Shown here in pieces: positions 1 through 64,000 of a DNA stretch of 64,000 nucleotides (its first letter is position 1; every line of letters starts with the position of its first letter). The notes under the pieces were generated by a model. That model ran no database searches, was not told the origin of the DNA, and worked only from the letters and a program-made list of their open reading frames with translations. The stretch lies in contig JBAZKE010000002.1 in assembly GCA_041650915.1 (NCBI GenBank), positions 16,638 through 80,637 of the forward strand, written 5' to 3'. This DNA comes from Patescibacteria group bacterium (lineage in GTDB: Bacteria > Patescibacteriota > Patescibacteriia > UBA10025 > JAHIVO01). The position numbers were made by a program, and so were the translations under genes.

Positions 1-902
1 TTATCCAGTCAGGCACGCTCAAGCGCGGTGACTCAATTCAGACAGGGCATGCTGTAGGAAAAATTCGCGCGATGAAAGACTACAATGGCAATCCGGTTCC
101 TGCCGCACCGCCCTCAATGCCCGTCCGAATCCTCGGCTTGAAAAACTTGCCCGAAGTCGGAGACTTTCTCCGCGTGGTCGCCGACGACCGTTCGCTCAAG
201 AAGGTAGCCAAACAGCAGCAGCACCTGCAACGTGCATACCGTGACCGGCAGACGTGGCAGAAGAACCGTGCGGAAGAAAAAAAGGAGTCCGGGAAACGGT
301 CTTTCAACATTATCCTAAAAACAGATACGCTCGGTTCGCAAGAAGCGCTCCTCCAGTCACTCGAGGCGATTGAATCGGAAGATGCCTCAGTCACAATCGT
401 AAAGAAGGGGCTCGGCAACGTAACGGATACAGACGTGCTCGAAGCAGAAGGGCTCGAACATGCCATTGTTTATGGCTTCAACGTTAAGACAACCGCGAGA
501 GCGCAGGAAATCGCTCACGATCGGTCCGTCCCCATTCGGACATATAAAATTATCTACGACCTCATTGATGACGTCAATGCTGAGATCGACAAACTAAGGA
601 CGATAAAGGTTGAAATCGTTGAGCTCGGGCGCGCGAAGGTGCTCGCAATTTTCCATACCGAAAAAACACATATCATCCTCGGCTGCCTCATTACAAAGGG
701 GAAGTTTGAAAAAGACGCAAAAGTGCGCATTATCCGCGAAAAGGTTCCCGTCGGATCCGCCACCGCAACAAAACTCCAGCAAGGTCAGCAGGAATCGCAG
801 CACATCCCGTCGGGCACTGAGTGCGGCATTGAACTCCGCGGAACAACGAACGTAAAGGTTGGCGATTTCCTCGAGGCATACCGCGAAGATCTGCATAAAT
901 AA
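1..902 (+). CDS. infB: Translation initiation factor IF-2, C-terminal portion (5' end outside the window)
   Basis: The reading frame is open from base 3 (IQSGTLKRGDSI.GHAVGKIRAM...). The C-terminal beta-barrel region has typical IF-2 motifs (VRILGLKNL, GTECGIEL) and ends at TAA 900-902. Confidence 0.85.
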   Translation, partial: IQSGTLKRGDSIQTGHAVGKIRAMKDYNGNPVPAAPPSMPVRILGLKNLPEVGDFLRVVADDRSLKKVAKQQQHLQRAYRDRQTWQKNRAEEKKESGKRSFNIILKTDTLGSQEALLQSLEAIESEDASVTIVKKGLGNVTDTDVLEAEGLEHAIVYGFNVKTTARAQEIAHDRSVPIRTYKIIYDLIDDVNAEIDKLRTIKVEIVELGRAKVLAIFHTEKTHIILGCLITKGKFEKDAKVRIIREKVPVGSATATKLQQGQQESQHIPSGTECGIELRGTTNVKVGDFLEAYREDLHK

Positions 903-921
903 CGTACGTCATACAGGAACA

Positions 922-1266
922 GTGTCATCACGTCGTATCCAGCAAGTCAATGAACTCATCCGGCACGAACTCGGAAAAATTTTAGTTAGAGAAGTTACGC
1001 TTCCGAAAGGCTGCCTCGCAACGATCACGGATGTACGCACGGGCTCCGACCTCAAGAATGCTACCGTCTACGTGAGCACTATGCCGAAGGGGAGGCAGGG
1101 CAGCACGGTTGAAATGCTCAACAAACGCACGGGATACTTCCAGTCGCTGCTTGGGAATACTCTGAAGCTGAGGGTCACGCCAAAGCTGTACTTCAAGCTC
1201 GATCCAGCAGAGGAGCAGCGGGCTAGGATTGATGAACTCATTGACAAAATTCACCACGACGGGTAG
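922..1266 (+). CDS. rbfA: Ribosome-binding factor A
   Basis: RRIQQVNELIRHELGKIL...ATITDVRTGSDLKNATVYVS is classic RbfA. It sits in the conserved position downstream of infB. I moved the start to an in-frame GTG at 922 so it no longer overlaps infB. Confidence 0.8.
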   Translation: MSSRRIQQVNELIRHELGKILVREVTLPKGCLATITDVRTGSDLKNATVYVSTMPKGRQGSTVEMLNKRTGYFQSLLGNTLKLRVTPKLYFKLDPAEEQRARIDELIDKIHHDG

Positions 1267-1272
1267 GATTCA

Positions 1273-2277
1273 TTGTTCTTGAAAAAGCCAGTAAAACCCT
1301 TCCCAATGGTTGAATTTTATCCACTATTTCAAAAAATAAAAGAAGAGGCGGTCAAAGCGCGCTCCGCCATTGTGATTTCCCACCAAAACCCGGACGGTGA
1401 CGCAATCGGATCACTTCTTGGAATGAGCTACTTTCTTGACCAAAACGAAGTAATGCACGAACTCTTCTGCGCATCGCCGATCCCGGAGTACCTCAAATTT
1501 CTGCCGAATGTCGAACGCATTACAAACAACGATGAAGTGCTGCTCACCAGAGAGTATGACCTCATCATTATCCTTGATTCGGGCGACCTCAAGTACGCCG
1601 GCGTTGATATGCACTTCAGGAGCATCAAGGGCTTGCCGATCGTCATCAACATCGACCACCACCCTACGAACACGCTGTTCGGGCATATCAACCTTGTCCA
1701 CTCCAAAGCTTCTTCGACTGCAGAGATTATCTTCCATCTGCTCGACCACTATCGGCATCCGATTACGAAAGAAGTTGCGACAAGCCTCCTCACCGGCATC
1801 CTTACCGATACCGGCGGCTTCGCGAACCTCGGCACGACCTCGTCTTCGCTTGAAGTCTCATCGCGCCTCGTCGCGCAGGGTGCACGGATCCGCGAGGTGA
1901 TCACAAACACCTTCCGCAATAAACCCCTCAAGCAGCTCCAGCTCTGGGGCCGCGCGCTCTCGCGGCTCAAGGAAGACCCCAAGACCGGCATCGTCACGAC
2001 GGTGCTCCTCAAAGGAGACTTCGAGGAACTCGGCATCGATGAAGAGAGCACCGAAGGAATCTCAAACTTCCTCAACAACGTCGAGCACGCAAAGGCGATT
2101 ATCGTGCTGCGTGAAAAAGCAGACGGCACCATCAAGGGCAGCCTTCGGACCACCCAGCCGGACGTCGATGTATCTGCCATCGCAAAATTTTTTGGCGGGG
2201 GCGGCCACAAGAAAGCGGCCGGATTTACCGTCAAGGGCAGAATCGTCCAGACAAACCTCGGTTGGAAAATAGAGTAA
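1273..2277 (+). CDS. DHH/DHHA1 phosphoesterase (NrnA-like oligoribonuclease/pAp phosphatase)
   Basis: It has the HQNPDGDAIGS, DHH (IDHHPTN) and GGGH (GGGGHKKAAGF) motifs. The true start may be the internal Met at 1306. Confidence 0.75.
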   Translation: MFLKKPVKPFPMVEFYPLFQKIKEEAVKARSAIVISHQNPDGDAIGSLLGMSYFLDQNEVMHELFCASPIPEYLKFLPNVERITNNDEVLLTREYDLIIILDSGDLKYAGVDMHFRSIKGLPIVINIDHHPTNTLFGHINLVHSKASSTAEIIFHLLDHYRHPITKEVATSLLTGILTDTGGFANLGTTSSSLEVSSRLVAQGARIREVITNTFRNKPLKQLQLWGRALSRLKEDPKTGIVTTVLLKGDFEELGIDEESTEGISNFLNNVEHAKAIIVLREKADGTIKGSLRTTQPDVDVSAIAKFFGGGGHKKAAGFTVKGRIVQTNLGWKIE

Positions 2278-2290
2278 AAAACGGACCCGC

Positions 2291-2322
2291 TTGACGAGCG
2301 CGGCCAGCTGTTTTAAAATACC
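2291..2322 (+). promoter_or_regulatory. Putative sigma70-like promoter (TTGACG-16-TTAAAAT) at the head of an ORF-free region
   Basis: Motif match only: TTGACGagcgcggccagctgttTTAAAAT. Confidence 0.3.
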
Positions 2323-2885
2323 CGAATCTCCCCTCTGTTCCTTGTTCCCATTCACCCCTGTACCTTGATGCTGCGCTGGGGAGACGCAACAATGCAGCAG
2401 TAAGGTCAAGATGGAGAAACACCAAAATGAGTGTTAATCTCACCCTGCGTCGTATGCCGTAACGCACTATGAACGGTATGAACTCTGCTGCGGTGCTACC
2501 GGACGCAGCAGGTGTACGGAGTATCGAATTGTTCCGCGCCGAACGAAGATGATCGGCAGACGTACCGCCTTGTGGTGACCCAACGGCCACAGTGGGGATT
2601 AAACGACGCAAGAATATAGCGTCCTATACGGCGGACACGTTGATCCTGTTGACGCGATGCGTCACCATGATTCCTACCGGATGCGGAGCACTGCGAAAAA
2701 CGTGCAGTAACCGCCCGTAGCAAAGGGTAACATTGTAGTGGTGCCTCCATTACGATACATCCAGTATCTCTTTGAATGATTCTTACCATGAGGGGGGAAC
2801 GCTCCCCTGAGGGGCAATTAGTCGCTGATGAAAGCGCAGGCGCAACCACGCCGGTAAGACGCTAGGCGCATGCCCAGCAAAAACG

Positions 2886-2938
2886 ATACCGCCAAGGCCC
2901 GTCACATTTTCAATTGTGAACCCAAGGCGGTATTTTTT
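2886..2938 (+). terminator. Rho-independent terminator-like hairpin plus U-tract
   Basis: ATACCGCC ... GGCGGTAT stem with an imperfect inner hairpin, followed by TTTTTTAT. Confidence 0.5.
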
Positions 2939-2964
2939 ATGGAAATACGTGAATTCATTACGGG

Positions 2965-2994
2965 TTGACAAGCATTGACACTATCAACTATACT
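2965..2994 (+). promoter_or_regulatory. Putative clpP promoter
   Basis: TTGACA, an 18-nt spacer and TATACT, about 30 nt upstream of the clpP start. Confidence 0.45.
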
Positions 2995-3023
2995 AGTAAC
3001 TACCTTTATTAAATAATTATAGT

Positions 3024-3602
3024 ATGTACCTCGTTCCAACGGTAGTTGAAAAATCAACACACGGCGAACGAGCCTACGATATATACTCTCGGCTACTTAA
3101 AGAGAGAATTATCTTCCTAGGCAATCCGATCGACGACACAGTAGCGAATACGGTCATCGCACAGCTACTGTTCTTAGAGTCTGTTGACAAGTCGAAAGAC
3201 ATCAAGCTCTACATCAACACCCCGGGCGGTTCGGTTACTGCCGGCTTAGCGATCTATGACACCATGCAGTACGTCAAACCGGACGTGACGACCATCTGCG
3301 TCGGGCTCGCAGGTTCGATGGGCGCAGTGCTCCTCGCGGCGGGCGCTAAAAAGAAGCGCTGTGCGCTCCCGAACTCCGAAATTCTCCTGCACCAGGTCAT
3401 GGGCGGAGCAGAGGGCCAAGCGGTAGACATTAAGATTAGAGCAGAGCACATCATCAAGATCAGAGATCGTATCAACCAGATACTCTCGGATCACACCGGA
3501 CAGTCGATCGACAGCATCAGCAGAGATACTGACCGTGACTTCTTCATGTCTGCCCCCGAGGCGAAGAAGTACGGCGTCGTGGATAAAATCATCCAGCAGT
3601 AG
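3024..3602 (+). CDS. clpP: ATP-dependent Clp protease proteolytic subunit
   Basis: [34 protein letters not shown] and the catalytic Ser region [14 protein letters not shown]. The homology is unmistakable. Confidence 0.9.
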
Positions 3603-3721
3603 CGCCCGATCGCAGAGGAAGCTTATAAAACTCAACGCTAAGTAGCCGAGGATCCGACGGAAACGGATCGCTCGGACTTGAGCATGGATACATATACCTA
3701 ACAATAATTAATTCCACACAT

Positions 3722-5251
3722 ATGGCAGAAAGCATCATCTGGGTTATCCTCACGGCAGTCGGCCTGCCGGGCGGCATGCTCGTCGGCTGGTGGGGACGCA
3801 AATTCTGGGCAGCCAAGCAGATCAATACCGCAGAAGCAAGGCTCCAACAGCTCATTCAGGACACCAAAAGCAAGCAAAAAGATCTCCTCATCGAAGCGAA
3901 AGACAAGGGGATGAAAATCATCGAGGACGCAAAACGCGAAGGGGAAGAGCGGCACAGAGAGCTTACCCATTTGCAACGGCGGCTGGAAAGCCGTGAGGCG
4001 CTCTTTGATAAAAAACTTATCACGCTCGAAGATCGGCAACAGAAGCTCACTGAACGCACCCAACGGATCGAGGCGGCGAAGCAAGAAATCCTCAAGATCA
4101 AAGAACAGCAGATAGAAAAGCTGCAGCGAATCGCTGAGCTTACCAAAGAGGAAGCAAAAAAGGTGCTGCTCGACAATACTGAACGGGAAATGAAAGACGA
4201 ACTCTTGCTGAGGATCAGAAAACTCCAACAGGAATCAAACGAAGAGCTCGAGCGCGAAGCTAAAGATATGCTCTCACGTGCTGTGCAGCGCTGCGCAACT
4301 TCCCATACGGCCGAAACAACAACGACCGTCGTCAATCTCCCCTCCGACGAAATGAAGGGGAGAATCATCGGACGCGAGGGCAGAAACATCAAAGCGCTTG
4401 AGCAGCTCACCGGGGTAGAAATCATTGTCGATGATACGCCGGAGGCGATCATCATCTCGGGCTTCTCACCGATCCGGCGGCATCTCGCAAAGCGCACGCT
4501 CGATAAACTCATACAGGATGGCAGGATCCACCCAGCGCGCATTGAAGAGACGATCGAAATAGCAAAAAAAGAGCTCGCGAAAGACATTAAAAAGGCCGGT
4601 GAAGAAGCGGCATACGAAGTCGGGATTGCCGGGCTCGACCCGAAACTCTTGCAGATCGTCGGCCGATTGAAATACCGGACGAGCTACGGGCAGAATAACC
4701 TGCGCCACTCGATCGAGGTTGCGCACCTCTCCGCGCTGCTCGCCCAAGATCTCGGCGCTGATGTGGCGCTCGCAAAGAAAGGCGGTTTTCTGCACGACAT
4801 CGGCAAGGCAGTCGACCACGAGGTGCAGGGTACGCATCCGGAAATCGGGAAGGATATCGGTAAAAAATTCGGCCTGCCAAAAACCGTGATCGAGTGCATC
4901 GCATACCACCATGAAGACGAGCCGCCTTCACTTGAAGCGCTCATTGTCAAGGTTGCAGACGCAATTTCAGGCGCCCGGCCGGGCGCCCGGAAAGACACGT
5001 ACGAGCACTACCTCCAGCGGCTCGACGAACTTGAGAGCCTCGCTAAGTCGTTTGACGGAATCGAGAAAGCATACGCGATACAAGCTGGCCGTGAAGTCCG
5101 TGTGTTTGTCGCGCCGGATAACGTTGATGACCTGCAGGCAGTCAAGCTCGCAAAGGATATCGCCGGCAAGATAGAACAGGAGCTCAAGTACCCCGGAGAA
5201 ATTAAAGTCAACGTCATCCGTGAAAAGAGAATCATCGAATATGCCCGATAA
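3722..5251 (+). CDS. rny: Ribonuclease Y
   Basis: N-terminal TM helix, coiled-coil, KH domain (GRIIGREGRNIKALE) and HD domain (LHDIGKAVDHE). Confidence 0.9.
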   Translation: MAESIIWVILTAVGLPGGMLVGWWGRKFWAAKQINTAEARLQQLIQDTKSKQKDLLIEAKDKGMKIIEDAKREGEERHRELTHLQRRLESREALFDKKLITLEDRQQKLTERTQRIEAAKQEILKIKEQQIEKLQRIAELTKEEAKKVLLDNTEREMKDELLLRIRKLQQESNEELEREAKDMLSRAVQRCATSHTAETTTTVVNLPSDEMKGRIIGREGRNIKALEQLTGVEIIVDDTPEAIIISGFSPIRRHLAKRTLDKLIQDGRIHPARIEETIEIAKKELAKDIKKAGEEAAYEVGIAGLDPKLLQIVGRLKYRTSYGQNNLRHSIEVAHLSALLAQDLGADVALAKKGGFLHDIGKAVDHEVQGTHPEIGKDIGKKFGLPKTVIECIAYHHEDEPPSLEALIVKVADAISGARPGARKDTYEHYLQRLDELESLAKSFDGIEKAYAIQAGREVRVFVAPDNVDDLQAVKLAKDIAGKIEQELKYPGEIKVNVIREKRIIEYAR

Positions 5252-6053
5252 TCCCCTCATCAAGGTCCTCTTTTTCGGTGATATTGTCGGAAAGCCTGGC
5301 AGGAGGGCGCTCGTGCAGGCAGTGCCAAATCTGAAAAAGAAGTACGCGCCGAATTACACGATAGCGAATGCGGAAAATATTGCCCACGGCATCGGCATCA
5401 CGAAAAAAACGCTTAGCGAATGCGCAAGTGCGGGGATTGACCTCTTTACCTCGGGGAATCATACCTGGGCAAAGCCTGAGGCAGAGAGTATCCTCGGCGA
5501 TGAGAATGCAAACCTCATCCGCCCTGCCAATGAACTGGAGGCCAAATCGGGCACGGGATACAGGATCGTTGATGCTGGAATCGGCAAGCTACTTGTGATA
5601 AACTTAATCGGCAGGGTTTTCATGGAGGGGAAATATGCTTCCCCCTTTACCGCCGTTGACAGCATCTTGGACGCAGTAGACGCTGATCAGCTCGCCGGAA
5701 CGATCGTCGATTTCCACGCAGAAGCGACCTCAGAAAAAAATGCCTTCGGATGGCACGTCGACGGGCGCGTATCGGCCGTCCTCGGAACGCATACGCACAT
5801 ACAAACCGCCGATGAACGAATACTTCCGAACGGCACGGCATACATCTCTGACATCGGGATGGTTGGATTGAGAGACTCGGTCATCGGCATTGACAAAGAT
5901 GTCATCGTCAACAACTTCCTGGAAAAGAGGCGCCTGCCGCATGACATTCCGGAACACGGCGTTTGCACGGTCGGCGCTGTACAGCTCGAAATCGACCCGC
6001 ATACCCAAAAAGCAGTGCGTATCACGCGGATTAGCACAGAGGTGACGGTTTAA
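5241..6053 (+). CDS. ymdB: YmdB-family metallophosphoesterase (2',3'-cyclic-nucleotide phosphodiesterase)
   Basis: KVLFFGDIVGKPGR, GNHTW and the GTHTH motif. It lies immediately downstream of rny, overlapping it, as in Firmicutes. Confidence 0.75.
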   Translation: MPDNPLIKVLFFGDIVGKPGRRALVQAVPNLKKKYAPNYTIANAENIAHGIGITKKTLSECASAGIDLFTSGNHTWAKPEAESILGDENANLIRPANELEAKSGTGYRIVDAGIGKLLVINLIGRVFMEGKYASPFTAVDSILDAVDADQLAGTIVDFHAEATSEKNAFGWHVDGRVSAVLGTHTHIQTADERILPNGTAYISDIGMVGLRDSVIGIDKDVIVNNFLEKRRLPHDIPEHGVCTVGAVQLEIDPHTQKAVRITRISTEVTV

Positions 6054-6086
6054 TTCAAATAATTTAAAAAGAAAGGAGGTGACACA

Positions 6087-6371
6087 ATGAATAAAGCTGA
6101 GCTCATCAACAGAATTTCTGAAAAAGTCGGCACGTCAAAAAAGCAGACAGAAGACATGCTCGAAGCTTTTGAGCAGATTATTACCGGAAAGCTCAAAGAA
6201 GGGGAGGAAGTAACTCTCACAGGGTTCGGAACTTTCATGGCAAGAGAACGTTCCGCGCGCGCCGGGGTCAATCCCCAGAATCCGTCGGAACGCATCCAGG
6301 TTCCTGCTGTCACTGTTCCAAAATTCAAAGCCGGCAAGTCATTGAAGGACGCCCTCAAGAACAAACAATAA
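6087..6371 (+). CDS. hup: DNA-binding protein HU
   Basis: MNKAELI...TLTGFGTF...R.ARNP.T...V.A..VP.FKAGK. There is a strong SD (AAAGGAGGTG) 8 nt upstream. Confidence 0.85.
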   Translation: MNKAELINRISEKVGTSKKQTEDMLEAFEQIITGKLKEGEEVTLTGFGTFMARERSARAGVNPQNPSERIQVPAVTVPKFKAGKSLKDALKNKQ

Positions 6372-6390
6372 CGTTTCCACATACGCAACT

Positions 6391-6425
6391 AACCCCCCAT
6401 CGCATCCGTGTGAGGGGGGTTTTCG
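6391..6425 (+). terminator. Rho-independent terminator after the HU gene
   Basis: AACCCCCCA...TGAGGGGGGTTTT. Confidence 0.6.
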
Positions 6426-6573
6426 TATCCCCGCTGTATCTCGGTAATTTTCAATCAGCTGCTGCCGGCGGGCATGGATAAATTTGCCGTGTACCACTTT
6501 TAACGTATACGGCGCCACGAAGCTCATAGTGGTTTATGGTGAACCATCAACCCGCCCAATCAATTTCTAAAAA

Positions 6574-6623
6574 GGTGGGCGCAGATGGATTTGAACCATC
6601 GACCCCCACTGTATAGCGGCCGC
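6574..6623 (-). other. tRNA 3'-half fragment (partial duplicate of the adjacent tRNA-Ile(UAU), from anticodon stem to CCACC)
   Basis: From AGTGG onward to ..TGCGCCCACC (38-40 nt) this copy is identical to the full tRNA at 6698-6773, and it has no 5' half. Confidence 0.5.
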
Positions 6624-6697
6624 TTCTTCAACTCTTAAAATTATTTTTTTGAAAGCGGCCGATATATCGGCGATTAACATTATTTATCCCTTCTTTT

Positions 6698-6773
6698 TGG
6701 TGGGCGCAGATGGATTTGAACCATCGACCCCCACTTTATAAGAGTGGTGCTCTAACCGCTGAGCTATGCGCCC
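6698..6773 (-). tRNA. tRNA-Ile (anticodon UAU) with encoded CCA
   Basis: Manual fold: GGGCGCA-TA-GCTCAGCGGTTAGAGC-A-CCACT-CTTATAA-AGTGG-GGGTC-GATGG-TTCAAAT-CCATC-TGCGCCC-A-CCA. The anticodon loop is CU-UAU-AA. Confidence 0.7.
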
Positions 6774-6803
6774 ACCAAAAAGAAATAAAATTTTAATGAA
6801 AAT

Positions 6804-6846
6804 CGCCGCTATAAGAGTGATGCTCTAACCGCTGAGCTACAGGCCC
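6804..6846 (-). other. tRNA 5'-half fragment (GGGCCTGTAGCTCAGCGGTTAGAGCATCACTCTTATAG...) with no cognate 3' half
   Basis: The acceptor 5' strand and D-arm are near-identical to the adjacent tRNA, but the sequence diverges after the anticodon loop. Confidence 0.45.
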
Positions 6847-6967
6847 AGCAGCAGCTTCCGATCACTCCCTAAATGTCCGTATACTCTATTGTGCGACGGA
6901 CTGTATCGGCTGTCAACCCAAAGATAAAAAAAGCAGCGAGACGAGCACCCGACGCTCCTGCGTTCAT

Positions 6968-7984
6968 CTACGCACTCTTCATTGAAAATTTCCCGATCCA
7001 GCGCGCCAACTTGCTCTGCGCCTTCTCATCGACCAGCTTCAAGAATAGGAATGTCCACGCGAGGTAGTTAAACGTAACGTACGCCGCACCGACAATCGCG
7101 GCTATAGCGAACCACGCAACCGTACCGAATACGAGCGCAACGACAAAACCCTGCTGCGAAGCGAAGAAAAGACCGGCTATTGCAATCAGAATGAACGGGA
7201 CCGCTGCAATACCCATCAGCAGCAGAATGAAGAGGCCGACACAAATTCCAATAACGAGGATGATAAACGCCATCTCAATGCTCACGAGCCACTGCTCCCG
7301 GAAGAGCTTCCAGCCGAGCTTGATTGATTCTCCAGCGGGCTTATCCTTAATTACGATATATGCGATAGCATACTTCACGACGAACGAAGCAACCACCGAA
7401 ATGGGAACAAAAACAAAAAACACGATCACGACGAATACCGTCCCGGCCAGGAGGCTGTCCCGCAAGAGAAAGGTAGCGACGAGCGGTGTCCCGATGAGCA
7501 CAAAAATAGCATACATGACAACCTTGATGGTCAGATTAATGAGCAGTACCGAACCGAAGTGCCTGTTGCCGTTTCGATACGCGTCCCCGTAGCTGATGTC
7601 CGTACCCTTTGCAATTTTACTGCCGGCATCGAAAAGCCCGATCTGTGAAACAATCGCCAGCCATACGATCACGAGAATGACAACGAGCAGCAAGAGGAAA
7701 AAAAGGAATGCCTGCCATGGGTTGGCGCTAAAAAAATCCATGGTACTCTCATACATTGACCACAAGAAACCATCCTGGTAAAAAGACCGAAGGCTAAAAA
7801 TACCCCGGGAACGCTCGCCGATGTCCACGTAGCTGTTGAAGAGTGACTCAAATTCACCGCCCGCACCCAAGAATGCCGCAAAGAAGCCGAAGAACCAGAG
7901 AAACTTATACTTCTTCGCTGCCGCGTAGGCTCGCCGCAGCACTTCACGGTATGTCGATGCTGGAAGCGTTTTTCCGATAGCCAT
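6968..7984 (-). CDS. Polytopic integral membrane protein of unknown function
   Basis: 338-aa ORF with 8 or more hydrophobic helices. I do not recognise a family. Confidence 0.55.
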   Translation of the reverse strand: MAIGKTLPASTYREVLRRAYAAAKKYKFLWFFGFFAAFLGAGGEFESLFNSYVDIGERSRGIFSLRSFYQDGFLWSMYESTMDFFSANPWQAFLFFLLLLVVILVIVWLAIVSQIGLFDAGSKIAKGTDISYGDAYRNGNRHFGSVLLINLTIKVVMYAIFVLIGTPLVATFLLRDSLLAGTVFVVIVFFVFVPISVVASFVVKYAIAYIVIKDKPAGESIKLGWKLFREQWLVSIEMAFIILVIGICVGLFILLLMGIAAVPFILIAIAGLFFASQQGFVVALVFGTVAWFAIAAIVGAAYVTFNYLAWTFLFLKLVDEKAQSKLARWIGKFSMKSA

Positions 7985-8029
7985 AGGATCCTCCTTATAG
8001 TATTACTATAATATCAACCGCAATATATA

Positions 8030-9916
8030 TCAAGCTTTTGCAGGTTGACGGTTATCCTTAAAGATTGATTCAAATTCATCGTGTTCGAGCGTCTCCTTCT
8101 CGAGCAGCTTCTGAACGATCGCCTCAAGCATCGAACGTTTCTGCTTGACAATTTTCTTTGCTACTTCGTATGCATCGTCAATAAACTTGGAAACTTCCTT
8201 GTCAATCGTCTGCGCTACCTTCTCGCTGTAGTCACGTCGCTCGTGGATTTCCCTCCCGAGAAATACGAGCTCCTCCTGCTCGCCGAATGTCCGCGGACCA
8301 AGCACGTCGCTCATGCCAAACTGGGTAACGAGACGGCGTGCCAGCTTCGTTGCATGCTGGAGGTCGTTCGATGCTCCTGTTGTGGTATCTTTAAAAACTT
8401 CACGCTCTGCCGCATTGCCGGCGAGCAGCACTGCAAGATCATCGAGAAATTCCTTCTTGGTATGCATGCGCCGGTCCTCAGTCGGCATCTTGAGTGTATA
8501 GCCGCCAGCTTGCCCGCGCGCAATAATCGAAACCTTCCGAACCGGATCAACGTCCGGCAGCTCGTGCGCGACGAGTGCATGGCCTGCTTCATGGTACGCG
8601 GTCACTTTCTTATCATGCTCGGAGAGCACCCTGCTCTTCCGCTCCGGGCCGAGCATTACCTTCTCAATGCTCTCGAGGCACTCGCTGCGCGATACCTTTT
8701 TTTTATTGCGGCGCGCCGCAAGAAGTGCCGCCTCATTCAGCAGGTTGGCAAGGTCAGCCCCGGAAAAACCGGGCGTCCGCTCGGCAATTTCGCGAAGATT
8801 CACGTTATCCGCGAGCGGCTTCTTGACTGCGTGTACCTTGAGTATCGCTTCACGATCCGCAATATCCGGCTCATCGAGTGTCACGCGCCGGTCGAACCTG
8901 CCTGGCCGTAGCAGCGCCGGATCGAGCACATCCGGCCTGTTGGTTGCCGCCATGATGATGACATTAGTATCGGTATCAAACCCATCCATTTCAACCAAAA
9001 TTTGATTGAGCGTCTGTTCACGTTCGTCGTGTGAACCGCCCAAACCCGCACCGCGCTGGCGTCCAACCGCATCAATCTCGTCAATGAAGATGATACAGGG
9101 AGCTGATTTTTTAGCACGCTTAAATAGATCCCGCACGCGGGATGCGCCGACACCGACAAACATTTCGACAAACTCGGAGCCTGAAATGTGGAAGAACGGC
9201 ACATTTGCCTCCCCCGCAACTGCCTTGGCAAGGAGCGTCTTGCCGGTTCCCGGCGGGCCAATAAGAAGCACGCCCTTTGGTATCCGTGCCCCCAGCGCAA
9301 GAAATTTGCTCGGACTCTTCAAGAACTCGATGACCTCCTCGAGCTCCTCTTTAGCTTCCCGCACACCCGCAACGTCCTTGAACGTAACGCGGTCTCTGCG
9401 GTTCTGGACCTTCTCCTCACGTGCCTTGCTCTGGCCAAACGACATCGCATTTTTCCCAGCCCCCTGGACCTGCCGCATCATAAACCAGAAGAAGACGCCG
9501 ATCAACAGGAGCGGAAACAAGAACGGCAACACTGCACCGAGCCAGAAGCTCGCACCGCCATCCTCCGCAATCTCAACGCTGACTTCCTTGAGCTTCTCGG
9601 GATCAATGCCGTAATCATTCACGAGCGAGGCGAGTGAATCGGTGACCTCCTTGCGCGACTCTACGACCGTGCCATCCTTCAAGGAAACGGTAAGCTGATC
9701 CCCTGCAATCTCAATCTTATCAACTTCACCCTTGTCGATCTGATCAACCACGCTGCTAATCCCGACGATTTCAGGCTCATCAAATGAAGCCGTGAACAGA
9801 CTAAAAATCCCCATCACGACGGCAAAGATGATAAGAAAGATAAAAAAATTTTTCAATAAGTTTTTTCCCATACTTTTTTTCACTACCCGCATTCCAATGA
9901 CTAATCGAAGATTCAA
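8030..9916 (-). CDS. ftsH: ATP-dependent zinc metalloprotease FtsH
   Basis: Walker A ([13 protein letters not shown]), SRH, the zinc motif [10 protein letters not shown] and an N-terminal TM anchor. The start may be the internal Met (MGKNLLK). Confidence 0.9.
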
Positions 9917-9988
9917 AAAACGCGGTTACAATTATACCCTAAAAGCAACCCCCTGACAAATCGTCCATTCGCCCAAAAATACTGCCAA

Positions 9989-11173
9989 CTAGGAAACTTC
10001 CTTGCCTGCCGCCGCATCGTGTTCCTCTTTCGCTGCAGGCTGCTCATCGGTCGGCTCCGGCTTCTTCGGAACGGGCTTTGCGTGCACGGCCTTGAGCGAC
10101 AGCCCGAGACGGTGGTTTTCCGGTTCAATCGAAAGAATCTTGAACTTGTACCGTTCGCCTATTTTAACCTCTTCCGACGGATCCTGGATCCGCTTTTCCG
10201 ACAGTTCAGAAATGTGCGCGAGCCCGTGAATATCAGTATCGAGCTCAACGAAAGCGCCGAATGGATTGATCTTGAGGACGGTACCCTGCACGATATCACC
10301 GATTTTATACTTCTCCGCGGCCTGGGTCCACGGATCCTCGATCAACGCCTTAATGGAAAGCGATATCCTCGATCCGTCAATACTGATAATCTTTGCCCGT
10401 ACCTTATCGCCGACCTTAACGTAGTCTGAGGGTCGGTCAATCCGCTGCCACGCGAGCTCTGAAATGTGGACGAGCCCCTCGAGGTTTTCTCCGAACTCTA
10501 CAAATGCGCCAAAATCAACAACGCCAGTCACGATCCCATCAATGGTATCGCCAACCTTATACATAGATATGGTTTCGCGCTGCTTCTCTTCCCATGCTGC
10601 CTTTTCTGAGACAATCAATTTACTATCCGCCTCATCAGCATCGATGACCTTCACCTTCAGCTGCTGGCCGATGAATTTTGAGAGCATTTCCAGAATGCGG
10701 TGCTTATCTCCGCCCTCAACGCGCGGATAGTGCTCGACAGTCAGCTGAGATACGGGCAAGAATCCTTCAATCTGGCCAACGTTTACCATGAGGCCTCCCT
10801 TGTTTGCCTCGGTGACGAGCACCTCGATGACGGTTCCCTCGCTCATGAGCTTCCCAATATTGCCCCACGCTTTCTGGTGACCTGCCTGGCGGAACGACAG
10901 TTCCATGATGCCATTCTCGTTCTCGAACTCAAGCACCGTCGCTTCGACTGAATCTCCGGGCTTCAAATTGGAATATGTGCCTGATTCGTCAATGAGCTCA
11001 CGCCCTCGGACAATCCCCGTCGTCAGTCCGGCAATATCGAGATGGGTCTCATTGCTCGACACGCTGATGACGGTCGCTTCGACAACATCGCCCACTTTCG
11101 GCAGGACTGGCTGATCCGCGCTCGCCAGGAGCTCCTTCATTATTGAATGTTGGGTTATATCTTCTTTAATCAT
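9989..11173 (-). CDS. rpsA: 30S ribosomal protein S1 (four S1 domains)
   Basis: Repeated S1 OB-fold signatures (G..V.G.V..I..fGaFV.l..g..GLvHiSe). Confidence 0.9.
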   Translation of the reverse strand: MIKEDITQHSIMKELLASADQPVLPKVGDVVEATVISVSSNETHLDIAGLTTGIVRGRELIDESGTYSNLKPGDSVEATVLEFENENGIMELSFRQAGHQKAWGNIGKLMSEGTVIEVLVTEANKGGLMVNVGQIEGFLPVSQLTVEHYPRVEGGDKHRILEMLSKFIGQQLKVKVIDADEADSKLIVSEKAAWEEKQRETISMYKVGDTIDGIVTGVVDFGAFVEFGENLEGLVHISELAWQRIDRPSDYVKVGDKVRAKIISIDGSRISLSIKALIEDPWTQAAEKYKIGDIVQGTVLKINPFGAFVELDTDIHGLAHISELSEKRIQDPSEEVKIGERYKFKILSIEPENHRLGLSLKAVHAKPVPKKPEPTDEQPAAKEEHDAAAGKEVS

Positions 11174-11342
11174 ACTGCTAATAAAAAAAACCGATTAACC
11201 CTTCCGACCTTTTTGATGCCGGATGAGCCTTTCTTGGCTACTATTAGCCAAAAAAGTGCAAATTAAACATATAAAATTGTAGGTACTGTATACTCTACCT
11301 CATTGCGACTTATTTGGCAAGGAACGTACCATCCCAGCAACC

Positions 11343-12551
11343 GTGGAATCCGATCCAATGCGCGTATTGTGCGCTCTGTATGAAACCGATATACTATTAC
11401 TGCATCGATACATGCAAGCAAACACGCTTATGGCACAGCCGTACGCAAAACAAATTAAACTTGATACCACCAAGCAGGCGGTGAAGAGCTTGCTGCGCAC
11501 CTCACAGGGAAAGACAGTTACTGATGCGAAATTCAACAAAGAATTCCTGAAAAAAGACAAGGAACTCAGGAAATACTTCTTTAAATCAAAGGGCTCAAAG
11601 CTTCAAGACCGGGAGGCCAGGCAATTTGTCAGTAAAGCGCTCAAGTCGGCCCAGGCCAGTGGAAAGCTGAAAATCAGCGCGCTGGCCGCTAAAAAAATTG
11701 GGGTGCACATCGGCCGCACGGGAGAAATCGGCACAGCGAGCATGAAAAAGCTATATGGAAGGATGGTCAGCGAAGACCAGCAGAGTACAGCCAAACCGAA
11801 TGAGCCTTCTCCTCAGGAGCTGCGGCAGCAGAAACGGCACGAAAAAGCGGTCAAGGCAATGCATAAGCGGGAACGCTCAGACGAAATCCGCAGAGACAGG
11901 ATTGGGGAAACTAAAGGTGCCGCCGAAAACAAGGGCAGTGGCGCAAGCCAGCAGCCGCACACGGTACCGAGGGCTGGCGGCGGGTCGTTCGCACAGCAGC
12001 AGCCGGGCAGTAATGGTTCCGGAACCCAACAGCAGGACAACACACGCCGCGGCAGCGGGCAAACGAATACAATCGATACGATCCCGTTGGTCGTACTCCC
12101 GCTCTATAATCTCTCCCCAAACGTTGATGGACTCGCGACGATAGTCGACAAGCTCACTAAGCATATACTCCAGACCGTACGAAATATCGGCATATTCTCA
12201 ATCGTCCAAGAAACCCAAATCAGAAAAGTGCTTGCCGAAATGCACTTGGATGCTCCTCCGCCCATTACCGATAGGGAAGATGTTCTTGCATTTGGCCGTA
12301 CCGCACATGTCGATCTCCTCATAATCGGCTATGTGCAGCAGACAGGGCCAACTATCGAAATGAATGTAAGTCTGGTCAACACGCACGATGGCCGCCAGAT
12401 GCCTCTCGTTTCGATCAAACAGGATGATGCGGACTTGTACCTGCTCGAACAGCAAATTGCGTGGCAGATGACGCACGTGTTGCGAGGACAAATCACAGAA
12501 ACCGATGCGCCACTCCCGAACCCAAACGAAGCCCAGGACATGCCGATTTAA
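11343..12551 (+). CDS. Hypothetical protein: Lys/Gln-rich low-complexity N-terminal region plus a C-terminal globular domain
   Basis: The C-terminal ~120 aa (IPLVVLPLYNLS...LLIIGYVQQTGPTIEMNVSLVNTHDGRQ) has the alternating pattern of the CsgG/LpoB-like fold. An alternative in-frame ATG start is at 11430. Confidence 0.45.
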   Translation: MESDPMRVLCALYETDILLLHRYMQANTLMAQPYAKQIKLDTTKQAVKSLLRTSQGKTVTDAKFNKEFLKKDKELRKYFFKSKGSKLQDREARQFVSKALKSAQASGKLKISALAAKKIGVHIGRTGEIGTASMKKLYGRMVSEDQQSTAKPNEPSPQELRQQKRHEKAVKAMHKRERSDEIRRDRIGETKGAAENKGSGASQQPHTVPRAGGGSFAQQQPGSNGSGTQQQDNTRRGSGQTNTIDTIPLVVLPLYNLSPNVDGLATIVDKLTKHILQTVRNIGIFSIVQETQIRKVLAEMHLDAPPPITDREDVLAFGRTAHVDLLIIGYVQQTGPTIEMNVSLVNTHDGRQMPLVSIKQDDADLYLLEQQIAWQMTHVLRGQITETDAPLPNPNEAQDMPI

Positions 12552-12601
12552 CATAAAAAATCAGCCCAATTAACTTTACGACATCGGTACAATGTGCTAC
12601 G

Positions 12602-13264
12602 ATGAATGCACATTTTTCTTTTTTTCTTATGTACATCACTTGGTTTGGGCAGTCATGTTTTAAGCTTCAGGGAAAAGAAGCAACCATCATTACGGACCCT
12701 TTCGATAAGAAGGTTGGTCTTACGCTGCCCCGGCTTACGGCTGATATCGTTACCGTGAGCCATGACCACTATGACCACAGCAATGTAAAAGCGGTATCGG
12801 GTGAACCGTTTGTCATCAAAACCATAGGCGAATACGAAATCAATACCGTATCGATACGCGGGATTCCCTCATGGCACGATGCCGAGGAGGGGAAAAAACT
12901 GGGCGCGAATATTATCTTCATTTTTCAGCTCGAAGAAATCAGGATTGCACACCTCGGCGACCTCGGCACCCTCCTCACTGATTCACAGCTCGAGCACCTC
13001 GGCAATGTCGACATCCTCATGATCCCGGTCGGAGGCACCTTCACCCTTTCCGGAAAGCAGGCAGCTGAGGTCGTGAGCCAGGTTGAACCGCGAATCGCTA
13101 TCCCCATGCACTATAAAATTCCCAAACTGACAGAAAAACTTGATACCGTTGCGGCATTCTGCAGTGAACTCGGCGTACAACCTAACGGCGAGGAGGAAAA
13201 GTTCAAGGTCACAAAAAAGGAGCTCCCTGCGGAGGAAACAAAGGTCATCATCCTTAAGCCGTAA
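12602..13264 (+). CDS. MBL-fold metal-dependent hydrolase (UPF0173-like)
   Basis: The HxHxDH motif (SHDHYDHS) and beta-lactamase-fold topology. The start may be the Met at 12629. Confidence 0.7.
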   Translation: MNAHFSFFLMYITWFGQSCFKLQGKEATIITDPFDKKVGLTLPRLTADIVTVSHDHYDHSNVKAVSGEPFVIKTIGEYEINTVSIRGIPSWHDAEEGKKLGANIIFIFQLEEIRIAHLGDLGTLLTDSQLEHLGNVDILMIPVGGTFTLSGKQAAEVVSQVEPRIAIPMHYKIPKLTEKLDTVAAFCSELGVQPNGEEEKFKVTKKELPAEETKVIILKP

Positions 13265-13268
13265 CGCT

Positions 13269-13721
13269 ATGGCGCCGATTGATGCCGCGCAGCCACCCAA
13301 GCGCACCCAGAAAAAAAATACAAAGCCGGCACAGAAATCCGCGGTACGAAAACCGCCTGTCCTCAAAAAATTTGAGTACCCGGCAAACGAGAGAAAAAAA
13401 ATTCAAGCCATAAAAGAACCGGTCACCAGTGCCCCGCCTCGGGTGAGGACGATGTGGATACTCGTCATCGTTACGACGGTAATCATCGTCGCACTGTGGG
13501 CTCTCCTGTTTTCGAGCGGCAGCCTGACTCCCGAAGGCAAATCAACGGGGCGCTTCAATATTTTAAGCAATAAAATAGAGGGGCTCTGGGAATCAATCAA
13601 GGAAGATGTTCTGCATATCAAAGATGCGGTCAAGCAAGAAACCAACACCGCAAGCCCGGAGCAGATTGAAGAGCTCGAAGAGCAGGTTTTCCCCCAATTT
13701 ACTGACCCGACAAAACAGTAA
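13269..13721 (+). CDS. Hypothetical protein with a single TM anchor and a basic N-terminal region
   Basis: ATG at 13269 is in frame with the ORF 13140-13721. It has the TM segment [20 protein letters not shown] and an acidic C-terminus. Confidence 0.4.
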
Positions 13722-13738
13722 CTCACCATGCTAAAAAA

Positions 13739-16231
13739 ATGAAACGAACGAGCAGAAAGCCAGCTGAAGCCAGAGAGCTGCCAGCGCCACCATCCGGCGG
13801 CAAGGTCGAGCCGCGGCCTATTGTCCTGGAAATGCAGGAATCGTACCTCGACTATGCAATGTCGGTTATCGTTTCACGCGCCCTCCCGGACGTCCGCGAC
13901 GGCTTGAAGCCGGTTCACCGGCGAATCCTGTACGCAATGTGGAACATCGGCCTGCGCTCGAATGCAAAGTTCAGAAAATCGGCAACGGTCGTCGGTGAAG
14001 TGCTCGGCAAGTACCATCCCCACGGAGACGTCGCAGTCTACGACTCGATGGTACGGATGGCACAGGACTTCTCAATGCGGTACATGCTTGTCAATGGTCA
14101 GGGCAATTTTGGTTCGATGGACGGCGACTCGCCAGCTGCGATGCGGTACACGGAAGCCAAGCTCTCAAAAATTTCTGAAGAGCTGCTCACTGACATTGAA
14201 AAAAATACGGTTAACTTCGTGCCGAACTACGACGGCTCCCAGAAGGAACCGTCCCTGCTCCCGGCGAAGCTCCCCAACCTCCTGCTCAACGGCACAATGG
14301 GCATTGCCGTCGGCATGGCAACGTCAATCCCCCCGCACAATCTTACCGAGGTTATCGACGGCATCACGCATCTGATCGACCATCCCGATGCGTCTATTAA
14401 GGACCTCATGCAATTTATCAAAGGCCCTGACTTCCCGACGGGCGGCATTATTTACAATAATAAGGACATTGAACAAGCGTATGGAACGGGCAAGAGCTCA
14501 ATCGTTATGCGCGGGAGAGCTGAAATCGTAGAAAAGCATAATGAGCACTTCAGCATTATCGTTTCGGAAATGCCGTACCAGGTGAATAAAGCAGGCCTGA
14601 TTGAGGATATTGCCGAACTCATACAAGCAAAAAAAATTGAAGGCATCAAGGACCTCCGGGACGAATCCGATAAAGATGGCGTGCGGATCGTCATTGACCT
14701 CAAGAAGGACGCATACCCGAAAAAAGTGCTCAACCGGCTATACAACCTAACCTACTTGCAGACGTCGTTCCACGTCAACATGCTCGCGCTCGTCGATGGC
14801 CTGCAGCCGCGCGTATTGAACCTGAAAAATGTTCTTGAAGAATACGTCAAACACCGCGAGGAAACGATCACGCGGAGAACGCAGTTTGACCTCGACCGCG
14901 CCGAAGAGCGGGCGCACATCCTGAAGGGCTTAAAAAAAGCCGTTGATAACATCGACGCGGTCATCAAGGTCATCAAGGCTTCACAAGACCGTGAGCACGC
15001 CAAGGTAAACCTCATGAAGCAATTCAAGTTCACCGAGCGGCAGGCGAACGCGATCCTCGACATGAAACTCTCGCAGCTCGCGAACCTTGAACGGAAAAAG
15101 ATTGAGGACGAGCTCAAGGAGAAGCTGCAGCTCATCAAGGAGCTCCAGGCAATCCTCGCCTCAAAGGTAAAAATCAGAGGCCTCATTAAAAAAGAGCTTA
15201 CCGAAATCAAAGAAAAATTCGGGGATGAACGGAAAACCGAAGTCAAGGCTGGCGCAGTCGGCGAATTTACCCAGGAAGACCTCATACCGAACGAGGCGAC
15301 CGTCATCTTGGTGACCCGCGACGGCTACCTCAAGCGCGTTCCTCCCGAGACGTTCCGCGTGCAGAAACGCGGTGGACGCGGAGTAATCGGGCTGACAACG
15401 AAAGAGCAGGATACCGTCCAGCACCTGCTCACAACGACCACGCACGCTGATCTGCTCTTCTTCACTAGCAGGGGCCGCGTATTCCAGCTGAAGGCGTACG
15501 ATGTGCCCCCGGCTTCACGGACAGCGAAGGGGCAGGCGATCGTAAACTTCCTGCAGCTCAGCCAGTCCGAGAGCGTTACGTCGGTCATGTCACTCGAAGA
15601 CCTCGAAACGTTCAAGTTCATCATGATGGTTACCCACAACGGGATCATCAAAAAGGTTGACATCGAGGACTTCCAGTCAGTCCGGCGTTCGGGGCTCATT
15701 GCCGTGAAACTCAAGCCGAGCGATACGCTCGAGTGGGTGAAGCCTTCGACCGGTAAAGACGATATCATTATCGTCACCGAGCACGGACAGTCAATCCGCT
15801 TCAAAGAAAAGCAGGTGCGTGCCATGGGCCGCAATGCAGCCGGCGTCAGGGCTATCAAGCTTAAAAAGGACGATAAGATTGCGGGTATGGACATGATTAA
15901 TGAGGGGAAGGCAACACAGAATGAACAGCTGCTCGTCGTCATGGATAACGGGTACGGCAAGCGGACAAGCCTGGCGAGCTACCGGGTTCAGAGCCGTGCC
16001 GGCACGGGCATCAAGACCGCGAAGATCACCCCAAAGACAGGCTCGATCGTTTCGGCATTTATCGTCAATGCGAAGCTTACCGAAGAAGATCTCGTCATCG
16101 TCTCAAACAAAGGCCAGGTAATCCGCCTGCCGCTGAAGTCAGTCTCCGTACTCGGACGCGCTACTCAGGGCGTCAGGCTGATGAGCTTTTCTCAAAAGGG
16201 AGACAGGGTCGCGTCCGTAACATTCGTCTAA
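13739..16231 (+). CDS. gyrA: DNA gyrase subunit A
   Basis: [29 protein letters not shown] and the [12 protein letters not shown]-region, at full GyrA length. Confidence 0.95.
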
Positions 16232-16249
16232 AAAACGCAAAAATAGAAA

Positions 16250-16290
16250 AATACAAGGGGCGGCTTCGAAGCCGCCCCTTGTATTTCCAA
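16250..16290. terminator. Bidirectional Rho-independent terminator after gyrA
   Basis: CAAGGGGCGGCTTCGAAGCCGCCCCTTG, a perfect 12-bp stem. Confidence 0.6.
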
Positions 16291-16401
16291 TCGCGAGGCG
16301 ACGGGCTTTTTCCGTCGAATGACGGGATCTAAATCTCCGTACCGAGCGATACCTTGGGAAAAGGGGACATGAGGAAAGAAACCACGGATCTTGCCTCATT
16401 C

Positions 16402-16431
16402 AAAAAAAACCGCTTCGATCCTATGAAGCGG
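16402..16431 (-). terminator. Rho-independent terminator for the minus-strand REC-like gene
   Basis: Minus-strand CCGCTTCATAGGATCGAAGCGG followed by TTTTTTTT. Confidence 0.5.
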
Positions 16432-16453
16432 CTGGGAGCAAAAAATTCATACG

Positions 16454-16879
16454 TTACCCGATCATCCGATCAGCCGGACGTTCGGGCAGCAGGACAAAAC
16501 TGTACAGTCGTGGTACGAAGGCCATCTGGAGATAGAACTCCAAATCCTGAGCCGTACAGACCTTTGGCATGACGGTAACCGTACCGATCGCCATAACCTC
16601 CCTGTAGGTAAACGGCGAAACGAGCACGAGCACCTTGATGCTGAGCGCGTCCATGCCCCAAATCATTGAGCGGACATCCATGCCTGGAATGTTATAATTC
16701 GTCAGTACGACGAGATTGGGGCGGTAACGACCGACGCACCTGTCACGGAGCTCATACGGATGGACCACCTGGACGAGTGCGCGTTCATCAAAAATCCGCA
16801 CGCGCTCTGCGATGCATTCGGGTAAGTCAGGCGTACTCCCAGCCACCAGAATTACCCGCTGTGTAGATGTTGCCTCCAC
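16454..16879 (-). CDS. Stand-alone receiver-like (CheY-fold) domain protein, likely a pseudo-receiver
   Basis: It keeps the REC-like ..VLTNYNIPGMD.. motif but the phospho-acceptor Asp is replaced by Thr, and the acidic pair reads GS. It has a GTG start with a GGAGGTG SD. Confidence 0.5.
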   Translation of the reverse strand: MEATSTQRVILVAGSTPDLPECIAERVRIFDERALVQVVHPYELRDRCVGRYRPNLVVLTNYNIPGMDVRSMIWGMDALSIKVLVLVSPFTYREVMAIGTVTVMPKVCTAQDLEFYLQMAFVPRLYSFVLLPERPADRMIG

Positions 16880-17042
16880 GGGAACACCTCCTTCGGTTGT
16901 AGGTGAACGATTTTTTATAATCTGGGAATGCGGATTCCCAGACTGTCTTCAATTGATGCCTCTGCACGCAGCTTTTTCACCGAGCAGAGACTACTCACGC
17001 TACCACACGCGGGCCGCGCTGTCAAGACGCGCGGGCTATCAC

Positions 17043-17071
17043 TTGTCAAACGCTCTCCGCTTGGCTATAAT
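17043..17071 (+). promoter_or_regulatory. Putative rpmF promoter
   Basis: TTGTCA-17-TATAAT, about 10 nt before the rpmF ATG region. Confidence 0.5.
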
Positions 17072-17081
17072 GACTACCACT

Positions 17082-17318
17082 ATGGGAACACCAGCAAAAA
17101 GAAGGACAAAACAGCAAAAGCGCGAACGGGCGTCACACATCAAGCTCGAAAAGCAAGCCCTCACGTCATGCCCGAAGTGCAAGAAGCCAATTCGTCCGCA
17201 CTTCGTATGCAAATTCTGCGGCTACTACAAGGGCACAGACATTCTCTCTCTCGATACCAAGGCAGAACGCAAGAAGAAGAAACAAAAGAAGAGAGAGGAC
17301 AAGGCAAAAGGCAAATAA
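17082..17318 (+). CDS. rpmF: 50S ribosomal protein L32
   Basis: MGTPAKRRTKQQKRERASHIKL...CPKCKKPIRPHFVCKFCGYYKG is the L32 zinc-ribbon signature. ATG at 17082 is in frame within the ORF 16812-17318. Confidence 0.8.
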   Translation: MGTPAKRRTKQQKRERASHIKLEKQALTSCPKCKKPIRPHFVCKFCGYYKGTDILSLDTKAERKKKKQKKREDKAKGK

Positions 17319-17400
17319 GTATAGACGTGGGGTCTAAGTAATGAGCATTCCAGTGTTCATGATGCCGCAGGTTTCACCGCTCATTTGTCACTCGTAAACT

Positions 17401-17904
17401 ATGTCGAACCGACACCTGTGCCGAACGATTGCGATGCAGTCTCTGTACGAGTGGGACTTTAACAGTCTCACCGTCGGTGACCTTTCGCGTATCATTGATC
17501 GCAACCTGAAAGAATTCGCGCCTGGATTCGAAGACAACGGTTTTACGCTCCGGATCGTCAAGGGCGTCATCAACAAGCTCGATGAAATCAACCGGCTCAT
17601 CACGTCGTACGCGCCTGAGTGGCCGCTCGACCAGATCACGGTCGTGGACCGCAACGTGCTCCGCATCGGCATTTACGAGCTGAAATTTTCAGGCGGTGAA
17701 ATCCCGCCGAAGGTAGCCATCAATGAAGCAATCGAGCTCGCGAAATCGTTCGGCGGCGAATCGTCCGGAAAATTCATCAACGGCGTACTCGGCACGATCT
17801 ACAAAGAAATGCAGAAGAAAGGCGAGCTGCCGATAACCGAGGGTGAAACCGCTGAACCGCCGAAAAAAGAAGCTGCTCCGCAGAATCAAGAGCAACGAGC
17901 GTAG
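17401..17904 (+). CDS. nusB: Transcription antitermination factor NusB
   Basis: [11 protein letters not shown]..., [12 protein letters not shown]. Confidence 0.85.
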
Positions 17905-17910
17905 ACAAGC

Positions 17911-18600
17911 ATGGAAGATATCTCCTCACTTGAAAAAAAAATTGGGCTTACGTTTACAAACCGTGACCTGCTCAGGCAAGCCATGGTGCACCGTTCGTAC
18001 CTCAATGAGAATCCGGGATTTAAAATCGGCCACAACGAACGGCTCGAATTCCTCGGAGACGCAGTGCTCGAGCTCGTCGTTACCAAATACCTGTACGAAA
18101 ACTACGATAACCCGGAAGGAGAGCTCACCAACTGGCGCGCGAGCTTGGTAAACTCGCGAATGCTCTCCGAAGCCTCTCAGAAGGTCGGGCTCAACGCGCA
18201 CCTATACCTATCGAAGGGCGAGGAAAAAGACCAGAACGGCAAGGCGCGGCAGTACATACTCGCCAATGCATTCGAAGCACTCATCGGGGCAATCTACCTC
18301 GACCGGGGGCTCGACGTTGCGAGCGATTTCATTCACCGGCATATTCTCTCCAGCCTCAAGTCGATTCTGGCAGAGAAACGGTACCTCGATCCAAAAAGCA
18401 AATTTCAGGAAGCTGCGCAAGAGCGGTCAGGCATCACGCCGTCGTACCGGACGATCTCAGAGGTAGGCCCAGACCACGATAAACACTTCGTGATCGGCGT
18501 GTACCTCGGAGATGAGCTCATCGCAAAGGGCGAGGGATCGTCCAAGCAGGAAGCGCAGGTTGCCGCCGCCGCCGCAGGGCTTGAAACGAAAGGCTGGTAA
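17911..18600 (+). CDS. rnc: Ribonuclease III
   Basis: The RNase III signature ERLEFLGDAVLELVV and the C-terminal dsRBD. Confidence 0.9.
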   Translation: MEDISSLEKKIGLTFTNRDLLRQAMVHRSYLNENPGFKIGHNERLEFLGDAVLELVVTKYLYENYDNPEGELTNWRASLVNSRMLSEASQKVGLNAHLYLSKGEEKDQNGKARQYILANAFEALIGAIYLDRGLDVASDFIHRHILSSLKSILAEKRYLDPKSKFQEAAQERSGITPSYRTISEVGPDHDKHFVIGVYLGDELIAKGEGSSKQEAQVAAAAAGLETKGW

Positions 18601-18829
18601 CGCCGGCTCCACAACCTTTCCAGCTGAGGAGGCTTTTTTTATTGAAAACAGGGCTGATCCGCAGCGCGGGAGGTGAACAGTAAAAAGAGCGCAATAACCA
18701 GACGGTAATGCCAAAAGGAATACCCATTCTCCCATTGACACGAGGAAACAGCAGAGGTACCATAGAAAACCGCACCTGAGCATCGTACAACATGCTCCGT
18801 ATATAAACCCCAAACAGTGGAGGGAAGCC

Positions 18830-19162
18830 GTGGACCACATGAATGCCGAAACCGTACCGCGTGTGCCCGGTTTGGAAGCACTGGGATTCGTATCCGATCT
18901 GCCCGTTGGAACAAATCGAGTTGAGGTAACACTGACGTGCGATCTCATGCTGCCCGCGACAATGTACTTCCGCATCAACCCAGCTGGCAATGAAGACACC
19001 GTCTTTTATGTCAGCTCGGTTAAACGCAAAGGCGTACTGGTCGACCGGGCCATGAAGGGTGACAAGGTCGCCGTTCGTATGATTGCGCCGCCGGACGCAT
19101 GCGTCGAAATCGGAACACCGGTCTACATCGGCCCCGAAATCGGCGTAGCCACCGACGTATAG
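18830..19162 (+). CDS. Hypothetical protein (110 aa)
   Basis: GTG start with a GGAGGG SD 5 nt upstream, and a TTGACA-17-TACCAT promoter-like motif about 80 nt upstream. No recognisable family. Confidence 0.35.
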   Translation: MDHMNAETVPRVPGLEALGFVSDLPVGTNRVEVTLTCDLMLPATMYFRINPAGNEDTVFYVSSVKRKGVLVDRAMKGDKVAVRMIAPPDACVEIGTPVYIGPEIGVATDV

Positions 19163-19390
19163 CATCCGCAGCGCTCATCGGCTGCCGAAGAGCAGCCCGA
19201 GCACGGCGAATAAGCATCCGGCGTAAAGTACGATACCGAGCGCAGTATGGTCACCAAATATGGTAACCTGCTGCGCTCATTTTTTACATCGCGATGCGTA
19301 AAAAAACTGCAACAGCGTGCAGTATTTACACAGGTTTGCGCACACAGCGATCCCATCCCTGCTAAGGTATCTTTACAGTATCGCCTTGGC

Positions 19391-19418
19391 TTGCTATTCT
19401 AGTATAGAAAGCTATGAT
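19391..19418 (+). promoter_or_regulatory. Putative pyr operon promoter
   Basis: TTGCTA-16-TATGAT. Confidence 0.3.
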
Positions 19419-19473
19419 TAATCCACAATTTTTCCAGCTCACATCACCCAATCAAACTGCGCGGTGACCTATT

Positions 19474-19495
19474 TCCCCAGAACGGGGATTTTTTT
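19474..19495 (+). terminator. Intrinsic terminator hairpin plus U7 in the pyrB leader (attenuator candidate)
   Basis: TCCCCAGAACGGGGATTTTTTT, 22 nt before the pyrB start codon. Confidence 0.45.
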
Positions 19496-19516
19496 AAATA
19501 ATTGAGCAAAAACCAC

Positions 19517-20434
19517 ATGGAGAGCTTCAAAAACCGAGATATCATCTCGATCCGTGACTTCTCAAAAAAAGAGATCTTGTACATCCTCGAGGTGGCAAAA
19601 AAATTCAAAAACAAGCCGCACGCCTCGCTCCTCAAAAATAAAATCCTCGCGAGCCTTTTCTTCGAGCCATCGACGAGAACCCGCTTCTCATTTGAATCGG
19701 CGATGGAGCGCCTGGGCGGTTCCGTAATTTCGCTCGCCGATGCGAAAGCGTCATCATCGGCAAAAGGCGAGTCGGTCTCCGACTCTATTAAAATCGTGGA
19801 AAAGTACTGTGACGTCGTCGTCATGCGCCACTCGCTCGAAGGCTCCGCCCGCCTCGCCGCTGAGGTGTCCCGGAATCCGATCATCAATGGCGGTGACGGC
19901 GCAAACCAGCACCCCACTCAGACATTCCTCGACCTCTTCACGATCATGGAGACCCAAAAAAAGCTTGGCGGCTTGAACGTTGCGATCGTCGGCGACCTCA
20001 AGTACGGCAGGACCACACACTCGCTCGCGTACGCCCTCGGCATGTTCGGAGCGAAGCTGCACTTCGTATCACCGACCGCACTAAGAATGCCGAAGTACGT
20101 CACGCACGAACTCAAAAAAATGAAGGCAAAGTACGCCGAACACAAGCATCCGGAGCAGATCATGCCGAAGCTCGACATCTTCTACGCCACGAGGATCCAG
20201 AAGGAACGCTTCCCCGACCAGCTCGAGTACGAAAAGGTGAAGGACGTATACGTGATTACAAATAAGCTCCTGACAAAGGTAAAAAAGAACTTCAAAATTA
20301 TGCATCCGCTGCCGCGCGTCAACGAAATCAACTACGAAGTAGATGAGACCCCGTATGCATACTACTTCGAGCAGGCGAACAACGGCCTGTACGTCCGTGA
20401 AGCACTCTTAGCATTAGTTTTAGGAAAAGCCTAG
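19517..20434 (+). CDS. pyrB: Aspartate carbamoyltransferase catalytic subunit
   Basis: STRTR and HPTQ motifs, followed by pyrI. Confidence 0.9.
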   Translation: MESFKNRDIISIRDFSKKEILYILEVAKKFKNKPHASLLKNKILASLFFEPSTRTRFSFESAMERLGGSVISLADAKASSSAKGESVSDSIKIVEKYCDVVVMRHSLEGSARLAAEVSRNPIINGGDGANQHPTQTFLDLFTIMETQKKLGGLNVAIVGDLKYGRTTHSLAYALGMFGAKLHFVSPTALRMPKYVTHELKKMKAKYAEHKHPEQIMPKLDIFYATRIQKERFPDQLEYEKVKDVYVITNKLLTKVKKNFKIMHPLPRVNEINYEVDETPYAYYFEQANNGLYVREALLALVLGKA

Positions 20435-20435
20435 T

Positions 20436-20906
20436 ATGAAAAAAGAACAACCGCCGCGAGCATTTAAAGTGTACGCCATCAAGAACGGTACGGTGATCGA
20501 CCACATCCCCGAGGGCAAAGCGCTCGAGCTCGTCGACCTCCTCAACCTCCGCAAGTGGAAAAAAATCGTAACCGTCGGCATTGGCTTCTCATCAAAAAAA
20601 TTCGGGAAGAAAGACATCATAAAGATCGAAAACAAGGAGCTCAACCCCGAAGAGGTCAATAAGGTAGCGATCATTGCGCCGACCGCGACGCTCAACATCA
20701 TCAGGAACTTTAAGCGCGTCAAGAAAGAGAAGCTCAAGATTCCGGAGACGATCGAGGGTATCCTGAAGTGCCCCAACCCGGCCTGCATTACCAACCATGA
20801 GCCGGTCGTAACAAAATTTTACCAAGAGAAAAATACATCACTCCATGTACGGTGCCGCTACTGTGAACGATACTTCAACCAGGACGAAATTGAAATAATT
20901 AAGTAA
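20436..20906 (+). CDS. pyrI: Aspartate carbamoyltransferase regulatory subunit
   Basis: The C-terminal zinc domain CPNPACITNHEPV...CRYCE. Confidence 0.9.
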   Translation: MKKEQPPRAFKVYAIKNGTVIDHIPEGKALELVDLLNLRKWKKIVTVGIGFSSKKFGKKDIIKIENKELNPEEVNKVAIIAPTATLNIIRNFKRVKKEKLKIPETIEGILKCPNPACITNHEPVVTKFYQEKNTSLHVRCRYCERYFNQDEIEIIK

Positions 20907-20911
20907 ACGGG

Positions 20912-21832
20912 ATGGACCTCTCGGCAAACATTGCAGGGCTCACGCTTAAAAATCCGACCATGCTCGCATCGGGCGTGCTCGGCGTATCAAGAGCGTCGCT
21001 CAAAAATGTCATCGGCCACGGCGCCGGGGCGTGCGTCATCAAATCAATCAGCCTCGAAGCGCGAGCCGGCCATAATGCGCCGAATATAATTACGTTTGAA
21101 GCTGGCGCGATAAACGCGGTCGGCTATTCAAACCCCGGCGTCGACGCCGCGAAAGAGGAATTTTCAAACCTCAAGGAGCTCGGCAGCCCTGTTGTCGCGA
21201 GCATCATCGGCAAGAATGCCGATGAGTTCGCCGAAATGGCAGAACGGTTCCTCTCAGACGAATTTGCCGCAGTGGAGGCGGTACTCTCTTGCCCGCACAC
21301 CCCGGGCTATGGGACGCTTGCCGGGCAGAACACGCCGGAGAACACTGAAAAAATCACGAAAGCAATCCGTAAAAAAACGGACCTCCCCGTTTTCATAAAA
21401 ATCTCGCCGGACTCAAATCCCATCGGGGAGGTTGCGAGAGCTGCGGAAGCCGGCGGTGCCGATGCGATCGTCGCGGTCAATACGATGGGTCCCGGCATGG
21501 TGGTCGATATACAAACTGGGCAGCCGATCCTCGATTTTAAAATGGGCGGCGTTTCCGGGCCTGCGCTCCACCCGATTGCTGTACGGTGCATCTACGATAT
21601 CCACAAGGCTACCAAGCTGCCGATCATCGGCTGCGGCGGCGTCACGTTCGGTAAGGATGCCATCGAAATGATGATGGTCGGCGCGAGTGCGATCCAAATC
21701 GGCACCGGCATCTACTACCGCGGCATTGATGTATTCAAAAAAGTTACGGATGAAATCGCGGAATTCATGCAGCGGAAAGGCTACAACAAGCTTGACGGCT
21801 TCATCGGCTTGACGCACAAGCTGGAGGAATAG
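20912..21832 (+). CDS. pyrD: Dihydroorotate dehydrogenase (class 1B) catalytic subunit
   Basis: TIM-barrel DHODH motifs (GLTLKNP, GGVTFGKDA) and it is paired with pyrK. Confidence 0.85.
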   Translation: MDLSANIAGLTLKNPTMLASGVLGVSRASLKNVIGHGAGACVIKSISLEARAGHNAPNIITFEAGAINAVGYSNPGVDAAKEEFSNLKELGSPVVASIIGKNADEFAEMAERFLSDEFAAVEAVLSCPHTPGYGTLAGQNTPENTEKITKAIRKKTDLPVFIKISPDSNPIGEVARAAEAGGADAIVAVNTMGPGMVVDIQTGQPILDFKMGGVSGPALHPIAVRCIYDIHKATKLPIIGCGGVTFGKDAIEMMMVGASAIQIGTGIYYRGIDVFKKVTDEIAEFMQRKGYNKLDGFIGLTHKLEE

Positions 21833-21834
21833 CT

Positions 21835-22662
21835 ATGGAAAATCCAATCGGAAAAATCGAGCAGCCCATCTCCCTTCCGATCAAGCGGATCGTGCGGGAA
21901 ACGGAACATATCAAAACCTTTTTCTTTAACCGAGAATTTGGGTCAAAGCCCGGCCAGTTCATGATCATGTGGATTCCACGGGTCAACGAAAAACCGTTTA
22001 GCATCGCGTACGATGAGAATGGCGAGCTGGGCTTAAGTATCGCGGTCGTAGGCCCATTCACCGAAAAACTATTTACATTCAAAGAGGGCGACCTCGTCGG
22101 CTTGCGCGGACCGTACGGATCATGGTTCAAGCTCAAGCCTGAATATAAGAAGGTCCTCATGGTAGGAGGCGGGTATGGCACGGCCCCGCTCGCAACGCTC
22201 GCACAACAGGCGGTCGCACAAGGAACGGTAGTCGACTTCTGCAGGGGAGCCCACTCAAAGAACCTCCTCCTGTTTGGAAAACGGCTCAATGAAATCGGCG
22301 TTAATAAAATCACCGCAACCCATGACGGGAGCGAAGGTACGCAAGGATCGGCGGTCAACCTCGCAAACGACCAAATAGACAAAGAACAGTACGATTGTGT
22401 ATACATCTGCGGCCCTGAACTCATGGAAAAGAAAATCGTCGTTCACTGCGCTGAAAAAAAGGTGCTCTGCCAGGTGAGCATTGAACGGCACATGAAATGC
22501 GGTTTTGGGCTGTGCGGCCAGTGCTGTATTGATGGCTCGGGAGAACGCATGTGCAAAGAAGGTCCTGTCACCACGGGCGAATACGCGCTCAAGCAGAAAG
22601 AGTTCGGCGCATATCACCGTTCAAAGAGCGGTTTACTCGAATACTTCCATGACGACCATTAA
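21835..22662 (+). CDS. pyrK: Dihydroorotate dehydrogenase electron-transfer subunit
   Basis: FAD/NAD-binding fold plus the C-terminal Cys cluster (CGFGLCGQCC). Confidence 0.8.
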   Translation: MENPIGKIEQPISLPIKRIVRETEHIKTFFFNREFGSKPGQFMIMWIPRVNEKPFSIAYDENGELGLSIAVVGPFTEKLFTFKEGDLVGLRGPYGSWFKLKPEYKKVLMVGGGYGTAPLATLAQQAVAQGTVVDFCRGAHSKNLLLFGKRLNEIGVNKITATHDGSEGTQGSAVNLANDQIDKEQYDCVYICGPELMEKKIVVHCAEKKVLCQVSIERHMKCGFGLCGQCCIDGSGERMCKEGPVTTGEYALKQKEFGAYHRSKSGLLEYFHDDH

Positions 22663-23941
22663 AAACTGTCGGCTGGCAGCCGGCAACGTTACCGACATCC
22701 AAATCGAGCAAGGCGTCATCGTAAAAATCGGCAGGCCGCTCTCAGGCGGAGATGAAATTGACACGCGGCACGGCACGGTTCTTCCAGGCGTTATTGATGC
22801 TCACGTGCACTTTAGGGAACCGGGCGGCGAGCATAAGGAAGACTGGGCAACGGGATCGGCCGCTGCAGCATCCGGTGGCGTGACCACCGTGCTCGACATG
22901 CCAAACACGAATCCCCCCACGGTCGACGAACCGTCGCTCGCCATAAAACGCGAACGGGCGCAGCAAAGCCTCGTCAACTACGGTTTCTTCCTCGGCGCAA
23001 CAACAAAAAATAGCGAAGCGATAAAAACGGTGCGCGATGTCGCAGGCGTCAAAATATACGTCGGCTCGTCGACTGGCAACTTACTCGTATCAGAAGACGA
23101 TGATATTGAAAAACTCTTCGCGATTCCCTCGATCCAATGGGTCATCCATGCGGAAGATGAAAGCAGAATCCGAGAAAACAGCAGGCAAATCGGCAGGTCC
23201 GAAGATCCCGCAGCGCATTCCCAGATACGAGACCCCCAAACCGCGGTTGAAGCGGTACGGAGGGTCATTGCCCTCGCGAGAAAAACGAATGCCCGCATAC
23301 ACATCTGCCACGTCAGTACGAAGGAAGAACTCTCGTTCATCGATGCGGCACGGCATGAGGGCGTAGCGATCACGTGCGAGGTAAGCCCGCATCACCTGTT
23401 CCTCAATGAAGCTGCCTACCGAATGCAGTTTACGTTCGTAAAGGTAAATCCTCCCATCCGTACCGCGGAAGATAACGCCGCGCTCATACAGGGGCTCGCG
23501 GCGGGAACCATCGATATCGTCGCCACGGACCACGCTCCGCACACGCGCGAAGAAAAAAATCAGCACCCGATCGATGCACCCTCGGGTATGCCTGAAGTCG
23601 AAACCTCGCTGCCGCTGCTCCTCAACCTCGTGAACCACGGGGGGCTCACGCTCGAACGCCTCCAACAGATCACGGCCGAACGCCCGGCAGAACTCTTCAG
23701 GCTCAGAGGCAAAGGGAGGATTGCGGTAGGATACGATGCGGACATCACCGTTGTCGACATGCAGAAAAAGCAACGCGTCAGCAAAAACATGATACGGTCA
23801 AAGTGCGGCTGGTCTCCCTACGAGGGGCAAATGCTCACCGGGTGGCCGGTGATGACGATGGTGAATGGCAATGTTGTATATAGCAATGGAACTCTTAACG
23901 ACCGATTCAAAGGAAAGGAAGTAATGTATGGAAAAGTATAA
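22649..23941 (+). CDS. pyrC: Dihydroorotase
   Basis: LPGVIDAHVHFREPG and the DHAPH motifs. ATG at 22649 is in frame (MTTIKNCRL). Confidence 0.85.
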   Translation: MTTIKNCRLAAGNVTDIQIEQGVIVKIGRPLSGGDEIDTRHGTVLPGVIDAHVHFREPGGEHKEDWATGSAAAASGGVTTVLDMPNTNPPTVDEPSLAIKRERAQQSLVNYGFFLGATTKNSEAIKTVRDVAGVKIYVGSSTGNLLVSEDDDIEKLFAIPSIQWVIHAEDESRIRENSRQIGRSEDPAAHSQIRDPQTAVEAVRRVIALARKTNARIHICHVSTKEELSFIDAARHEGVAITCEVSPHHLFLNEAAYRMQFTFVKVNPPIRTAEDNAALIQGLAAGTIDIVATDHAPHTREEKNQHPIDAPSGMPEVETSLPLLLNLVNHGGLTLERLQQITAERPAELFRLRGKGRIAVGYDADITVVDMQKKQRVSKNMIRSKCGWSPYEGQMLTGWPVMTMVNGNVVYSNGTLNDRFKGKEVMYGKV

Positions 23942-24599
23942 GAAAAAATTTATCGAGTTTCTCGCCACGTCAGGCGCATTGCAGTTTGGCGAATTCACCC
24001 TGAAGAGCGGCCGGCTCTCACCCTACTTTATAAACACCGGCTTATTCGAAACAGGCGAACAAATCGCAACCCTCGGCAGGTACTACGCAGAAGCCATCGA
24101 GGATGCGTACGGGGATCAGTTTGATTTCATCTATGGCCCGGCGTACAAGGGAATTCCGCTCGCCGTAACGACCGCCGCCGCGCTCGCGAATGGGCAACAC
24201 ATCAACCGGGCGTACACGTTTAACCGCAAGGAGATAAAGGACCACGGCGAAAAAAAAGCGTTCGTCGGCCACACGCCGAAAGACGGCGAGCGCGTCGTCA
24301 TCATTGACGATGTCATCACGGACGGCGGCGCGCTCGTAGAAACGGTCGAGCTCCTCAGGAGCCTCGCTGATCTGAAGTATGTTGGCGTGATCCTCTCGGT
24401 CAACCGGCAGGAAAAAACGAAAGAGGGCAAGAATGCCGTAAAAAATTTTGAAAAAGAGTATGCGGTGCCGATTCACTTCATCGTCACGGTTAGCGAGATT
24501 ATGAAGCACCTCCACGGAAAAAAAATTAACGGCACCATTCTGCTCGACGATATGATGCATAAAAAAATTAAAGAGTACCTGAAGGAGTATGGCGTATAA
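23928..24599 (+). CDS. pyrE: Orotate phosphoribosyltransferase
   Basis: [15 protein letters not shown] and the PRPP loop [12 protein letters not shown]. Confidence 0.85.
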
Positions 24600-25458
24600 T
24601 ATGGATTACCTGCAGGAACGGAACAAAAAAACATACGCCGAGCGTGCGGCGCAAACGACGAACGAAATCGCGAAAAAACTGCTGACGCTCATGGATGAGA
24701 AGCAGACAAACCTCTGTTTCGCCGACGATGAGACCGACCCGGATAGGATGCTCGAGCAAGCTGACAGTGCCGGACCGGATATCGCGGTGCTGAAGACGCA
24801 CATCGACGCGGTCGAAGACTTCACTCCAAAAATTACTCAACAGCTTCAGGCGCTCAGTAAAAAACACGACTTTCTCATTTTTGAGGACCGCAAATTTGCC
24901 GATATCGGCAATACGGTCAAGCTGCAGTACGGAAAAGGCATATATAAAATCGCTGCGTGGTCGGACATCACAAATGCCCATATCGTGCCGGGTCCGGGGG
25001 TAATTGAGGGATTGAAAACTGTCGCGGTAAAGGCGGGCAAACCCCGTGGACTCATACTGCTTGCCCAAATGAGTTCAAAAGGCAATCTGGCAACCGATGA
25101 GTATACAAAAAAAGCCGTGGCAATGGCGGAACAATATCCGGACTTCGTGTTCGGCTTTATCGGTAACGGCGGGAACGTTGAAGAGCTTAGGAAGCTCGTA
25201 GCCTTAGCAGAACCGTCATTCGTTATCATGGCCCCTGGCGTCCAGCTCGGCGGCGGCGGGGATGCGCTCAAACAGCAGTACACCACGCCGGCTGATGTCA
25301 TCGCAGCCGGCGCTGACGTGATCATCGTCGGCCGCGGCATTTACGGCGCTCCAGACCCGCTGGAGGCGGCGAAACAATACCGTGCCGCCGGCTGGAATGC
25401 CTACCAAAAACGTAGTTCAAAAACCCAACCACGCTTGTCATTGCGAGCCCGACCCTGA
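24589..25458 (+). CDS. pyrF: Orotidine 5'-phosphate decarboxylase (long, eukaryote-like type)
   Basis: The [13 protein letters not shown] and KTHID motifs. Confidence 0.8.
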
Positions 25459-25568
25459 GCGAAGTCGAAGGGGGAGGGCGTGGCAATCCCAGAGATTGCT
25501 TCGCATCCGCTCGCAATGACAAACGTATAACGAATACATGTCTAACAACCATAAACTATAAACCAACT

Positions 25569-26504
25569 ATGAAACATTGCCTCCACCTCAAAGACTGGCA
25601 AGCCAATGAAATCCGCGCTGTCATTGAACGTGCCATCGAAATCAAAAAAAAACCCGCGGACTACGCTGACGTGCTGAAAAATAAGACGCTCATCATGCTG
25701 TTCCAAAAAGGGTCAACGCGCACCCGGCTCTCGTTCGAAGCGGGAATGACACAGCTTGGAGGGCACGCGATTTTTCTGGACCAAAAGACGACCCAGTTTG
25801 CCCTGACTGACTACCGGGATGAGATCAGGGCGGTCATGCGGTTTGGGCAGATCATGATGTTTCGTGCCAAGGAGTACAAGAATGTAGAAACGGCAGCGTC
25901 GTTCAACCAAATTCCCGTAATTGATGCCTGCTCAGAAAAGTACCATCCGTGCCAAGCTCTCGGCGATCTATTAACAATGGCTGAACACTCCGGCGGGCTG
26001 GATAAAATAAAGAAAGTGGTTTGGCTCGGAATTGAAAATAACGTTTGCAACACACTAAAACTCGCCTGTACAAAGCTCGGCATTGATTTTTACCTCGTAT
26101 CCCCAAAAGTCCACGAGATAAGCATTGACAAAGAGCTCAATACAATGGCAGATGCAACCGGACACGTACACAAAACTCTGGATTTAAAAGAAGCCATAAC
26201 GGGAGCCAACTATGTGCACACTGATACCTGGATGGATATGGAATTTTTTACGGACGGTAAAGTACTGCCGGGACACAAAGCAGAGTACGACAGACGCATC
26301 GAGCTTTTCAAGCCCTACCAGCTGAATGCCGCACTGCTTGAAAAATACAACCCTGATGTAAAAATCATGCACTGCATGCCCTGCCATGTGGGGTATGAAA
26401 TAACGTCCGATGCCATCAACCATCCGAATTCAGTCATCTTCGACCAAGCAGAGAACCGCATGCACATACAGAAGACGATAATGCTGCACCTGCTCGGGCT
26501 GTAG
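25569..26504 (+). CDS. Transcarbamylase of the ornithine carbamoyltransferase family, with a non-canonical ornithine-binding loop
   Basis: STRTR, HPCQ, HCMP and the OTC-like C-terminus FDQAENRMH. The SMG loop (DxWxSMG) is replaced by DTWMDME. Confidence 0.7.
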   Translation: MKHCLHLKDWQANEIRAVIERAIEIKKKPADYADVLKNKTLIMLFQKGSTRTRLSFEAGMTQLGGHAIFLDQKTTQFALTDYRDEIRAVMRFGQIMMFRAKEYKNVETAASFNQIPVIDACSEKYHPCQALGDLLTMAEHSGGLDKIKKVVWLGIENNVCNTLKLACTKLGIDFYLVSPKVHEISIDKELNTMADATGHVHKTLDLKEAITGANYVHTDTWMDMEFFTDGKVLPGHKAEYDRRIELFKPYQLNAALLEKYNPDVKIMHCMPCHVGYEITSDAINHPNSVIFDQAENRMHIQKTIMLHLLGL

Positions 26505-26662
26505 ATTGCGATACATTCAGGAGTGAGGCTGCGCTCGGCACAGGCAAATTTTCTTTTGAACGCTCAGCCGTACAAATTTACATTTGAAAAAACCGCCTGT
26601 CTGTGCTATACTTGGCCTGATAAGAGGGCAGATGCTCCTCTTACTAGTTTTTACAGCAAGGT

Positions 26663-29338
26663 ATGTATCTCCAAAAACTCACGATTCAGGGATTTAAATC
26701 ATTCGCCAATAAAACATCGCTCGAGTTCACGCCCGGCGTAACGTCAATCGTCGGCCCCAACGGCTCTGGCAAATCCAACATCGCCGACTCTGTTCGGTGG
26801 GTTTTGGGTGAACAGAGCCTCAAGACGCTCCGCGGTAAAAAGTCCGAGGACGTTATTTTTGCTGGCTCGGACAAGAAAACTCGCCTCGGATTCTGCCAGG
26901 TCGACCTCCACCTCAATAACGAAGACCACAAGGCGCCAATCGACTTCAATGAGATCGTCATCTCGAGAAAAGTGTACCGGGACGGGAACGGCGAGTACTT
27001 CATCAATAAAACTAAGGTCCGGCTGCAGGACATTCTCATGCTCCTCGCCAAGTCCAATTTCGGCCAGCGATCGTACAGTATCATCAGCCAGGGAACCGTT
27101 GACCTATTCCTCGCCGCGACGCCCGCACAGCGAAAAGAGTACTTCGATGAGGCGGCTGGCGTACGGCAGTTCCAGATCAAGAAAGAACAAGCCCAAAACA
27201 AGCTCAATCAGACGCGTGAAAATCTCCGGCAGGCAGAGCTCCTCATACAGGAAATTGAGCCACGCCTCCGGTCACTGACGAGGCAGGTGCACCGGCTCGA
27301 ACGGCGCGAGGAGGTGGCCGGAGAGCTCAAAAAAATCCAGCACGAGTACTACGGAGGAATATGGTACGATTTCAAGCAAAAATTCGATATCGCAAATGAA
27401 AAACGCACAGCAACCGAAAATAAAAAACAGGCGGCAGACGATGAGCTAAAGAAACTGCAGCAAGAAATGCAGCAGCTCGCGCTCGGTTCCTCGCGTCAAG
27501 ATGAATTCAACAAACTGCAGCGCGAGTACGACCGGATAGTCGCAGAGAAGAATGGGCTGCTCCGGGACCAGGCGGTGCTCCGGGGAAGAAAACAAACTGA
27601 ACACGAGCAGCGGGGCGAATTCGACCTCTCATGGCTCGAACAGAAGCGAGATCAGCTGCACGCCGACCTTAAAGAAACACAGGGGCTCCTGAAGCAGAAT
27701 GAGCAGGACATGGAAAGATACGATGCGGCATTCAAACAAAAGGAGGCAGAGCTCGGAACGCTCACGAAAGAAAATGCCGATCTGGCCGTTCAGCTCGAGC
27801 GTGAGAAAGCGAAGCTACGAAATAAAAAAACAATCGCACTGCCCGAAATTTCAGAGAATGTTGCGCGGATCTACGCCCGCCAAAAAAAACTGCTGGAAAA
27901 AATCGATGCCGTGCAGAACCCCGAGGAACTGCGCGGACTGAAGGCGGACGCACGGACCGTTACGACAGAACTTGCACAGCTCAACCATACGCTCAGTAAT
28001 GCCGGCGCAGGTAACCCGGTTGCAATTATTTCACTCCAGGAAAAAATTACCTTGCTCCTCAGTTCCAAGGGCACGCTGCTCACGGCGATCAGCGAGCTCT
28101 CGATCAAGGCCCAGGTTGCCCGCGAGCGGGTCATGCATTCAGAAACAAAAATTACCGAACTCGACGGGGAGCTCAAAAAAATTTCAGGCGACCTCCAGCG
28201 CCTCGGGTCCCGCACGGCAGTCCTTGGCAGCGGCCTCGTTAAAGAAGAAGAGGGACTCAACCGCAAACTCAAGGAAACAGAAAAAAACCTTAGCGATATC
28301 AACGGGCAGCTTTCCAAATTCAACGAAGCCGAGCAGAAAAAAAAGGAGGGAGTTTTCAGGCTTCAACACACATACTCCCAGAAACAGGAGCAGCTTAACG
28401 CGATTAACGCTGAGCTCAACGGCCTTAACGTGGAAATCGCAAAGATTGAAACGAAACAGGAAGATACCGAACGTGAGATGGTCGATGAACTCAGCGACGA
28501 AGAGCGCCAAAAAATCTACGAGCTCACCAAACCGCCGGCACCCCGCCCTGAACTCTTTTCAGATATCCAGAAGCTCAAGCACCAGCTCGAACTCATCGGC
28601 GGCATTGATCCGCAGGTTAGTCACGAATATTCCGAAACAAAGGAACGGTATGACTTCCTGACCAAACAGAGCGAGGATCTCATTAAAGCAATGAGTGATC
28701 TCGAAGAGGCGATTGCCAACCTCGATGAAACGATCAAAAAACAGTTCAGCAAGTCTTTTGAGCAGATCGGAAAACACTTTGCGGAATATTTTAAAATTTT
28801 ATTCAACGGCGGCAATGCGTCCCTGAGCCTCGTTAAAGAAGAGGTTAAGCTTCCGGATGACGACGCGGAAGACGGGGATGAAGATGTGGATGACGACGCG
28901 GAAGACGGGGATGAAGATAGACAGCCACGGGAAGAGGAGGAAAAGTCGCGTCCCGCGCTAAAAGCCGAGAAGGTAGTGACCGGCATTGAAGTGTACGCTA
29001 CCCCTCCGGGGAAGCGGCTCAAGGGCATCAGCATGCTCTCAGGCGGTGAGCGGGCACTGACCTCAATTGCGCTCATTTGCGCAATCATCCAGAATAATCC
29101 GTCACCGTTCGTCATACTCGATGAGGTTGACGCTGCGCTCGACGAATCAAATTCTATACGCTTCGCCTCAATCATCGACCGGCTCTCAAAACGCTCCCAG
29201 TTTATCGTCATCACCCACAACCGCGCTACCATGGAACAGTCCCATACCCTCTACGGGGTAACGATGGGGGATGACGGCGTATCGAAGCTCCTCTCGATTA
29301 ATATGCAGGAGGCCGAAAAAGTGATTAAAAATGGCTAG
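26663..29338 (+). CDS. smc: SMC-like chromosome segregation ATPase (short, 891 aa)
   Basis: N-terminal Walker A (QGFKSFA...GPNGSGKSN), long coiled-coils and a C-terminal signature/Walker B head (LSGGERALTSIAL...ILDEVDAALD). I see no obvious hinge motif. Confidence 0.75.
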   Translation: MYLQKLTIQGFKSFANKTSLEFTPGVTSIVGPNGSGKSNIADSVRWVLGEQSLKTLRGKKSEDVIFAGSDKKTRLGFCQVDLHLNNEDHKAPIDFNEIVISRKVYRDGNGEYFINKTKVRLQDILMLLAKSNFGQRSYSIISQGTVDLFLAATPAQRKEYFDEAAGVRQFQIKKEQAQNKLNQTRENLRQAELLIQEIEPRLRSLTRQVHRLERREEVAGELKKIQHEYYGGIWYDFKQKFDIANEKRTATENKKQAADDELKKLQQEMQQLALGSSRQDEFNKLQREYDRIVAEKNGLLRDQAVLRGRKQTEHEQRGEFDLSWLEQKRDQLHADLKETQGLLKQNEQDMERYDAAFKQKEAELGTLTKENADLAVQLEREKAKLRNKKTIALPEISENVARIYARQKKLLEKIDAVQNPEELRGLKADARTVTTELAQLNHTLSNAGAGNPVAIISLQEKITLLLSSKGTLLTAISELSIKAQVARERVMHSETKITELDGELKKISGDLQRLGSRTAVLGSGLVKEEEGLNRKLKETEKNLSDINGQLSKFNEAEQKKKEGVFRLQHTYSQKQEQLNAINAELNGLNVEIAKIETKQEDTEREMVDELSDEERQKIYELTKPPAPRPELFSDIQKLKHQLELIGGIDPQVSHEYSETKERYDFLTKQSEDLIKAMSDLEEAIANLDETIKKQFSKSFEQIGKHFAEYFKILFNGGNASLSLVKEEVKLPDDDAEDGDEDVDDDAEDGDEDRQPREEEEKSRPALKAEKVVTGIEVYATPPGKRLKGISMLSGGERALTSIALICAIIQNNPSPFVILDEVDAALDESNSIRFASIIDRLSKRSQFIVITHNRATMEQSHTLYGVTMGDDGVSKLLSINMQEAEKVIKNG
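28856..28918 (+). repeat. Perfect 30-nt tandem duplication (33-nt period) inside smc, encoding DDDAEDGDED x2
   Basis: GATGACGACGCGGAAGACGGGGATGAAGAT appears twice, separated by GTG. Confidence 0.75.
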
Positions 29339-29391
29339 TGCCATCTTTTAATCGGTCTGACTGATTTTAGAATCTCTACCATCAAAAAAAG

Positions 29392-29420
29392 TTGACAACA
29401 TTTACGCAATAACGTATCAT
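29392..29420 (+). promoter_or_regulatory. Putative rpsP promoter
   Basis: TTGACA-17-TATCAT, 10 nt upstream of the rpsP start. Confidence 0.45.
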
Positions 29421-29430
29421 ACACAGCACT

Positions 29431-29868
29431 ATGCTAGTAATACGACTATCACGAGTAGGCAAGAAAAAACACCCGACGTACCGAGTTGTCGTATCCGAAA
29501 AAACCAAGGATACGGTCGGCAATTACCTCGAGCTGCTCGGAAACTACGATCCGCACGAAAACAAGGCGGAGCTTAAGAGTGACCGCATCAAGCACTGGAT
29601 CAGCAAGGGGGCAAAACCCTCTGGAGTCGTGCATAACCTCCTTATCGATCAAAAAATAATTGAAGGCGAAAAGCTTGCAGTCGCACACATCAAAAAGAAA
29701 AAGGGGGATGCGTCGGGCGGGCAGGAAGCAGCCGGAAAACCGGCAGAAGGTGCACAATCCGTATCAGCGCCTGCTGAACAATCCAAGGCAGAGCCGGCAC
29801 CAGCGCCGCAACCTGAAAAAAAAGTTGAAGAAAAGAAGACAGAACAGCCTGCAGAAAAAAAGGAATGA
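29431..29868 (+). CDS. rpsP: 30S ribosomal protein S16 with a Lys/Ala/Glu-rich C-terminal extension
   Basis: MLVIRLSRVGKKKHPTYRVVV... Confidence 0.85.
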   Translation: MLVIRLSRVGKKKHPTYRVVVSEKTKDTVGNYLELLGNYDPHENKAELKSDRIKHWISKGAKPSGVVHNLLIDQKIIEGEKLAVAHIKKKKGDASGGQEAAGKPAEGAQSVSAPAEQSKAEPAPAPQPEKKVEEKKTEQPAEKKE

Positions 29869-29985
29869 ATTGACAGGGGAATACTCCCCTGGTACGCTGA
29901 AAGAAGACGGGATAGGAATGCCGTCCAGTCTGAATCATAGGTCGACAGTACTGGTACATTAATTGATAAATACTGGCAAACAACT

Positions 29986-30324
29986 ATGGCAAAATCGGAA
30001 ATGGATCAGGAGTTTGTCGAGAATGTGGTCAAGGCTCTCGTAGACCAGCCGGAAGACGTTTCAACGGACCGGTCAGTCGATGAGATGGGAGTTCTCATTA
30101 CCCTCAAGGTAAATCCCCAGGACCTCGGCCAGGTAATCGGCCGCCAGGGCCAGACAGCCAAGGCGATCAGGACTCTCCTCCGAGTCGTCGGTGCAAAGAA
30201 CCACGCTCGCGTAAACCTGAAAATCCACGAGCCGGAAGGCTTCCGTAAGGGAGGCCCGAAAGCACCCCGACAAGAGCGGGTAGAAGAAGCTGACACATCA
30301 GCTGTAGACGACCTGAAAATATAA
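29986..30324 (+). CDS. KH-domain RNA-binding protein (YlqC/UPF0109 family)
   Basis: The GxxG KH motif (VIGRQGQTAKAIRTL) and the conserved position between rpsP and trmD. Confidence 0.7.
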   Translation: MAKSEMDQEFVENVVKALVDQPEDVSTDRSVDEMGVLITLKVNPQDLGQVIGRQGQTAKAIRTLLRVVGAKNHARVNLKIHEPEGFRKGGPKAPRQERVEEADTSAVDDLKI

Positions 30325-30392
30325 ACGATAACTTTTCAAAAAGCGGAAACCGCGCGGTACAAAAATCGGGCGGTTTTTGCTATGATGAAGCT

Positions 30393-31046
30393 ATGCTACA
30401 GATTGAAATCCTCACAATCTTTCCGGGCATATTCAACTCTTACTTTACGGAGAGCATCCTCAAGCGTGCCCAAAAAAAGAAGGTAGTTAAAATCACTATT
30501 CATGACTTCCGCCGATTCGCTACGGACAAGCACACAACGGTTGACGACCGCCCGTACGGCGGCGGTCCGGGCATGGTGCTCAAGGTTGAACCGATCTACC
30601 GCTGTCTCCGTTCGATACCTAAAAAAAAGAAATCGCGGGTGATACTGCTCACGCCGAAAGGGAAAACGTTCAGCCAGAAAAAGGCTCAAACGCTTGCCAC
30701 ATACAACCAACTGATCCTGATTGCCGGGCACTACGAGGGTTTCGATGAACGGATCAGAAAGTATGCTGACGAAGAACTCTCGATCGGTAACTACGTCCTG
30801 ACCGGTGGCGAGGCGGCGGCAATAGTTGTCGTTGACGCGATTACGAGGCTGCTGCCCGGCGCGCTCGGCGATGATTTATCGCCAATGGATGAGACATTTT
30901 CAAAAAATCCCCGCTACGTCGAATACCCGCACTATACGCGGCCGGAAAACTTCAAAGGTAAAAAAGTGCCAGCCGTATTACTATCCGGTAACCATAAAAA
31001 AATCAGAGCATGGAGGGATAAAATGGGGAAAACTCACCCATATTGA
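30393..31046 (+). CDS. trmD: tRNA (guanine37-N1)-methyltransferase
   Basis: ILTIFPG, DDRPYGGGPGMV and SIGNYVLTGGE. Confidence 0.9.
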   Translation: MLQIEILTIFPGIFNSYFTESILKRAQKKKVVKITIHDFRRFATDKHTTVDDRPYGGGPGMVLKVEPIYRCLRSIPKKKKSRVILLTPKGKTFSQKKAQTLATYNQLILIAGHYEGFDERIRKYADEELSIGNYVLTGGEAAAIVVVDAITRLLPGALGDDLSPMDETFSKNPRYVEYPHYTRPENFKGKKVPAVLLSGNHKKIRAWRDKMGKTHPY

Positions 31047-31178
31047 CACATTGCTTGAAATGCTATACAATAAACAGGCTAGAGAAGGTGGTCGAAAATT
31101 TTGCTAAGTTAACAGTAAAATTAGGAACATTGCCTAACGGAACACTATAATTAGGTACAAGAAAACCTCTATTTTGTG

Positions 31179-31204
31179 TCCCGCTTGCGTATCGGGATTT
31201 TTTA
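31179..31204 (+). terminator. Rho-independent terminator after trmD
   Basis: TCCCGCTTGCGTATCGGGATTTTTTAT. Confidence 0.5.
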
Positions 31205-31308
31205 TACCCGGTACTATGCAAACCACCCCATGAACCTTGACAGTCAATATCGTGGTAAGAAAGAACGTTAATTCCATTTTTTGTACGTTTTAGTAAAAAC
31301 GTACACTA

Positions 31309-32799
<1,491 letters not shown>

Positions 32800-33040
32800 T
32801 CAAGGAGAATCACGCCGGTATTTATGCCGGCGAGGTCGATGCGCGGCCTCTCGAAGGCCGTGCAACCGCAGGTACCAACCTGCAAAAAACGCAAATACTT
32901 AGCGTTCTCTTCTTACCACAATAGTGACTGCCAAGTTCAAGGAATACGACTACAGCTCGATGTTGTACCAAACGAACCGAATTGATTTTTTCGCTCACGT
33001 CTAGTACACTGATTCCGAAGGCTGTAGCTTTTTTTATTAA

Positions 33041-33117
33041 GGGCGATTAGCTCAGGTGGTTAGAGCGCGTCACTGATAATGACGAGGTCCCAGGTTCGAA
33101 TCCTGGATCGCCCACCA
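33041..33117 (+). tRNA. tRNA-Ile (anticodon GAU) with encoded CCA
   Basis: GGGCGAT-TA-GCTCAGGTGGTTAGAGC-G-CGTCA-CTGATAA-TGACG-AGGTC-CCAGG-TTCGAAT-CCTGG-ATCGCCC-A-CCA. Confidence 0.9.
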
Positions 33118-33139
33118 CCATTTCAATCAATACTCGCTA

Positions 33140-33520
33140 ATGCCGATGTTTCCGCCGAGGTAGCTCAGTGGTTGAGTCCCGTATTTATGCCGAGGAATAA
33201 TATGCCGAGGTAGCTCAGTGGTAGAGCGAAGGACTGAAAATCCTTGCGTCGCCAGTCCGATTCTGGCCCTCGGCATAAATACGGGATAAACTCCGGACTG
33301 CATCGATGTGAAGAAAATCCTGGAGCCTGTCCCGCACACTGAACACAGTGAAGTGTTGCGGGATCTATCAGTCCGATTCTGGCCCTCGGCATGAGTGCGA
33401 TATTAATGAGCACTGAAAATCCTGGAGCCTGTCCTGAACATGTAGCGCAGCGAAATGGTTCAGGATCGCCAGTTCCCCCGGACTAGATCCGATTCTGACC
33501 CTCGGCATAAGCGAGAAATT
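33140..33520 (+). repeat. Array of degenerate tRNA-derived repeats
   Basis: The motif CAGTCCGATTCTGGCCCTCGGCAT occurs 3 times and (A)CTGAAAATCCT(GGAGCCTGTCC) occurs 3 times. The 5' tRNA segment GCCGAGGTAGCTCAGTGGT is duplicated, and a ~20-bp inverted repeat (CCCGTATTTATGCCGAGG / CCTCGGCATAAATACGGG) brackets the intact tRNA. Confidence 0.6.
33204..33275 (+). tRNA. tRNA-Phe-like (anticodon GAA) with an atypical T-loop (TCCGATT, C at position 55)
   Basis: GCCGAGG-TA-GCTC-AGTGGTA-GAGC-G-AAGGA-CTGAAAA-TCCTT-GCGTC-GCCAG-TCCGATT-CTGGC-CCTCGGC-A. It folds as a cloverleaf but lacks the canonical T54-Psi55. Confidence 0.5.
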
Positions 33521-33587
33521 GACAAACGAGGCAGCGAAGCGGGTTCCATCGAAAATGGAAAGGGCGTGACCATAGGAGCGCCTTGGG

Positions 33588-34016
33588 ATGAACGGCACCC
33601 AACCTGCAATGATCAGGCGAATGAAAAAAATCTTCTACAATAAAATCATTCGCGATAACATTCCGAATCGTATACGATCTGCCGGGGCAGATTATAGCGT
33701 GTGCGTTCTGCCGAAAAAAAAATTTGAAAAAGAACTCATCAGGAAAGTTGAAGAAGAGGCAGGCGGCATGCAGCGTGCCCAGACCAGACGGGAATTGATT
33801 GATGAAATGGCAGATGTAATCGATGTACTGGAAGCAATACGTTTACTGAAAAAAATTTCCAAACGCGAAGTCGCAGCCGCACGCACATGCAACCAAACAA
33901 AAAAGGGCGGTTTTAAAAAAAGGCTGTTCTTGTTCTGGTCATCGGACAGCGGCTATAAGATAAATGAGAAACGGCATGATAAACGGCGGGCACGTGCTGC
34001 ACGCCAAAAAACCTAA
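33588..34016 (+). CDS. Small basic protein; possible all-alpha NTP pyrophosphohydrolase (MazG-like) fold
   Basis: KIIRDNIP......Y.....KKFEKELIRKVEEEA......EL.DEMADVIDVLEAI resembles the MazG/HisE-type EExxE helices. Weak. Confidence 0.35.
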   Translation: MNGTQPAMIRRMKKIFYNKIIRDNIPNRIRSAGADYSVCVLPKKKFEKELIRKVEEEAGGMQRAQTRRELIDEMADVIDVLEAIRLLKKISKREVAAARTCNQTKKGGFKKRLFLFWSSDSGYKINEKRHDKRRARAARQKT

Positions 34017-34023
34017 AACGTAA

Positions 34024-34100
34024 CGGGGTGTGGCGCAGTTGGCTAGCGCGCGCGCTTTGGGAGCGCGAGGTCCCGAGTTCAAGTCTCGGCACCCCGACCA
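34024..34100 (+). tRNA. tRNA-Pro (anticodon UGG) with encoded CCA
   Basis: CGGGGTG-TG-GCGC-AGTTGGCTA-GCGC-G-CGCGC-TTTGGGA-GCGCG-AGGTC-CCGAG-TTCAAGT-CTCGG-CACCCCG-A-CCA. The C1:G72 pair is typical of tRNA-Pro. Confidence 0.9.
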
Positions 34101-34114
34101 ATTAAGGCATTCTC

Positions 34115-34531
34115 ATGAAGGAAAAACCCCTCATTGGTACTGCGGCGATTATTGTGCGAAATGGCCGTGTTTTGCTTGGGAAAAGAAAAAACTCCCACGG
34201 GCACGGTGACTGGGGTTTTCCCGGCGGACACCTCGAATTTGGTGAAGCACCCGAAGATTGCATTCGGAGGGAAGTGCGCGAAGAGACGGGACTGGCCGTG
34301 CGATCAATCACGGCAGCACCGTACACCAACGACTACTTTCCGGAAAAAAATAAACACTACGTTACCCTCTTTTTTATCGTCACCTGCAAACCAGGGGAAC
34401 CAATCATTAGAGAATCTGAAAAGCTCGAGCGATGGGAGTGGTATCCTTGGGACAAGCTGCCCGACAATCTTTTCCTGCCGATACGAAACCTCCTCAAGAG
34501 GGGCTTCAACCCCGTGAGGATAAATACCTAA
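34115..34531 (+). CDS. NUDIX hydrolase
   Basis: Nudix box GGHLEFGEAPEDCIRREVREETG. Confidence 0.8.
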   Translation: MKEKPLIGTAAIIVRNGRVLLGKRKNSHGHGDWGFPGGHLEFGEAPEDCIRREVREETGLAVRSITAAPYTNDYFPEKNKHYVTLFFIVTCKPGEPIIRESEKLERWEWYPWDKLPDNLFLPIRNLLKRGFNPVRINT

Positions 34532-34549
34532 TCAACTACCCTTTCATAT

Positions 34550-35563
34550 ATGCTCCAGGAGCCCCATGCATGCGCCCAGTGCGAAAAAGCCGGGCAGCCG
34601 CTGAGGTTCGGCCGTAAACTCAAACTCTACAGCGCTCTCTTCGTGGGCATTTTTGCGATTTCATTTTTGCCGTTCCTCGGGAAGCTGAACGAAAGCCTCA
34701 CCGACTACCTCAAGCTGATCTGGTGGGCGATTCTGCTCGGCTTCGTGCTCGGCGGTATCATTGACTTCTTTATACCAGAAGGGTTCATCTTCAAGTACCT
34801 CGGGCGCAAGCGGAAACGGTCACTGCTGTTTGCAGTCGCCGCCGGTTTTCTCATGTCAGCGTGTTCGCATGGAATCCTCGCGATCGCAATCCAACTCTAC
34901 AAAAAAGGGGCGAACATCCCGGCGGTTATTACGTTCCTGCTTGCCTCGCCGTGGGCAAACTTACCGGTGACTATTTTACTGTTCGGCTTCTTTGGATGGA
35001 AGGCGCTTCTCTTCATACTCGCCGCGGTGGTCATTGCGCTTATCACCGGCCTCATCTACATGGCGCTCGAACGGGCGCAGATGATCGAACCGTCCAGAAT
35101 AGTGCCGCCCGAGATGCAAGCTTACGAGTGGAACCACATAAAAAACTTCAAATTCAAAACAGCGTTGAGGGGTACTATCAATGGCGCAATCAAGCTGGCC
35201 AACATGGTGCTGTGGTGGCTCATCATCGGAACCGTGCTCGCTGCGGTTATCGGCGCTTACGTGCCTGAGCATGTCTTCCACAATTACTTCGGACCGACGC
35301 TATTCGGCCTGGTCCTCACGCTCCTCGCAGCTACGGTCATTGAAGTGTGCAGCGAAGGGAGCGCCCCGATCGCGTTCGAGCTCTTCACCAAACTCGGCGT
35401 ACTCGGCAATCCGTTCGTATTCCTCATGGCTGGCGTAGCGACTGACTATACCGAAATCGGCCTTCTCTGGACTAACATCGGCAAAAAAACAGCGCTCTGG
35501 CTCCCGGTAGTAGCGGTCCCCCAAATCGTCGCCGTCGGAATACTTTTTAACGCATTCCTCTAA
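34550..35563 (+). CDS. Predicted permease (DUF318/ArsP-like family)
   Basis: Polytopic, with the conserved SACSHG...LLASPWAN segments typical of that family. This is from recall and needs an HMM check. Confidence 0.55.
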   Translation: MLQEPHACAQCEKAGQPLRFGRKLKLYSALFVGIFAISFLPFLGKLNESLTDYLKLIWWAILLGFVLGGIIDFFIPEGFIFKYLGRKRKRSLLFAVAAGFLMSACSHGILAIAIQLYKKGANIPAVITFLLASPWANLPVTILLFGFFGWKALLFILAAVVIALITGLIYMALERAQMIEPSRIVPPEMQAYEWNHIKNFKFKTALRGTINGAIKLANMVLWWLIIGTVLAAVIGAYVPEHVFHNYFGPTLFGLVLTLLAATVIEVCSEGSAPIAFELFTKLGVLGNPFVFLMAGVATDYTEIGLLWTNIGKKTALWLPVVAVPQIVAVGILFNAFL

Positions 35564-35574
35564 CGATATCCGCC

Positions 35575-36075
35575 ATGGTACTTACTGCAATCTCCAAGCG
35601 TCGTGCGGTCCGGAAATTCAAACCCGACCCAGTCCCCGAAAACATGATTGATGAAATTATTACGGCGGCACAATATGCGCCAACCTCGCGCAACAACCGC
35701 GCAACGGAATTCATTGTCGTGCAGGACCCTGCGATACGCCTCAAGGTCTACGAAGCAGCCGAGCCGCACCAGGACTTCGTACGGGAAGCCCCGCTCATCA
35801 TCGTGCCAGTTGCCAACCCTGAAAAAACCAACAATCCTGTCCAGGACCTTTCGCTCGCCACGGGGCATATCCTGCTCCAGGCGGCTGATCTGCAGCTTGG
35901 CGGCGTCTGGAAAAACCTTAAACCCGATTCTGCGCGCGCGGTCCGGGATGCGCTCGGTATCCCACAAAATTGCACAATCATCAATTGTATCCCTATCGGT
36001 TTCCCGAGTGGGCAACCGGACCCCCACACAAAAAGCGAGTGTACTCCCGCACGCATACACAGGGACCGGTGGTAG
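35575..36075 (+). CDS. Nitroreductase-family protein
   Basis: KRRAVRKF...APTSRNNRATEFIVV is the FMN-binding nitroreductase signature. Confidence 0.7.
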   Translation: MVLTAISKRRAVRKFKPDPVPENMIDEIITAAQYAPTSRNNRATEFIVVQDPAIRLKVYEAAEPHQDFVREAPLIIVPVANPEKTNNPVQDLSLATGHILLQAADLQLGGVWKNLKPDSARAVRDALGIPQNCTIINCIPIGFPSGQPDPHTKSECTPARIHRDRW

Positions 36076-36124
36076 CACGGAGTACGGACGAACACATTGA
36101 AGCCGCAAATGCGGCATTCCCATT

Positions 36125-36445
36125 ATGAATTTTTACGACAAAGTCTACCATACGGTGAAAAAAATTCCCCGCGGCAAGGTAGCGACGTACGGGCAGATTG
36201 CCGCGCTCGTCGGCTCACCGCGGGGCGCCCGCATGGTAGGCTGGGCATTGCACGCGATGGACGACGGCAAGCTCGAACACATTCCGTGGCAGCGCGTTAT
36301 TAACAGGGAGGGGCGCATTAGCACCACGTGCGAAGTGCACCCGCCAGCTGAACAGGCCCGGCTGCTGCAGAAAGACGGCGTGCCCGTGACTTGCCGCGAT
36401 GGGCATTTCTCCATTGATTTGGAAAAACACTTGTGGCTGGCATAG
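36125..36445 (+). CDS. Alkyltransferase-like protein (MGMT DNA-binding domain lacking the catalytic Cys: PWQRV instead of PCHRV)
   Basis: The helix-turn-helix KVATYGQIAALVGSPRGARMVG and IPWQRVI. Confidence 0.65.
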   Translation: MNFYDKVYHTVKKIPRGKVATYGQIAALVGSPRGARMVGWALHAMDDGKLEHIPWQRVINREGRISTTCEVHPPAEQARLLQKDGVPVTCRDGHFSIDLEKHLWLA

Positions 36446-36446
36446 T

Positions 36447-38471
36447 ATGAAGCTGCTGCAAAAAAATATTAACCCATACCTACAGGCGATTATTCTCACC
36501 GTGCTCGTCGTGGTAATCGTGCTGACCGGCGCGAACGTTTACCGGTACTGTATGAGCGTACAAACCCCTGCGGCGCACGAAAACTACGCTTATAATTCTG
36601 TGTGTTCGAGCCACAAAATCATCGGGCAGGAATCTCCCCAAACGGCATTTATAGAAACTGCGCCGCCGGACTACTCGGTACAGAAGGCAACTTACCGCGC
36701 GAGCGTCTCACTCAACGATGGGCTGCTCACGGTATATGGCAACAACGGCGATGAGCTCATGCAGTCTGCGCTCACTGATGCATACGTTGACGTTTGCGGA
36801 TCCAGCCTCTTGCGCGATAGTCAGCCACAGCTCAATGTTGTTGACGAAAACAGTATCGAAGTGGCCTACCACTATCATGACGGCTCATCGCTGCGGCTGA
36901 AAATGCAATTTTATGATACTTTTTTTACGTATGTTCCTGAAATCTCGGTCGTGAATGGCCACAAGCTGGCGGGGCAATCCTTTTTTAAACCGCATTTTAA
37001 GGGAAATACAGTCGGCATCCTGAATCCGGACGCAGCAGCGGAAGCTGAGCAGGGGATTTTTCAGCAGCACCAAGTCCCCTCAACCGCCGATCGCCACCTC
37101 ACCACGAGCGTCCTGTGGCAGCGGCAATACGGCGATGAGTACATTTTTTCCCCGACAACCGATGCATGGTACGTGCTATCAGAAAAAAATACCGTGCTCC
37201 ACGGGCTGGCTGAGATTAACCGTGCATCAGGCATTGATATCATCGTGCCGAAAAACAGTACCGATATCACGTACCACTACGCAAACATTTCAGGCGAACA
37301 AACGCAGCTGTCTCCGGCAACTGCTTTCAGCGGCATGCAGAGCATCGTCGTTGTAACGGAGTCAAGCAGTGCGGTCGATGCTTTCCAGAGCTACTATGAC
37401 GCGCTTTCCAGACTCGGCCTGACGGCAGCACATGCCTATAATACGGCCCAATGGTGGAACGGCGGCGTATACTGCAACTGGTTCGAGCACCACGCAATCG
37501 AGAAAACAACCGAGGAAGAAATTGAGTCCGCGCTCACCTCCCTCGAACAAAAGGGAATCATTATAAAAACTGTCGTGATAGATGAGGGATGGGCTGCGAT
37601 CAATGGAGACTGGACAGAAAACCGAGAACGGTTTCCGGGCGGTCTTCGGCAATACATTGATTCACTGCATGATCGCGGCTATAAGGTTATGCTTCACTTT
37701 ATTCCCTTCAGCGTACAGTATACGGATATCCGCGAATCCGACTCACCGCTACTCCCGGCCGTACAAACGCTCACACGCACCCTGATCGACTACAGTGATC
37801 CGCTCGTCCGGGGCTACATTCGCGATGCTATCAAACGCATGCTCTCTGATGCGTCAAAAAGTTACAATGCTGACGGCCTCAAACTCGACTTCGTTTTTGA
37901 CCTCCCGCCCTCACATTCTTCAGTGCGATATAAAGACGCTACGTGGGGCCGCGGCGAGGACTACGTGCACAACTCGCTCACGTGGATTTACGAAACCGCA
38001 AAGGAAATAAAACCCGATGCACTCATTGTCGGCGAGGGCGTGAATCCATTTTTCCAGGACGCCTACGACGCAAACCGCACCAACGATATCACCGCGGTAA
38101 CAACCCTCGAGGGAGCGCTCATGAGGGAAAAAATCCAGCAGATCCTTATGCCTGAACTCATGAGTTTTAATGACCTGTACAGCGAGCGATCGTGGAACTT
38201 TACGGAAGCAGCTTACCAGTATGCATACGCGATTCCGCACATTGTTTTCAAGGTCGGCGATCTGGACGATCAAGACATTGAAGAGGCGGTGTGCCTGTCA
38301 CGAGCATATGACCGGGTCAAAAACGATCTCGTAAAAAAACAAGTGGCAAATCCATTTTCCCGTGCTGACGGAATCAATGCCCAGGGAGACGTGATTTGGG
38401 ACATTAGTGATGATGGTAAGACGGTGCATATTACGGCAGACGATGAAGTAATCATATGTCGCCAGAGCTAA
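36447..38471 (+). CDS. Membrane-anchored extracytoplasmic protein with a C-terminal glycoside-hydrolase-like TIM-barrel (alpha-galactosidase-like clan GH-D motifs)
   Basis: N-terminal signal-anchor (ILTVLVVVIVLTGA), VVIDEGW....FPGGL....GYKVMLHF and GLKLDF motifs. Confidence 0.4.
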   Translation: MKLLQKNINPYLQAIILTVLVVVIVLTGANVYRYCMSVQTPAAHENYAYNSVCSSHKIIGQESPQTAFIETAPPDYSVQKATYRASVSLNDGLLTVYGNNGDELMQSALTDAYVDVCGSSLLRDSQPQLNVVDENSIEVAYHYHDGSSLRLKMQFYDTFFTYVPEISVVNGHKLAGQSFFKPHFKGNTVGILNPDAAAEAEQGIFQQHQVPSTADRHLTTSVLWQRQYGDEYIFSPTTDAWYVLSEKNTVLHGLAEINRASGIDIIVPKNSTDITYHYANISGEQTQLSPATAFSGMQSIVVVTESSSAVDAFQSYYDALSRLGLTAAHAYNTAQWWNGGVYCNWFEHHAIEKTTEEEIESALTSLEQKGIIIKTVVIDEGWAAINGDWTENRERFPGGLRQYIDSLHDRGYKVMLHFIPFSVQYTDIRESDSPLLPAVQTLTRTLIDYSDPLVRGYIRDAIKRMLSDASKSYNADGLKLDFVFDLPPSHSSVRYKDATWGRGEDYVHNSLTWIYETAKEIKPDALIVGEGVNPFFQDAYDANRTNDITAVTTLEGALMREKIQQILMPELMSFNDLYSERSWNFTEAAYQYAYAIPHIVFKVGDLDDQDIEEAVCLSRAYDRVKNDLVKKQVANPFSRADGINAQGDVIWDISDDGKTVHITADDEVIICRQS

Positions 38472-38626
38472 CCTATTGACGGATAGAAAATACTCTGGCA
38501 GTCTTACTAGTACCATTCGTCACACCGAGTTCGCCTCGTCGTGACGAGGAAGAAGAGAAATGTGTGCGTACGGCGCAGTTTCTCCGCGCGCGCGGAGAAA
38601 CGAAATCTGCAGCGCCATGTGGACGC

Positions 38627-38697
38627 GCGGGTATCGTATAGTGGTAATACCACAGCTTTCCAAGCTGTTGCCGGGGGTTCGATTCCCCCTACCCGCT
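38627..38697 (+). tRNA. tRNA-Gly (anticodon UCC), no encoded CCA
   Basis: GCGGGTA-TC-GTAT-AGTGGTA-ATAC-C-ACAGC-TTTCCAA-GCTGT-TGCC-GGGGG-TTCGATT-CCCCC-TACCCGC-T. Confidence 0.85.
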
Positions 38698-39105
38698 TTG
38701 AAAAAGGGCATCACCGTTTAGTGGTGCGCTTTTTCATAGGTAGGCGGCGGCAGGAATCGAACGGGCAGGAGCGATCCCTGCCGGCAGGCTGGGGGAGCGC
38801 CGACGAATGCGAGCAGGCGCAGCATTCGGCGCTGCCGAGGGCCAGCCCCGGATCTAGTTCGGGGAAAATGGCGAAATCCCGCCGCATCGCAAGGCTCCTG
38901 CCTGCTCTACTCACACAATCAAACAGCCTGCTGATGCATAATACTTCAAACCCGGTAACTGAAGCAGGGATGGAATGGCCAAAAGAGATTTAAATTAAAG
39001 TTGGGAGAGAATGGATACAATTCGACCATATAGTGTCAGTAATTCATCAATTGATGCGCACTGACCGTTACAAATCAGTCAAAAACCAATCCACACCGTA
39101 TCCCC

Positions 39106-39133
39106 TTGACATAATTTTTTAGCCTGCTAAGAT
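39106..39133 (+). promoter_or_regulatory. Putative promoter (TTGACA-16-TAAGAT)
   Basis: Motif match only. It is followed about 20 nt later by the hairpin ACACCCCCTATGGTAGGGTGTTTTTT. Confidence 0.25.
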
Positions 39134-39262
39134 AGCGAATTCAATTAACACCCCCTATGGTAGGGTGTTTTTTGATACCTAAATTTGGCTGTAATTAGCA
39201 TAAAAAATATATTGCCTATAATACCGCTAATATCAGCCAAAAAATTAACTGCGCAATAACCT

Positions 39263-39772
39263 ATGATTGGATCATTCCACCCTCGTTCAACAAAAGCAAA
39301 ACACATAATCATCACCGTAGCGATCATGATCATGTGGCAGTTCTCATTTCCCTCGAGCGCTGCTGCAGTCGAGCTTAATGAGAGCGCCATGCCTGCTGAT
39401 ACAGCCACCAATGAATCGGCAGCGGCAGAACCGAAGCCTGTTCTCCGGCTCCCGGAAACACCAGACAAGCCTAGACCTGAAGCAAAACGGACGCTGCAAA
39501 TAACCGTAACAGCCTACTCATCAACCCCGGACCAAACATCGGGCGATCCGTTCATAACGGCATCAGGCTCACGGGTACATGATGGCGTGATCGCGGCAAA
39601 TTTTCTTCCGATCGGGACAAAAGTCAGGTTCCCGGAAAAATTTGGCGATAAAATCTTCACCGTAGAAGACCGCACGCACGCACGGTACTGGCAGCGCGCT
39701 GACATCTGGATGGAGACGCGGGAAGCGGCATTACAGTGGGGAGTGCAATATACGACGATTGAAATCCTCTAA
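39263..39772 (+). CDS. Secreted 3D-domain protein (MltA/YuiC-like RlpA-type double-psi beta-barrel)
   Basis: Hydrophobic N-terminal segment, ITVTAYSSTPDQTSGDPFITASG...IAANFLPIGTKVRFPE.FGDKIFTVEDRT is 3D-domain like. Family recalled from memory. Confidence 0.5.
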   Translation: MIGSFHPRSTKAKHIIITVAIMIMWQFSFPSSAAAVELNESAMPADTATNESAAAEPKPVLRLPETPDKPRPEAKRTLQITVTAYSSTPDQTSGDPFITASGSRVHDGVIAANFLPIGTKVRFPEKFGDKIFTVEDRTHARYWQRADIWMETREAALQWGVQYTTIEIL

Positions 39773-39878
39773 TGCCGAAGAGGAGCCCCCTACACAAGGG
39801 CTTCTCTTGATTTTTCGGGCCCTTTTGCTACCATAACCGTACGCCTATTAACATACTAGGCACCTTCACAAACTGTAC

Positions 39879-39953
<75 letters not shown>

Positions 39954-40071
39954 CTTGCCAAACTCAACGCACAATCGCGAAGCTGCGGGTCTTGTGGGCC
40001 CCGAGCCGAGCAAAACAATATTAGAAAACGTAATGAGGAAAAAACCTTTGGTTGTCTCCTCATACAATCAC

Positions 40072-40148
40072 GCGGCAGTAGTTCAGTTGGCTAGAACGTT
40101 TCCTTGCCAAGGAAAAGGTCGCCGGTTCGAATCCGGTCTGCCGCTCCA
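40072..40148 (+). tRNA. tRNA-Gly (anticodon GCC), encoded CCA
   Basis: GCGGCAG-TA-GTTC-AGTTGGCTA-GAAC-G-TTTCC-TTGCCAA-GGAAA-AGGTC-GCCGG-TTCGAAT-CCGGT-CTGCCGC-T-CCA. Confidence 0.9.
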
Positions 40149-40274
40149 CAGTACTCTGACGGTCCACGAAGAGCATGCGAGTCAATTCGCACTGTTTTAT
40201 CCATTGGATAGCAGCTTGTCCGTACGAGCCAGGATATCTCACCGGATCACTCCGCACGTACGCGTTATCATCAT

Positions 40275-40358
40275 GCCGCCGTGGTGGAACTGGTATACAC
40301 GAGGGACTTAAAATCCCTTGGGGGCAACCCCGTGTCGGTTCGATTCCGACCGGCGGCA
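40275..40358 (+). tRNA. tRNA-Leu (anticodon UAA) with a long variable arm, no encoded CCA
   Basis: GCCGCCG-TG-GTGG-AACTGGTATA-CACG-AGGGA-CTTAAAA-TCCCT-long arm TGGGGGCAACCCCGTG-GTCGG-TTCGATT-CCGAC-CGGCGGC-A. Confidence 0.8.
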
Positions 40359-40477
40359 CACGAGTCGAAAAGTACCGGCGGTCGCCTTACCGTGAAACGC
40401 CGACAGATCATCGGGCTGCGCAGAACCCTCCGTTGGCGTGAAGCTTCTCCGGCATAGCGGCAATTAAAATCATCCCA

Positions 40478-42019
40478 ATGAATATCAAATTTCTCCTCAC
40501 CGCCCTAGTGGCGCCCTCTCTTCTGTGCGCCTGCATCATGCCGGCAGCCGCGCAGGAGCTGCCGACGCTCGAAACTCTCGGCCCGCTCGAGCAGGAGACG
40601 AACGAACTCTCTCCGGCCATTACATCGGATGAGTACATTGCCGTCAATAAAAAAGCCCTGTTCGATGCGTCCGAATCGACCCTCCTCGATACAACGGCAG
40701 AACCGGTATACCGCTGGGATTTTTCTGATGTCTCGGGTGCGCAGTTTGGCAAAGAAGTCGTGCATGAATTCGAACAAACGGGCATCCACCGCATCACCTT
40801 GACCATTCAGCAAGGGGAATTTCGTGCAACGGCAGAAAAGGAAATCTTTGCCTACGATAAAAAAATTTTCATGGTTACCGACCGTGACGTCGAGCAGGAA
40901 TTCCAGCTCATCGTGAACCAGGCTGCACACAATGGCGTTCTGCTGAAAATAGTATCGGGAGTGGAAGAAGAGACCGGCTTCCTTACGGAAGAAAAGCTCG
41001 TTCCCCTCATCAGCGAGGAAAGTGAATTCATTCGTGAAGCCGACGTGCTGCTCTTCTACGCGGACTCATCACTCGGCCTCCAAGGCTTTACGCGGTACTG
41101 GCAGAGCCTCGATGCCGATAAAAAAATCGATCTCAAACAAAAACTCATCATTAAAATCAGTGACCAGAATATGGGCATCGCCGCAAAGCTCGCCCAGCAG
41201 TCATTCGAGGTTATGGATCCGCAATACATCATTGTGACCCGCAAGGAAGCGCTCAATCCAATCTTTGAAAATGATGATGCGAACCTGCTCACGACCGAAT
41301 TTGACCGGCGCGCCATCGAGTATCGGATCGTTGACGCGCGGAGTGAAAAGCCGTATGCCTTCTTCTTGTCCCACGCGGTCACAAACTTCATCGCAAAGGG
41401 AATTCCGACGAATACCATCTATCTCATCCTCGCATTCCCCTTCATCGCATTCGTCGTCACGTTTGCGAGGCAGGTGATCGGCCTGTCTTCGTTTGGCGTT
41501 TTCACGCCATCGCTCATCGCGCTCGCACTCATCATCCTTGGCATTTACTTCGGAATCGGCACGCTCATCGTTGTCATCGTCGTGAGCTACCTCCTCCGGC
41601 TCATACTCAACAAGTTCAAGCTGCTTTACATACCGAAGACCGCCCTCATCCTATCAGTGACCGCCCTCTCATTCCTCGGGATTATTTGGTTCCTGTCATA
41701 CTATCGGGTCTCGTTAGCCGTCTCACTTGCGATTTTTCCGATGCTTGTCATGTCTACAATCTCCGAAAAATTCATATCCGCACAGTCTGAGGAAGGCTTC
41801 CGCGAAGCGCTGTTTGGCGTCTTCACGACCGTGCTGCTCGCCATAGCCGGCTACTACCTCGTCGTATGGAACGCATTCAACGACCTCATTATGTCATGGC
41901 CTGAGCTCATCATACTGCCGCTTATCGGCATGGTGCTCATCGGAAAATTTACAGGCCTTCGGCTGACTGAATACTTCAGGTTCAGGAGCCTGTTCAAGGA
42001 AAAAAACGTAGAAGAGTAA
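40478..42019 (+). CDS. Membrane protein with an N-terminal signal peptide, a ~300-aa extracytoplasmic region and a C-terminal 7-TM bundle; architecture consistent with the 'inactive transglutaminase fused to 7TM' family
   Basis: Signal peptide MNIKFLLTALVAPSLLCAC, then about 7 hydrophobic helices between residues ~330 and 500. The family assignment rests on architecture and on the neighbouring ATP-grasp gene; there is no motif-level confirmation. Confidence 0.5.
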   Translation: MNIKFLLTALVAPSLLCACIMPAAAQELPTLETLGPLEQETNELSPAITSDEYIAVNKKALFDASESTLLDTTAEPVYRWDFSDVSGAQFGKEVVHEFEQTGIHRITLTIQQGEFRATAEKEIFAYDKKIFMVTDRDVEQEFQLIVNQAAHNGVLLKIVSGVEEETGFLTEEKLVPLISEESEFIREADVLLFYADSSLGLQGFTRYWQSLDADKKIDLKQKLIIKISDQNMGIAAKLAQQSFEVMDPQYIIVTRKEALNPIFENDDANLLTTEFDRRAIEYRIVDARSEKPYAFFLSHAVTNFIAKGIPTNTIYLILAFPFIAFVVTFARQVIGLSSFGVFTPSLIALALIILGIYFGIGTLIVVIVVSYLLRLILNKFKLLYIPKTALILSVTALSFLGIIWFLSYYRVSLAVSLAIFPMLVMSTISEKFISAQSEEGFREALFGVFTTVLLAIAGYYLVVWNAFNDLIMSWPELIILPLIGMVLIGKFTGLRLTEYFRFRSLFKEKNVEE

Positions 42020-42026
42020 AACCGAT

Positions 42027-44369
42027 ATGCCGATCATACCAAAATCGTCGGGGATACTCGGCATCAACGCACGAAACCTCCTGTACGTCTCGCGCTACAA
42101 TACAAAATCGAGTAAGCTGCTGGCTGATGATAAAATCAGCACGAAATTTTTTTTGGCAACACGCGGTATCGGTACGGCAAAGCTGTACTACGCCATCAGG
42201 AACCTCGGCGAACTGCGCAACTTCAAGCCGACCCTGCTGCCGAGGCGCTTCGTCATAAAACCGAACCATGGATACGGCGGGGAGGGCATCATCGCGATCA
42301 AAGAAAAACGCGGCAGCTCGTACGTATCGACTGCGGGAAAACGGTACTCCTGGTCAGACCTCTTCGAGCACTGCGTGGGAATTCTCGACGGGCGGTACGC
42401 AATTTCCGGGCTCCATGACCAAATCATTTTCGAGGAACTCCTGGAGCAGCACGAATACTTCCAGCGATTCTCCGATAAAGGGCTCCCCGACATCCGCATC
42501 ATCGTTTTCCACTACGTGCCGGTCATTGCCATGCTCCGCCTGCCGACGGCGGAATCAGAGGGCAAGGCTAACCTTCACCTCGGCGCGATCGGCCTCGGCA
42601 TTGATATGGGCACCGGCAGAACAACATTCGCAGTCCGCAATAATAAGCTGATCAAGTATCTGCCGAATGGCGAACCTGTCCGCAGCATCATCATGCCGAA
42701 CTGGGATGAGATACTCCTCACCGCCTCCAGGACGCAGCACCTGACGCAGATCGGCTACCTCGCCGTAGATCTCGCACTCACGAAAACCGGGATTAAAATC
42801 CTGGAACTCAACGCCCGTGCCGGGCTCGCAATCCAAATATCAAACCAAGGCCTCCTCAGGAACAGGCTCGAGAAACTCTCTGACGTCAAGGTTATCTCGC
42901 CCGCCGAAGGCGTAAAGCTCGGCAAAGCGCTCTTCACCCGCGTCATTAAAGATTCGAAGAAAAAAGTGGCAGCCGAAAAGCCTACCATCGGCCTCTTTGA
43001 GTACGTGACGGTTCTGAGCGGCAGGGGCGGGCACGCGCTCGCAAAGGTTGATCCGCACGGCCAGCAAACGCTGATCGACCGAGGCTTGCAGCTCGACGAA
43101 AACGAACGCCTCCTCCCTATCAAGCTGAAAGGCGTCAAGCTGCAAATTCCTTTTGAACGTATGGACCTCTCACAGGCTGACCATAAAATCATACTCTCCG
43201 GCAAACACCTGCGGGATTTCCTTATTGACACGACGCAAACGCCTGATCCGTATGCCGCTGCGATATGGGTCGAAAGCAGGGCAGAAAAAATTATCCACAA
43301 TGTCGATAAAAAGCTCACCGATATCAACGGCGGCATCCGCCTCTTGGCACGGCTGAAGCCGCTCAACCTCCTCGAAGAGCAGCGGCGATTCTATAAAAAC
43401 CCTACAAGCTCCCCAAAATTCATATACCACCGCGATGCCGCGAGCATACAGAATTTACGCAGCGAATTGAAACGCATCCCGCGCAGCGTGGACCATCCGC
43501 TCATGCCGCTCTATTTAAAAAAAATTGAGGAGCTCTCGAGCAAACTGTCACTGCTTGACGCAGTCGGCAGCAGGGAAATCGAAATACATTCTCGGATGGT
43601 ATACGGGGATGTCACGGACACTGAATACCAGGAAGCGAAAACGCTCCTCAACAACCTGCACCCGAAGCCGGATGCGAGCAAGAAGCTCGGCATCGATGAA
43701 ATAACGTCTCGGCTTGAAACCTACCTGCGAGAAAATAAGCTCAACAAGTGGAAAATAAAACTCCTCGCGAGTACGACCGCCGACATGCAGATCAACAAGC
43801 AGAACACGATCCTCATCAATGAAAAGGTAAAATTCTCGGAGAATAGGCTCCGCGCACTCATCGCGCACGAGGTGGAAACGCACATCTACCGCCTCGAAAA
43901 CGGACGGGAACAACTGTATAAACTCTTTGAGCAGGGAACGGCAGGATATCTCCAGACGGAAGAGGGAATCGCCATGTACAACCAGCAGAAACTCGGCATA
44001 CCGCTCGGATCGAAAGAAGGCTGGCCAGCGCTCAACGTCATCGCCGTACATATGGGAAAGAGCATGTCATTTGCCGAACTCTTCCTCTACCTGTGCGACG
44101 AGTATGACGTAGACCGGGATACCGCTTGGAAAATTTGCACCAAGGTCAAGCGCGGGCTCCAGGACACGAGCGAGCATGCCGTATTTACCAAAGACCTCGT
44201 ATACTACACCGGCTACCGGAGCATCGAACGTTTTGTCCGCGAGCACGGCGAGCGGGCCCTCCAGAAGCTCTACGTAGGCAAAATAGGCGTCGATGATATC
44301 TTTATCATCGAAAAGATTAAAATGCAGAAGCCCAAGCTCCTGCCCGAGTACCTGCGACAGCTCCCATAG
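42027..44369 (+). CDS. Fusion protein: N-terminal RimK-like ATP-grasp (alpha-L-glutamate-ligase-related) plus a C-terminal domain with HExxH and a QEGLA-like motif (DUF1704-like)
   Basis: N-terminal GINARNLLYVSRYN...VIKPNHGYGGEGI...LELNARAGLAIQ is ATP-grasp. The C-terminus carries ALIAHEVETHIYR (HExxH) and LQTEEGIAMYNQ (QEGLA-like). Confidence 0.55.
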   Translation: MPIIPKSSGILGINARNLLYVSRYNTKSSKLLADDKISTKFFLATRGIGTAKLYYAIRNLGELRNFKPTLLPRRFVIKPNHGYGGEGIIAIKEKRGSSYVSTAGKRYSWSDLFEHCVGILDGRYAISGLHDQIIFEELLEQHEYFQRFSDKGLPDIRIIVFHYVPVIAMLRLPTAESEGKANLHLGAIGLGIDMGTGRTTFAVRNNKLIKYLPNGEPVRSIIMPNWDEILLTASRTQHLTQIGYLAVDLALTKTGIKILELNARAGLAIQISNQGLLRNRLEKLSDVKVISPAEGVKLGKALFTRVIKDSKKKVAAEKPTIGLFEYVTVLSGRGGHALAKVDPHGQQTLIDRGLQLDENERLLPIKLKGVKLQIPFERMDLSQADHKIILSGKHLRDFLIDTTQTPDPYAAAIWVESRAEKIIHNVDKKLTDINGGIRLLARLKPLNLLEEQRRFYKNPTSSPKFIYHRDAASIQNLRSELKRIPRSVDHPLMPLYLKKIEELSSKLSLLDAVGSREIEIHSRMVYGDVTDTEYQEAKTLLNNLHPKPDASKKLGIDEITSRLETYLRENKLNKWKIKLLASTTADMQINKQNTILINEKVKFSENRLRALIAHEVETHIYRLENGREQLYKLFEQGTAGYLQTEEGIAMYNQQKLGIPLGSKEGWPALNVIAVHMGKSMSFAELFLYLCDEYDVDRDTAWKICTKVKRGLQDTSEHAVFTKDLVYYTGYRSIERFVREHGERALQKLYVGKIGVDDIFIIEKIKMQKPKLLPEYLRQLP

Positions 44370-44375
44370 CAATCC

Positions 44376-44747
44376 CTACCGGATAATCTTCTTCACCGCA
44401 ACGATATCGCGCTGCACCTGCTTCCGCATGATCTTCGTACTCTCAAACGCGACGAGATTGCGGATTTTTTTTACTACCGTGACTTCCAGCTTCCTGCCGT
44501 ACAGGTTGCCGGTAAAGCCGAGGAGATGCGCCTCAACCTTTCCGATCCCCTTCCCCCGCAATGGCGCTACCCCAATGATAACGAGGGTGCGGTAGCATCC
44601 CTCGCGTACGATAACCCTTGCAGCGTACACGCCGTTGGAAATTCCCTTTCCCGACAAGGCCCGGCGCGAAAAATTCGCCGTCCGGAAGCCGAGCTTCCTC
44701 CCCAGCTTATCGCCGTGGATGACTGTCCCCCTGATTGTCTTCATCAC
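44376..44747 (-). CDS. Monofunctional riboflavin kinase (RibF C-terminal-domain type)
   Basis: GDKLGRKLGFRTANF and the overall flavokinase fold. There is no FAD synthetase domain. Confidence 0.65.
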   Translation of the reverse strand: MMKTIRGTVIHGDKLGRKLGFRTANFSRRALSGKGISNGVYAARVIVREGCYRTLVIIGVAPLRGKGIGKVEAHLLGFTGNLYGRKLEVTVVKKIRNLVAFESTKIMRKQVQRDIVAVKKIIR

Positions 44748-45520
44748 GCTATTGCTTTAATGAGCTGCTCGTGGATGAGCCCGTTGGTCGCAATCGCGCT
44801 CTCGCTGTCGAGCGACCACGGTTTCCCTCCATAATCGGAAACAACCCCGCCGGCCTCCCGTACGAGCAGCGCGCCGGGCGCGACGTCCCACTCAGAAACA
44901 TCCGGCGGCGGAATGACGACACCGTCAGTGCGCCCGACAGCAACGTACGCAAGGTCGAGCGAGCCGCTGCCAAGCCTGCGGGTGTTCATTGCCGTACGGC
45001 TCAACTTTTGCGCTACCTGCGCGGACCGTACGTGAGAATCACGGTGGTGCGAACGGCTGAGCGTAATCACCGCATCAATGAGCCTCGTATTACCCGAAAC
45101 CTTGATCCGGCGGTCATTCAAATACGCGCCAGCTCCGCGTTCTGCATAATACAGCTCATCGAGCATCGGCGCATAAATAATGCTCAGGAGAAGCTCCCTC
45201 CGGCGTACGAGGGCAATGGCGGTGCAGAATAGGGGGATCTTGAGCGTGTAGTTGAGGGTACCGTCGAGCGGGTCGATGACCCACATGTACGATTCGGGGT
45301 TTTTTTCCAATCCCGTCTCTTCACTGTAAAAATCATGGTCCGGGTATTCGTGCTTGATTGTGGAGATGATCGCATTGTTTGCCTCGAAGTCGGCGCTCGT
45401 GACAAGATCGTGCGCGCCCTTCTTTTCAATATCGGTATCTTTCAACGAAGCGTAGCTCCGCATGAGCCGATCGCCGGCGAGCTTGGCTGCCTTAAGCGCA
45501 ATCTGTTTAAATGTCGTCAT
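44744..45520 (-). CDS. Inositol monophosphatase / 3'(2'),5'-bisphosphate nucleotidase family protein
   Basis: EE..., WVIDPLDGTLNY and VAVGRTDG motifs. Confidence 0.8.
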   Translation of the reverse strand: MTTFKQIALKAAKLAGDRLMRSYASLKDTDIEKKGAHDLVTSADFEANNAIISTIKHEYPDHDFYSEETGLEKNPESYMWVIDPLDGTLNYTLKIPLFCTAIALVRRRELLLSIIYAPMLDELYYAERGAGAYLNDRRIKVSGNTRLIDAVITLSRSHHRDSHVRSAQVAQKLSRTAMNTRRLGSGSLDLAYVAVGRTDGVVIPPPDVSEWDVAPGALLVREAGGVVSDYGGKPWSLDSESAIATNGLIHEQLIKAIA

Positions 45521-46020
45521 AGGGTATCAAGTAACACCAGCTCAAGCTTGCCGGAATCCGTATCGTAGAGCGCGAACGACGGTTTATTGCGGATATTCGC
45601 TACATTGCCCGGATTGACGAGCTTCGTTTTACCGACGGTTTCCTCCCATGGCTCGTGCGTATGGCCGTAGAAAACGATGTCATACGCCCCCTCTGCAGCG
45701 AGCCCGTGCGCCACTTTCGGAAAGTGCACGAACGCAATTTTTTTTCTGCCGGCTTCGAGTTCGCCGATATCCCCGTGCAGCGTAACATTACTGAATTCCT
45801 CATACGACCACTTCGTCATGAGGTACTGGTCCCCGTCAACATTCCCGAAGCAGACGTGGATCGGCTTGGAAAATGATTCGGCAAAAACTCTGAGCGTCGA
45901 GGGCGCGCATACGTCGCCGCAGTGAATGAGCATGGCAACGGGATGCCTGTCCAGGTACGCGGTTACCTTCTCAATATTTGCGAGGTTATCGTGTGAATCT
46001 GATACGATTGCGATTTTCAT
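45517..46020 (-). CDS. YfcE/MJ0936-family metallophosphoesterase
   Basis: MKIAIVSDSHDN, HCGDV and GHTH motifs. Confidence 0.7.
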   Translation of the reverse strand: MKIAIVSDSHDNLANIEKVTAYLDRHPVAMLIHCGDVCAPSTLRVFAESFSKPIHVCFGNVDGDQYLMTKWSYEEFSNVTLHGDIGELEAGRKKIAFVHFPKVAHGLAAEGAYDIVFYGHTHEPWEETVGKTKLVNPGNVANIRNKPSFALYDTDSGKLELVLLDTL

Positions 46021-46027
46021 ACGTACA

Positions 46028-46588
46028 TTATTTTAGCTTCCACTCCTGCAGTATTTCATCGCACGTGCTAAAGGGCTGGCCGAGCCGGCATGCCGCGATA
46101 CGGTCGGCCGTAAACGTATGCGCTGCCACGTCATGCCCGACCTCGCCCAGGTTCACCGCGAGCGTGAAGTGGGGGAAAAACTTACCGTACGCGCGCTGTC
46201 GAGACGTGCGCTCGCGCACCTCAAACGGAAGCAATGCATCCGCCACCGCCACGTGCAGCCCCTGGAGCGCATCAGTACGGCTCACGCCGACCCCGATAAA
46301 CTGCACGTCCCTGTGCCGATGGCTGTACAACCCTTCTGTTGAGAGCCCAAGCGGATCAAACCTGCCGGCGATCATGGCTAGCTCCCTATAGAGCTCCTCG
46401 AGTTTGCCATTTAACACGTGCGAGTGTATAAGGCTCAGATGCGGCATCTGGTCCCCGCCGAGCAGCACGCCGGGATTACGGCGCTGCCCATTGAGCTCAC
46501 CGCTCACCGCAACGAGCCACTCCCACGTTTCCTGCGGCGGCAGCAGCACGATGCCGAGATTTACGAGGCTATTCTGCATATCCCCCAT
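46028..46588 (-). CDS. 2H phosphoesterase superfamily protein (LigT-like 2'-5' RNA ligase / cyclic phosphodiesterase)
   Basis: Two H-x-S/T-x motifs (PHLSL, PHFTL) about 100 aa apart. Confidence 0.5.
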   Translation of the reverse strand: MGDMQNSLVNLGIVLLPPQETWEWLVAVSGELNGQRRNPGVLLGGDQMPHLSLIHSHVLNGKLEELYRELAMIAGRFDPLGLSTEGLYSHRHRDVQFIGVGVSRTDALQGLHVAVADALLPFEVRERTSRQRAYGKFFPHFTLAVNLGEVGHDVAAHTFTADRIAACRLGQPFSTCDEILQEWKLK

Positions 46589-46616
46589 TATACCTCGTTG
46601 AATAAAAATTTACACG

Positions 46617-47255
46617 CTAGATGTATCCCATCACAAAGTAGTACGCCGTCGCGCAGTAGTCACGGATGACCGATTTCGCCTCGAGCAGGTTTCGGTAGTA
46701 GTTGCCGGTAAACGCCGGATGCGACGCAATGCACGTGATGTTGGCATTCTGCTTTTCAAACACGTTGCAGGCGCGGCGCGTATGGAAATCTGAGGTTACA
46801 ATAAGTGCAGCATCCCAGCCATGTGCTTCCATGATATCGAGGCTAAACTGGGCGTTCTGGTGCGTATCAAGCGACTGTCCCTCCTCAATAATCGCATCGG
46901 GCGAAACGCCCAGAAACTCCGCATACGCACGCATAAACTCGCTCTCGGTATATGTTTGGTCCTTGACCAGGCCCCCGGCAACGATCATGGAGTCGGCATA
47001 CCCCTGTGTAATAAGATCAACGCCTTTCCGTACCCGTTCTTGTACGCCCCAGGGGAGCGTCTTGAGGTGCGTAACAACGCCGCCGCCGAGAACGATCACA
47101 ACGTCAGCCTGCTGTGGCTCTTCGTCATTCGTGAGCGGAGCAGCGAGCAGCTGATATGCATCCGTAAACGTAAACAGCGCACACAAGACTGCAGCGGCGA
47201 ACAGCAGCCACAGGATCGGCGTCGCAATGCGTCTCTGATTGAGCAGGGCAATCAT
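46617..47255 (-). CDS. DUF218 (YdcF/SanA/ElyC-like) domain protein with an N-terminal TM
   Basis: VIVLGGGV, GYADSMIVAGG and the EGQSLDTHQNAQFS signature. Confidence 0.6.
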   Translation of the reverse strand: MIALLNQRRIATPILWLLFAAAVLCALFTFTDAYQLLAAPLTNDEEPQQADVVIVLGGGVVTHLKTLPWGVQERVRKGVDLITQGYADSMIVAGGLVKDQTYTESEFMRAYAEFLGVSPDAIIEEGQSLDTHQNAQFSLDIMEAHGWDAALIVTSDFHTRRACNVFEKQNANITCIASHPAFTGNYYRNLLEAKSVIRDYCATAYYFVMGYI

Positions 47256-48085
47256 CGCGTTCGAAGCGCTTTCAATGCCTGTATATCATCGGCGTCCTTG
47301 CCATCTTTCGGCGTCTCGAGCAGCCAGTCAACTTTTTTTAATGCTGCATGGCCGAGCATTGCCCGGAAACCGGCCTCGCCGATGGCGCCGTAGCCAATGT
47401 GCTCATGCCGGTCTTTCCGCGAACCGAGTTCACATTTCGCATCGTTCGCGTGTACGAGCCGGAGGCGGTCAATGCCGATGTGCTTATTGAATTCCTGCAG
47501 AGTTTGCTTCACGGCAGCGGCCGTACGCAGATCGTATCCTGAGACGAATGCATGGCACGTATCAAAGCACACGCCAATGCTATAGCGCGGCACCGACTTG
47601 ATAATCGCGCCGATCTCCTCAAATGAATCACCGATGATCGTACCGCCAGCGCCCGCTGAATTTTCGATCAGGAATTGTGCGGACCCGCCGTATCCGTCGA
47701 GTATCTTTTTTACTCCTCCGATGACTTTTTGGAGAGCTGCTTGCTTGCCGAGGTCTTTGGATGAGCCGAGGTGGGTCATGACCGCACGGACTCCGAGCAA
47801 GGAGCCACGCTCAAGCTCCTCACGGATCACGCTGATGGAGCTGTGCCGGATGCGGTTGTTCGAGGAAGCGAGATTGATGTAGTACGGCGTATGGATATAT
47901 GCCGTAAGCCTATAACGCTCACAACGGCTCCGGAACTGCCGAATGCCATCCTCAGTAAGCTCGGGCGCCTTTCCCCCCTGCGGCGGCCGTGAAAAAAACT
48001 GGAAGCACGCGCACCGCTCGGAGTACGCGTTTTCAGGCGCATTGTGCACCCCGCCTGCTGCCGACACGTGGGCGCCAATTTTCAT
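47252..48085 (-). CDS. nfo: Endonuclease IV (AP endonuclease family 2)
   Basis: MKIGAHVS..GG...A.....E.G...FQFF, HTPYYINLAS and CFDTCHAF. I placed the start at the internal Met (48085); the ORF extends to 48175. Confidence 0.8.
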   Translation of the reverse strand: MKIGAHVSAAGGVHNAPENAYSERCACFQFFSRPPQGGKAPELTEDGIRQFRSRCERYRLTAYIHTPYYINLASSNNRIRHSSISVIREELERGSLLGVRAVMTHLGSSKDLGKQAALQKVIGGVKKILDGYGGSAQFLIENSAGAGGTIIGDSFEEIGAIIKSVPRYSIGVCFDTCHAFVSGYDLRTAAAVKQTLQEFNKHIGIDRLRLVHANDAKCELGSRKDRHEHIGYGAIGEAGFRAMLGHAALKKVDWLLETPKDGKDADDIQALKALRTR

Positions 48086-48092
48086 ATGGATG

Positions 48093-49379
48093 CTACTTAC
48101 CCCTTCCTTGATTACGAAAGAGATCGAAAACCTTTCGATTCTGGAGAATGCCGTACAGGTGGTCGCGATACGCATGCGTATTGACCTGCTTCAGTGCCTC
48201 CGGATTATCCTTGTACGCCAGCCGGTGCGTCTCAATCTCCTTGTCTAGCTCCTCATCAGTGGTCCGAATAGATTCTTTTTCTGCTATTGCACGCACGACC
48301 AGCGCTGACTTGATGCGTTCGATGACGCGTGGCTGGAGCTCTTTTTTGAGATCATCACGACTTTTTTTAATGCTCAACAGATAGTCATCAAACTTCATGC
48401 CGCGATTCGCAACATCGTGCTCAAGCTCATGCAGCACCTTGCCCATTTCCGAATGGATCAGTACGTCCGGAATTTCCCCGAAGGCCGACTTCTTGACGAC
48501 CGCATCGACAACCGCGAGTTCCCAGCGCTGCTTCTCCTTATCCTGCTTTTCGCGCATGATGCTCTCTTCAATGCGCTTCTGTAACTCACCGACGGTACTG
48601 ACATTCCCAATGGACTTCGCAAACTCATCGTTGAGCTCGGGCAGCTCAATCTCATATACGGCCTTTACTTTAACTTTAAACTCAATGTCACGGCGGGCAA
48701 GGTCCTTGCGGTGGTATTCCTTCGGAAATCTCACGGTGAACTCTTTTTCTTCCCCTTCGCTCATGCCGAGGAGGTTTTCCTCAAATCCGGGAACAAAATT
48801 GCCTTCTCCGATTACCATCTGCTGGTTCTTAGCCTGCGCGCCGTCAACCGGGACCTTGTCGAGGTACCCATTCATGTCGACCTCGACCTTGTTTCCATTT
48901 TGGACCGGCCGCAAAATCCGCTTCTCCTTGCCATATGCCTTCCGCAGATTTGAAATGACATCGTCAACCTCAGCCGGCTCAACCTGTACGGCACGCTCAT
49001 CTACCTTTACGCCCGCGTAATCACCGAGGGTAACATCCGGCAGGAGCGCGACAGTCGCCTTGAACGCGAACGGGTTGCCGGGCGCTACCTTTTCGATGCT
49101 GACCTGCGGCGGACCAACCGTGACGAGCTTCTCCTGAACAACCGCCCGGGCAAACGACTGCTGAACCGCAAGCTCGGCTGCCTCTTCGTACACCCTCATG
49201 GCGCCGACTTCGCGGGCAACAACGTCGTACGGTGCGTTGCCCGGACGGAATCCCGCAACCTTTACAGTAGTCGATATCGCTTTTGCCGCCTGCTCAAGAA
49301 AGGGCTTCAACTCTTCGTGAGCGAGCTCAATGGTGAGCTCAACCTGACTCTTGGGGAGCTGCTTCTTCGAAACGTGCAT
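48093..49379 (-). CDS. tig: Trigger factor
   Basis: N-terminal ribosome-binding GFRPGNAPYDVV, the PPIase domain and the C-terminal arm. Confidence 0.9.
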   Translation of the reverse strand: MHVSKKQLPKSQVELTIELAHEELKPFLEQAAKAISTTVKVAGFRPGNAPYDVVAREVGAMRVYEEAAELAVQQSFARAVVQEKLVTVGPPQVSIEKVAPGNPFAFKATVALLPDVTLGDYAGVKVDERAVQVEPAEVDDVISNLRKAYGKEKRILRPVQNGNKVEVDMNGYLDKVPVDGAQAKNQQMVIGEGNFVPGFEENLLGMSEGEEKEFTVRFPKEYHRKDLARRDIEFKVKVKAVYEIELPELNDEFAKSIGNVSTVGELQKRIEESIMREKQDKEKQRWELAVVDAVVKKSAFGEIPDVLIHSEMGKVLHELEHDVANRGMKFDDYLLSIKKSRDDLKKELQPRVIERIKSALVVRAIAEKESIRTTDEELDKEIETHRLAYKDNPEALKQVNTHAYRDHLYGILQNRKVFDLFRNQGRGK

Positions 49380-49393
49380 ACTATAGATGACTG

Positions 49394-49933
49394 TTAGAAT
49401 TTATTTTTTTGCAATCTGAGTGCGTACCCGAGTAAGTTAAAGAGGATATGCAGGCCGAATCCGAAACAAACCGTGAAAACGACGAATCCCCAGCCGGGGA
49501 AGTGCACGATGCTCGCCGCTGCGATAGCGCCGACCGTGTAGTCAATCTGATCGAACGGAATCCACGGCGTGCCCGGCGCCCTGTTCACCCTCCGCTTGAA
49601 GAAGCTGCGGATCGTATCCCCCCACACGGCTCCGGAACTGAGGAGGATCCCGAGTGCCCATGTCGTCTCGGGATAATCAAACCGGCTCAGTGTTTCAAAA
49701 AAATCAAACCGGTACAAATACTGCTGCAGGAGAAAAGTGAGGAGCCCAAAAATCGTGCCGAAAATAATACCCCGCCACGTCTTGTGGCTGCCGAAAATGC
49801 GCTTCCCCCGCCATGTCGCGCCGAAATCAACGCTGTACCTCAGCAGGGGGATAAAGCGTGAGAGCGAAGCGGTGAGGTTAGCGATGCCGGCCGGCAATAT
49901 AAACCAAATGCTCTGTCCGATGAGTAGCCACAT
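49394..49933 (-). CDS. CarS-like CTP-transferase (CDP-archaeol synthase family, DUF46) homologue
   Basis: Polytopic ~180-aa protein with the GKRIFGSHKTWRG motif, which resembles the archaeal CarS signature. Assignment is from memory. Confidence 0.45.
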   Translation of the reverse strand: MWLLIGQSIWFILPAGIANLTASLSRFIPLLRYSVDFGATWRGKRIFGSHKTWRGIIFGTIFGLLTFLLQQYLYRFDFFETLSRFDYPETTWALGILLSSGAVWGDTIRSFFKRRVNRAPGTPWIPFDQIDYTVGAIAAASIVHFPGWGFVVFTVCFGFGLHILFNLLGYALRLQKNKF

Positions 49934-50003
49934 GCAACCGTGCTGGTAATGCTTATCTTACGCTCATTGTATCAGGAACCGCACCTTTCCGAAAGTGCCG
50001 CCA

Positions 50004-50885
50004 TCAGGCGCGACCGTTGAGAACCTTCTTGCCCTCCGCGTAACCGTGATCAAAGATTTCATGGAGCTTTTCCGCATTGCGCTCGGCTGTCCGGTACCCC
50101 CGGCGGTTAATGGCGAGACGGACGTTCGGGAACGATCTCAGCTCTTGTTCAGAGGGGTATGAGAACGTCGCTGCGATTTTCTTGGCTACGACGCGCCAGC
50201 CGAAAATCGGCGCGTAGAACAGCGACTCTATAACGTGCCCGGGATATTCAAACATCGTTTTGAGGTGCGTCTTATTCCGATTACGCACGTAGATTACAGT
50301 TTTATCGCTGTGCTCTCGAATCACGTCCATAAAACCCTTCGAACGTATGGCGCTGCCGTCGATGTACCGCCTGCCGTTAATCTCGACGGCACGCGCGTAG
50401 TACGGCGCTGCCGATGATGAGGCCTTAATCGCCTGGAGCGTATCCGCCTTGGCATCCAGCAAAACATGCGAGCACGCGTCGACATCGTACACGCGTACGA
50501 AGAAACGCGTGGGCTGTTTTCTGATCTCTTCGACCGCGAGCTTCTTTTTATGTGACTCGATGTGATCGGTGAGGTAATCCATTTCAACGACATTCCGGAC
50601 CTGGTGGTTCCTGTTCACGGAAGCGTGCAACACATCCAAAAGGAACCGAGGTGCCTTCCGGTACGAGATGAACAGAGGACCCGCTAAATCTTCAAAGTAG
50701 ATGCTCGATCCGAACCTCGTCTGCCGCGACAAAAAGTACGCTCCGTTGTGGGCACCGGCCGAAACGCCGTACACGCTGTGCACACGCCCGTGAATTCCCG
50801 ACTCACTCAGCGCCGTCACCACGCCAGCGCCAAAAACGCCCTGCATGACCCCCTCCTCGAGTATCAAAACAATATCACGCTCCAT
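50004..50885 (-). CDS. Patatin-like phospholipase
   Basis: Gly-rich oxyanion motif (QGVFGAGV), the GVSAG nucleophile elbow and a downstream DGG region. Confidence 0.65.
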   Translation of the reverse strand: MERDIVLILEEGVMQGVFGAGVVTALSESGIHGRVHSVYGVSAGAHNGAYFLSRQTRFGSSIYFEDLAGPLFISYRKAPRFLLDVLHASVNRNHQVRNVVEMDYLTDHIESHKKKLAVEEIRKQPTRFFVRVYDVDACSHVLLDAKADTLQAIKASSSAAPYYARAVEINGRRYIDGSAIRSKGFMDVIREHSDKTVIYVRNRNKTHLKTMFEYPGHVIESLFYAPIFGWRVVAKKIAATFSYPSEQELRSFPNVRLAINRRGYRTAERNAEKLHEIFDHGYAEGKKVLNGRA

Positions 50886-50887
50886 GG

Positions 50888-52339
50888 CTAATCCTTCGGA
50901 CGGTTATCGATGACCCGCTTCTCCTTGAGCTCAGTTTCCATGCCGAGCATCTGGAGGAGCTCGGGCAGCTTCTTCTCAACGATCTGCGCATTGATAAAAA
51001 CCTCGTTATGAATCGCCTTCTGGATCTTCGGCTTGAGCTCAGAAAACGGCACCCCATTCTTCGGCGCCACGTAGAGCATGATCTCATCAATGTCGTACGG
51101 ATCGTTATTCCGCTTTCTGATTTCTACCTGCCACTCTTCAATTTCAGGCATCGGGGCGAGAACCGGATAAAAATTGTTGAGGTTGACGAGCTCACCCTTC
51201 ACTTTCGTGAGATGGAATTCCTTGATCTCTGAGGTGCGTTGGATATCCATCTTGATCCTCGGCACTGTCTTGCCGCAGTGCGGACACGGGCTGTACTCAA
51301 TACCCTCGGTCATATCTCCGGTCCGGTACCGCATGACCATTGTTCCGCGCCAGCCGAGCGATGTGTAGACGAGCTCACCCGGCTCGCCGTCTTTAACCCG
51401 ATTGCCGTCCTTGTCAATAACCTCAAAAAACTCAAAGTCTGGGTAGAGGTGGTACCCGGACTGTTCATGGCACTGGATCCAGGCTGCCTTACCTTCTGTG
51501 AATGCGTACGTCGACAGGAAGCGGACGTCCTTAGCCCCGACCTTGGCGAGGAGCTCCTTTGCCTTTGCCTTCATGCCCGCACTCGCCCGTTCGCCGCCGC
51601 TGATGATTACCTTGAGGCCTGAAAAATCCCGCCCCTGAGCTACAGCTTCCCGAAAGAGGTGGTACCCGTAGCCGGGGATGAACACGAGGAGCCCTGCCTT
51701 GAGGCGTTCAGTGGCGTCGAGTATTTTCTGCGTGCCCATGACCTTGCCGCCGCCGGTCTGGATTGACGTCATGCCGAGCTTGGTAAGCGCATTGTAGACC
51801 TGCCAAAACGCGAGGTGCGGCGCGTAAGGGAATGCGTTGATTGCGACGAGGTCTCTTGAAACGTGCGCGGTGTCAAGCATGCGCTCGCCGGCCTCCCGCA
51901 GGAGCTCTATATCATACGCGGAATAGGTGAATGACGTCGGCAGCGCGCTCCTGCCGGTCGTAAAGTGGACGTGGATCGGCTTGTACTCCCACTCAAGCTT
52001 TTTCTTGACATCCTGCTTCGTAACCTTGCCCCATACAATCTTTGCGAGGGCGCTCTTGCTTGCAAACTTTTTGATCAGCTTCTCGTCGGGCTGCAGGATA
52101 AATTCCCTCGGCTTTGCTGGATTCTCTGCAGTCGGCGCTATATCAGACTTCGATGTGAAGGGGATTTTCAGCAGATCGTCGGTTGTCTCGATATCATCAA
52201 ACCGCAGGCCGTTCTCCTGGAAGAGCCTCCGGTAGTACGGCGCGTACGGAAGCTGGTGCCGCACGTAATCGCGCAGAAGTTTATTCTGCAATTCTTTCTG
52301 CTGCTCGTACGGGAGCTGGGATACCTTGTTCCAATCCAT
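50888..52339 (-). CDS. Adenylate-forming enzyme of the PaaK / coenzyme F390 synthetase family
   Basis: FTTGRSALPTSFTYS (TSGTTG-like AMP motif), YGxTE-like and C-terminal lid regions. Confidence 0.6.
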   Translation of the reverse strand: MDWNKVSQLPYEQQKELQNKLLRDYVRHQLPYAPYYRRLFQENGLRFDDIETTDDLLKIPFTSKSDIAPTAENPAKPREFILQPDEKLIKKFASKSALAKIVWGKVTKQDVKKKLEWEYKPIHVHFTTGRSALPTSFTYSAYDIELLREAGERMLDTAHVSRDLVAINAFPYAPHLAFWQVYNALTKLGMTSIQTGGGKVMGTQKILDATERLKAGLLVFIPGYGYHLFREAVAQGRDFSGLKVIISGGERASAGMKAKAKELLAKVGAKDVRFLSTYAFTEGKAAWIQCHEQSGYHLYPDFEFFEVIDKDGNRVKDGEPGELVYTSLGWRGTMVMRYRTGDMTEGIEYSPCPHCGKTVPRIKMDIQRTSEIKEFHLTKVKGELVNLNNFYPVLAPMPEIEEWQVEIRKRNNDPYDIDEIMLYVAPKNGVPFSELKPKIQKAIHNEVFINAQIVEKKLPELLQMLGMETELKEKRVIDNRPKD

Positions 52340-52546
52340 ACGTCGTCGTTGTTACTTATTATGTATTGAATACGCCATTCGTGCCTATTGTCCGGACCTC
52401 ACCAGAGCGCCGATATGATCTATTATATCACGTGTAGCTGCAATGGGCAGCTCTCATATAATGCCGCTTTGCAGTGCAGATTGAGTATCAACTGCTCGCG
52501 CCGGGTTTGCCGTACGGCCATTGTCAGGATATTCGATGTGAGCTGT

Positions 52547-53185
52547 TTAAAAACGGTAATGCTTCCCGCACAGTGCTCCAATCCCCCGCATGACCGTCCG
52601 GTTCGCCTGTTCCAGCAGCTCTCTGCTGATAGGCTTGCCTACGAATTCTTTGAGGGACATCGGTTTGCCGATGGTAATATCAATAAACCCTTGCTTCGTA
52701 AACATGCTGCGAAATACCTCCCAGAAACTGTGCCCGGTTCCGTTGCGTATCCCGACTGGCACGAGAGGTGCGCCTGTCTCCAGTGCGAGGCGGACAGCTC
52801 CTGTTTTTGCCCGGCGGAGCTCAATCGGATCAGTATTGCGCGTCCCTTCAGGAAAAATGCCGACCGATTGCCCGCGTCGCACCGTCGCAATCGCTTCGAG
52901 GAGTGAACGGCGCTTATCCTGGTAGTACACCGGAATAAGCCCGAGCCAGTTCCCCGAAAGGCGCCCCCCGAGGCGCTTCCAGTACTCTTCCTTCGTGAAG
53001 AAGTATACCGGACGGTTGTAGTGCTCGAACATGAGCACGGCGAGCGCCGGAGCATCGAGGAATCCGCCGTGGTTTGCCGCGATAATGAAAGGATACTCTT
53101 TCGGCAGATGCTCGCGGCCCCGCACCGCACGAATCTTTCTCAATACGAGCGGGCCGCACAGCTGCCGGATGCATTCGTACGCCAT
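52547..53185 (-). CDS. 1-acyl-sn-glycerol-3-phosphate acyltransferase family (PlsC-like)
   Basis: The HxxxxD (NHGGFLD) and FPEGTR motifs. Confidence 0.75.
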   Translation of the reverse strand: MAYECIRQLCGPLVLRKIRAVRGREHLPKEYPFIIAANHGGFLDAPALAVLMFEHYNRPVYFFTKEEYWKRLGGRLSGNWLGLIPVYYQDKRRSLLEAIATVRRGQSVGIFPEGTRNTDPIELRRAKTGAVRLALETGAPLVPVGIRNGTGHSFWEVFRSMFTKQGFIDITIGKPMSLKEFVGKPISRELLEQANRTVMRGIGALCGKHYRF

Positions 53186-53205
53186 ACCGTTATGCGGCGT
53201 TCCGC

Positions 53206-55200
53206 TTACACGATGAGACCGATTATCAGCAGGGCGACTATATTCAAAATTTTAATCATCGGATTGATAGCCGGGCCTGCGGTATCTTTGTACGGATCTC
53301 CCACCGTATCGCCCGTTACGGCAGCCTGGTGCGCTGGCGAGCCTTTGCCGCCGTGGTTGCCTGCCTCGATGTACTTCTTCGCATTGTCCCATGCGGCACC
53401 GCCGGTTGTCATCGAGACCGCTACAAAAATACCGGTAATGATACTACCGACAAGCAAGCCGCCGAGCGCAACCGGCCCGAGCAGTACGCCGACAAGTATC
53501 GGCGCCACGACCGGGATGAGTGCGGGGACCATCATCTGCTTGATCGCCCCGCGGGTCACGATATCAACGGTTCGGGCATAGTCCGGCTTCGCTGAGCCAT
53601 CCATAATCCCCTTAATTTCACGGAACTGGCGGCGGACCTCCTGCACGACGTACCCGGCAACCTTGCCGACTGCCTGCATCGCCAGAGCGCCGAAGTAGTA
53701 CGGCAGCAGGCCGCCGATGAGGAGGCCGATAAGCACCTTTGGATCGTCCAGAACGAAGGAAAAGAGGTTGCCCGTATTGGCAAGCTCCTGTATATAGGAA
53801 GCGAAGAGCACGAGCGCGGCTAAGCCGGCTGATCCGATCGCATACCCCTTGGTGACTGCCTTGGTAGTATTGCCGACGGCATCGAGCGGGTCGGTTACGT
53901 TGCGGACCTCTTCCGGCAGCTCCGCCATTTCCGCGATGCCGCCCGCATTATCGGTAATCGGACCGTACGCATCGATCGTGACAATGACGCCAGCAAGGGA
54001 CAGCATGCTCATGGCGGCAATGGCAATCCCATACAGATCAGCGAGCGAGTAGGCGGCGAGGATGCCTCCCCCGATGACGAGCACCGGCATCGCCGTTGAT
54101 TTCATGCTCACGGCAAGGCCGGATATGATATTGGTTGCGTGCCCGGTTTTCGAGCTCTCGGCAATCGACTGCACTGGCTTGTACTTCGTCGACGTGTAGT
54201 ACTCGGTGATGACAACGAGCAGCGCGGTCACGATGAGCCCGACGACTGATGCGAGGTAAATGTCCATGGTGCTGTAGAGCGGCACGTCAGCCATCAGCCA
54301 GCGGGTAATCGGATAGAATCCGATCGCCGCGAGTGCGCCCGAAACAATGACGCCCCGATAGAGCGCGCCCATGATGTTTTTTTTCTTACCGAGCCGGATA
54401 AAGAGAATGCCGACGATTGAGCTGACGATCGCAAGCCCGCCGATGACGAGCGGATAGGTGAGTGCATTTTCAAATCCAGCGAATGTCAGCGATCCGAGCA
54501 GCATGGTCGCCACTGCGGTAACCGCGTATGTCTCGAAGAGATCAGCTGCCATTCCGGCGCAGTCGCCGACGTTATCGCCGACGTTGTCGGCGATGACAGC
54601 CGGATTACGGGGATCGTCCTCTGGTATCCCCGCCTCAACTTTTCCGACGAGGTCCGCTCCGACGTCCGCCGCCTTGGTATAGATACCGCCGCCGAGGCGG
54701 GCGAATATCGAAATCAGGCTGCCGCCGAAACCAAGGCCGATGAGCGCAGTAATATCTTTGACAATCGCATAGTATCCCGCAACACCGAGCAAACCGAGCC
54801 CGACAACGAGCATTCCGGTCACCGCGCCGCCCTTTGATGCGACACCCAGAGCCTTGCTCAAGCCCTGCTTTGCCGCCTCCGCCGTACGGACGTTTGCACG
54901 CACCGAAACGTTCATGCCGATGTAGCCGGCAAGCGCGGAAAGCACTGCTCCGATGACAAAGCCGACAGCCGTATTCAGATTGATCAACAGCCACAAGAGC
55001 ACAAAAACGGGCACCGCGATGAGCAGGACGGTGCGCGTCTGGCGGTTGAGGTACGCTCCTGCGCCTTCCTGGATCGCTTTCGCGATCGACTGCATGCGTT
55101 CATTGCCTTTCGGCAGTCGAAAAATCCATCGGCTCAGCAGCAAGCCGTAGATAATGGCAAGCCCCGCTGCTCCGAGGGCAATGATTAGCTCTGTGGACAT
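53206..55200 (-). CDS. hppA: Membrane-bound proton/sodium-translocating pyrophosphatase
   Basis: [20 protein letters not shown] and [19 protein letters not shown], with 15-16 TM helices. Confidence 0.9.
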
Positions 55201-55240
55201 ACGTTTTGTATCCCTTAATTAGATTATTATATTTTTCACG

Positions 55241-56671
55241 TTACTTCGTATCTTTTTCGGGCGCTCCCTGCGTCTCCGGCGGTTTTGCTTCCGCCGATTC
55301 TCCCTGGGTTCCTGGCTGGCCGCTGGCGTCTGTTGCTGCATCCTCTGCCACGGGCTGCTCCTTCACCTCGCCGGCCTTCTGTCCTTCCGCGGGCTGAACT
55401 GCCGTTTCCGCATCCGCCGCGGTCTTCCCCTTCCTTTCTGAAGCGCTCCGATGCGCAGTGACTTTCTCCCCCTTGTCGGATACAATATCGATCCTCCACC
55501 CGGTCAGCTTCGCCGAAAGCCGGACATTCTGCCCCGCCTTGCCGATCGCGAGGGAGAGCTGGTCCTCTTTCACTTCGACGAGGGCTGTCTTCTCTTCTTC
55601 GTTGAGCGAAACGCTCAGCACCTTTGCCGGGGAAAGGGCGTTTGTGATGAACTTGACTGAATCCTCATCCCACTCGATGATATCAATCTTTTCGCCGCCA
55701 ATTTCGGAGATGATGGTCTGGACGCGTGAACCGCGCTGGCCGACGCACGACCCGACCGGATCAATGTTGAGCTGCGATGTCGTGACGGCAATCTTCGTGC
55801 GCGATCCCGCCTCTCGGGCGATTGCTTTTATCTCGACTGCATTATTGCCGATCTCCGGCACCTCAACAGAGAAGAGCTTCCTGACCATATCATGGTGCGC
55901 GCGGGAGAGAATGATCTCGGGACCCTTTGAAGTCTGGTTGACTCCCACAACATAAAACTTATACCGCTGGCCCGGCACGTAACGTTCGCCCGGTATCTGC
56001 TCAGGCGGGGGCAAGAGTGCTGTCGTCTGCCCAAGATCGATGAGCACCATGCGGCCCTCAACGCGCTGGACGCTCCCATTGATAATTTCACCCTCGCGCT
56101 CCTTGAACTCTTTGTAAATATTTTCACGTTCTGCTTCCCGGAGGCGCTGGATGATAACCTGCTTTGCGGTCTGCGCTGCCATCCGTCCGTAGGCAGCAGG
56201 GGGAGTCAGCTTTGTCCGGATTTCATCTCCCTCTTTCGCGCCTTTCTTGAGTGCCTGGGCGTCCGTGACGGTTATCTCCGTCTTCGGATTAAAGCGCTCA
56301 ATTTTTTCTTCTTCACCTTCCCCTACGGCTGCCGCCTCTTTCCTTTTATCCTGAGCCTCCGCGTCTGGAGCAGCCTTTTGTTGCTGTTTGCCCGCCTCTT
56401 GCACGGCCTCTTCCTGCGCGAGCCGCTCTTCTCTGAGCTGCTCTGTCAGCGCCGCCTTTTCATCCGATACGACGGTCTTGACGTCGTACACTTTTGATGT
56501 GCCCGTTGAGATATCAAAATCTACCTTGATATTCTCATTCTTTTCGCCAAAATCTTTACGGTACGCTACCGCGAGTGCGGCTTCTATCGTTTCTACTACA
56601 GATTCGAGTGAAATGTGTTTCTCCTCGCAAATCTGCTTCGCTGCCTGCAGGATTTCATTTTCCTTTGCCAT
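55241..56671 (-). CDS. nusA: Transcription termination/antitermination factor NusA with a low-complexity C-terminal tail
   Basis: NusA N-terminal domain, S1 and two KH domains, and an acidic/Ala-Lys-rich C-terminal extension. Confidence 0.85.
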   Translation of the reverse strand: MAKENEILQAAKQICEEKHISLESVVETIEAALAVAYRKDFGEKNENIKVDFDISTGTSKVYDVKTVVSDEKAALTEQLREERLAQEEAVQEAGKQQQKAAPDAEAQDKRKEAAAVGEGEEEKIERFNPKTEITVTDAQALKKGAKEGDEIRTKLTPPAAYGRMAAQTAKQVIIQRLREAERENIYKEFKEREGEIINGSVQRVEGRMVLIDLGQTTALLPPPEQIPGERYVPGQRYKFYVVGVNQTSKGPEIILSRAHHDMVRKLFSVEVPEIGNNAVEIKAIAREAGSRTKIAVTTSQLNIDPVGSCVGQRGSRVQTIISEIGGEKIDIIEWDEDSVKFITNALSPAKVLSVSLNEEEKTALVEVKEDQLSLAIGKAGQNVRLSAKLTGWRIDIVSDKGEKVTAHRSASERKGKTAADAETAVQPAEGQKAGEVKEQPVAEDAATDASGQPGTQGESAEAKPPETQGAPEKDTK

Positions 56672-56776
56672 ACGTATTTTTTACGATTCGTTCATTAGTT
56701 AACAAAAAAGACTAGTTATCATAGTAACTAGTCTCAGTATCAACAGTATAACCCTCTTTCCTGCACAGCGCAAGGG

Positions 56777-57136
56777 CTACTCGAGTGAGGCGTTCCGGAT
56801 GTGCCGTATTGCCCCGCGGACGACCGTCAGTACGTCGAATCGGTACGGACCGACGATTTCTTTCTCGGCAACGTACGTTTCAATCGCACGCCGAATAGCC
56901 CGCTTCTGCACCGGTCCGATTGAGAGCTCGGGCGGACCGAACGAGTGAGTCATCCTGCTCTTCACCTCGATGAAGACGAGATCGGCAGTGCGGGAATCAA
57001 CTGCAACGATGTCAATCTCGCCGCCGCGTATCCTCCAATTCCGCTGCACGATCCTGTATCCGCGCTCCGTGAGGAAAACGCTGGCAATCCGCTCGCCACG
57101 CCTGCCGACTTCATGCCTCTTCACGCGCACATTCAA
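56777..57136 (-). CDS. YraN-family (UPF0102) endonuclease
   Basis: GRRGERIA..FL...GY.I..RNWR...GEIDIVA......VFIEVKSR. Confidence 0.7.
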   Translation of the reverse strand: MNVRVKRHEVGRRGERIASVFLTERGYRIVQRNWRIRGGEIDIVAVDSRTADLVFIEVKSRMTHSFGPPELSIGPVQKRAIRRAIETYVAEKEIVGPYRFDVLTVVRGAIRHIRNASLE

Positions 57137-57178
57137 AACCTTCCTCAGAAGGGGAAGGTTGGATTAGGGGGCACTCGA

Positions 57179-57736
57179 TTACTTTCGTCCAAACAGCAGG
57201 CCGTAGTGGTGCGTGCCGGCATCGATGCGCTGCACGAGGCGGAGCCCCGTATGCGCAGCGAGCCGCTCGACATCCGCACTGGAGACTATCTTTTCCGTAT
57301 CGGGCATATACTCAGCATCGCTCCGCTTCCAGTCAATCACGACAACGTGGCCGCGCCCGGACAGAATGCGAACCACTTCCCGGAAGATATCCGCATGCTT
57401 TGCAGACTGCGAGAGCAGCTGCACGAGTAAAACCGTATCGACCGAGTGGTCACGAATCTTCCGGGCCCCGCCGGGCACCTCGACGTTTGACCATACCGTT
57501 CTGATATTCGTGAGGTTGTAGAGCTGTGCCTTGCTCGCTACTGCCGAGAGCGCCGCCTTAAGCACGTCGACGGCATACACCGTGCCTTCTTCTCCTACCA
57601 TGTGGGCCGCCGGAATGACAAAGTAGCCGCCGCCGCAGCCGAGGTCGGCAACGGTGCTCCCGTACGCCAAACCGATCTCGGTCAGCACCGCTTCTGGATT
57701 TACAAATGCGCTTCCATGTACCTCTTGTTTCAGCAT
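57179..57736 (-). CDS. Class I SAM-dependent methyltransferase
   Basis: SAM motif I VADLGCGGGYF, the acidic loop YAVDV. Confidence 0.55.
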   Translation of the reverse strand: MLKQEVHGSAFVNPEAVLTEIGLAYGSTVADLGCGGGYFVIPAAHMVGEEGTVYAVDVLKAALSAVASKAQLYNLTNIRTVWSNVEVPGGARKIRDHSVDTVLLVQLLSQSAKHADIFREVVRILSGRGHVVVIDWKRSDAEYMPDTEKIVSSADVERLAAHTGLRLVQRIDAGTHHYGLLFGRK

Positions 57737-57776
57737 ACGCTTTCAGTATAGCAAAGAGGCCTCAAAAACGGTAGGC

Positions 57777-58388
57777 TCATGTGTAGGTGCCCCGCATGGG
57801 TTTGAAAGAACGCCGGTGCTGCTCGCACAACCCGTACCTCGCTATGCTGCTACGGTGGGCTGCCGTCCCGTAACCTCTATTCTGGTCGAAGTGGTAGCGC
57901 GTATTTTTCAGATGGTGCCGATCCATGAGCCGGTCCCTGGTTACCTTCGCGATAACTGATGCGGCCGCGATGGAGAAAACGCTCGCGTCTCCCCTGACAA
58001 TGCCCCTCGAGGGGATCTGCCCGTATTCAATGTTGTAGCAATCGACGAGAACGAAGTCCGGCACGATGCCGAGCTTTCGTACGGCAAGGATCAGCGCCGC
58101 AGCGTTCGCCCTGCCAACTCCCCACCGGTCGATTTTTTTACTCGGGATAATCGACACTGCAAATGACACGGCGCATCGCACGATCACGCGGTAGACGTCT
58201 TCCCGCGCTTTTGCAGAGAGCTGCTTCGAATCCCGCAGCCCGGCAATCCTGCACTCGTGCGGCAAAATAACCGCCGCGGCGACCAGGGGGCCTGCCCAGG
58301 CACCGCGGCCCGCTTCATCGACCCCGGCAATGCGCCGTATGCCCAGGCGGTGCAGCCGATTCTCTTCTCTGCGCGTCGGTTTGTCCAT
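57777..58388 (-). CDS. rnhB: Ribonuclease HII
   Basis: GVDEAGRGAWAGPLVAAAV is the RNase HII signature. Confidence 0.85.
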   Translation of the reverse strand: MDKPTRREENRLHRLGIRRIAGVDEAGRGAWAGPLVAAAVILPHECRIAGLRDSKQLSAKAREDVYRVIVRCAVSFAVSIIPSKKIDRWGVGRANAAALILAVRKLGIVPDFVLVDCYNIEYGQIPSRGIVRGDASVFSIAAASVIAKVTRDRLMDRHHLKNTRYHFDQNRGYGTAAHRSSIARYGLCEQHRRSFKPMRGTYT

Positions 58389-58894
58389 ATGCTCTCAGTA
58401 TAGAGGAAAAATCGATAATCAAAAAAGGGGCGGGTGGACCGCCCCTAAAAAATATTATTTTTTGAGCACCACTCGCCCCGCGACTATTTACGCGGCACGA
58501 CGTCCGCTCGTAAACGAGCAGGCGTAGTGACGTTGTGCGAAATAGCCGTTAGGCTTTTTGTGTTGGTTCTCAAAAAGCAATATTCCTCTACCACCTCGCG
58601 GCAAAACCCTAATTTGCATTAAGGAGATGCCTTTTATTTTTATTTTAGAAAAATTTTTTCGGGCCAACCAACTTGTGGCCCTCCAGCAGTAGAGAAAGAG
58701 CTTACCTCAAGACTCCACTTTAGGTAAAATCCTTCTCCACCTGTGTATAAATTGTCAAGAATCATTCTAAAAACAGTATATCATATACCAATGTAAATGT
58801 CAATAGCTTTTTTATGCTTATATTAGCACAAAAAAAATAAACATACACAAATAAACTAAAACAAAACTTTGCTTAGTTATCCACAATTATCCTG

Positions 58895-59461
58895 CTATTT
58901 TCCTATATTCTTTTGCACGAACTCAAAAACCGCCCTGTACTCCTGCTCTTTATCCATATTCGTAACATCCAGGAAAAGATCATAGTTACTGGAATCGAAA
59001 ATATCGAGACCGTAAATCTTCCGGTACCGGAGCGTTTCACTCCGGATGCGATCCGTCATGCTCCGCAGGACTGAATCGTACGAGTTGAGGTTCCGGTCCT
59101 CATTCCTGTTATCTTCATGCTTGCCCTTCAGCGCGGACCAAATACGCTTCGCACCCTCTTCCGGCGCTACATCGAGGAATAATTTGAGCGACTGCGGGAT
59201 AAAGTGGAATGCTGTCCTGCTCTCAATGATAAAGTTGTCCTTGGTTTTGCCGTAAGCTTCTACCTTCGCATCAAAAAACTTATCTCCCTGATCGTTCGTT
59301 TCCGCCCACTTGAGGAATTCAAGAAGCGACATGCCGCGGCGACGCGCCTCGTCGCGGAACATGCCGCCTATATAAATCCGTTCATAGTTTAGCTCTACGG
59401 CGAGCCGTTTTGCTACGGTACTCTTCCCTGATCCCGGTTTTCCGCTCAGGCTAACGATCAT
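58895..59461 (-). CDS. cmk: Cytidylate kinase
   Basis: MIVSLSGKPGSGKST P-loop and the NMP-kinase fold. I placed the start at the internal Met just overlapping the pnp stop; the ORF extends to 59563. Confidence 0.75.
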   Translation of the reverse strand: MIVSLSGKPGSGKSTVAKRLAVELNYERIYIGGMFRDEARRRGMSLLEFLKWAETNDQGDKFFDAKVEAYGKTKDNFIIESRTAFHFIPQSLKLFLDVAPEEGAKRIWSALKGKHEDNRNEDRNLNSYDSVLRSMTDRIRSETLRYRKIYGLDIFDSSNYDLFLDVTNMDKEQEYRAVFEFVQKNIGK

Positions 59462-61694
59462 GTCGTGGCCTCCTGCCTTTCTGGAACGGTCGCGGGCTCG
59501 GACGCGGTTTTGAGTACGGCTGCTCCGGTGCGCCGCCATTGAGGACCTTATGCGAGAGCTCAATGCGCCCGCGTTCCTTATCGACGCCCATCACCTTCAC
59601 CTTGAGCTTATCGCCGACCTGCACAACATCGGTTACCCGAGCGATTCGCTCATTTGAAAACTGGGAGATATGCACCATGCCGTCCTGGCCTGGCAGCAGC
59701 TCTACGATTGCCCCGATCTCGCTGCCGGTGTTACGGTCCGTCACAATTTTAATGACCTGCCCCTCAAAGATTTCACCAATCTCAATCTCGCGGGTCAGGT
59801 TATGGACCCAGTCGAGCGCTTTCTTGCCCATCTCGGCATTCGTCGAAGTGATCATGACGAGGCCGTCCTGCTCGATATCAATCTTCGTAACGTCGTTCCC
59901 GCCGCACTCATCAATGATCTTATTGATCGTCTCACCGCCCTTGCCGATCACCTCCCGAATCTTTTCCGGATCGATTTTGAGGGTCGTGATCCTCGGTGCG
60001 TACTCAGACAGCTCCTCGCGCGGCTTCGGGATGCAGCGTTCGATGACGTCGAGAATCTTATACCGGGCCTCACGGGCTGCTGCAATCGCGTCCTTTGTAA
60101 TTTGGAGTGAAATGCCGCGCAGCTTCGTATCCATCTGTATTGCGGTAATGCCGCTGCGGGTCCCCGCAACCTTGAAGTCCATATCGCCCGTGTGGTCCTC
60201 AACGCCCTGAATATCCGTCAGAATCTTGTACCGGGAGAGATCGTTTTTATCGCTGATCAGGCCGATTGCAATGCCGGCGACCGGAGCCGTGATCGGGACG
60301 CCCGCATCCATGAGCGCGAGCGTAGAGCCGCAGCACGATGCCTGCGAGGACGAACCATTCGAAGAGAGCACCTCAGAAACAACCCTGATGGTGTACGGAA
60401 ATTTCTCGCGTTCGGGCAGCACCGGCTCAAGTGCCTTCTCAACGAGCGCTCCGTGACCGATCTCCCGGCGTCCCGGGGAACGGACCGGCTTTGCTTCTCC
60501 GGTGGAGAAGCCGGGAAAATTGTAGTGGTGCATGAAGTGCTTCTTGCCGCTCTCCTCCATCGTATCGAGCAGTTGCTCATCACCCGGCGATCCGAGCGTC
60601 ACGACCGACAGTACCTGGGTGGCACCACGGCTGAAGAGTCCTGAACCGTGCGTCCGCGGGAGGAGTCCGACTTCAACTAACAGCTCACGAATCTCATCGA
60701 GCTTGCGGCCGTCAACCCGTTTGCCCTCTTCAAGAGTTAAGCGCCGAGCAGCTTCATCGAACTGCCCCTCAACCATCCGGACGCCCGCCGCGCGGAGCTC
60801 TTTGCTGACTTCATTGTCGTCTTTCAGTATTGCTTCAAGCCCATCTTTGAGCTTGAGGAGTGCCTCTTTCTGCTCCTTCTTCCCGGTCGTGCTCAATACT
60901 TCGCCCATGTGCTCTGCACAGTACTCACGTACCTTCCCCGTAACCTTCTCAAGCGCAGCTCGCTCTCCATCGTTCATCTCCCCGAGCTCGACCATCTCTT
61001 TTGGAACGCCAATTTTTTTCTGAATGTCCTCAATTGTCGTGACAATTCCCTTGAGGTGCTTGTGGCCGAACTGTATCGCATCGAACATCGTATCATCGGG
61101 AATCTGCTTGCCGCCCGCTTCAATCATTAAAATTTTCTCTGCATCGCCGGCCACAAACACGTCCAGGTCGCTCTTCTCCCGCGCGCTGTAGGTCGGATTA
61201 ATGGCCCACTCACCGCCAATGCGCCCGACGCGGACACCGGCAATCGGCCCGTGCCACGGAATGGGCGATACGGAGAGCGCAGCTGATGCGGCAATCAATG
61301 ACAGGACATCGGCATCGTTTTCGTGGTCAACCGAAAGGACGGTAATAATAACCTGGATATCGTTCCGGATTGACTCGTCAAACAGGGGGCGGATCGAACG
61401 GTCGACGAGCCGCGAGGTCAGAATTGCTTCATCCGAAGGTCGCCCCTCGCGCTTGATAAAACGGGAGCCTTTGATTTTACCGGCGGCGTAGAGCCGCTCC
61501 TCGTAGTCGACCATGAGCGGGAAGTAGTCGATCCCGTCACGGATTACATCGCTGCGAACGGCGGTCGCCAGTACGACAGTGCCGCCGAACGTCACGGTGC
61601 ACGCGCCATGCGCCTGTCCGGCTAACTTGCCAAACTCAAACTGTAGCTTGCCCCCGTTTAACTCTGTCTCAAATTTCTGTACGGATGATGACAT
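59451..61694 (-). CDS. pnp: Polyribonucleotide nucleotidyltransferase (PNPase)
   Basis: Two RNase PH domains, KH (GKGGETINKI) and S1 domains, and a basic C-terminal tail. Confidence 0.9.
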   Translation of the reverse strand: MSSSVQKFETELNGGKLQFEFGKLAGQAHGACTVTFGGTVVLATAVRSDVIRDGIDYFPLMVDYEERLYAAGKIKGSRFIKREGRPSDEAILTSRLVDRSIRPLFDESIRNDIQVIITVLSVDHENDADVLSLIAASAALSVSPIPWHGPIAGVRVGRIGGEWAINPTYSAREKSDLDVFVAGDAEKILMIEAGGKQIPDDTMFDAIQFGHKHLKGIVTTIEDIQKKIGVPKEMVELGEMNDGERAALEKVTGKVREYCAEHMGEVLSTTGKKEQKEALLKLKDGLEAILKDDNEVSKELRAAGVRMVEGQFDEAARRLTLEEGKRVDGRKLDEIRELLVEVGLLPRTHGSGLFSRGATQVLSVVTLGSPGDEQLLDTMEESGKKHFMHHYNFPGFSTGEAKPVRSPGRREIGHGALVEKALEPVLPEREKFPYTIRVVSEVLSSNGSSSQASCCGSTLALMDAGVPITAPVAGIAIGLISDKNDLSRYKILTDIQGVEDHTGDMDFKVAGTRSGITAIQMDTKLRGISLQITKDAIAAAREARYKILDVIERCIPKPREELSEYAPRITTLKIDPEKIREVIGKGGETINKIIDECGGNDVTKIDIEQDGLVMITSTNAEMGKKALDWVHNLTREIEIGEIFEGQVIKIVTDRNTGSEIGAIVELLPGQDGMVHISQFSNERIARVTDVVQVGDKLKVKVMGVDKERGRIELSHKVLNGGAPEQPYSKPRPSPRPFQKGRRPRHDR

Positions 61695-61896
61695 ACGTAC
61701 GGATCCTTTCTGTCCATCACATCCCGTGCATCCACGGACAGGTGCGGAGCGTACGCCGCTTCATAAACTCATGCCTCGCAAGGGGCTGCTCGCCCCGTTG
61801 CGAAGAAAAAGTCTACGAAATCAGACGTGCTCCAGAAAACCTGCTGCTGAAAAGAAACGTGGTGTAAAGAACTGACGGACTTTGTTACTTATTAAT

Positions 61897-62466
61897 CTAT
61901 AACGCTTTCTTGACGATTGGTGCCATCGGACGTGCCGGCGGCATGATCCGACGGACGCGCCGCCGAATGGTGCCGAGGAGGTACTTGCGCCTGTTCTCCG
62001 AGAGGTCGGTGAACTTGTCCGCATGCTGTATGAGCTGTGATGAAGCGGATTCCGAAAAGGTCAAAACCTCCACGTACTGCCCGTGGTTCTTGAGGTACTC
62101 GACGAGCTGTATGAAATCTCCGTCACCCGTAACGAGCACGACGACGTCAAGCTTGGTTGAGAGGCGGATTGCATCCATCGCAATGCCGATATCCCAGTCG
62201 CCCTTCTTGTTGCCGCCGTAGAATACCTGCAAGTCTTTCATCTTGACCTCAAAACCCTGCTTGCCGAGCGCCTCGAAAAACTTCTGCTCATCGACGTTGT
62301 CTGCCTTGATGACGTACGCCAAAGCGCGGATAAGCTTCCTGCCGTCCACGGCCGTCTTGAGCACCTCCCCAAAATTCACCTTCGTCTGGTACAGATTCTT
62401 TGCGGAGTAATAGAGGTTTTGGACGTCGACGAATACTCCGACCCGCTGGTCCGCGAAGTTTATCAT
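61897..62466 (-). CDS. NYN-domain (LabA-like, PIN-fold) putative RNase inserted between rpsO and pnp
   Basis: VGVFVDVQNLYYS ... DVVVLVTGDGDF is the NYN signature. Confidence 0.6.
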   Translation of the reverse strand: MINFADQRVGVFVDVQNLYYSAKNLYQTKVNFGEVLKTAVDGRKLIRALAYVIKADNVDEQKFFEALGKQGFEVKMKDLQVFYGGNKKGDWDIGIAMDAIRLSTKLDVVVLVTGDGDFIQLVEYLKNHGQYVEVLTFSESASSQLIQHADKFTDLSENRRKYLLGTIRRRVRRIMPPARPMAPIVKKAL

Positions 62467-62732
62467 TACTTTTTGAGCTTAAGATTTTTAATGAGGTCCT
62501 CGTAGCTCTTTGCGTTCTCGCGTTCGAGGTAACGCAAAAGGCGGCGCCGCAACCCTACCTTGTGCAGGAGGCCTCGCCTCGATGAAAAATCTTTCTTATG
62601 GTCCTTGAGGTGCGACGTCAGCCGCTTGATCTCCTCGGTGAGGATCGCAATCTGGACCTCGGAAGAGCCCGTATCAGACGCATGCGTCTTGTACTTCTCG
62701 ATGAGCTTATCCTTCTCTTTTTTGGTTAACAT
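62466..62732 (-). CDS. rpsO: 30S ribosomal protein S15
   Basis: TGSSEVQIAILTEEIKRLTSHLKDHKKDFSSRRGLLHKVGLRRRLLRYL. Confidence 0.9.
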   Translation of the reverse strand: MLTKKEKDKLIEKYKTHASDTGSSEVQIAILTEEIKRLTSHLKDHKKDFSSRRGLLHKVGLRRRLLRYLERENAKSYEDLIKNLKLKK

Positions 62733-62852
62733 CGCGTGCTTCCTTTCGTCCGCGGAAACCTAGTTTTTGGCTAACCACTCCAAAAAACCAAGAATCCGTA
62801 GGTTAGTTATAGTGCCTGTATTATACGGACTTCTACGGCAATGTCAAGGCAA

Positions 62853-62887
62853 AACGGCGCAAAACAAAACCCACCGGATGGTGGGTT
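62853..62887 (-). terminator. Rho-independent terminator following the small minus-strand ORF
   Basis: Minus-strand AACCCACCATCCGGTGGGTT followed by TTGTTTTG. Confidence 0.45.
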
Positions 62888-62923
62888 ATCGTGAGCACGT
62901 GAGTGCAGGATGCTGGCGTTAGC

Positions 62924-63070
62924 TCACGCCGTCAACGATCTGTACATTGCCAACAAGGCATGTGGGATGAACATAAAATCGCCTCGGATGGTCGCGTATC
63001 CTCCGGCAATGGCGAGCCATACCATCAGTATGAAAAAACCCGCCGCATTGCGTCCAACAGTCACTGCCAT
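62924..63070 (-). CDS. Small hydrophobic protein (48 aa) with a strong SD; below the 60-aa ORF track threshold
   Basis: Manual translation gives MAVTVGRNAAGFFILMVWLAIAGGYATIRGDFMFIPHALLAMYRSLTA. A GGAGGA SD lies 7 nt upstream and a terminator lies directly downstream. Confidence 0.4.
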   Translation of the reverse strand: MAVTVGRNAAGFFILMVWLAIAGGYATIRGDFMFIPHALLAMYRSLTA

Positions 63071-63266
63071 TTGAAATCCTCCAATCTATATGAGATGAAC
63101 AATGTCGGTTTATTCCTCTACACTACAGCGTATGCGCATAGTCCGTCAACCGCTTTGACCTAACCTATGATGCGTCGTAAAATGAAGCTGCTGCCATAGA
63201 ATAACAACTTCACTCCGAGCAAGCGTGGGGGACCAAGCCGCTCTTACCCGGAATAAAGCATACCCG

Positions 63267-64000
63267 ATGCTTATGCCTACAATACACCAGCTCTTGCAGT
63301 CATACCGTAGCTACCTTTCGCGCAAAGGCGCTGGCAAGGACACGGTTAGCAACTATTTATTTTACCTGGCGCGTTTTGTCAAGCACGCGAACGTACGCGG
63401 GCTGGAGGATATAACGAGCTCCGCAATCGGCAATTTCCGTTCGGACCTTTCGCGGCTCCGCAACAGGCGCGGAGGGGTCATGAAGCAATCGACGCAGAAC
63501 TGCCACCTCATCGCGCTGCGCTCATTTATCGAGTACCTGCGCCGGGAGCATGGAATGCCGCTTGATTGCGGCAGCATCACGCTCAAGAAAACCGGTGGGG
63601 CGAAAAAACAGCCGCTCGAGAAAACCGACCTCGAGCGCCTGCTCGAGGCGCCGATGCAAGCAAAAAAAACCAGTGCCATCCACCGGCGTGACCGCGCGCT
63701 GCTCGAGCTGCTCTTCACGTCAGGCCTCAAGGTGTCCGAGATATCGAAGCTTTCGAAAAACGACATGGGCCAAGGAGGGGATACCATCGCCATCCGGGGA
63801 ACGGGCGGCAGAGTGCGGGGAGTTCCGCTGACACACCAGGCACACTACTGGATCAAAGAGTACCTTACGGTGAGAACTGACCGCTTTCCGGCGCTCTTTC
63901 TGCGGCACGACCGGGCACGGCAGCGGCAGCTCGACTCCATCGAAAAAAACGCATACCGGCTTACTCCCCGGACCATTCAACGGATTATAAAAAAGTATGC
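63267..64000 (+). CDS. Tyrosine site-specific recombinase (XerC/XerD/integrase family), 5' portion; runs off the window end
   Basis: Open frame with no stop to base 64000. It is absent from the ORF track because there is no stop in the window. N-terminal SAM-like core-binding domain (LSRKGAGKDTVSNYLFYL) and the start of the catalytic domain (HRRDRALLELLFTSGLKVSEI). Confidence 0.7.
   Translation, partial: MLMPTIHQLLQSYRSYLSRKGAGKDTVSNYLFYLARFVKHANVRGLEDITSSAIGNFRSDLSRLRNRRGGVMKQSTQNCHLIALRSFIEYLRREHGMPLDCGSITLKKTGGAKKQPLEKTDLERLLEAPMQAKKTSAIHRRDRALLELLFTSGLKVSEISKLSKNDMGQGGDTIAIRGTGGRVRGVPLTHQAHYWIKEYLTVRTDRFPALFLRHDRARQRQLDSIEKNAYRLTPRTIQRIIKKY

What the first reader, a model, noticed from the sequence alone, without database searches (positions are those of the whole stretch)
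2291..2960. About 650-nt ORF-free, promoter- and terminator-bounded region between the DHH phosphoesterase and clpP: candidate large structured ncRNA
In an otherwise tightly packed genome this stretch has no plus-strand ORF of 60 aa or more. The three minus-strand ORFs are compositionally implausible and overlap each other. The region keeps genome-average GC and is rich in self-complementary segments. It begins after a TTGACG-16-TTAAAAT promoter-like motif and ends in a terminator-like hairpin plus U-run, immediately before a separate clpP promoter. I looked for RNase P P4 strands, a tmRNA tRNA-like domain and a tmRNA tag reading frame and found none, so it is not an obvious known housekeeping RNA. 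It may be a large ncRNA or a decayed gene.
Basis: seen in the sequence. Interest (0 to 1): 0.55.

Follow-up and report, generated by a model that had tools for sequence, protein, structure and literature searches.

The report
Accessory structured RNA gene upstream of clpP
The roughly 650-base gene-free stretch between nrnA and clpP in this Patescibacteria genome most likely encodes a lineage-restricted, dispensable structured non-coding RNA of unknown function, sitting in a hypervariable slot that holds unrelated cargo in its closest relatives.

Summary
Window 2278-3023 has no credible ORF, genome-average GC, a sigma-70-like promoter (2291-2319) and a strong intrinsic terminator (2885-2940), followed by a separate clpP promoter. 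It matches no Rfam family, tRNA or tmRNA. It gives no protein hit in any frame, and no frame shows the host's codon usage.

The plus strand folds better than shuffles (z -3.6). That matches a 16S fragment and beats 23 of 25 background windows.

The element is not conserved at the syntenic site. The nrnA-clpP gap is a hot spot: 41-340 nt in most relatives, and unrelated ORFan cargo in others. The closest relative found (NrnA 89% identical) has unrelated cargo there.

One more distant lineage (L083/L094, NrnA 73%) does carry a homolog. A covariance model built from the window alone hits it at E 9e-7. Hairpins are kept through compensatory changes and G-U pairs that form only on the clpP-sense strand.

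My verdict is a probable new, narrowly distributed, accessory structured ncRNA of about 610 nt, function unknown. With only two lineages, covariation is suggestive rather than proven. A decaying cargo remnant remains the main rival. Interest is moderate.

The parts
1273..2277 (+). Upstream flank: nrnA (DHH/DHHA1 phosphoesterase), last gene of the infB-rbfA-nrnA block
   Evidence: Pfam DHH 9e-19 and DHHA1 2e-11. Synteny is conserved in about 30 Patescibacteria loci.
2291..2319 (+). Sigma-70-like promoter TTGACG-17-TAAAAT, with a predicted start near 2326
   Evidence: Promoter scan, 10 of 12 matches. Not above chance on its own. The L094 homolog has TTGGCA-17-TAACAT about 65 nt upstream of the homologous core.
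2326..2940 (+). Predicted non-coding transcript of about 610 nt
   Evidence: Bounded by the promoter and terminator. z -3.6 on plus against -2.2 on minus. No coding signal. No Rfam match.
2362..2406 (+). 5' hairpin H1 (ACCUUG.UGCUGCG / UGCAGCA.UAAGGU)
   Evidence: Pair probabilities 0.94-0.98. No homolog found, so it rests on prediction alone.
2427..2462 (+). 11-codon mini-ORF (MSVNLTLRRMP) behind a GGAG; not conserved as a peptide
   Evidence: L094 has ATG at the aligned position but reads MSVKSSYVSLIA, because a 1-nt indel shifts the frame while the nucleotides stay similar (alignment; sequences). Conservation is therefore at the nucleotide level.
2414..2600 (+). 5' core homologous to L094 7094-6909 (minus strand, which is the clpP-sense strand there)
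   Evidence: nhmmer --max E 1.7e-3 in a 15-kb search space. The consensus fold has 31 pairs, 7 of them with changes on both sides, against 0-2 in slid controls.
2437..2441 (+). 5' strand of the domain-closing helix AUCUC (pairs with 2595-2599)
   Evidence: Helix 1: 4 invariant pairs plus one C-G to U-G change.
2485..2511 (+). Hairpin H2, CUGCUGCG-loop-CGCAGCAG
   Evidence: Probability 0.85. L094 has CUGCUAUG / CGUAGCAG: one compensatory G-C to A-U and one C-G to U-G.
2571..2591 (+). Hairpin H5, UGUGG-UGACCCAACGG-CCACA, loop containing ACC(C)AA
   Evidence: L094 has UGCGGC-UACCAAUAA-GCUGCA at the aligned position: one compensatory and two one-sided changes.
2595..2599 (+). 3' strand of the domain-closing helix, GGGAU
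2791..2808 (+). 3'-module hairpin P1, AGGGGGG-AACG-CUCCCCU
   Evidence: L094 copy c1 has AGAGGGC-UUUC-GUCCUCU. All 7 pairs are kept, 2 of them by changes on both sides, and a G-U is kept in both. Aligned by the covariance model.
2817..2829 (+). Conserved single-stranded motif AUUAGUC(G/A)CUGAU
   Evidence: Found only in the window's own contig and L094 among 95 loci.
2839..2852 (+). 3'-module hairpin P2, GGCG-CAACCA-CGCC
   Evidence: L094 c1 has UAGC-AGAAAU-GCUA and c2 has UAGCG-AAA-CGCUA at the anchored position. All 4 pairs change on both sides and remain Watson-Crick.
2855..2874 (+). Conserved UAAG.CGCUAGG followed by hairpin P3, GGC-GCAU-GCC
   Evidence: The first P3 pair reads G-C in the window, G-U in c1 and A-U in c2. 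The third pair reads C-G in the window and U-G in c1 and c2. The G-U pairs would be A-C mismatches on the opposite strand.
2885..2940 (+). Intrinsic terminator: 9-bp outer stem, inner 5-bp stem, then U6
   Evidence: Pair probability 0.98. Best local alignment to L094 copy c3 scores 51 against a null of 27 +/- 3.6.
2965..2994 (+). Downstream flank: the clpP promoter TTGACA-18-TATACT (clpP ATG at 3024)
   Evidence: It is the only part of the gap conserved with L081. clpP Pfam 4e-83.

Best explanation
Window 2326-2940 is most likely an independently transcribed, non-coding, structured RNA gene of about 610 nt on the plus strand.

Shown:
- It lies in a gene-free cassette between the nrnA stop and the clpP promoter.
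- The cassette has a sigma-70-like promoter and a strong intrinsic terminator.
- The sequence is non-coding by every test available.
- It folds more stably than shuffled controls, and more so on the clpP-sense strand.
- Two parts have a homolog in one other Patescibacteria lineage: a 5' core (2414-2600, closed by an AUCUC/GGGAU helix) and a 3' module (2786-2880, three short hairpins and two conserved single-stranded motifs, followed by the terminator hairpin at 2885-2940).
- In that homolog the hairpins are kept through compensatory and G-U changes.

Inferred:
- The RNA is accessory, not housekeeping, because the closest relative has replaced the whole cassette with unrelated genes.
- The 3' module behaves as a portable 3'-end unit. 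In the other lineage three diverged copies end three successive units: two ORF-free and one a lipoprotein gene.
- The most likely working role of the 3' module is to stabilise and terminate the transcript and to insulate the clpP promoter from upstream read-through. Recombination between such copies would also explain how cassettes are swapped at this hot spot.
- The function of the 5' core is unknown. A trans-acting or protein-binding RNA is the default guess.
For: Non-coding:
- No Pfam hit on the minus-strand ORFs.
- No hit for a six-frame concatenate against 5.8 billion proteins at E<=10.
- No hit for the low-stop minus frame.
- No hit in a full HMMER scan of 1.84 billion representatives.
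- Codon-usage log-odds reach at most -0.08 in any frame, against +0.43 +/- 0.18 for real genes.

Transcription unit: promoter and terminator.

Structure:
- z -3.6 on plus against -2.2 on minus; background mean -0.97.
- Homologous part: -4.1 sense against -3.0 antisense in the window, and -2.6 against -0.3 in L094.

Homology:
- nhmmer 1.2e-4 for the 3' module and 1.7e-3 for the 5' core.
- A covariance model built from the window alone hits L094 at 35.9 bits, E 8.8e-7.

Compensation:
- P1 has 2 of 7 pairs changed on both sides, P2 4 of 4, and P3 shows the series G-C, G-U, A-U.
- The 5' core has 7 of 31 pairs changed on both sides, against 0-2 in slid controls.

Not a coding signal on either strand:
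- The antisense ORFs of the two lineages share no protein similarity.
- Mismatches are not 3-periodic.
- The mini-ORF is frame-shifted between the lineages.

An independent assembly is identical.
Against: - Only two lineages carry the element, so covariation cannot be tested statistically. The structure tested was derived from the same alignment.
- The element is absent from the closest relative L081 (NrnA 89%, clpP first 90 nt identical) and from every other syntenic locus.
- Global identity to the L094 unit is only 44%, and window 2326-2414 and 2600-2786 have no detectable homolog.
- The promoter match is not above chance, and there is no expression data.
- Three of the 25 background windows reach a similar or lower z.
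- One minus-strand frame has only 3 stops in 247 codons.
Confidence: 0.5

Rival explanations
1. The region is a decaying remnant of an accessory ORFan cargo gene, probably on the minus strand. It would be left in a recombination hot spot, with only the terminator still useful.
For: - The nrnA-clpP gap holds unrelated, mostly Pfam-less cargo genes in L003, L004, L006, L010, L029, L081, L086 and L094.
- In L081 the cargo appears to read on the minus strand.
- Minus frame 1 of the window has only 3 stops between 2971 and 2231, where I estimate about 11 from base composition (one search counts; my calculation, roughly P 0.005 per frame).
- ORFans would give no database hits even if once coding.
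Against: - No residual codon bias in any frame.
- No hit in 1.84 and 5.8 billion-protein searches.
- The homologous L094 stretch also has a low-stop antisense frame, but the two translations share no similarity and substitutions are not 3-periodic.
- Hairpins are preserved by compensatory changes, and G-U pairs fit only the plus strand.
- At NrnA 73% identity, neutral DNA would not be expected to remain alignable (my inference).
Confidence: 0.27
2. The region is not a separate gene but a long structured 3' UTR and terminator region of the infB-rbfA-nrnA operon. It would act in cis to end that operon and shield the clpP promoter.
For: - There is no strong terminator between the nrnA stop (2277) and the hairpin at 2885-2940. 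The only hairpin there is weak and overlaps the -35 box.
- In L094 the same 3' module (copy c1) lies directly behind a protein-coding gene, as a 3' UTR plus terminator.
- The promoter match is not statistically exceptional.
Against: - Relatives end nrnA with a compact terminator and a gap of 41-340 nt, so 600 nt is not needed for that job.
- The L094 homolog of the 5' core sits in a unit separated from nrnA by two terminators.
- A promoter-like site lies upstream of the homologous core in both lineages: about 95 nt upstream in the window and about 65-70 nt in L094.
Confidence: 0.15
3. The region is a diverged copy of a known housekeeping or catalogued RNA: RNase P RNA, tmRNA, 6S, SRP, group I or II intron, OLE, GOLLD, ROOL, HEARO or raiA.
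For: Its size and structural richness resemble large bacterial ncRNAs. CPR genomes often carry atypical RNAs (general knowledge).
Against: - No Rfam 15 model reaches even E<=10, apart from three chance-level matches to eukaryotic and viral families.
- ARAGORN finds no tmRNA.
- Absence from the closest relative is incompatible with an essential RNA.
- The homologous L094 and L083 loci also give no Rfam hit at E<=1.
Confidence: 0.03

Closest known systems
Large bacterial ncRNAs of unknown function (OLE, GOLLD, ROOL, HEARO, raiA; Rfam)
   Same: It is several hundred nucleotides long and multi-hairpin. It has its own promoter and terminator, a patchy phylogenetic distribution, and sits in accessory or variable genome regions.
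   Different: It has no sequence or structure match to any of them. It is known from only two lineages. It shows none of the extensive conserved cores that define those families, and global identity between the two members is 44%.
Second ORF-free unit at the same locus in relatives ('family B': L084, L085, L086, L098)
   Same: It occupies the same nrnA-clpP gap and has the same architecture: TTGACA promoter, an ORF-free body of about 380 nt and a strong terminator. It has the same orientation and no Rfam match.
   Different: The sequence and structure are unrelated. The family-B covariance model R1 finds nothing in the window, and nhmmer finds no cross-hits. Family B is far more conserved, at 78-82% identity.
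Integron gene cassettes with attC sites, and CALIN arrays
   Same: It is a hot spot where unrelated cassettes are inserted in one orientation. In L083/L094 each unit ends with a diverged copy of a structured, imperfectly palindromic module.
   Different: No RYYYAAC / GTTRRRY core sites are visible at the module ends (read directly from the sequences). No integrase is seen in the fetched flanks. The cassettes carry their own promoters, and the modules end in U-runs like ordinary intrinsic terminators.
Rho-independent terminators with structured 3' UTR elements, and 3'-UTR-derived sRNAs
   Same: The conserved 3' module sits immediately upstream of a terminator. In L094 it also follows a protein-coding gene.
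   Different: In the window it ends an ORF-free transcript of about 470 nt rather than an mRNA. Processing into an sRNA has not been tested.

Membership tests
Any Rfam 15 family (including RNase P, tmRNA, 6S, SRP, OLE, GOLLD, ROOL, HEARO, raiA, group I/II introns, riboswitches) | Covariance-model score at or above the family's gathering threshold | tested here: not met
   There is no hit in 2150-3100 at gathering score. At E<=10 there are only three chance matches of 12-19 bits against thresholds of 50-60.
tmRNA | tRNA-like domain plus a tag reading frame | tested here: not met
   ARAGORN finds 0 genes in 2000-3200.
Protein-coding gene or recent pseudogene | Similarity of some reading frame to a known protein | tested here: not met
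   Searches gave no hit at E<=10 or E<=0.001. The word-index searches are insensitive below roughly 60% identity, but the full HMMER scan covered the longest open stretch.
Protein-coding gene or recent pseudogene | Host-like codon usage, or 3-periodic substitution between homologs | tested here: not met
   The maximum log-odds is -0.08, against a coding 5th percentile of +0.16. Mismatch rates by phase are 0.47, 0.58 and 0.53, lowest at the would-be third position. The antisense ORFs share no similarity.
Conserved structured ncRNA (generic criterion) | Homologs in other genomes | tested here: met
   One other lineage only: L094 5184-5282 at 35.9 bits, E 8.8e-7, and L094 7094-6909 at E 1.7e-3. 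It is absent from L081 and all other loci.
Conserved structured ncRNA (generic criterion) | Statistically significant covariation (R-scape-type test on many sequences) | tested here: inconclusive
   Compensatory changes are seen in P1, P2, P3, H2 and H5. Only 2 lineages (4 module copies) exist, so there is too little power.
Conserved structured ncRNA (generic criterion) | A discrete transcript | not testable with these tools
   No expression data are available. Only promoter and terminator predictions exist.
Family B (nrnA-clpP gap RNA of L084, L085, L086, L098) | Match to covariance model R1 of its conserved 163-nt core | tested here: not met
   There is no hit in the whole window with default filters. 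With filters off the best score is 6 bits.
Integron attC / cassette array | R'' (RYYYAAC) and R' (GTTRRRY) core sites flanking an imperfect palindrome, with an IntI integrase nearby | tested here: not met
   The core sites are not present at the ends of the window module or of L094 c1-c3 on direct reading. No integrase is among the called genes of the loci. No dedicated attC model was run.
Dispersed intergenic repeat (REP/BIME/MITE-like) | Multiple copies elsewhere in the same genome | tested here: not met
   blastn of the region against the 64-kb window finds only itself. Model R2 finds one copy in the window. Only 64 kb of the genome was available.

The most novel reading that the evidence does not exclude
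The nrnA-clpP gap of this Patescibacteria clade may be a dedicated cassette site for accessory RNA genes. Several unrelated ORF-free, promoter- and terminator-bounded units would be gained, lost and shuffled there by recombination at a portable structured 3' module: family A here, family B in four relatives, and further units in L086, L093/L102 and L002. On this reading the window's roughly 610-nt RNA is a functional member of a new class of large accessory ncRNAs in ultra-small symbiotic bacteria. Its role might lie in host interaction or phage defence, but nothing here tests that.
Probability: 0.15. Interest if true: 0.65.

Novelty: new member of a known kind. Interest (0 to 1): 0.4.

Why it matters
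CPR/Patescibacteria genomes are small and tightly packed, so 600 nt kept free of genes is a cost that needs explaining. Very few non-housekeeping RNAs are catalogued for this group in the sources I could search. Rfam 15 matches none of the ORF-free units examined here, and three full-text searches found no relevant paper.

If this element is a real RNA gene, it and the neighbouring family B show that these reduced genomes carry accessory structured RNAs. These RNAs turn over as fast as accessory protein genes, and at one definable hot spot next to the core protease and RNase genes clpP and rny. That would give a concrete, searchable locus for discovering CPR ncRNAs.

If it is only a decaying remnant, it is an ordinary by-product of cassette turnover.

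Tried and rejected
- **Rfam.** Gathering and permissive searches on the window and on 18 related loci found no relevant family.
- **ARAGORN.** No tRNA or tmRNA.
- **blastx-type searches.** A six-frame concatenate, the low-stop minus frame and a full HMMER scan of the 130-aa open stretch were all empty.
- **Syntenic conservation.** blastn and nhmmer of the region against 80 NrnA-anchored genome loci, plus further loci from protein look-ups, found nothing.
- **Phage and plasmid collections.** No match.
- **Viral contig scans.** Four motifs were tried. The three matches found were all chance-level.
- **Relation to family B.** Rejected by covariance model and nhmmer.
- **Internal or terminal repeats suggesting a MITE or TIGR/CRISPR-like array.** Only short two-copy chance-level repeats.
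- **Antiterminator idea.** Window 2563-2572 is perfectly complementary to the 3' arm of the terminator (I1). No equivalent exists in L094, so I treat it as chance.
- **Literature.** Three full-text searches found no paper describing such an RNA in Patescibacteria.
- **Metagenome scan.** The clpP-anchored scan did not return the window's own contig, so that collection is incomplete for this organism.

Full report
**Observation.** Window 2278-3023 lies between the stop of a DHH/DHHA1 phosphoesterase gene (nrnA, 1273-2277) and the ATG of clpP (3024); Pfam confirms both genes.
- The longest plus-strand ORFs inside are 35, 42 and 32 aa. Three overlapping minus-strand ORFs of 126, 117 and 62 aa exist as described.
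- GC is 0.49-0.54, like the neighbourhood.
- The consensus scan finds TTGACG-17-TAAAAT at 2291-2319 and a separate TTGACA-18-TATACT at 2965-2994.
- The terminator is a 9-bp outer helix (2885-2893 / 2926-2934, pair probability 0.98) with an inner 5-bp helix and a U6 tail. The simple scanner missed it only because of its loop limit.
- An independent Logan assembly from another run is 100% identical over 4971 nt.

The description is correct.

**Is it more structured than chance?**
- With 100 dinucleotide shuffles, the 621-nt plus strand has z = -3.6 and the minus strand z = -2.2.
- Twenty-five other 621-nt windows of the same 64 kb average -0.97 (sd 1.7). Only three reach -2.9 or lower, and a 16S rRNA fragment gives -3.3.

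The signal is real but not unique.

**Is it a known RNA?** No. No Rfam 15 family reaches its gathering score in the window apart from 16S and seven tRNAs. A permissive search of 2150-3100 gives only three chance-level matches. ARAGORN finds nothing.

**Is it a gene or pseudogene?**
- Pfam finds nothing in the minus-strand ORFs.
- A concatenate of all open segments from the six frames found nothing at E<=10 among 5.8 billion proteins. That search is only sensitive to fairly close relatives.
- One minus frame carries only 3 stops between 2971 and 2231, so I tested it separately. It gave no hit.
- A full HMMER scan of 1.84 billion cluster representatives with its 130-aa open stretch gave none at E<=0.001.
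- A codon-usage log-odds score trained on 35 long ORFs of the window separates real frames (+0.43 +/- 0.18) from other frames (-0.62 +/- 0.47). In the target no frame exceeds -0.08 in any 150-nt window.

**Organism and synteny.** NrnA homologs place the window in Patescibacteria (CPR). The source contig is ena:ERZ27247363:k141_1619091, 229 kb.
- The order infB-rbfA-nrnA-clpP-rny is conserved in about 30 fetched loci.
- The nrnA-clpP gap is hypervariable. It is 41-340 nt in most loci.
- It holds unrelated and mostly Pfam-less cargo in L003, L004, L006, L010, L029, L081, L086 and L094.
- Several assemblies break inside it: L002, L083, L085 and L098.
- The closest relative found, L081 (NrnA 89% identical, first 90 nt of clpP identical), has a 1348-nt AT-rich gap with unrelated ORFs. 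Only the clpP promoter aligns with the window.

The element is therefore not conserved at its syntenic site and cannot be essential.

**A homolog in a second lineage.** I spent the single metagenome scan on a degenerate pattern from the 5' end of clpP, which collects relatives regardless of what the gap contains.
- One hit, L094 (SDBT01008199.1; ClpP 87% and RNase Y 80.5% identical), overlaps the end of L083 (NrnA 73%). Together they give a complete gap for that lineage.
- Upstream of its clpP lies a stretch homologous to window 2786-2880. nhmmer gives E 1.2e-4. A covariance model built from the window alone, with three hand-defined hairpins, hits L094 5184-5282 at 35.9 bits, E 8.8e-7.
- The model finds nothing else in the window or in 43 other loci.
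- Reading the two sequences side by side (checked):

| Hairpin | Window | L094 c1 | L094 c2 | Change |
|---|---|---|---|---|
| P1 | AGGGGGG/CUCCCCU | AGAGGGC/GUCCUCU | no counterpart identified | 7 of 7 pairs kept, 2 by double changes, a G-U kept in both |
| P2 | GGCG/CGCC | UAGC/GCUA | UAGCG/CGCUA | 4 of 4 pairs changed on both sides |
| P3, first pair | G-C | G-U | A-U | stepwise series |
| P3, third pair | C-G | U-G | U-G | one-sided change |

- The hairpins are anchored by conserved unpaired motifs, AUUAGUC(R)CUGAU and UAAG.CGCUAGG. The first of these occurs only in these two lineages among 95 loci.
- The G-U pairs would be A-C mismatches on the other strand, so the RNA reads in the clpP direction.

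**The 5' core.** nhmmer in maximum-sensitivity mode aligns window 2414-2600 with L094 7094-6909, on the clpP-sense strand, at E 1.7e-3 in a 15-kb search.
- The consensus fold of this pair has 31 pairs, all standard in both sequences. Seven changed on both sides, against 0-2 when partners are slid by 1-3 columns.
- The convincing helices are:
  - H2: 2485-2511, one G-C to A-U and one C-G to U-G.
  - H5: 2571-2591, one compensatory and two one-sided changes, with a shared ACC(C)AA loop.
  - A domain-closing AUCUC/GGGAU helix: 2437-2441 with 2595-2599.
- The structure was derived from the same two sequences, so this supports the RNA reading but does not prove it.
- The L094 unit is more stable than shuffles on the sense strand only (z -2.6 against -0.3). 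The window's homologous part gives -4.1 against -3.0.
- A promoter-like site (TTGGCA-17-TAACAT) sits about 65 nt upstream of the L094 core. In the window the equivalent distance is about 95 nt.

**Coding rivals tested on the pair.**
- Both lineages have a low-stop antisense frame. Their translations share no similarity at E<=100.
- Mismatch rates by phase are 0.47, 0.58 and 0.53, lowest at the would-be third codon position.
- A small plus-strand ORF behind a GGAG (2427-2462) starts at an aligned ATG in both lineages. A 1-nt indel shifts the frame while the nucleotides stay similar.

What is conserved is nucleotide sequence and pairing, not a peptide.

**Architecture in the other lineage.** L083/L094 reads as follows:
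1. nrnA, then a compact terminator.
2. An ORF-free unit of about 385 nt, ending in module copy c3. This copy is the most similar to the window's terminator (local score 51 against a null of 27 +/- 3.6).
3. A short stretch with a possible small ORF.
4. The family-A homolog, ending in copy c2.
5. A PEGA-domain lipoprotein gene, followed by copy c1.
6. The clpP promoter.

The window element is therefore a mosaic relative of these units. The 3' module behaves as a portable transcript end.

**What it most likely is.** The best-supported reading is an accessory, lineage-restricted, structured non-coding RNA gene of about 610 nt.
- Shown: its non-coding nature, its bounded architecture, its excess strand-specific structure, and its partial homology with hairpin-preserving substitutions in one other lineage.
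- Inferred: that it is transcribed from its own promoter, that the 3' module stabilises and terminates the transcript and insulates clpP, and that recombination between module copies drives cassette turnover.
- Unknown: the function of the 5' core.
- Against: two lineages only, 44% global identity, about 270 nt with no homolog, loss in the closest relative, and no expression data.

I put this reading at about 0.5. A decaying cargo remnant gets about 0.27, a long nrnA 3' UTR or insulator about 0.15, and a diverged known RNA about 0.03.

**Comparison with known systems.**
- It works like the large bacterial ncRNAs of unknown function, but it fails membership of every Rfam family.
- The locus resembles a cassette array. 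It lacks integron core sites and an integrase, and its modules look like ordinary terminators.
- It is unrelated to the second ORF-free unit (family B) that occupies the same gap in four relatives.

**Verdict.** The finding is real and is probably a new, narrowly distributed ncRNA. It is not a housekeeping RNA and not a recognisable pseudogene. Interest is moderate (0.4). The wider pattern of ORF-free transcription units accumulating at the nrnA-clpP hot spot in Patescibacteria is the part most worth following up.

Noticed in passing
L084:1811-2216, L086:6578-6990, L085:5030-5427, L098:~2830-3240: A second, unrelated ORF-free unit ('family B', about 380 nt) occupies the same nrnA-clpP gap in four relatives (NrnA 71-74% identical to the window). 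It has a TTGACA-17-TATACT promoter, a 163-nt core at 78-82% identity and an invariant terminator, CCGTTCCCAT..GGGAACGG. It has no Rfam or tmRNA hit. Three base pairs show compensatory changes. It carries a 15-codon mini-ORF of conserved length.
   Followed up: partly
L083:4972-5444 joined to L094:7613-5047 (minus strand): The gap of this lineage holds three diverged direct copies of a terminator module: c3 at 7556-7440, c2 at 6782-6664 and c1 at 5285-5140. They flank an ORF-free unit and a PEGA-domain lipoprotein gene, in a cassette-array-like layout.
   Followed up: partly
L086:7028-7360; L093:257-800 (minus strand), identical to L102:6400-6974; L002:4900-5522: Further ORF-free stretches lie in the same gap of other relatives. 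Most are bounded by a promoter and a terminator. None resembles family A or B, and none has an Rfam hit.
   Followed up: no
window 3024-3113 compared with L081 7588-7677: The first 90 nt of clpP are identical between the window and L081, although NrnA is only 89% identical at protein level and the gap content is unrelated. This suggests strong constraint or recent recombination at the right edge of the hot spot.
   Followed up: no
window 19100-19720 (intergenic stretch about 19166-19501): This is the strongest folding outlier of the 25 background windows (z -6.85). It contains a roughly 335-nt gap between divergent ORFs, with several hairpins and T- and A-runs. It has no Rfam hit and no repeats.
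   Followed up: partly
window 31306-33275: The 16S rRNA gene is followed by two tRNAs, but no 23S or 5S rRNA match occurs anywhere in the 64-kb window. The rRNA operon appears to be split.
   Followed up: no
L002, L083, L085, L098 (contig ends): Four independent assemblies end 470-660 nt after nrnA, inside the gap. This fits strain-level heterogeneity at this hot spot.
   Followed up: no
window 2328-2335 with 2790-2797, against the local P1 hairpin 2791-2808: The G-run of P1 can pair either locally or with the C/U-rich 5' end of the transcript (8 bp, probability 0.73 in the single-sequence fold). L094 c1 also has an upstream partner for its G-run (GCUCUC, 12 nt upstream). This may be an alternative-pairing switch.
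   Followed up: no

What the first reader, a model, noticed from the sequence alone, without database searches (positions are those of the whole stretch)
33140..33520. tRNA-Phe-like gene embedded in an array of partial tRNA copies downstream of an orphan 16S
A cloverleaf-forming tRNA (anticodon GAA) sits among repeated pieces of itself. Its 5' 19 nt is duplicated upstream. Three copies of its T-arm/acceptor 3' end (..TCCGATTCTGGCCCTCGGCAT) occur at roughly 100-nt spacing, and three copies of its anticodon-arm segment (CTGAAAATCCT) occur with long hairpin-forming insertions. A 20-bp inverted repeat clamps the intact copy. Every copy carries TCCGATT instead of the near-universal TΨCRA T-loop. 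Possible explanations are serial integration/excision scars at a tRNA attachment site, a pseudo-tRNA array, or a structured RNA built from tRNA-like modules.
Basis: seen in the sequence. Interest (0 to 1): 0.6.

Follow-up and report, generated by a model that had tools for sequence, protein, structure and literature searches.

The report
tRNA-Phe nested in its own relics
A working phenylalanine tRNA gene, clamped by a conserved stem, sits inside shells of broken, hairpin-swollen copies of itself; this layout proves common and fast-changing in Patescibacteria, and I found no description of it in the paper library.

Summary
Window 33204-33275 is a high-scoring tRNA-Phe(GAA) (Rfam 69.3 bits). It is enclosed by a perfect 19-bp leader/trailer inverted repeat, the "clamp". 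A 23-nt copy of its 5' end lies upstream. Two hairpin-expanded copies of its 3' part lie downstream, and a second, outer clamp encloses the whole.

The odd T-loop (TCCGATT, C55) is not a pseudogene mark. The same 20-mer occurs in 88 species' genomes.

The window comes from a Patescibacteria (CPR) genome, and the layout is not a one-off.
- Partial self-copies flank 36 of 64 tRNAs in the CPR loci I fetched, against 4 of 76 in other phyla.
- The window's own tRNA-Ile(TAT) is nested in the same way.
- The clamp covaries across eight genomes: 40 compensatory cells against 15 expected.

The shells are dispensable and mosaic.
- A relative with 96.5% nucleotide identity has a plain tRNA-Phe.
- A genome with only 91% 16S identity shares a 128-nt block that is 100% identical.

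Best reading: one functional, clamped tRNA sits among relics of repeated duplication or insertion of a tRNA unit into its own gene, and the relics then decay by hairpin growth. Integrase scars explain only part of this. A functional composite RNA is not excluded. I found no published description.

The parts
31306..32800 (+). 16S rRNA gene at the head of the conserved 16S - tRNA-Ile - tRNA-Phe - MazG-like - tRNA-Pro arrangement. No 23S is found in the window.
   Evidence: Rfam RF00177, 1448.6 bits. The same order is seen in L062, L081, L079, L054, L033 and L105.
32814..32840 (+). Outlying copy of the clamp arm (GTATTTATGCCG) followed by a degenerate tRNA-Phe 5' piece (GGCGAGGTCGAT). It lies between the 16S and tRNA-Ile. 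Assignment is tentative.
   Evidence: The exact 12-mer is shared with 33181-33192. The next piece matches tRNA positions 1-12 at 9/12. It is complementary to 33271-33282 and, with G.U pairs, to 33387-33398.
33041..33117 (+). tRNA-Ile(GAT): ordinary, with no clamp and no partial copies.
   Evidence: ARAGORN; Rfam 72.6 bits; leader-trailer duplex -12.3 kcal/mol and no shared 10-mers in the flanks.
33133..33148 (+). Outer clamp, left arm (CTCGCTAAT) plus a degenerate copy of the acceptor 5' strand (GCCGATG). A 5-nt spacer follows.
   Evidence: Inverted repeat I2 pairs 33133-33146 with 33502-33515 (14 nt, 93%). It is paired in the MFE fold. The homologous CTCGCTTATGCCGGTG is conserved in L079, L080 and L081.
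33154..33176 (+). Outer 5' fragment of a tRNA-Phe copy: acceptor 5' strand plus the D-arm. It ends at the D-arm/anticodon-arm junction.
   Evidence: 22/23 identical to tRNA positions 1-23. The orthologous pieces in L062, L081, L079 and L090 carry D-loop hairpin insertions.
33177..33195 (+). Inner clamp, left arm (TCCCGTATTTAT) plus a second copy of the acceptor 5' strand (GCCGAGG).
   Evidence: 19-bp perfect inverted repeat with 33268-33286. It covaries across 8 genomes.
33196..33203 (+). 8-nt A/T-rich spacer (AATAATAT) between the clamp arm and tRNA position 1.
   Evidence: The spacer is 6-10 nt, mostly 8, in all 10 loci that have this design. A promoter-like hit here is within chance expectation.
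33204..33275 (+). Intact tRNA-Phe(GAA), the functional gene. T-loop TCCGATT (C55), discriminator A, no encoded CCA.
   Evidence: ARAGORN; Rfam 69.3 bits. It is 100% identical in L019, L033, L054, L062, L079, L080 and L081.
33268..33286 (+). Inner clamp, right arm: the tRNA's own acceptor 3' strand and discriminator plus the trailer TAAATACGGGA.
   Evidence: I1. The clamp conformation is -56.1 kcal/mol against -45.0 for cloverleaf plus arms.
33291..33391 (+). Unit B, a hairpin-expanded 3' part of a tRNA-Phe copy. It consists of an anticodon-arm-like stem (CTCCGGA/TCCTGGAG) with a 13-nt insert in the loop (33301-33313), a long variable-position hairpin (33330-33363), an intact T-arm (33367-33383) and the acceptor 3' strand plus A (33384-33391).
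   Evidence: Repeat families D1 and D2; piece map; alignment A1. No tRNA hit at E<=10. Its trailer 33392-33399 pairs with 33180-33188 through three G.U pairs.
33409..33507 (+). Unit C, a second hairpin-expanded 3' part. It consists of the anticodon loop CTGAAAA (33413-33419), the hairpin TCCTGAAC/GTTCAGGA (33432-33465), a T-arm disrupted by a 15-nt insert (33473-33487) and the acceptor 3' strand plus A (33500-33507).
   Evidence: It is orthologous to the downstream unit of L090: the CCTGGAGCCTGTCCTGAAC...GTTCAGGATCG stem is kept while the loop differs.
33502..33515 (+). Outer clamp, right arm: the end of unit C plus the trailer TAAGCGAG.
   Evidence: Inverted repeat I2; paired in the MFE fold.
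33621..34016 (+). MazG-like NTP pyrophosphohydrolase gene. It is the conserved right-hand neighbour that fixes the locus boundary and is not part of the repeat system.
   Evidence: P0001 is 100% identical and is named by NCBI as a nucleoside triphosphate pyrophosphohydrolase of a Patescibacteria MAG. It is syntenic in L033, L081, L090 and L105.

Best explanation
**What it is.** One gene here does the work: the tRNA-Phe(GAA) at 33204-33275. Everything around it is a layered relic of older tRNA-Phe copies. The 5' fragments were pushed upstream (33154-33176, perhaps 32814-32840). The 3' fragments were pushed downstream (unit B at 33291-33391, unit C at 33409-33507).

**How it arose (inferred).** A unit made of left arm, spare acceptor strand, roughly 8-nt spacer, tRNA and right arm was repeatedly duplicated or inserted inside or beside the resident gene. 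The unit brings an intact tRNA, so breaking the resident copy costs nothing. The redundant fragments then decay. The decay is mainly by growth of hairpins at the former D-, anticodon-, variable- and T-loop positions.

**What is shown.** The process is ongoing, and the pieces are exchanged between lineages. Close relatives differ between plain, half-collapsed and nested states. Distant relatives share identical blocks.

**The clamp.** The leader/trailer helix is the one non-tRNA feature that is actively kept, through compensatory change. I infer that it forms in the primary transcript, where the 16S, tRNA-Ile and the whole nest lie on one strand. There it would act as a processing or insulating stem of the RNase III type. 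It would set the inner pre-tRNA apart from shell fragments that carry identical acceptor strands, before RNase P, 3' trimming and CCA addition.

**Shown versus inferred.** Shown:
- the anatomy;
- the clade-wide recurrence;
- the covariation of the clamp;
- the dispensability and mosaicism of the shells.

Inferred:
- the insertion/duplication mechanism;
- the RNA-level role of the clamp.
For: **The inner copy is a normal tRNA.**
- 69.3 bits in Rfam.
- 100% conserved in seven relatives with 88-91% 16S identity to the window.
- Its C55 T-loop 20-mer is in 88 species' genomes.

**The flanking units are not tRNAs** by Rfam, even at E<=10.

**The pattern is clade-wide.**
- 36/64 tRNAs in CPR loci have partial self-copies within 500 nt, against 4/76 in other phyla.
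- 21/64 have a strong leader-trailer duplex, and 17 of those 21 also have partial copies.
- The same nesting is seen for tRNA-Ile(TAT) in this window and for Ile, Pro and Val in relatives.

**The polarity is consistent.** In the 9 Phe loci with upstream pieces, those pieces are only 5' parts. Downstream pieces are 3' parts, except one full-length expanded copy in L062. In 6 of 8 loci with both, the end of the outer 5' part and the start of the outer 3' part fall within a few nucleotides of each other. That is what a gene split at a single point would leave.

**CCA marks the older copy.** The outermost 3' ends often keep an encoded CCA while the inner ones lack it (L033, L013, L079, L105-Ile).

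**The shells are dispensable.** L105 is 96.5% identical to L090 over 4.4 kb, but has a plain, CCA-encoding, unclamped tRNA-Phe. L090 has the clamp, an outer 5' piece and a 190-nt expanded unit. L080 is a half-collapsed state.

**The locus is mosaic.**
- Window and L062 (16S 91.0%) share 128 nt at 100% identity, including 55 nt of non-tRNA flank, while the neighbouring spacers do not align.
- L079 and L081 (16S 97.1%) differ in their interior.

**Hairpin growth is ongoing.**
- L090 and L105 differ by a new hairpin in the outer tRNA-Pro copy.
- The T-loop remnant TCCGATT becomes TCCGGGG, completing a hairpin, in window unit D and in L042.

**The clamp is kept by compensation.**
- 13 of 22 pairs change on both sides.
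- 40 compensatory cells against 15.2 +/- 3.1 in shuffles (0/500).
- Covariation score 0.617 against 0.11-0.20 when the partners are slid.
- Spacer length is conserved at 6-10 nt.
Against: - **Mechanism not demonstrated.** No recombinase, integrase or homing nuclease lies in or beside the window's nest. Only one relative (L013) has a GIY-YIG gene inside its nest, and such genes are common in these genomes.
- **Break points vary.** They fall at the D-loop, position 26 and the anticodon loop. This argues against one site-specific enzyme. Two independent tandem duplications remain a viable alternative to true insertion.
- **The clamp's RNA-level role is unproven.** G.U pairs are not clearly enriched over A.C (137 against 123 overall; about 13 against 4-7 in the arms). 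The antisense strand folds as well as the sense strand (-162.1 against -159.3 kcal/mol). The arms are almost purely Watson-Crick. A DNA-level hairpin, or homogenisation by template switching, would fit these facts as well.
- **The clamp competes with the tRNA.** It takes the tRNA's own acceptor stem and is 11 kcal/mol more stable in the nearest-neighbour model. That is awkward for a simple helper role.
- **A close relative matures tRNA-Phe without any clamp** (L105).
- **Some shell segments look too conserved for junk.** Window unit C matches L090, and L062 copy 3 matches L019 at 76% over about 230 nt with apparent compensatory changes. This needs either horizontal exchange or some function.
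Confidence: 0.55

Rival explanations
1. Classical integration scars. Tyrosine-integrase elements integrated again and again into the tRNA-Phe gene. Each brought a replacement 3' part and displaced the old one. The elements were later deleted, leaving the 3' fragments.
For: - Direct repeats of the tRNA 3' part run from the anticodon loop or T-arm to the 3' end, each with its own related trailer.
- L074 (Omnitrophota) shows a textbook-looking 45-nt 3' repeat 190 nt downstream.
- In L079 a deaminase ORF separates the tRNA from a distal 3' fragment that abuts the conserved flank.
Against: - The repeats are 116 nt apart, with no ORF and no integrase between or beside them. The neighbours are syntenic housekeeping genes.
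- It gives no account of the 5' fragments upstream, the spare acceptor strand with its 8-nt spacer, the nested covarying inverted repeats, or the hairpins replacing loops.
- No match was found in 2.9 million viral contigs.
Confidence: 0.12
2. A functional composite RNA. The shells, clamps and inner tRNA form one large structured transcript. Its tRNA-like modules would have a job of their own, such as a processing scaffold, a decoy for a tRNA-binding factor or nuclease, or a regulator.
For: - The region folds far better than shuffles (z = -7.0).
- The clamp covaries.
- Expansions sit at loop positions while the stems and the anticodon loop CTGAAAAT are kept.
- The variable-position hairpin keeps its TCC.../...GGA stem with different interiors in window B, window C, L090 and L042.
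- L062 copy 3 and L019 are 76% identical over about 230 nt at about 87% 16S identity, with apparent compensatory changes.
- The shells lie on the tRNA's coding strand, downstream of the 16S and tRNA-Ile.
Against: - A plain allele exists in a 96.5%-identical genome.
- Architecture differs between 97%-16S relatives.
- There is no Rfam family.
- There is no sense-strand bias in folding or in G.U counts.
- Unit C's T-arm and the outer acceptor pairing are degenerate.
- Perfect hairpins are also what template switching makes without selection.
- A similar fragment lies inverted at another locus (38833-38892).
Confidence: 0.15
3. A pure mutational by-product. In a lineage prone to template switching at quasi-palindromes, and to slippage at highly structured tRNA genes, stems simply grow and segments duplicate. 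On this view the clamp too is a non-selected extension of the acceptor stem.
For: - The inverted repeats are perfect or near-perfect and Watson-Crick only.
- Sense and antisense folding energies are equal.
- A T-loop remnant is 'corrected' into a perfect hairpin.
- A new hairpin separates near-identical genomes.
- The spare acceptor strand looks like a reverse-complement copy of the 3' end plus trailer.
- Tandem duplication with one break inside the gene automatically puts 5' parts upstream and 3' parts downstream.
Against: - The same geometry (arm, acceptor copy, roughly 8-nt spacer) is kept in 10 loci while nearly every arm position has turned over with matched partners. This looks maintained rather than re-made.
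- The 128-nt identical block between 91%-16S genomes needs transfer or constraint.
- Clamps are absent from many tRNAs in the same genomes.
Confidence: 0.13
4. A disrupted but functional outer tRNA. The outer copy would be a multi-intron tRNA-Phe gene whose 'introns', one of which holds the inner tRNA, are removed and the exons ligated, as in archaeal or red-algal disrupted tRNA genes.
For: - Inserts sit at the D-loop, position 26, the anticodon loop, the variable loop and the T-loop.
- Removing them from 33154-33391 leaves a near-cloverleaf with a CTGAAAA loop.
- tRNA-Phe of a relative (L023) does carry a real group I intron.
Against: - By inspection, no bulge-helix-bulge motif is seen at the junctions. 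The 19-bp helix is perfect, with a single 4-nt bulge on one side.
- No group I or group II signal is found in the window.
- The inserts differ between close relatives.
- The outer anticodon and T stems are non-canonical, and unit C's T-arm is broken.
- The outer and inner products would be redundant.
- No protein-dependent tRNA splicing pathway is known in bacteria (my own knowledge).
Confidence: 0.03
5. An assembly artefact of a metagenome-assembled genome. The repeats would have been created by mis-assembly.
For: The source is a MAG, and repeats are error-prone in short-read assemblies.
Against: - The same architecture appears in more than 10 independent assemblies from different projects, including long contigs.
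- L090 (NCBI) and L091 (Logan) agree over the L090-type array.
- The units differ from each other in ways an artefact would not produce.
Confidence: 0.02

Closest known systems
tRNA-gene attachment sites of integrative elements (displaced 3' tRNA fragments flanking genomic islands and prophages; established knowledge, e.g. Williams 2002 on integrase sublocation preference)
   Same: A working tRNA gene is kept intact while older partial copies of its 3' part pile up downstream as direct repeats. The locus is a hot spot that differs between close relatives.
   Different: There is no element or integrase between the repeats, which are 116 nt apart. 5' fragments also accumulate upstream. The intact copy is enclosed by a covarying inverted repeat that includes a spare acceptor strand. 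The relics are remodelled by hairpins at loop positions.
Disrupted tRNA genes of Archaea and red algae: multi-intron, split and permuted genes (reviews PMC4390854, PMC4090602, PMC3978253, found)
   Same: tRNA sequence is interrupted at D-, anticodon-, variable- and T-loop positions. Leader/trailer complementarity lies next to tRNA pieces. There is a proposed link between gene disruption and mobile DNA (PMC3293823).
   Different: In those systems the pieces are rejoined by a BHB-specific endonuclease and a ligase into the only functional tRNA. Here an uninterrupted tRNA sits inside, no BHB motif is evident, the host is bacterial, and the interrupted copy is dispensable.
RNase III processing stems of rRNA operons, and short intervening sequences in CPR rRNA genes (PMC11270868)
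   Same: A long leader/trailer helix loops out a stable RNA inside a polycistronic rRNA-tRNA transcript. Sequence is free while pairing is kept.
   Different: The helix surrounds a tRNA rather than an rRNA. It uses the tRNA's own acceptor 3' strand together with a decoy 5' strand. Cleavage is untested.
Homing-endonuclease, group I intron and intein life cycle (invasion, fixation, decay, loss)
   Same: An insert enters an essential gene without loss of function. Filled and empty alleles coexist in close relatives. There is horizontal spread, and a re-invadable target could give Russian-doll nesting. A GIY-YIG gene lies inside one nest (L013), and a real group I intron lies in tRNA-Phe of L023.
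   Different: Function is preserved by carrying a spare gene copy rather than by splicing. Insertion points vary. Most nests, including the window's, encode no nuclease.
Quasi-palindrome template-switch mutagenesis (Ripley model; established knowledge)
   Same: Imperfect inverted repeats turn into perfect hairpins. Stems of relaxed tRNA copies are extended. Arm changes appear on both sides at once.
   Different: It does not by itself give direct partial copies, the conserved spacer geometry, or identical blocks shared between distant genomes.

Membership tests
Bacterial tRNA (Rfam RF00005), intact copy 33204-33275 | Cloverleaf scoring above the curated threshold, with an anticodon loop and discriminator | tested here: met
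   69.3 bits against a gathering score of 29, over the full model 1-71. ARAGORN calls Phe/GAA.
Bacterial tRNA (Rfam RF00005), intact copy 33204-33275 | Canonical T-loop T54-Psi55-C56-R57-A58 | tested here: not met
   The loop is TCCGATT, with C at position 55 (alignment). The same 20-mer is present in 88 species' genomes, and a close relative has TTCAATT. It is therefore a lineage variant, not a defect.
Bacterial tRNA (Rfam RF00005), units B and C | Any tRNA-model match | tested here: not met
   No RF00005 hit at 33277-33520 even at E<=10.
Integrase att-site scars at a tRNA gene | Direct repeat of the tRNA 3' segment downstream of the intact gene | tested here: met
   Repeat family D1, three copies with 116-nt spacing.
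Integrase att-site scars at a tRNA gene | An integrated element, or a recognisable remnant with an integrase, between the intact gene and the displaced fragment | tested here: not met
   Only hairpin-forming non-coding sequence lies between the copies. The neighbours are MazG-like, tRNA-Pro, NUDIX and a permease. There are no viral-contig matches.
Integrase att-site scars at a tRNA gene | Duplication confined to one side of the gene | tested here: not met
   5' fragments lie upstream (33154-33176, 33189-33195) as well as 3' fragments downstream.
Disrupted (intron-containing or split) tRNA genes | Bulge-helix-bulge motif at the exon-insert junctions | tested here: inconclusive
   By inspection, the junction helix is a perfect 19-bp stem with one 4-nt bulge on the 3' side. 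No 3-4-3 BHB is seen. No dedicated BHB search tool was available.
Disrupted (intron-containing or split) tRNA genes | The interrupted gene is the functional, required copy | tested here: not met
   An uninterrupted tRNA-Phe lies inside, and a 96.5%-identical genome has no outer copy.
Group I intron in a tRNA anticodon loop | Match to the catalytic core (RF00028) | tested here: not met
   No hit in the window. It is present in relative L023 at 84.6 bits.
RNase III-type processing stem | Leader/trailer helix of about two turns, with pairing conserved through compensatory change | tested here: met
   19 bp and perfect. 13/22 pairs change on both sides, with 0/500 shuffles reaching the observed value.
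RNase III-type processing stem | Cleavage of the helix during maturation | not testable with these tools
   This needs RNA-end mapping or in-vitro cleavage.
TIR-bounded miniature transposon (MITE) | Terminal inverted repeats | tested here: met
   19-bp inverted repeat at the ends of the 110-nt unit.
TIR-bounded miniature transposon (MITE) | Target-site duplication, and multiple dispersed copies with the same ends | tested here: not met
   The flanks TTGAG and TAAAC are not repeats. The arm sequence occurs only at this locus, plus a partial copy 360 nt upstream. Arm sequences vary freely between genomes.

The most novel reading that the evidence does not exclude
The clamped unit (arm, spare acceptor strand, spacer, tRNA, arm) may be a self-complementing mobile cassette. 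It would invade the very tRNA gene it replaces, using the conserved tRNA sequence, or the shell fragments, as homology. Its spare copy would keep the host viable. It could then be re-invaded, building Russian-doll nests. This would be a kind of homing that needs no splicing. The covarying clamp would be its essential structural signal, either an RNA processing stem or a single-stranded-DNA hairpin. It would be a new class of selfish or semi-selfish element specific to tRNA genes of Patescibacteria.
Probability: 0.25. Interest if true: 0.85.

Novelty: new variant of a known kind. Interest (0 to 1): 0.66.

Why it matters
- **A distinct mode of tRNA-gene evolution.** If the reading holds, the gene is repeatedly overwritten from within by a clamped copy of itself. 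It leaves concentric relics that swell with hairpins, and alleles range from plain to triple-nested within a species-level cluster.
- **Annotation.** These relics can be mis-called as pseudo-tRNAs or can break tRNA callers.
- **Assembly and binning.** This concerns rRNA-tRNA regions of CPR genomes.
- **tRNA maturation in CPR.** A covarying stem that hijacks the acceptor 3' strand with a decoy 5' strand is an unexplained, testable processing feature.
- **Horizontal exchange.** A 128-nt block identical between genomes at 91% 16S identity suggests tRNA genes may act as recombination anchors.
- **Scope.** The phenomenon affects over half of the tRNAs in the CPR loci sampled here. I found no description of it in the searchable literature.

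Tried and rejected
- **Known RNA families.** Rfam at gathering score and at E<=10 found only the tRNAs and chance-level hits. Rfam on 13 related loci found only rRNA, tRNA and one group I intron.
- **Tandem Repeats Finder.** Nothing found; the units are too indel-rich.
- **Promoter and terminator scan.** The one promoter-like hit in the spacer is within chance and is badly placed. I dropped the idea of a leaderless tRNA promoter.
- **Viral contigs.** No match to the tRNA 3' half or to the B/C unit.
- **Synteny walking.** Going through MazG homologues P0005, P0012, P0013, P0017, P0020 and P0024 found genes that are not next to tRNA-Phe in those genomes. Only P0003 and P0081 were useful.
- **G.U versus A.C asymmetry.** The test was too noisy and too small to decide between an RNA-level and a DNA-level stem. 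The sense versus antisense MFE comparison showed no difference.
- **Site-specific homing endonuclease.** This was weakened by the variable break points.
- **MITE.** No target-site duplication and no dispersed copies.
- **Literature.** Six searches and one paper check found no description of nested or clamped tRNA genes in CPR.
Full report
**1. What is in the window**

ARAGORN and Rfam both call an ordinary tRNA-Phe(GAA). ARAGORN places it at 33203-33276, and Rfam RF00005 gives 69.3 bits against a gathering score of 29 at 33204-33275. It lies 86 nt downstream of tRNA-Ile(GAT) (33041-33117). That tRNA follows a complete 16S rRNA gene (31306-32800). No 23S is found in the 64 kb.

- The first 23 nt of the tRNA recur at 33154-33176 (22/23 identical).
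- The last part recurs at 33369-33391 (23/23) and at 33488-33507 (19/20), with an exact 116-nt period.
- A 53-nt unit that begins in the anticodon loop recurs at 33313 and 33415.
- A perfect 19-bp inverted repeat (33177-33195 with 33268-33286) encloses the intact gene.

- The left arm of the inverted repeat carries a spare copy of the acceptor 5' strand (GCCGAGG, 33189-33195), separated from the real 5' end by 8 nt.
- A second inverted repeat (33133-33146 with 33502-33515) encloses the whole set. Its left arm also ends in a degenerate acceptor copy (GCCGATG) followed by a short spacer.

The structure is therefore nested rather than a simple array: 5' pieces upstream, 3' pieces downstream, and clamps at two levels. 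The region folds at -159.3 kcal/mol, z = -7.0 against shuffles. Units B (33291-33391) and C (33409-33507) do not register as tRNA even at E<=10. No other Rfam family matches.

**2. The T-loop**

TCCGATT places C at position 55, which I know to be almost always U/Psi. It is not a sign of a pseudogene.
- The exact 20-mer TCCGATTCTGRCCCTCGGCA occurs in 88 species-representative genomes, mostly Acidobacteriota and Patescibacteria.
- The complete 72-nt tRNA is 100% identical in L019, L033, L054, L062, L079, L080 and L081. The 16S genes of those loci that carry one are only 88-91% identical to the window's.
- A related genome (L090/L105) has the canonical TTCAATT in an otherwise identical tRNA.

**3. 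Where the window comes from**

The downstream gene is a MazG-like NTP pyrophosphohydrolase. Its product is 100% identical to a protein of an NCBI Patescibacteria MAG (P0001). The gene order S16 - KhpA - TrmD - 16S - tRNA-Ile - tRNA-Phe - MazG-like - tRNA-Pro recurs in Patescibacteria loci L062, L081, L079, L054, L033 and L105.

**4. The layout is a clade-wide habit**

I printed the surroundings of tRNA-Phe in the Patescibacteria loci. The same plan appears in L013, L019, L033, L042, L054, L062, L068, L079, L080, L081 and L090. The plan consists of an outer 5' piece, a clamp arm with a spare acceptor strand, a short spacer, the intact tRNA, the other clamp arm, and hairpin-expanded 3' pieces.

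A scripted count over all fetched loci gave these results:
- Partial self-copies (shared 10-mers within 500 nt) flank 36 of 64 tRNAs in CPR loci, against 4 of 76 in other phyla.
- A strong leader/trailer duplex (<= -24 kcal/mol) surrounds 21 of the 64 CPR tRNAs.
- 17 of those 21 also have partial copies.

Other tRNA species are affected too:
- In this window, tRNA-Ile(TAT) (6698-6773, minus strand) lies inside the anticodon loop of a second copy of itself. The outer 5' half is at 6810-6846 and the outer 3' half at 6574-6615.
- tRNA-Pro in L068 and L013 is nested three deep.
- tRNA-Ile and tRNA-Pro in L105 are nested.

A fourth expanded tRNA-Phe 3' unit lies inverted at about 38833-38892. A further copy of the clamp arm plus a degenerate 5' piece lies right after the 16S, at 32814-32840.

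**5. Anatomy of the relics**

I mapped every piece onto tRNA coordinates.
- Upstream pieces are always 5' parts, ending no later than position 43.
- Downstream pieces are 3' parts, with one exception: a full-length expanded copy in L062.
- In 6 of 8 loci that have both, the outer 5' part ends within a few nucleotides of where the outer 3' part begins. The values are 23|27 in the window, 43|42 in L033, 27|26 in L090, 24|21 in L042, 23|28 in L062 and 29|37 in L079. This is what a single gene split at one point would leave.
- Break points differ between lineages and tRNAs: D-loop, position 26, anticodon loop.
- Inside the relics, the retained segments are the stems and the anticodon loop. The inserts or replacements fall in or beside the D-loop, position 26, the anticodon loop, the variable loop and the T-loop, although some D-loop inserts cut into the 5' strand of the D-stem.
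- Outermost 3' ends often still encode CCA and abut the conserved downstream flank. The inner tRNAs lack CCA and carry clamp arms instead (L033, L013, L079 and L105-Ile).

**6. The clamp is maintained**

In ten loci the spare acceptor strand sits 6-10 nt, mostly 8, upstream of tRNA position 1. In nine of them the arm pairs with the tRNA's 3' strand plus trailer at 16-20 of 22 positions. L080, whose trailer is the ancestral flank, pairs at only 12 of 22.

On an eight-genome alignment (A3), I counted the 22-pair helix:
- 85.7% of cells are paired.
- 13 pairs change on both sides.
- There are 40 compensatory cells against 15.2 +/- 3.1 in shuffles (0 of 500 reach the observed value).
- The covariation score is 0.617, against 0.11-0.20 when the partners are slid by 1-3 columns.

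Nearly every arm position shows two to four different Watson-Crick pair types, while GCCG/CGGC and the T(-1)-A73 pair are invariant. Free sequence with kept pairing argues for a stem and against a protein-binding terminal repeat.

Whether the stem matters as RNA or as DNA is not settled.
- G.U is not clearly favoured over A.C.
- The antisense strand folds as well as the sense strand (-162.1 against -159.3 kcal/mol).
- In the nearest-neighbour model the clamp conformation (-56.1) beats the cloverleaf-plus-arms conformation (-45.0). The clamp therefore competes with the tRNA's own acceptor stem.

**7. The shells are dispensable, fast-changing and mosaic**

L105 (GCA_964419765.1) is 96.5% identical to L090 over 4.4 kb. 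Yet it carries a plain tRNA-Phe. That gene encodes CCA, has no clamp and no fragments, directly abuts the preceding tRNA-Ile nest, and ends 16 nt before the MazG-like start. L090 and the independent Logan contig L091 have the clamp and a 190-nt expanded downstream unit. L090, where the upstream flank is readable, also has an outer 5' piece.

L080 is an intermediate state. It has a 5' half-copy and a left clamp arm, but the tRNA's 3' end joins the ancestral flank.

L079 and L081 have 97.1% identical 16S genes and identical outer flanks, but different interiors. Conversely, the window and L062 (16S 91.0%) share a 128-nt block that is 100% identical. It includes 55 nt of non-tRNA flank, while the adjacent spacers cannot be aligned. 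That combination points to horizontal exchange or conversion rather than vertical conservation.

Hairpin growth is ongoing.
- L090 and L105 differ by a new hairpin in the outer tRNA-Pro copy.
- In window unit D and in L042, the T-loop remnant TCCGATT has become TCCGGGG, which completes a hairpin with an inserted CCCCGA or CCCCGGA.

The second change is what template switching at a quasi-palindrome would produce.

**8. What it most likely is and how it works**

- The functional part is the inner tRNA.
- The shells are relics of earlier tRNA-Phe copies. They were split or duplicated when a clamped tRNA unit was inserted into, or duplicated within, the gene.
- Redundancy lets the old pieces decay, mainly through hairpin growth at former loops.
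- Direct repeats allow collapse back to a plain gene.
- The clamp travels with the inner tRNA. Its maintenance by compensation suggests that it matters in the nested context.
- My preferred inference is a processing or insulating stem of the RNase III type in the long 16S-tRNA transcript, which would keep the inner pre-tRNA apart from shell fragments bearing identical acceptor strands.
- The insertion mechanism is unknown. Candidates are homology-assisted recombination with incoming DNA using the invariant tRNA as anchor, nuclease-stimulated homing, and two-sided tandem duplication at a replication-blocking structure.
- For the homing candidate, the evidence is a GIY-YIG gene inside the L013 nest, another beside the L105 16S, and a real group I intron in tRNA-Phe of L023.

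**9. Rivals**

- **Classical integrase scars.** They explain the 3' direct repeats. They do not explain the 5' fragments, the clamps, the absence of any element, or the hairpin remodelling.
- **A functional composite RNA.** This is kept alive by the clamp covariation, the loop-only expansions, and the conservation of some shell segments between distant genomes. It is weakened by the plain allele and by the lack of any strand-specific signal.
- **Pure mutational by-product.** It explains the perfect hairpins. It struggles with the conserved geometry and with the identical block shared by distant genomes.
- **A spliced multi-intron outer tRNA, or an assembly artefact.** Both are unlikely.

**10. 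Comparison with what is known, and novelty**

The nearest known things are:
- att-site tRNA fragment arrays;
- archaeal and algal disrupted tRNA genes;
- rRNA processing stems;
- the homing-element life cycle;
- quasi-palindrome mutagenesis.

Each shares one aspect and none covers the whole.

Six full-text searches and one paper check found no account of tRNA genes nested in their own fragments, or of a covarying clamp with a decoy acceptor strand, in Patescibacteria. The library is incomplete, so prior description cannot be excluded.

I file it as a new variant of a known kind, namely tRNA-gene duplication and insertion relics. There is a 25% chance that it is something categorically new: a self-complementing tRNA cassette.

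Noticed in passing
window 6574-6846 (minus strand): tRNA-Ile(TAT) (6698-6773) lies inside the anticodon loop of a second copy of itself. The outer 5' half is at 6810-6846 and the outer 3' half at 6574-6615, with TATA at both junctions and leader/trailer pairing that includes the CCA. The outer 3' half is identical to the inner one. The outer 5' acceptor strand (GGGCCTG) no longer pairs with it.
   Followed up: partly
window 38833-38892 (minus strand), and debris up to about 38950: A fourth hairpin-expanded tRNA-Phe 3' unit, about 80% like the 3' part of unit C. It lies inverted, 5.3 kb away, next to tRNA-Gly(TCC) and with no intact tRNA-Phe beside it. Its T-loop remnant reads TCCGGGG and completes a hairpin. 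More tRNA-like debris follows on that strand.
   Followed up: partly
window 32814-32840: Directly after the 16S 3' end lies another copy of the clamp arm GTATTTATGCCG plus a degenerate tRNA-Phe 5' piece (GGCGAGGTCGAT). This would place tRNA-Ile(GAT) inside an even older tRNA-Phe shell.
   Followed up: partly
window 31306-34100; loci L062, L081, L079, L054, L033, L105: The 16S is not followed by a 23S. Instead the order 16S - tRNA-Ile - (tRNA-Val) - tRNA-Phe - MazG-like - tRNA-Pro is conserved across genomes with 88-91% 16S identity.
   Followed up: partly
L090 363-398; L105 3560-3595; L013 about 5985-6030; L068 about 3500-3545: A 30-nt two-hairpin module, TCCGCC(N3-4)GGCGGA-TCAGCC(N3)GGCTGA, is inserted after GCAGTT or GGGTT in the D-loop or T-loop of relic copies of different tRNAs (Phe, Pro). 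It appears in distantly related CPR genomes with conserved stem sequences. It looks like a small sequence-specific insert or binding module. It is absent from the window.
   Followed up: partly
L105 2308-2382 versus L090 1-480: Two genomes 96.5% identical over 4.4 kb differ by the whole tRNA-Phe nest. L105 has a plain CCA-encoding gene. L090 has the clamp plus shells. This is a natural filled/empty pair for experiments.
   Followed up: yes
L013 5360-5635; L105 1-267; L102 301-543; L103 3966-4211: Small GIY-YIG nuclease genes (80-91 aa) are frequent in these genomes. One sits inside the tRNA-Phe nest of L013 (Pfam E = 4.7e-14), and one lies just upstream of the 16S of L105.
   Followed up: partly
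L023 1721-1949 (minus strand): tRNA-Phe of this patescibacterium is interrupted in the anticodon loop by a group I intron (Rfam 84.6 bits). An unexamined ORF follows the gene.
   Followed up: partly
L001-L088 (genome-contig hits): The exact C55-containing 3' 20-mer of tRNA-Phe is shared by Acidobacteriota, Patescibacteria, Dormibacterota, Dehalococcoidia and Omnitrophota genomes. The phylum-crossing identity of an unusual T-loop is unexplained.
   Followed up: no
L074 2540-2805: An Omnitrophota tRNA-Phe is followed 190 nt later by a 45-nt exact repeat of its 3' end plus trailer. This is a classical-looking att scar with no nesting or clamp, and it is useful as a contrast.
   Followed up: no
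L062 4298-4640 and L019 5904-6185: A full-length, about 300-nt hairpin-expanded tRNA-Phe-like copy lies downstream of the intact gene. It is 76% identical between two genomes at about 87% 16S identity. Apparent compensatory changes occur in a hairpin of its D-loop insert (GTGAAGC/GCTTCAC against GCGAAGC/GCTTTGC).
   Followed up: partly

What the first reader, a model, noticed from the sequence alone, without database searches (positions are those of the whole stretch)
40478..44369. Two-gene peptide-ligase module: a 7TM membrane protein next to a fused ATP-grasp–HExxH/QEGLA protein
The gene at 40478-42019 encodes a signal peptide, a ~300-aa extracytoplasmic domain and a C-terminal 7-helix bundle. 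The adjacent 780-aa protein joins a RimK-like ATP-grasp (alpha-L-glutamate-ligase-related) to a domain with HEVETH and a QTEEGIA motif. That second domain is characteristic of the QEGLA/DUF1704 family, which other bacteria normally encode as a separate third gene next to the ATP-grasp and a 7TM 'inactive transglutaminase'. So this locus looks like the function-unknown 7TM-iTGase / ATP-grasp / DUF1704 system with its last two components fused. The fusion argues that amide-bond ligation and the HExxH activity (peptidase or reverse reaction) are coupled on one polypeptide. The product is probably a membrane-associated peptide or amino-acid-tagged molecule that the 7TM protein handles or senses. 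The module sits in a tRNA-punctuated island, so it is likely horizontally acquired.
Basis: partly seen in the sequence, partly recalled or inferred. Interest (0 to 1): 0.8.

Follow-up and report, generated by a model that had tools for sequence, protein, structure and literature searches.

The report
Membrane protein with ligase–peptidase partner
A conserved two-gene operon of tiny "candidate phyla radiation" bacteria pairs a 7-helix membrane protein, whose inner tail always ends in glutamate, with one enzyme that fuses an amino-acid ligase to a tubulin-type tail-trimming peptidase, so the enzyme probably adds and removes residues on that tail.

Summary
The ORF at 40478-42019 encodes a signal peptide, a PKD domain, an alpha/beta domain and a PF14402 7TM bundle. 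The ORF at 42027-44369 encodes a RimK-related ATP-grasp fused to a PF08014 domain. PF08014 (formerly DUF1704/QEGLA) is now named MATCAP, after the tubulin tyrosine/glutamate carboxypeptidase.

- The metal motif HEVETH is HExxxH, not HExxH.
- The ectodomain is not an inactive transglutaminase.
- The locus is not a horizontally acquired island. It lies among housekeeping genes, and the upstream tRNA array and downstream genes are syntenic in related Kerfeldbacteria.

I found no split three-gene version. Proteobacterial relatives (RloABC) use a secreted retropepsin instead, and standalone MATCAP genes sit elsewhere.

New results:
- The pair is a Patescibacteria-wide operon, adjacent in 75 of 80 species loci.
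- All 166 distinct 7TM C-termini end in Glu, and 140 end in Glu-Glu. This does not come from a ribosome-binding-site constraint.
- The nearest structural relatives, RimK, LysX/ArgX and MATCAP, all act on protein C-terminal Glu tails.

Best reading (about 0.45): the fused enzyme writes and erases residues on the 7TM protein's own cytoplasmic tail. This is a new variant of the Rlo/RimK kind.

The parts
40478..42019 (+). Gene for the 513-aa membrane protein: signal sequence, PKD domain, alpha/beta domain, 7TM bundle (PF14402 family) and cytoplasmic tail.
   Evidence: ORF. Translation. Pfam. AF2 model, pLDDT 87.9. 120 CPR homologues of 38-100% identity.
40619..40855 (+). Extracytoplasmic PKD (Ig-like beta-sandwich) domain, residues 48-126.
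40859..41347 (+). Extracytoplasmic flavodoxin-like alpha/beta domain, residues 128-290. It stands where Rlo-type proteins carry the inactive transglutaminase domain.
41408..41944 (+). Seven-helix membrane bundle, residues 311-489. It includes the conserved cytoplasmic loop SEKFISAQSEEGF (429-441).
   Evidence: PF14402, 100.4 bits. Hydropathy and positive-inside count. Invariant K431 and G440, nearly invariant E430.
41945..42016 (+). Cytoplasmic C-terminal tail KFTGLRLTEYFRFRSLFKEKNVEE. The terminal Glu-Glu codons are at 42011-42016. This tail is the proposed acceptor or recognition element for the enzyme encoded next door.
   Evidence: The last residue is Glu in 166/166 distinct homologue tails and the penultimate is Glu in 140/166, while positions -3 to -7 vary (entropy about 3 bits). 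Background ORFs end in E 6.3% of the time and in EE 0.5%. Not a Shine-Dalgarno effect.
42027..44369 (+). Gene for the 780-aa fusion protein: ATP-grasp ligase, small beta domain, MATCAP-family metallocarboxypeptidase.
   Evidence: AF2 model, pLDDT 88.8. All 120 listed homologues (761-811 aa) have the same two-domain architecture. All 80 species loci are full-length fusions.
42045..42941 (+). RimK-related ATP-grasp domain (TIGR02291-like), residues 7-305, with a conserved N-terminal helical segment (GINARN...).
   Evidence: TIGR02291, E 9e-73. PF14397, E 1.5e-56. Foldseek hits to RimK, the RimK-RpsF complex and ArgX/LysX. Invariant K78, E136, E137, D248, E260, N262 and R264.
42984..43211 (+). 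Beta-rich middle domain, residues 320-395. It may be a shortened, catalytically degenerate RimB/RloA-type retropepsin remnant, with DPH in place of DTG.
   Evidence: Beta strands in the AF2 model. Weak collinear hhalign matches to two RloA proteins, E 0.002-0.02. No Pfam hit. Tentative.
43278..44366 (+). MATCAP-family (PF08014, formerly DUF1704/QEGLA) gluzincin-type carboxypeptidase domain, residues 418-780.
   Evidence: PF08014, E 3e-42. phmmer to human MATCAP 7Z5G, E 5e-10. Foldseek top hit 7Z5G, E 5e-12.
43866..43883 (+). HEVETH, the HExxxH metal-binding and catalytic motif (H614, E615, H619).
   Evidence: Invariant in 75 homologues. Aligns with HEIGTH of human MATCAP. The E281A mutant of human TMCP1 is used as the catalytically inactive control (PMC10499314).
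43953..43973 (+). QTEEGIA motif (Q643-A649), probably holding the third metal ligand.
   Evidence: E645, E646 and G647 are invariant. Aligns with TEEGLA of human MATCAP.

Best explanation
The two genes form one machine at the inner face of the membrane.

The 7TM protein exposes a PKD domain and an alpha/beta domain outside the cell. Its 24-residue C-terminal tail, ending in -Glu-Glu-COOH, lies in the cytoplasm.

The fused enzyme docks on the 7TM protein. Its RimK-like ATP-grasp domain ligates amino acids to the free C-terminal glutamate of that tail, using ATP. The added residues are most likely glutamates, though Tyr or another residue is possible. Its MATCAP-type HExxxH carboxypeptidase domain trims those residues off again.

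The length or identity of the tail extension would then be a reversible mark on the membrane protein, possibly set by what the ectodomain binds.

Shown here:
- domain identities;
- intact catalytic motifs;
- operon linkage across Patescibacteria;
- cytoplasmic position of the tail;
- absolute conservation of the terminal Glu at protein level.

Inferred:
- that the tail is the substrate;
- which amino acid is added;
- that the ectodomain regulates the cycle.
For: 1. Terminal residue conservation. The last residue is Glu in 166/166 distinct tails and the penultimate is Glu in 140/166. The run length varies from 1 to 5, and positions -3 to -7 are unconstrained. Background ORFs end in E 6.3% and in EE 0.5% of the time.
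2. The constraint acts on the protein. GAA and GAG are both used at these codons, and 15 loci with intergenic gaps of 40-940 nt keep the E(E) end.
3. The 7TM gene lies immediately upstream, on the same strand, in 75 of 80 species loci.
4. The tail is cytoplasmic. Loop charges give K+R = 12 inside against 1 outside. A Halobacterium homologue fuses the 7TM C-terminus directly to the ATP-grasp.
5. The nearest solved structures act on protein C-terminal Glu tails: human MATCAP, the RimK-RpsF complex 5ZK6, RimK, and ArgX/LysX with LysW. The MATCAP match is also significant by sequence.
6. RimK adds Glu to the C-terminus of RpsF and RimB removes it. TMCP/MATCAP enzymes remove C-terminal Tyr and Glu from tubulin tails ending -EEY or -EE and shorten polyglutamate chains.
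7. Rlo-type 7TM proteins, which have no MATCAP partner, lack the acidic end: Legionella ...AKARS, Aeromonas ...PGKDK, L096 ...DTDGH.
8. 19 of 80 loci, including the closest relatives, add one or two further RimK-like ATP-grasp genes beside the 7TM gene. This fits a multi-step tail-writing system.
Against:
- The comparison set of 7TM proteins without a MATCAP partner is small: three distinct Rlo-type tails and one archaeal fusion.
- In Proteobacteria and Halobacterium the same 7TM/ATP-grasp core works without an EE tail, so the core function of the family cannot be tail modification alone.
- Four informative loci have the fusion without an adjacent 7TM gene (L051, L057, L085, L088).
- A conserved acidic terminus could be a docking or pseudo-substrate motif and never be modified.
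Confidence: 0.45

Rival explanations
1. Poly-amino-acid synthase and exporter. The ATP-grasp polymerises free glutamate, or another amino acid, at the membrane. The 7TM protein translocates or holds the chain. The MATCAP domain controls chain length from the cytoplasmic side. The -EE tail serves as a primer, a product mimic or a gate.
For: - RimK makes free poly-alpha-glutamate as well as modifying RpsF.
- In the related Rlo system the polyglutamate-cleaving protease RloA is secreted. Loss of the 7TM protein or of the ligase suppresses protease-null phenotypes, which suggests a product that reaches the periplasm.
- Cyanophycin synthetase is among the structural hits.
- The 7TM/ATP-grasp core exists without an EE tail in other lineages.
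Against: - In the CPR version the peptidase is fused to the cytoplasmic ligase, so it cannot act on exported product.
- This model does not by itself explain why the terminal residue must be Glu in every one of 166 tails.
Confidence: 0.2
2. The enzyme acts on another target, such as ribosomal protein S6 (as RimK does), another protein, or a small molecule. The 7TM protein is only a membrane anchor or sensor that recruits or regulates it. The -EE end is a docking or autoinhibitory pseudo-substrate.
For: - RimK-family and MATCAP-family enzymes recognise acidic C-termini, so an -EE tail could bind without being turnover substrate.
- Four loci carry the fusion without an adjacent 7TM gene.
- Standalone MATCAP genes are common in CPR and archaea with no partner nearby.
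Against: - The two genes are linked in 75/80 loci with very short or overlapping junctions.
- The variable number of encoded terminal Glu (1-5) resembles an acceptor end more than a fixed docking motif.
- No rpsF was present in any DNA held here, so the S6 alternative is untested.
Confidence: 0.2
3. Cell-surface glycan or envelope amidation. As the Pfam name 'sugar-transfer associated ATP-grasp' suggests, the ligase would add amino acids to a polysaccharide or lipid-linked precursor that the 7TM protein flips.
For: - PF14397 is the best Pfam hit for the ligase domain.
Against: - No glycosyltransferase or polysaccharide genes recur next to the module. The only neighbour family found in more than 13 of the 80 loci is an extra ATP-grasp.
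- TIGR02291 (RimK-related) scores higher than PF14397.
- The partner peptidase belongs to a protein-tail carboxypeptidase family.
Confidence: 0.05

Closest known systems
RloABC operon of Pseudomonas aeruginosa and other Gammaproteobacteria (bioRxiv 10.1101/2025.03.18.643919)
   Same: It has a PF14402 7TM membrane protein next to a cytoplasmic TIGR02291-type ATP-grasp (RloC), together with a peptidase that cleaves glutamate-rich tails. Genetic evidence shows that the three act in one process.
   Different: - The Rlo peptidase is a separate, secreted retropepsin (RloA). Here it is a cytoplasmic MATCAP-type metallocarboxypeptidase fused to the ligase.
- The Rlo ectodomain is an inactive transglutaminase. 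Here it is a PKD domain plus a flavodoxin-like domain.
- RloB-type tails are not acidic.
- The RloB model scores 68 bits against a cutoff of 900.
RimK / RimB acting on ribosomal protein S6 (RpsF)
   Same: An ATP-grasp adds alpha-linked Glu to a protein ending in -Glu-Glu, and a partner peptidase removes them. RimK and the RimK-RpsF complex are the best ATP-grasp structural matches.
   Different: - The proposed acceptor here is a membrane protein encoded in the same operon, not S6.
- The eraser belongs to a different peptidase class.
- Ligase and eraser are one polypeptide.
Tubulin tail cycle: TTL/TTLL ATP-grasp ligases with MATCAP/TMCP carboxypeptidases (PMC10499314; PDB 7Z5G, 7Z6S)
   Same: The eraser belongs to the same family, with aligned HExxxH and TEEG(L/I)A motifs. 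The logic is the same: an ATP-grasp writer and a carboxypeptidase eraser acting on an acidic -EE C-terminal tail.
   Different: - The ligase is RimK-like, not a TTL-family member. The only TTL Pfam hit is a weak one (E 0.006) to the extra ATP-grasp of related loci.
- No tubulin is involved.
- The added residue is unknown.
LysW / LysX-ArgX amino-group carrier system
   Same: An ATP-grasp ligates an amino acid to the C-terminal Glu of a dedicated small partner protein. ArgX and LysX are among the closest structural hits.
   Different: - LysW is a soluble carrier for a biosynthetic pathway, and the linkage is through the gamma-carboxyl.
- No pathway genes lie nearby here.
Rhizobial plasmid cluster: N-formylglutamate amidohydrolase, QEGLA protein, glutathione-synthetase-like ATP-grasp
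   Same: This is an independent pairing of a PF08014/QEGLA protein with an ATP-grasp ligase in one gene cluster.
   Different: - The genes are separate and the ATP-grasp belongs to a different subfamily.
- There is no 7TM partner.
- The QEGLA protein is longer (622 aa).

Membership tests
Pfam PF14402 7TM_transglut | Profile match above the gathering score over the 7-helix bundle. | tested here: met
   100.4 bits against a cutoff of 25, residues 313-505, profile positions 54-247 of 248.
Pfam PF14402 7TM_transglut / RloB-type 'inactive transglutaminase' proteins | N-terminal extracytoplasmic inactive transglutaminase domain. | tested here: not met
NCBIfam NF052267 RloB | Whole-protein score above the curated cutoff. 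| tested here: not met
   68.2 bits against a cutoff of 900. Only the C-terminal 7TM half aligns.
RloABC system | A secreted retropepsin-like protease (RloA, PF05618) in the operon. | tested here: not met
   tblastn with two RloA proteins finds nothing in the window or in the 80 CPR loci at E up to 0.1. Only a weak internal remnant-like domain is seen in the fusion.
TIGR02291 alpha-L-glutamate ligase-like protein (RloC type) | Score above the trusted cutoff, as a hypothetical equivalog. | tested here: not met
   245 bits against a cutoff of 314.2, though E is 9e-73 over profile positions 9-314 of 317. It is a close relative but not an equivalog.
ATP-grasp superfamily (PF14397 ATPgrasp_ST) | Profile match, ATP-grasp fold, and conserved nucleotide and Mg-binding residues. 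| tested here: met
   192 bits against 31.4. Foldseek matches RimK and ArgX/LysX at E about 1e-8. K78, E136, E137, D248, E260, N262 and R264 are invariant in 75 homologues. The assignment of these residues to ATP/Mg sites is by analogy and was not mapped on coordinates.
Pfam PF08014 MATCAP (formerly DUF1704) | Profile match above the gathering score, and the fold of human MATCAP. | tested here: met
   145.3 bits against 27. phmmer to 7Z5G, E 5e-10. Foldseek top hit 7Z5G, E 4.8e-12, TM-score 0.63-0.65 normalised to the target.
Pfam PF08014 MATCAP (formerly DUF1704) | HExxxH motif plus a downstream Glu (TEEG) for metal binding and catalysis. | tested here: met
   H614, E615, H619, E645 and E646 are invariant and align with HEIGTH and TEEGLA of human MATCAP.
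TIGR02421 QEGLA motif protein | Score above the trusted cutoff. | tested here: not met
   158.4 bits against a cutoff of 338.65, E 3e-46.
RimK-type protein C-terminal glutamylation | An acceptor protein ending in Glu-Glu that is extended by the ligase. | not testable with these tools
   A candidate acceptor with an invariant terminal Glu exists. Modification itself needs biochemistry.

The most novel reading that the evidence does not exclude
Patescibacteria carry a prokaryotic counterpart of the tubulin tail code. An ATP-grasp writer and a MATCAP-family eraser, on one polypeptide, reversibly extend and trim the -Glu-Glu C-terminus of a dedicated 7TM surface receptor, turning extracellular input into a tail mark. 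This would be the first membrane-protein substrate of bacterial C-terminal (poly)glutamylation. It would also suggest a prokaryotic ancestral context for the MATCAP family, already paired with an amino-acid ligase.
Probability: 0.35. Interest if true: 0.8.

Novelty: new variant of a known kind. Interest (0 to 1): 0.62.

Why it matters
- **Known substrates are few.** According to the Rlo paper, the only bacterial proteins known to be polyglutamylated are RpsF and Legionella SdeA, and the Rlo system's own substrate is unknown. The CPR operon offers a concrete candidate substrate encoded next to the enzyme, and a single mass-spectrometry experiment could test it.
- **A bacterial role for MATCAP.** The finding links the recently characterised eukaryotic MATCAP/TMCP tubulin carboxypeptidases to a bacterial context in which they are physically fused to an amino-acid ligase.
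- **A function for a conserved operon.** It suggests a function for a conserved surface-protein operon in the small genomes of Patescibacteria.

Tried and rejected
1. **Shine-Dalgarno explanation for the conserved GAA/GAG codons at the gene junction.** Rejected. Both synonymous codons are used, GAAGAA is the commonest form, and 15 loci with gaps of 40-940 nt keep the Glu end.
2. **Horizontal-transfer island.** Rejected on synteny, composition and housekeeping context.
3. **Inactive transglutaminase ectodomain.** Rejected.
4. **Split three-gene version with a separate DUF1704 gene.** Searched for and not found.
   - Standalone MATCAP genes in L010-L012 have unrelated neighbours.
   - The Vibrio plasmid gene stands alone.
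   - The Aeromonas MATCAP gene is far from its Rlo operon.
5. **Middle domain as a retropepsin.** Only weak profile matches (E 0.002-0.02) and no Pfam or PDB sequence hit. Kept as tentative.
6. **S6 as a rival substrate.** No rpsF is present in any held DNA, so this is untested.
7. **Widening the sample of non-CPR 7TM tails.**
   - The plasmid search gave 2 records.
   - The metagenome scan gave 4 Aeromonas-like loci.
   - The genome scan with the standalone-MATCAP alignment failed because the alignment had no conserved stretch to search with.
8. **Other searches that led nowhere.**
   - The afdb50 fold library was unavailable.
   - The Iyer et al. 2009 amidoligase paper is not held.
   - Cluster look-up of ten divergent fusions returned no taxon names.
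   - phmmer of the ATP-grasp domain alone against PDB gave only chance hits.

Full report
**1. The observation**

Two same-strand ORFs lie at 40478-42019 (513 aa) and 42027-44369 (780 aa), 7 nt apart.

The first protein has these features:
- a hydrophobic N-terminal signal sequence;
- a roughly 290-residue extracytoplasmic part;
- seven hydrophobic segments at residues 313-489;
- a 24-residue tail.

Loop charges are K+R = 12 on the predicted inner side and 1 on the outer side, so the N-terminus is outside and the C-terminus inside. Pfam gives 7TM_transglut (PF14402, 100 bits, residues 313-505) and PKD (residues 48-121).

The second protein matches ATPgrasp_ST (PF14397, E 1.5e-56) and TIGR02291 'alpha-L-glutamate ligase-like' (E 9e-73) at its N-terminus. 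At its C-terminus it matches PF08014 (E 3e-42) and TIGR02421 'QEGLA' (E 3e-46). The described features are therefore real.

One detail needs correcting. HEVETH is HExxxH, not HExxH.

**2. What PF08014 is now known to be**

The former DUF1704 is now named MATCAP in Pfam, for microtubule-associated tyrosine carboxypeptidase. The C-terminal domain is homologous to human MATCAP/KIAA0895L both by sequence and by fold:
- By sequence, the match to 7Z5G has E 5e-10. HEVETH aligns with HEIGTH and TEEGIA aligns with TEEGLA.
- By fold, 7Z5G is the top Foldseek hit for the AF2 model (pLDDT 88.8), with E 4.8e-12.

The human enzymes are HExxxH gluzincins. They remove C-terminal Tyr, Phe, Ala or Glu from tubulin tails ending -EEY or -EE, and they shorten polyglutamate chains (PMC10499314). 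H614, E615, H619, E645 and E646 are invariant in 75 homologues of the window protein.

**3. The ligase domain**

After MATCAP, the best structural matches are:
- RimK, including the RimK-RpsF complex 5ZK6;
- ArgX/LysX, which ligate amino acids to the C-terminal Glu of LysW;
- cyanophycin synthetase.

Residues K78, E136, E137, D248, E260, N262 and R264 are invariant. This fits an active ATP-grasp. I could not map these residues on coordinates, because the models are not exposed to scripts.

**4. The membrane protein**

The AF2 model (pLDDT 87.9) has five parts:

| Residues | Feature |
|---|---|
| 53-126 | PKD beta-sandwich |
| 128-290 | beta-alpha-beta domain |
| 311-491 | helical bundle |
| 496-510 | cytoplasmic helix |
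| 511-513 | disordered last three residues |

**5. Organism and distribution**

Identical proteins come from a 229-kb Patescibacteria contig. All 120 listed homologues of the fusion are 761-811 aa long and carry both domains. The named ones are Kerfeld-, Magasanik-, Buchanan-, Peregrini- and Parcubacteria.

A scan of one genome per species found 267 relatives. The best 80 are all full-length fusions in CPR lineages. Some record titles say 'uncultured Gammaproteobacteria', which I could not verify.

In 75 of these 80 loci the 7TM gene lies immediately upstream on the same strand. One exception (L083) sits at a contig edge. The other four (L051, L057, L085, L088) lack the 7TM gene.

Nineteen loci, including the closest relatives of the window, add one or two further RimK-like ATP-grasp genes of about 315 aa beside the 7TM gene. 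The window has none.

**6. Not an island**

The tRNA array Ile-Phe-Pro-Gly-Cys-Gly-Leu lies upstream of the module in the window. It recurs in the same order in a Kerfeldbacteria genome whose fusion protein is 56% identical. The proximal part (Cys-Gly-Leu, or Leu alone) recurs in further relatives at 53-58% identity.

The downstream genes are the same in that Kerfeldbacteria genome: inositol monophosphatase, metallophosphoesterase, DUF218, AP endonuclease and trigger factor. GC content is flat across the region. The rest of the window is housekeeping: GyrA, SMC, RNase Y, FtsH, S1, H+-PPase, NusA and PNPase.

**7. Fused versus split**

Among 1.84 billion cluster representatives, 2428 match the MATCAP domain. 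In the best 150, about 45 are fusions of roughly 780 aa and about 90 are standalone proteins of 340-380 aa.

Three standalone genes with long contigs (a CPR bacterium, an unidentified bacterium and an archaeon) have neither an ATP-grasp nor a 7TM gene nearby.

Proteobacterial 7TM/ATP-grasp operons (a Legionella plasmid and Aeromonas) carry a PF05618 retropepsin as the third gene. This is the RloABC arrangement described for P. aeruginosa. In the Aeromonas record, the MATCAP homologue lies about 1.2 Mb from that operon.

A Halobacterium plasmid fuses the 7TM bundle directly to the ATP-grasp. Rhizobial plasmids pair a longer QEGLA protein with a glutathione-synthetase-like ATP-grasp and an N-formylglutamate amidohydrolase.

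The recurring theme is a 7TM protein plus an ATP-grasp with interchangeable peptidases and, separately, MATCAP-family proteins paired with ATP-grasp ligases.

**8. The new observation**

Every homologue of the 7TM protein ends in glutamate. This holds for 120/120 database proteins and 75/75 species loci, which together give 166 distinct tails.

| Position from the C-terminus | Residues |
|---|---|
| -1 | Glu in 166/166 |
| -2 | Glu in 140, Gln in 20 |
| -3 to -7 | about 3 bits of entropy |

The terminal Glu run is 1 to 5 residues long. Only 6.3% of long ORFs in the same loci end in E, and 0.5% end in EE.

I tested whether this reflects a ribosome-binding site for the downstream gene. It does not, for three reasons:
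- GAA and GAG are both used.
- The commonest form, GAAGAA, is a poor Shine-Dalgarno sequence.
- Fifteen loci with gaps of 40-940 nt keep the Glu end.

The three distinct Rlo-type proteins end ...AKARS...PGKDK and ...DTDGH.

**9. Mechanism**

These facts together point to the tail as the acceptor:
- a cytoplasmic -Glu-Glu-COOH end;
- a neighbouring enzyme whose two catalytic domains belong to families that act on such ends (RimK on S6-EE; MATCAP/TMCP on tubulin -EE(Y));
- near-obligate operon linkage.

The ATP-grasp would extend the tail and the MATCAP domain would trim it. The extra ATP-grasp genes in relatives would fit separate initiating, elongating or different-residue ligases.

What is shown is the anatomy and the conservation. 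The modification itself, the residue added and any control by the ectodomain are inferred.

Three rivals remain:
- a poly-amino-acid synthase and exporter, suggested by the secreted RloA protease of the related system;
- a docking or pseudo-substrate tail, with the enzyme acting on another target such as S6 (not testable here);
- glycan amidation, which has little support.

**10. The middle domain**

Residues 320-395 form a small beta domain with no Pfam hit. Profile comparison with two RloA retropepsins gives weak but collinear matches, E 0.002-0.02:
- KPxIGLxExV...AKIDPH aligns with KIIYGFIEKA...AKLDTGA.
- IILSGKHLRDFLID aligns with LLLGRQAI..IIDP.

If this is real, the CPR fusion keeps a shortened RimB/RloA-like remnant that is probably inactive (DPH in place of DTG). 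The MATCAP domain would then have taken over the eraser role. This is tentative.

**11. Novelty**

Public annotation names the two proteins only generically: '7TM domain-containing protein' and 'tyrosine/phenylalanine carboxypeptidase domain-containing protein'. Full-text searches found no paper on the CPR fusion or on the tail.

The Rlo paper states that the Rlo system's substrate is unknown and that RpsF and SdeA are the only bacterial proteins known to be polyglutamylated.

I classify the locus as a new variant of a known kind (Rlo/RimK-type ligase-peptidase systems). It comes with a specific, testable substrate hypothesis.

Noticed in passing
L013:1053-2009, L021:3491-4450, L002:4349-6463 and 16 further loci; absent from the window: A third gene recurs beside the module in 19 of 80 species loci: a standalone RimK-like ATP-grasp of about 315 aa, present in one or two copies. 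It lies directly upstream of the 7TM gene in the closest relatives and is divergently oriented in Magasanikbacteria. The window has lost it or never had it; tRNA-Leu abuts the 7TM gene.
   Followed up: partly
window 34100-38627: The segment between tRNA-Pro and tRNA-Gly(tcc) holds an ArsP-type permease, a 187-aa ORF with no family and a 690-aa GH31-like protein. The syntenic Kerfeldbacteria locus L001 has two small unrelated genes there. This is the only variable stretch inside the otherwise conserved tRNA array, and it does not include the module.
   Followed up: partly
window 6698-6773 (-): A tRNA-Ile with anticodon TAT (UAU) is present in addition to tRNA-Ile(GAT) at 33041-33117. A UAU isoleucine tRNA is unusual in bacteria, which normally read AUA with a lysidine-modified CAU tRNA.
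   Followed up: no
L006:5170-6924 (Halobacterium sp. DL1 plasmid CP007061.1): A 584-aa unannotated ORF fuses a PF14402-like 7TM bundle, with no ectodomain, directly to a TIGR02291-like ATP-grasp. It lies between transposase genes.
   Followed up: partly
L008:5157-8901 (Aminobacter plasmid pAA02): A conserved rhizobial cluster comprises N-formylglutamate amidohydrolase, a 622-aa QEGLA/MATCAP-family protein and a glutathione-synthetase-like ATP-grasp. This is an independent ligase-MATCAP pairing. tblastn with the MATCAP domain hit 123 plasmid records, mostly Sinorhizobium and Rhizobium.
   Followed up: partly
window 39263-39772 (+): A 169-aa ORF with no Pfam match lies between tRNA-Gly(tcc) and tRNA-Cys. 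A 170-aa gene with no Pfam family sits at the same position in L001 (4768-5280), so it is probably a conserved gene of unknown function inside the tRNA array.
   Followed up: no
window 41762-41800 (residues 429-441 of the 7TM protein): The cytoplasmic loop between TM5 and TM6 (SEKFISAQSEEGF) is conserved in CPR proteins. It has counterparts in the Legionella (ERMCITWDERGAGE), Aeromonas (ERMSILWEEEGPKE) and Halobacterium (DRFASDVEERGWS) proteins. It is a family-wide motif and a candidate docking site for the ATP-grasp.
   Followed up: no
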